NCBI GenBank assembly: GCA_964016885.1
Contig: OZ024763.1
Coordinates: forward strand, 28,644,001-28,708,000
From: Eledone cirrhosa
Lineage: Eukaryota
Length of the DNA stretch: 64,000 bases
Direction of reading: 5' to 3'
The notes beneath the pieces were generated by a model. That model was not told the DNA's origin and did not search any database. It worked only from the letters and a program-made list of their open reading frames with translations. Made by a program: the position numbers and the translations under genes. Positions 1-64,000 of this stretch are shown here, piece after piece; the first letter of the stretch is position 1; each line of letters begins with the position of its first letter.

Positions 1-27754: not shown

Positions 27755-27797
27755 TTGTGTGCATATATAAATATATATATATATAAATATATATATA

Positions 27798-27990
27798 TAT
27801 ATTGTTATACTTTGGGAGGGTCATGTTGCCAATAAGAAACACACGCACCAGTTGCTTTCACTTCAATTTATTATAATAAATTTATAAATTTCCGGTTGGT
27901 TGGTTGGTTCCACAACCAGATGGTTGTTTATATATTGTCAAAGTTCTTTCGTCACACATTCTGTGACCTCTTCAGTGACTGGGGATTCTT
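27798..27990 (-). mobile_element. Family C hammerhead-bearing short element (Penelope pseudo-LTR-like)
   Basis: Near-identical to 61177-61387; partial copies at about 28965-29030 and 30558-30608; the 3' end abuts (TA)n. Confidence 0.8.
27937..27979 (-). ncRNA. Type I minimal hammerhead ribozyme
   Basis: Minus strand gtca-CTGAAGA-g-gtcac-agaatgt-gtgac-GAAA-g-aa-c-TT-tgac. Confidence 0.7.
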
Positions 27991-28075
27991 TTCTTTGTTT
28001 TTGTGCCTCTCCTTTGTTCTGTCCTACGCCATCTTGTTTCTGTGTGTCGCGTAAGGAACACTCTTTAGTTTTTTA

Positions 28076-28116
28076 TGCTCTTGAGAAGCACTTTTCGGGC
28101 GAAACGTACCTAGGTG
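28076..28116 (+). ncRNA. Degenerate hammerhead-like motif with TTGAGAA (U3-A8) core
   Basis: gctc-TTGAGAA-gc-acttttcgg-gc-GAAA-cgtacc-TA-ggtgc; stems I and III are imperfect. Confidence 0.4.
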
Positions 28117-29029
28117 CTGTTTTAAATAAACGTTTTAAGGTTTGTTCTCCTTTATATTTTTTCACGTATATATATATATGAAAATGTCTGTATGTATGTG
28201 TATATGTGTGTCGCCATTTTTTAATGAGGGCTCATATATTCTAAACCATTCATGTGATTTCTTTGACATTTTTTACAGAGATTCTCCTTGCACAAAAGCT
28301 GTACATGATCTACAAAGGCTTTAAAAAATCGATATTGGGGACTTTGGAGACATTAAAAAAGTTTCGGTTATTTGTGTGAATTTTCGTGATTAGTTTTCGT
28401 AATCAAGAGTTAACTTTCGTAATACGGCTTATTCGGATTTTAATTTACTCTTTCTACTTGAAACAAAGAGAATAACAATATTATTTCGTATATTTCACAA
28501 CCAGCAATTTCTAACAGATTACTAAGTTAAGTTATAGATTTGACATTGTATAATTTATCGTTTCAAGCTTGATGTTCATTTTAACTGATCTCATAACTTT
28601 TACAATATTATGTTTAAATTTATCTAAAGGATGGTTTATACATCAAAGACTTTAGAATTATTCTATTTTTTCGCATTGATTAGACTACCTTCTGACACAT
28701 AATTTAATTATTAACTTACATACCCTGTACATTTCCAACGTCATATCGCTACATGTACTTCAAATACATTTTACAATTAATCTTTATTTTTACATTCGAT
28801 TGTGTTATATCGTGTTTCTTCTATGTATTCAAATTTACTTTGTTTAGTTTAATGAGCTACATCGAAAGCTACTTGAACCGTCCAAAGTAGTAGGGGTAGT
28901 TTAGCTAGTATATATATTTATATGTGTGTGTGTATCTCTGTCTATATATATAACCCAAACCAAACAGCGAGTGTGTTCTATTATTATTTCTGGCAATATC
29001 ATAACAATATGACCCTCCCCAAATATAAT

Positions 29030-29072
<43 letters not shown>

Positions 29073-29143
29073 CTAACCATGTCTGTCTATTTCTCTATCT
29101 ACAGCTTTAACTATCCATCTCTCCAACCAAATATCTATCTATC

Positions 29144-29174
<31 letters not shown>

Positions 29175-29291
29175 CCATCTATGACAGTCTACCTGTCTTT
29201 GGAAATCTGTTTGTCTGTCTATTAGTCTTAGCTACTCTGTCTCTCTGTCTAACTATCTCTTCCAGTCTCTTTCTCTCTTTCTCTGACAATC

Positions 29292-29326
<35 letters not shown>

Positions 29327-29862
29327 CTGTCTATATCTCTCTGGCAATATGTGTATCTGTCTGTCTATCTGCTTGTCTATCTATCTCTATCTCTGTCTAT
29401 TTCTCTCTCTCTCTCTCTCTCTGTCTATCTGTCTGTCGCTCTGTGTCTATCTGTCTCTAGCAGTCTGTCTATCCACCACCACCACCTCCACTACCACGAA
29501 TATCACCACCACCTCTACCACCACAAACACCACCACCACCACCTCCACCTCCTCCACCATCAACACCACTACCACCAGCACCACTACCACTACCACTACC
29601 ACCACCACCACCAACCCCACTACCACCACCAACCCCACCACCACCCCCACAAACACCACTACCACCACCACCACCACCACCACAAACACCACCACCACCA
29701 CCACCTTCCTCCTGTTATCATGTCATTTCTCACCAAAGACTTTTTCATTCCATTTTTTTCCATCTTTCTTTAATCTTTGCCCTTCTTCCCTGTTTCTTTC
29801 TTTTAACTCATTCATCGTCTTTCCTTCTTTTATCACGTACTTTATACACTCAAAACCCCAGC

Positions 29863-29914
<52 letters not shown>

Positions 29915-30025
29915 TTCGCTCTCGCCATCTCTCTCTCTTTCGCTCTCGCCATCTCTCTCGCCATCTCTCTCGCTCTCTCTCTCGCTCTCTCTCGCCATCT
30001 CTCTCGCTCTCTCTCGCCATCTCTC

Positions 30026-30056
<31 letters not shown>

Positions 30057-30181
30057 TCTAAAACTCCTTTTCTTTCTCCCTAACATTTTGTCTTTCCCGC
30101 GCTCTCTCTTTTCATTCTTATTTCTCATTCACATCAAACACACGCACACACACACATATATATATATAAATATATATATAA

Positions 30182-30242
<61 letters not shown>

Positions 30243-30388
30243 CAAATACACAAGCTTTCCCATTCTCTTTCTCTCTCACTCACTCACTCACTCCTCCATC
30301 ATTTCATTTTATTTCTCCCTCACTATACATATTCATGCATATATATATATATATATAATGTGTGTGTGTATATATGTGTGTGTGTGTG

Positions 30389-30452
<64 letters not shown>

Positions 30453-30475
30453 CATACATATATATATATATATAT

Positions 30476-30546
<71 letters not shown>

Positions 30547-30604
30547 GTTTCTGAATTTGTTCGTGTGTTTCTTATTGGCAACATGACCCTCCCAAAGTAT
30601 AACA

Positions 30605-30669
<65 letters not shown>

Positions 30670-30738
30670 TATATATATATGCATATATATATACACATAT
30701 ATATACATATACATACTTATATATACACACACACACAC

Positions 30739-30801
<63 letters not shown>

Positions 30802-30909
30802 GTTTTTTCTTCTCTAATCCTCATTTCTTTCTCAATTTACGCTGATTTCAGATGAAACATTTTTTTCCTGTTTAGCTTTCATTTCCTTTTGTTCCCGAAT
30901 TCTCTATTT

Positions 30910-31665
30910 CACCATCACCATCATCATCACCATCACCATCATTATCATCATCATCACCATCATCATCAGCATCGTCATCATCGTGATCGTCATCATCGTC
31001 ATCTTCATCACCATCGTCATCGTCATCATCATCATCATCACCATCACAACCACCATCACCACCATCACCATCACCACCACCATCATGACCATCGTCATCA
31101 TCATCATCATCATCACCTTCGTTACCACCATTACCACCACCACCACCACCATCACCATCATCACCATCACCTGCCTTATCACCATCACCATCATCAATAC
31201 CATCATCGTCATCATCACCATCATCACCATCATCATCTTCCTTACCACCATCACCATCATCACTATCATCATCATCATCATCATCGACGTCCTTACCACC
31301 ATCACCACCACCATTACCATCATCACCACCACCACCATCACCACCATCACCATCACCTTCCTTATCACCATCGTCATCATCAATACCATCATCGTCATTA
31401 TCACCATCATCACCATCATCACCATCATCACCATCATCACCTTCCTTACCACCACCACCATCATCATCATCAATACCATCCTCATCACCACCACCACCAC
31501 CACCACCATCACAATCACCACCATCATCGTAGACATGATCGTCATCACCTACCTTATCACCATCATCACAATCATCATCATCATCATCATCATCATCACA
31601 TCACCTTCCTTAACACGATCATCATCATCATCATCATCATCATCGCCATCATTATCGTCACTGTC
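30910..31665. repeat. (CAT/CAC)n trinucleotide repeat
   Basis: Direct inspection; the poly-His ORFs are artefacts. Confidence 0.95.
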
Positions 31666-31763
31666 ATGTGATGGGTGTATATATATATATATAAGCGGGT
31701 ATAGAATTTACAGAATTACAGAATTCAAGTGTAAAGATGTAAAGAGTGTATGACGTCATATGC

Positions 31764-31806
<43 letters not shown>

Positions 31807-31937
31807 CATTTCTGGCTTATATATATATATATATGTATATATGTGTGTGTGGGGGTGGGTGTATGTTTGTATGTATATATGTATATACATATATATGTGT
31901 GTGTATGTGTGTGTTTGAGCGTGCGTATACGTATAAT

Positions 31938-31968
<31 letters not shown>

Positions 31969-31974
31969 TCCCAT

Positions 31975-32009
<35 letters not shown>

Positions 32010-32057
32010 CACACACATACAGCTTTCTGTCTCTCTCTCTCTCCCTCTCTCTCTCTT

Positions 32058-32095
<38 letters not shown>

Positions 32096-32739
32096 CATAT
32101 ATATAAACACACACACACATAAATATATCAATGAACGCATATGCATTCACGTATTCTTATATATATGTATATACATATATATATATATGTATGTATGTAT
32201 ATATATATATATATACGTATGTATATATATATGTGTGTGTGTGTGTATGTATATATATATATATATGTGTGTGTGTATGTGAAATAAAGTTTGTATGCAT
32301 ACATGTCTTATGGGAATTTCTTGGGAAATCCCAACATCTTCTCCACCACCACCACCACCACCAACAACAACACCAACAACAACAACAGCACTACCATCAC
32401 AACCACCACCACCACCACCAGCGCCACCTAGTAGCAATACTGTATAAGGACGCAATTTGTGTTCGGCCTTTATGTGCCTTATCTATATTTAAACTTTAAA
32501 AATGTATAGCGATGATATTAAAGATGGCGGCTTGAAGAAAATAAATAGGTGAGAGTGGTGGGAGGGGGGAGAGTGAGCAGATAAAAATAGATATAAGAAT
32601 ATAGTGAGTGATGGTGTGAGTGAGTGTTGGGGGGTGGGAGATCAGAATTAGAGAGGAAGAGGGAGGTAAGAGACTGAGTTGGAAAGGGAGGCGCGGTGGG
32701 GGAGATTTTGGCGATGGTGGGTGATGTATGGAGGGGTGG

Positions 32740-32787
<48 letters not shown>

Positions 32788-32875
32788 GGGTGGGGTGCAA
32801 ATAGCTTAGAGGTTAAGTCTTAATGTGCTCAAAGCAAAAGAAAGTTGAGGAAAGATGAAAGGAATCCCCCCCCCC

Positions 32876-33010
<135 letters not shown>

Positions 33011-33156
33011 CATATATATATATACACATATATATATACATATATATATACATATATACATAAATAAATGTGGTGGTGTTTATATGCACACATACATATC
33101 TGTACATATATCTGTGTATATATGTATATATACATGTATGTGTGTGTATATATATA

Positions 33157-33195
<39 letters not shown>

Positions 33196-33243
33196 GTGTG
33201 AGTGTAGATATGTATATAAATATGTATGTACACACACACACAC

Positions 33244-33300
<57 letters not shown>

Positions 33301-33335
33301 CGTATGCATGTATATGTATATGTATGCATATATAC

Positions 33336-33408
<73 letters not shown>

Positions 33409-33676
33409 TATATTTCTGTGACTGTGTTTTTATATGTGGATATATTGACATATAAAACGCGAGAATGTTAAAAGAAAGAAGGAAAGAAAGGAAGAAAGAA
33501 AGAAAGAAGAAACCTACAGAGACTGATTAATACTAAGTTATATAACTAATTACGTGCATACTTCTATCGATGCATTTATCTGCATGACGTTGCATGTATT
33601 GATGTGAGTGCTTATGTATGTGTGTGTGTGTCTATGTGTGTGTGTGTGTGTGTCCGTGTATGTGCGTGTGTATCTG

Positions 33677-33708
<32 letters not shown>

Positions 33709-34354
33709 AATATGAAAACAAACGTGCTGCGTGGATGCATATGGGTTACATATGAATAAAGTTAGTCCTTCATCAGTGATCTTCCAACCATCATTGGTAT
33801 TTCATCGCTTTAAAGACCATATACCTCCGGTTGGTGCGAGCAACGGCTAAAGAAAGTCGTTGGGACACGTGAATAAGGGGAACGAGCGAGAGTGTAAACA
33901 AACAAAGATTGTGAAGCAACGAAAAGTGAGGAAGAAAGAGTCAAGTCCCAGATTTCCATGAATATAAGTTCGGTGAAATCGTGAACGAGAGAGAATAAAG
34001 ACCATGAAACCTAGTCGAAATGTGAGCAAGGAAGGAATTCCGCACAGGTCAAACGGGAGGAAGAAGAATATATATATATATACACATGATTCATGTGATT
34101 ATTTATAGATCTATTAACACAAAACGTTATAAAACAAGTTAAGGAATATAATACCATATACAGGCATAAGATCATTAACAAGATACGGTAAGCACACAAA
34201 CAATACAATAACAATAAAATAAGGGTGTTAAGAAATATAACTAACAAGTGAGTCATGAATTCTGGACCACTCTGTGGACCTGTTATTTTTATCTAAAGAA
34301 ATTTTTTTCCAATTCCAACCCGCCCGTCCCCTCAATCTATCTTTTTTCTCATTC

Positions 34355-34393
34355 TTTCTCCTGATGAAGGACTAGCGTCCGAAACGTTAAGAC
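34355..34393 (+). ncRNA. Minimal hammerhead ribozyme (family D)
   Basis: tctc-CTGATGA-a-ggac-tagc-gtcc-GAAA-cg-TT-aaga; palindromic AACGTT stem III; one mismatch in stem I. The downstream tail 34433-34480 recurs at 1371-1418. Confidence 0.65.
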
Positions 34394-34528
34394 CCTCTTC
34401 CTGCTATATCAAGCGTTAACCTTATATATCCCTTCCATATACTGTACCGATTGTGTTGTTAGTTCTGTTTACCTTTTACACACACACACACACACGCACA
34501 GACACGCACACACACACACACACGCACA

Positions 34529-34647
<119 letters not shown>

Positions 34648-34885
34648 AAAAAAGATGATATCGAAAATGCAACTGGAGTCTTTTTAAGAATATTTATTTG
34701 TTTCCTGTACCGGTTTCACAGTTCTTATGCTTTTCAAAAGTGGAATTGAGGGTTTGTGGTTTTTCTCACATCACATATATATAGAGATTTTGAGTTTATG
34801 TTGGTTGTATACCAACACCTCAGTATGCAGGCTGGAGCACTCGACGAAGTGCGCAGGTTGGTTTGGTTACTCCGGAGTAGTGTAA

Positions 34886-35186
34886 AATAAAGTTAAATAA
34901 AAGTCAAATGATTAAAATTTAGCTTCGTTTATTACTGCTATATATATTTCAGTGACAGCCATCTTTGGTCATATGACACCAGTTCCTCAGTGAATTAACA
35001 ACCCAACAAGGAACTGGGCATATCAGAGTATTGACAATATTATACACCTAAACAACATATGTACTTGTCTATACCATACTAATTCAAACTGCCTGAAGAG
35101 GTCACAGCCAAAGATAGCTGTCACTGAAATATATATAGCAGTAATAAACGAAGCTAAATTTTAATCATTTGACTTTTATTTAACTT

Positions 35187-35190
<4 letters not shown>
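34886..35190 (+). mobile_element. Penelope-like pseudo-LTR with an inverted, truncated upstream copy
   Basis: 34886-34968 is the reverse complement of about 35108-35190; the element ends in (TA)n. Confidence 0.8.
35088..35142 (+). ncRNA. Type I hammerhead ribozyme
   Basis: actgc-CTGAAGA-ggtcacagc-caaagata-gctgtcact-GAAA-tatata-TA-gcagt; perfect 5-bp stem I. Confidence 0.75.
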
Positions 35191-35227
<37 letters not shown>

Positions 35228-35974
35228 ATTAATATATAAGGGAACAAAGAATCAGTGTTACATCATATATTACATATGTTTCACTGTCGATCAGCTCAAG
35301 GAACGGTCTATTAATGATCGAACCTGACTATATGTGAGGTGTAAAGTACCTCATTAATACTTACCCAGACACACACCCAATGTCTTTATACATATACCAA
35401 CACATTACAACTTTAGATCAGTTTGACAAACGCAATCGATGAATGTAAGAAAATTCTCCAGAAAGTTAACCGCGATTTTTTTTTAAAAACCTTCCACCGA
35501 AGTTAACAAAGGGTTTAATAGATCTACATAGCAAAATCATAAGATTATAAAATTGTCAACTTAGAAAAATTAAAATGTTATAGAATAGCATCTACAAGGG
35601 AAATTATACTTTTCCTTTTTTTATATTATATATACGAGCTGGAAAACCACCCTTCGGGTGTAATCTATAATGTAATCCATGATACATTAAAAAAGTATAT
35701 ATTATATATAAACTGCATTAGAAGAAAATTAGTGACGGAAATATATGAATGTTTATATAAGCGATCGCTAACCGGAAGTGTTGACATTTGAACATTTTAA
35801 AGAAGTGAATCTTTAAATAAGCAATAAAATATATTTAATCAAGAGTTACGGAATTTAGTAGATAAATTATGTAATATTCATTCATCATGAATTCAAAGTA
35901 ATCCAACTTATTTTACAAACGGGATAAAAATATATATTCTGGACGCAGTCCCGCACTATTTTATTATAGTTAAG

Positions 35975-36077
<103 letters not shown>

Positions 36078-36268
36078 TCCCGGATTCAAGCGAGGGTAAC
36101 CACAGTATTGCATAGTAGAGTATATACAAACATTTAATATAGAAATGGCTTCCAGTGGACTAGAACTATTTCATTCGAAGGAAATCACTGGGAAAGGTTT
36201 CCTGGCGATTTCCTTCGGATCTAGCTGTCGAAATGCGCGGAGCTCAATCGTCGGATTCCTGACTCTTA
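36078..36268. mobile_element. Diverged hybrid of the family B arm and the family A half-ribozyme
   Basis: ggactagaactatttcattcg (family B, minus) followed by ttc-CTGGCGA...gtc-GAAA-tgcgcggagctcaatcg-TC-gga (family A-like). Confidence 0.55.
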
Positions 36269-36270
36269 TG

Positions 36271-36321
<51 letters not shown>

Positions 36322-36388
36322 CAAGGTTTAGCAAATAAGAAAAAGTTTCAAAATAAATTTTAAAAAAATCACTCTACGCACTATGGTT

Positions 36389-36475
36389 ACCTTTACCGAA
36401 TCGGTTTCGAGTCTCAAAAATAAATGGATAGTCCTTGCGGCCTTCCATTGAAAAGATAAACTCTCGTCAGAAGGT
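36389..36475 (-). ncRNA. Type I hammerhead ribozyme with extended loop II
   Basis: Minus strand acctt-CTGACGA-gagt[...ccgcaaggact...]actc-GAAA-ccgattcgg-TA-aaggt; all three stems pair. Confidence 0.8.
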
Positions 36476-36810
36476 TTTTTTCACTCGGAGAATATAAAAT
36501 TCCCGAGTTCAAATTACGAACTGGCGCTATTCAAAATTATTCCCGAGATGAGAATGAATGATGTGGAAGCAATTCTGTCCAGTGCCGTGTGTAAAGATAG
36601 AAGGCAGAGGCAGGGAGGTCAATCTACTACCACTATAAATAGCAGCAGTCAGAACGACCAAATTTTATCTTGACCAAGAGGAGAATAATAATAATAAAGT
36701 ATATATCCCTACACGCAGAAAGCGTCCAGGGACACATGTATTGTCCAACCATATGTATATGTATATATATATATGTATATATATATTTAAGTATATCTCG
36801 AGCTCAATCA

Positions 36811-37046
36811 GGGGTAGCCACAGTAAGTAAGGTACTCAATACAAAGCAGACTGTAAATATTTAATATAGAAAGGCTTCTACAGGACTAGAACTGTTTCAT
36901 TCGGGAGAAATCATCAGGAAATCAAATCATCAGGCTTCGTGATGATTCCTCCCGAATGAAACAGTTCTAATCCTGTAGTAACCATTTCTATATTAAATAT
37001 TTATACTGTGCTATGTATTGAGTACCTTACTTACTAGGGTTACCCT
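36811..37046. mobile_element. Family B palindromic element with back-to-back hammerheads
   Basis: About 110-bp inverted arms; the minus-strand ribozyme at 36874-36922 has an intact CTGATGA/GAAA/GTA core, the plus copy has GTGATGA. Confidence 0.8.
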
Positions 37047-37207
37047 AGAAGGAAACCGGGATAAACTTATATATCCAGTTAGACAGAGAGAGGTAGTGTT
37101 TTATCTGTAAATAAGTGTGTTTTTGAGTGTGAGTGTGCGGAATTGCGTATTTGTAACTACATGTATTAATCTGAGTGAGTGTGGGCCTGAGTGTGTGTGT
37201 GTGTGTC

Positions 37208-37262
<55 letters not shown>

Positions 37263-37426
37263 ATGTGTGTGTGTGTGGACTTGATGAGGGGAGGGGGGGG
37301 GGCTTTCAAACAAGGAATTTCTTTCGGAAAGTTGATTGTCAAAAGCATCTGACTCATCATTAAATGTCAGAGGTTAAAAGTGTTTTGAAAAGGAAATATC
37401 TGAGATATATATAAAATCAATAACTC

Positions 37427-37483
<57 letters not shown>

Positions 37484-37751
37484 GATATGTGTGTGTGTGT
37501 GTGTGTGTGTGTATTTGTGTGAGTATATATGTATGTATCTGCGCATATATATATATATATATATGTATGTATATACACATATATGTATAGATGAGTATAT
37601 GTGTGTATACATATATATATATACACACTTATATATGTGTGTGTATGTATATATACATTTTTTACACAATTTTCTCAGCTATTGTTTATAATGATCGGCC
37701 ATTACTTTTGTCATTTCTGTGCTGGGACTTTATATACACACACACACACAT

Positions 37752-37810
<59 letters not shown>

Positions 37811-37817
37811 TAAGTTA

Positions 37818-38001
37818 TTCCGGGTTGAATCGGAGGTAACCACAGTAAGTAAGGTACTCAATACATAGCAGAGTATAAAAGTTTTAATATAGATGAGATT
37901 CTACAGGACTAGAACTGTTTCATTCTTTAGAAATCATCAGGAGCCAGATTCCTGATGATTTCTAAGGAATGAAACAGTTCTAGTCCTGTAGAATCCCATC
38001 T

Positions 38002-38003
<2 letters not shown>
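37818..38003. mobile_element. Family B palindromic element with back-to-back hammerheads, in (TA)n
   Basis: Inverted repeat 37889-38003; ribozyme motifs at 37897-37945 (-) and 37947-37995 (+). Confidence 0.85.
37947..37995 (+). ncRNA. Type I hammerhead ribozyme (family B)
   Basis: gattc-CTGATGA-tttc-taag-gaat-GAAA-cag-ttctagtc-ctg-TA-gaatc. Confidence 0.75.
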
Positions 38004-38035
<32 letters not shown>

Positions 38036-38113
38036 ATATTCACGTATGTATGTATATTTATGTATGTAAGTATATATATATATGTATGTGGATATATGTA
38101 TGTATGCATATAT

Positions 38114-38146
<33 letters not shown>

Positions 38147-38309
38147 GATATATATATATATATATATATGTATGTAGATATATATATATATGTAGGTATG
38201 TATATATATATGTATGTATATATATATGCATGTAGATATATGTATATATATGTATGTATATATACATATGTATACATATATATATATAAGTTTATGTATA
38301 AATATATGT

Positions 38310-38370
<61 letters not shown>

Positions 38371-38472
38371 AATGTATGGATATGTATACATGGATGTATG
38401 TTTATATATATGTATAGATGAATGTATGTTTATATATGTATACATAAGTTTATATATATGAATACATAAATG

Positions 38473-38527
<55 letters not shown>

Positions 38528-38594
38528 TGTGTATATTTAAATATGTATTATTTACATATATATATGTGTGTATGTCTGCATGTGTATGAGAGAA

Positions 38595-38765
38595 CTTAAG
38601 ACAGACCTCTGCCTTATCCTATCAAATTCCTCTCCAAAGGCATTGGTCAACCCACCCTTATACCCTTATATTATATACACTGGCCCAATGGGGCCAACAC
38701 ACAGCAGTCCTGCACCCAAAACTTTATAAGTGTGGAAGGAACCCCTCAATCAGCCAGCCATGTTC
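38595..38765 (-). mobile_element. Highly diverged SINE remnant
   Basis: caaattcctctccaaaggcattggtc...acactggcccaatggggcc...cagccagccatg resembles a reverse-complemented tRNA-SINE. Confidence 0.35.
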
Positions 38766-38978
38766 CTCCCTGTCCATTGAATAAATTGTTTTATAATTTC
38801 TTTGCACTGAACAAAAATTTTAAAAATCCGACCGCGTATGTTGAAAACCAATCATTTGAAACCGCAGTAGATGCGGGAGGGTGTAGTCTATAATTCACTT
38901 ATTTAATACAAGATTTTCATTACACACACACACACACATATATATATGTATATATGTATATATATATATATATATTTG

Positions 38979-39064
<86 letters not shown>

Positions 39065-39068
39065 TGTG

Positions 39069-39161
<93 letters not shown>

Positions 39162-39212
39162 GTATATATATATATGTATGTATATATATATATGTATGTA
39201 TATATATATATG

Positions 39213-39243
<31 letters not shown>

Positions 39244-39254
39244 GTATATATATG

Positions 39255-39317
<63 letters not shown>

Positions 39318-39358
39318 GTATATATATGTATATATATATGTATATGTATATATATATG

Positions 39359-39409
<51 letters not shown>

Positions 39410-39410
39410 G

Positions 39411-39517
<107 letters not shown>

Positions 39518-39526
39518 GTGTATATG

Positions 39527-39559
<33 letters not shown>

Positions 39560-39655
39560 GTGTGTATTAATTGTGCCTGTGTGTGTATATATATATATAT
39601 ATAAATATATATACATATATATTCATATATATAATATATGTGCATTAATTGTCCC

Positions 39656-39713
<58 letters not shown>

Positions 39714-39908
39714 TATTAACTCTGTGTGTGTGTGCATATATTTATATATATAAATAACTTTTATATATATGCATACTACATACGCATATACATATATTAC
39801 ACACATACACACACACATATATATATATATATATACATTAGATATAATTATACACACATTACACATATTTTATATGTGTATATATATATTATAGAGAGAG
39901 AGAGGGAG

Positions 39909-39939
<31 letters not shown>

Positions 39940-40044
39940 CATTTATATGCGAAAACCTGAAATATTTAAAACATTTAAACATTTCTCTCTGTTAGTTTAC
40001 TGCTAGACAATATATAGTTGTTTACAATATTTATATCTTTCTCA

Positions 40045-40439
40045 CATTGTTGGTGTTGGTGTTGTTGGCGTTGTTGTTGTTGTTGGTGTTGTTGTTGATG
40101 CTAGTGTTGTTGTTGTTGCTAGTGTTGTTGTTGTAGCTGGTTGTGTTGTTGATGTTGTTGTTGTTGGTGGTGTTGTTGTTGTTGCTGTAGCTGGTGTTGT
40201 TTTTGTTGTTGCTAGTGTTGTTGTTGTTGTTGTAGCTGGTGTTGTTATTGTTTTTGTTGTTGCTAGTGTTGTTGTAGCTGGTGTCATTGTTGTTTTTGTT
40301 GTTGCTAGTGTTGTTGTTGTTGTTGTAGCTGGTGTTGTTATTGTTTTTGTTGTTGCTAGTGTTGTTGTAGCTGGTGTCATTGTTGTTTTTGTTGTAGCTG
40401 GTGTTGTTTTTTTGTTGTTGCTAGTGTTGTTGTAGCTAA

Positions 40440-40472
<33 letters not shown>

Positions 40473-40682
40473 AGCTGGTGTTGTTGTTGTTGCTGTTGTT
40501 GGTGTTGTTGTTGCTGTTGCTGTTGTTGGTGTTGCTGCTGACGTTGTTGCTGCTGCTGTTGTTATCGTTTTGATTGCTGATGTTGTTGCTGTTGTTGTTA
40601 TTGCTATTGTTGTTGTTGCTTATGTTGTTGTTGCTGACGTTATTGCTGTTATAGTTGTTGTTGTTGTTGCTATTGTTGTTGT
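40045..40682. repeat. (GTT)n-rich low-complexity repeat
   Basis: Direct inspection. Confidence 0.95.
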
Positions 40683-40908
40683 AATCGAGGTTTCGAACCC
40701 TGCTAAAGATGTTAAGTAATGGAGACAAAATTTAATGAATTCTGATTGGATCCATAATTTCACTTTTGATTCTTCTGTCTAATTCCTTTCATCCACTAGA
40801 CCGGAAGTTGATAGCTATTAACAAAATTGACAATTCTCAAATAGGCTCAATTTCCGGTATGCAATATTACAGAATATTTAATAGTTTTTACCACCATCAT
40901 TATTATCA

Positions 40909-40943
<35 letters not shown>

Positions 40944-41059
40944 ATTATTATTTAAATTATTATTATCATTATTCTAATAATTATTTTTTATTATTGTTGT
41001 TCAATTATCTTTGTTTGCTTGTTTTGTTTCTCACTTTCTTTCTTGTTCACCCCCCCCTT

Positions 41060-41113
<54 letters not shown>

Positions 41114-41189
41114 GTCTGTCTATCTATCTATCTGTCTGTCTATCTATCTATCTGTCTATTTCTCTCTCTATATCTAACTATCTATCAAA

Positions 41190-41410
41190 GGAGTACAAAC
41201 TCTTCGTACTCCTGGAGATGAGGGTTGCACATTTTTTTTTCGGGGGTATGTGTTACCCATTTGAACTGTCTCCCCCTATTGGGGAAATCGACTAATTTTT
41301 AAATTGCATTTGTGATAACAGTTTTCACGTTTTTATTGTATGTAAACTTCCCCCTTTGTATTTGTCCCCTTCTTTTGTGCCCCTGTGGCTAATAAAGAAA
41401 CATATCTGTC
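41190..41410 (+). mobile_element. Tx1-like LINE 3' UTR fragment within (TATC)n
   Basis: Shares ctcctg(a)ggag..agggttgcaca..tttttttcggggg and ccct(g)gtggc.aataaa.gaaacatatct with 23993-24225. Confidence 0.65.
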
Positions 41411-41435
41411 ATCTATCTATCTGTCTATCCGTCTG

Positions 41436-41467
<32 letters not shown>

Positions 41468-41680
41468 TTGTCTGACTATGTGCCTATGTATGTCTGTATC
41501 CCCCCCTTTCTCCATTCATCCTTCTATCTATTTGACTATCTCTCTGTATTTTTCTCTCTCTCACTCACTCAATCGATCTATCTCTATCTATCTATCTATC
41601 GGTTTGCCTGTCAATATATTTATCAGTTTATCCATCCCATTCTCTGTATACACACGCACACATGCATATAAATAATTGCG

Positions 41681-41764
<84 letters not shown>

Positions 41765-41955
41765 CGTACATAAATGTACAATTGCTGGCGTTATGATGAG
41801 TGTTGTGGTTATTGCTGTTCATGTTATTATGAGTATCATTATAATTATATTTATTACTATAATCATCATCATTATTTCATCATTATCATTTATACCATCA
41901 TCATCATCATCATCATCATTACCATTGCTGCCATTATTATTATTATTGAAATGAA

Positions 41956-64000: not shown

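What the first reader, a model, noticed from the sequence alone, without database searches (positions are those of the whole stretch)
36811..38003. Family B: back-to-back hammerheads forming palindromes, one ribozyme per strand
Seen at 36811-37046, 37818-38003 and 45482-45669: two complete ribozymes joined at their 5' ends with a spacer of a few nt. Within a locus the two arms share variants (stem II ctcccg, ctaa(a/g)g, cttacg) that differ between loci. Inference: each palindrome is regenerated at insertion by self-copying or homogenised afterwards; transcription in either direction gives one ribozyme plus its antisense. The arm shares gtactcaatac with family A, suggesting a common mobilising element.
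Basis: partly seen in the sequence, partly recalled or inferred. Interest (0 to 1): 0.7.

Follow-up and report, generated by a model that had tools for sequence, protein, structure and literature searches.

The report
Capped-end stubs of Penelope retroelement
These three mirror-image repeats are very short insertions of a Penelope-type jumping gene, a known layout, and most of their ribozyme halves are broken; an extra G at the start of many copies suggests both arms are likely copied separately from the capped front end of the element's RNA and then joined head to head.

Summary
The palindromes are real, but only 1 of their 6 arms is a complete hammerhead. Family B is the terminal repeat (pLTR) of a Hydra-type Penelope-like retrotransposon. 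It has at least 28,157 exact core matches and 4,948 close head-to-head pairs in this genome, and three copies run on into an RT plus GIY-YIG ORF. An inverted 5′ copy with a one-sided tail is a published layout, and this scan noted it before on other DNA of this genome.

The arms are made at each insertion. They are not homogenised later (rare alleles: 1 shared, 53 one-armed) and not snap-back copies, because either arm can hold sequence the other lacks. Of 71 palindromes, 64 pair a long arm with a short arm. 5′ ends pile up 6 nt before the catalytic core, 30 nt after a TATA box. There, 192 of 369 copies carry an untemplated G, against 1 of 100 at a control position, as expected from copying an mRNA cap. 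The likely route is two cDNAs primed from both ends of a cut and run off a capped sense RNA, which argues against a published antisense self-priming model. No cleavage or RNA data were obtained.

The parts
36800..36920 (-). B1 left arm: long (tailed) pLTR stub; C3 of the hammerhead core at 36917; 5′ end 3 nt before the core, so stem I is cut short
36921..36932 (.). B1 junction: 12-nt insert resembling the arm's own core region (inferred templated insertion during end joining)
   Evidence: sequence; overlap -12
36933..37068 (+). B1 right arm: long (tailed) stub starting at the inferred transcription start (GGCTTC, 6 nt before the core); core C3 changed to G at 36939, stem I broken
37809..37942 (-). 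B2 left arm: long (tailed) stub; intact core (C3 at 37940) but only 2 bp of stem I; abuts (TA)n
37941..38005 (+). B2 right arm: short stub, the only complete type I hammerhead motif of the six (stem I 37947-37951 with 37991-37995; core 37952-37958; predicted cut after GUA at 37990); G at 37941 may be the cap-derived base but is shared with the left arm; abuts (TA)n
37843..37880 (-). Tail hairpin (ACTC...GAGT) holding the gtactcaatac motif shared with family A; begins a few nt past the position where short arms end
45480..45609 (-). B3 left arm: long (tailed), older copy; C3 at 45607; G12 lost
45613..45670 (+). B3 right arm: short; C3 at 45615; U4 changed to A; abuts (TA)n
36079..36220 (-).

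Best explanation
Family B palindromes are insertion stubs of a Penelope-like retrotransposon with Hydra-clade motifs, and each is likely made from two separate cDNAs copied off the capped 5′ end of the element's sense RNA and joined head to head inside a (TA)n target.

Shown: (1) the arm is the hammerhead-bearing terminal repeat directly upstream of an RT plus GIY-YIG ORF; (2) arm 3′ ends fall at two sites (+53 to +62 and +126 to +132 from C3), usually one of each per palindrome; (3) 5′ ends pile up at -5/-6, the first base of stem I, 30 nt after TATAAATA; (4) an untemplated G often stands at -7; (5) junctions show microhomology or short inserts and vary by locus; (6) arms diverge independently afterwards.

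Inferred: RNA polymerase II starts at -6 and the G is the copied cap; the element's protein cuts both strands and primes reverse transcription from both ends at two internal start sites on uncleaved RNA, probably one RNA or one dominant source; the two cDNA ends anneal and are repaired. The stubs lack the TATA box and are predicted to be inert as ribozymes when both arms are transcribed.
For: Parent element: L106, L107 and L108 run from the arm into an ORF with RWRA, SDKT, YRDD, CxCx5C, a GIY-YIG-like region, CxxC and CxH; Pfam GIY-YIG E 2e-4, 21.9 bits, just below its 22.6 cut-off. These motifs match the Hydra description in PMC8557442 section 11.

Abundance: 28,157 core matches; 4,948 close head-to-head pairs.

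Two 3′ ends: 64 of 71 palindromes are long+short against 35 expected (p 5e-13); 34 of 37 in the set not selected on the junction. 3′ ends of 80 young arms cluster at +53 (11), +61/62 (23) and +129/130 (22).

5′ end: furthest 5′ end is -5 or -6 in 37 of 70 loci. TATA lies at -36 in most promoter-bearing copies listed, and I saw no G at -7 among them (read by eye).

Extra G: 192 of 369 copies that start at -6 next to (TA)n against 1 of the first 100 of 170 that start at the core (hand count). It holds in 41 of 57 copies whose own stem I cannot supply the G (hand count). It is on 14 of 26 arms, and on both arms in 6 of 13 palindromes, where both arms reach -6 (hand count). A passage of PMC11702581 reads such a G as mRNA capping in L1 insertions.

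Independent formation: 49 distinct junctions among 68; recurrent ones occur on different subfamilies. One junction shared by 10 loci occurs with opposite long/short polarity, 3 vs 4 among those seen.

In vitro precedent: a Penelope protein cut and extended both strands, started at two internal sites, used uncleaved RNA and was predicted to be a dimer (PMC11167929, parts 1-2 read).
Against: No RNA evidence for the start site or cap was obtained; both rest on DNA signatures. An RT could add G without a cap (PMC13000458 reports non-templated G and T at R2 junctions; passage), and only one control position was tested. The predicted shift of the start to -10 in the longer-spaced subfamily is unproven: 1 of 4 solo copies has G, and the 15 of 24 in palindromes are confounded by the other arm.

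B1 has two long arms and 6 of 71 have two short arms. 5′-end calls are noisy in old copies, and 21 of 64 were ties. The second batch of loci was selected for intact cores within 30 nt, which inflates the 5′ pile-up. Two pairs of loci (L129/L130, L138/L139) have identical arms and may be duplicates. Ten of 62 loci, including B1 and B3, were dropped from the distance test for indels. The tree has only 53 columns. Pfam found no RT domain in the parent ORF, and clade membership rests on motifs, not a tree. The tail (~70 nt) is longer than the published 30-40 bp.
Confidence: 0.72

Rival explanations
1. Self-priming or snap-back: one cDNA, or an antisense template as proposed for rotifer Penelopes, folds back and copies itself to give the second arm.
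For: Proposed in PMC3846280 (Discussion read) to explain head-to-head junction palindromes. Arms share subfamily variants (loop II identical in 87% within vs 12% between loci). Many junctions have 2-5 nt of microhomology.
Against: A self-copy must be nested in its template. In 26 of 64 palindromes the short arm holds 5′ sequence that the long arm lacks, while the long arm holds the tail; B2 is such a case. Both arms end in the extra G with a 1-2 nt centre in several loci, leaving no loop. The G sits at the predicted sense start.
Confidence: 0.12
2. The palindrome itself is a non-autonomous element that is copied as a unit, so a few founder palindromes seeded the rest.
For: Some junctions recur: 7 groups of 2-6 loci, leaving out one spurious 7-nt group, and one junction in 10 of 23 loci.
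Against: 49 distinct junctions among 68; the same junction on different subfamilies and with opposite long/short polarity; long and short arms do not form lineages; the TATA box is absent from the stubs.
Confidence: 0.07
3. Arms are kept alike after insertion by gene conversion or hairpin repair.
For: Within-locus distance is a third of between-locus distance.
Against: Rare alleles are shared by both arms once and confined to one arm 53 times in 52 loci; the old copies B1 and B3 have arms only 89% alike.
Confidence: 0.03
4. The pairs are functional bidirectional ribozyme cassettes, or dsRNA sources kept by the host.
For: Stem I covaries among source copies (3 of 6 pairs with changes on both sides), so the motif is under structural selection in the parent. 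Read-through RNA would form a ~55-bp hairpin.
Against: 5 of 6 arms here and most sampled arms are broken; the hairpin outcompetes the ribozyme fold by 69 kcal/mol; mutations accumulate per arm.
Confidence: 0.06

Closest known systems
Hydra clade of C-terminal EN+ Penelope-like elements (Craig et al. 2021, PMC8557442; section 11, passages and supplement rows seen)
   Same: RWx, DKT, CxCx5C, CxxC and CxH motifs; short ORF; (TA)n target. Listed Hydra hammerheads include ones with an extra U after A9 and before GAA (Hydra-1_aJap, Hydra-1_cRog) and one with the same ACAG/CTGT stem III (Hydra-1_aMil).
   Different: Not one of the listed consensus families: its short motifs are absent from the supplement and the Hydra-1_oBim hammerhead differs. 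FGFK is present here. The family is dominated by 60-135-nt stubs.
Inverted 5′-truncated pLTR with one-sided tail of EN+ PLEs (PMC8557442 Fig. 2 legend; PMC3846280 passages and Discussion)
   Same: Head-to-head inverted copy at the 5′ end, tail on one arm, TATA and Inr-like motif in the pLTR, junction palindromes.
   Different: Here the whole insertion is often just the two arms; the tail is ~70 nt rather than 30-40; an untemplated G marks the 5′ end. The published explanation is self-priming on an antisense template, which these data disfavour.
Hammerheads of PLEs (Cervera and De la Peña 2014, PMC4209133; abstract, Results and Discussion read)
   Same: Type I hammerhead in the pLTR; pairs on opposite strands ~100-700 bp apart were already noted in Schistosoma; low activity in vitro.
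   Different: This motif has a 4-bp stem III with an 8-nt loop and a 3-bp stem II, and lacks the G10.1-C11.1 pair that paper finds conserved; pairs here are mostly within 30 nt.
Anolis Poseidon PAc in vitro (PMC11167929, parts 1-2 of 4 read)
   Same: Two internal RT start sites define the tail; both strands cut and extended; uncleaved RNA used; AT-rich target.
   Different: A different clade; the parts read do not link this to inverted arms or to a capped 5′ end.
L1 twin priming (PMC11702581, passages)
   Same: Both target ends prime reverse transcription, ends are joined by microhomology, and an extra G marks full-length 5′ ends.
   Different: L1 inverted pieces meet end to end within 1-10 bp on the template; here both arms cover the same stretch and both can run to the RNA 5′ end.

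Membership tests
EN+ Penelope-like element | Single ORF with RT and C-terminal GIY-YIG endonuclease linked to the repeat | tested here: met
   L106-L108 ORFs directly 3′ of the arm with YRDD and a GIY-YIG-like region; Pfam GIY-YIG E 2e-4, below cut-off; no RVT_1 hit on the ORF itself; homolog P0085 hits RVT_1 at E 9e-6. All three copies are frameshifted.
EN+ Penelope-like element | pLTR with hammerhead; inverted 5′-truncated copy; tail on one end | tested here: met
   64 of 71 long+short palindromes; longer inversions of the same build in L031, L054 and L114
EN+ Penelope-like element | Same repeat at both ends of one full-length copy (partial tandem) | tested here: inconclusive
   L106-L108 carry one hammerhead each, upstream of the ORF; the 3′ region runs into microsatellite and other inserts
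Hydra clade | RWK motif, DKG changed to DKT, CxCx5C linker, CxxC and CxH flanking the conserved E and N | tested here: met
   RWRA, SDKT, CNCLNKEAC, CDLC, CMH against the description; RWR rather than RWK in this copy, RWK in 4 of 5 aligned homologs
Hydra clade | No CCHH motif in the endonuclease | tested here: inconclusive
   Two cysteines lie between GIY and YIG in this family, but the pair is absent from all 5 aligned homologs
Hydra clade | Insertion into (TA)n | tested here: met
   108 of 122 arms have a TA run within the 3′ flank window; no background control was run in this TA-rich genome
Hydra clade | Phylogenetic placement of the RT with named Hydra proteins | not tested
   Named Hydra proteins were seen in the supplement but were not available to the alignment tools; resemblance by eye only
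Type I hammerhead ribozyme | Core CUGANGA, GAAA, NUH and three stems with covariation | tested here: met
   In 14 source-type copies 96.7% of cells pair and 3 stem I pairs change on both sides; slid controls 33-48%. Met by 1 of 6 window arms. No Rfam match at gathering score in 5 loci.
Type I hammerhead ribozyme | G10.1-C11.1 pair at the base of stem II | tested here: not met
   U and U flank a 3-bp stem II; two published Hydra hammerheads share this
Type I hammerhead ribozyme | Self-cleavage | not testable with these tools
   Needs an assay; the monomer hammerhead fold is -3.6 against an MFE of -10.4 kcal/mol
Non-LTR retrozyme | Head-to-tail tandem hammerhead units | tested here: not met
   Window loci are head-to-head pairs; one related locus, L027, is a tandem array of 78-nt units

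The most novel reading that the evidence does not exclude
Penelope-like elements insert by symmetric double priming: both ends of a cut prime reverse transcription at two fixed internal sites on one capped, uncleaved sense RNA that begins at the first base of hammerhead stem I, both cDNAs run off the cap, and their ends are joined. Thousands of stubs in this genome would record that reaction at base resolution and settle the sense-versus-antisense question for these telomerase relatives.
Probability: 0.55. Interest if true: 0.7.

Novelty: new member of a known kind. Interest (0 to 1): 0.48.

Why it matters
How Penelope-like elements make their inverted ends is stated as unsolved (PMC8557442 Discussion passages; PMC3846280 Discussion). 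This family gives a large natural sample with three testable signatures: one long plus one short arm, a 5′ stop 30 nt after a TATA box, and an extra G there. Together they favour two cDNAs from a capped sense RNA over antisense self-priming, and they name the templates and start sites for an in vitro test. As ribozyme devices the palindromes are ordinary debris. Thousands of ~55-bp hairpins could feed RNA editing or small-RNA pathways, but nothing here tests that.

Tried and rejected
Rfam: the window scan's best 150 of 437 hits were microsatellite-driven miRNA-type matches, none a hammerhead; no gathering-score match in 5 loci. PDB sequence search: nothing. Pfam on the RT part: nothing. tblastn of the parent ORF against the window and against 30 family A loci: nothing, so family A's mobiliser is unresolved.

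Sequencing runs: no RNA holder listed. Contigs of three runs laid on the locus only showed that the repeat is abundant.

My first clade label, Neptune, was dropped for Hydra after reading the motif definitions. The idea that the extra G comes from an inverted stem I fragment was tested and rejected. A start-site shift to -10 stayed inconclusive. cDNA run-off at the ribozyme cut (+39) was considered, but the latest 5′ starts seen in the 75 loci were +15 to +17, apart from three tail-only pieces; the anchor pattern itself spans +15 to +41, so copies starting at +39 could not have been sampled. A second copy of the tail hairpin past the long end, claimed for other families in earlier notes, was not recognisable in three parent copies; a different small hairpin (GCAC/GTGC) lies there.

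Literature: searches showed no paper reporting a cap-type G on Penelope inverted arms. Most hits were seen as listings only, subscription papers are not held, and the supplements of PMC11167929 and PMC3846280 were not examined.

Full report
Observation. The three loci are real inverted repeats with 97/109, 54/56 and 50/56 identity between arms; B2 folds into one long hairpin, z -14.85. Each arm reads as a type I hammerhead: stem I, CUGAUGA, a 3-bp stem II flanked by U and U, GAAA, a 4-bp stem III, and a GUA cut triplet. Positions below count from C3 of the core as 0. Only B2's right arm is complete; the other five have a core change or a truncated stem I. B2 and B3 have a ~70-nt tail on one arm, B1 on both. 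A fourth decayed copy lies at 36079-36220.

What it belongs to. The window lies in a 3.0-Gb animal genome; earlier notes call it octopus-like, which I did not check. A 27-nt core pattern has 28,157 exact matches, and 4,948 places hold two cores head to head within 30 nt. I fetched 75 stretches covering the first 100 listed matches; 74 of their 122 arms lie in 37 palindromes. About nine solo arms share identical flanks and belong to another repeat, so solos are overcounted. [quoted passage not shown] Pfam gives GIY-YIG E 2e-4, just under its cut-off, and nothing for the RT part. At least 1,273 homologs exist, and one of six scanned hits RVT_1. The motifs RWRA, SDKT, CxCx5C, CxxC and CxH and the (TA)n target match the Hydra clade of PMC8557442. 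Published Hydra hammerheads share the U/U flanks and, in one case, the stem III. No tree with named proteins was built. Stem I covaries among 14 source-type copies; these are related rows, so this counts few events.

How the arms relate. Adding 36 loci selected for close intact cores and four promoter-bearing copies gave 71 palindromes after dropping 3 false pairings. 64 have one long and one short arm, against 35 expected by chance; in the unselected set 34 of 37. 3′ ends cluster at +53, +61/62 and +129/130, and 28 of 48 solo arms are also short, so the short end is not a product of inversion. In 52 ungapped loci (10 dropped, B1 and B3 among them) arms differ by 2.3 of 53 nt within and 7.0 between loci, with no long or short lineage. 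Rare alleles are shared by both arms once and one-armed 53 times, which rules against homogenisation. No palindrome mixes the two commonest young loops, TAAA (23 arms) and TAAT (18 arms), which fits one RNA or one dominant source. The short arm reaches further 5′ in 26 of 64, the long arm in 17, with 21 ties. Neither arm can then be a nested copy of the other; B2 is such a case. Junctions are 49 distinct among 68, often with 2-nt microhomology, and recur on different subfamilies. One junction found at 10 of 23 loci occurs with both long/short polarities.

Where the 5′ ends fall. The furthest 5′ end is -5 or -6 in 37 of 70 loci; in the unselected set 35 of 39 raw pairs have both anchors within 57 nt. 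Promoter-bearing copies mostly have TATAAATA at -36 and C at -7 (read by eye), which puts a start at -6, the first base of stem I. Among copies that begin at -6 next to (TA)n, 192 of 369 have G at -7. At the control position -1, 1 of the first 100 listed of 170 does (hand count). Because the G could be an inverted piece of stem I in one subfamily, I tested copies where it cannot be: 41 of 57 have G (hand count). In 13 palindromes with both arms reaching -6, 14 of 26 arms have it, both arms in 6 loci (hand count). An extra G is read as the mRNA cap in L1 insertions (PMC11702581 passage). Non-templated G is also reported for R2 in vitro, so a cap is inferred, not shown. The predicted shift to -10 in B2's subfamily stayed inconclusive.

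Mechanism. The likely route: a capped sense RNA starts at stem I; the element's protein cuts a (TA)n target on both strands; each end primes at one of two internal sites; both cDNAs run through the uncut ribozyme to the RNA 5′ end; the ends anneal and are repaired. Each step has precedent in the Anolis in vitro work, which found two start sites, both strands extended and uncleaved template. It conflicts with self-priming on an antisense template, proposed for the same layout in PMC3846280. Read-through RNA meets the antisense arm first in either direction, and the ribozyme fold is predicted 69 kcal/mol above the hairpin, so working ribozymes on both strands are unlikely. No usable RNA data were found.

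Family A. It has the same long+short, head-to-head build in most of 30 loci, read by eye. The shared gtactcaatac is one strand of a small tail hairpin predicted in both families. No family A locus showed an ORF like family B's, so a common mobiliser is neither shown nor excluded.

Novelty. The layout is published, as are opposite-strand hammerhead pairs in Penelope debris. Earlier scan notes on this genome reached the same picture, including two-copy joining and a start at stem I; these are unchecked leads, and my reading was formed before I saw them. Papers seen: PMC8557442 (passages, section 11, supplement rows), PMC11167929 (parts 1-2 of 4), PMC4209133 (abstract, Results, Discussion), PMC3846280 (passages, Discussion), bioRxiv 10.64898/2026.07.22.740005 (part 1 of 5), PMC11702581, PMC13000458 and PMC7229834 (passages), PMC7353768 (term search, no hit). 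Verdict: a new family of a known kind, ordinary as a ribozyme finding, useful as a record of an unsolved insertion mechanism.

Noticed in passing
L027 (G000:C28:30757868-30760926): Head-to-tail array of the family B hammerhead, 37 units detected with a 77-79-nt period, filling the 3-kb locus; looks like a retrozyme-type satellite derived from this pLTR.
   Followed up: partly
window 2140-2340, 8611-8810, 45263-45455, 47988-48280: Family A palindromes with the same long+short head-to-head build in (TA)n. They show GAAAC and a stem but no CUGANGA at the junction, so only the back half of a hammerhead; no ORF found in 30 related loci.
   Followed up: partly
window 45263-45770: Family A palindrome, family B3 palindrome and another family A tail lie within 500 nt, separated by short TA runs, suggesting repeated insertion into the same microsatellite.
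   Followed up: no
window 36200-36270: The decayed fourth family B copy is joined directly to a family A-like stretch.
   Followed up: no
L107:348-848 and L106:1321-3290: Fragments of other Penelope-like ORFs (GIY-YIG with cysteine pairs; RT pieces) next to the family B parent copies; L107's lies in a ~400-nt inverted repeat.
   Followed up: no
L031, L033, L034, L035, L040, L046, L055, L059, L094: A family B short arm with identical flanks at nine places on contig C1, so it was carried inside another repeat.
   Followed up: no
L114:2493-5410: Long version of the same build: two ~430-nt arms, long and short, around an expanded microsatellite with nested inserts; the pLTR itself contains a microsatellite.
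   Followed up: partly
L085, L087: Family B arms ending in (CAT)n rather than (TA)n.
   Followed up: no
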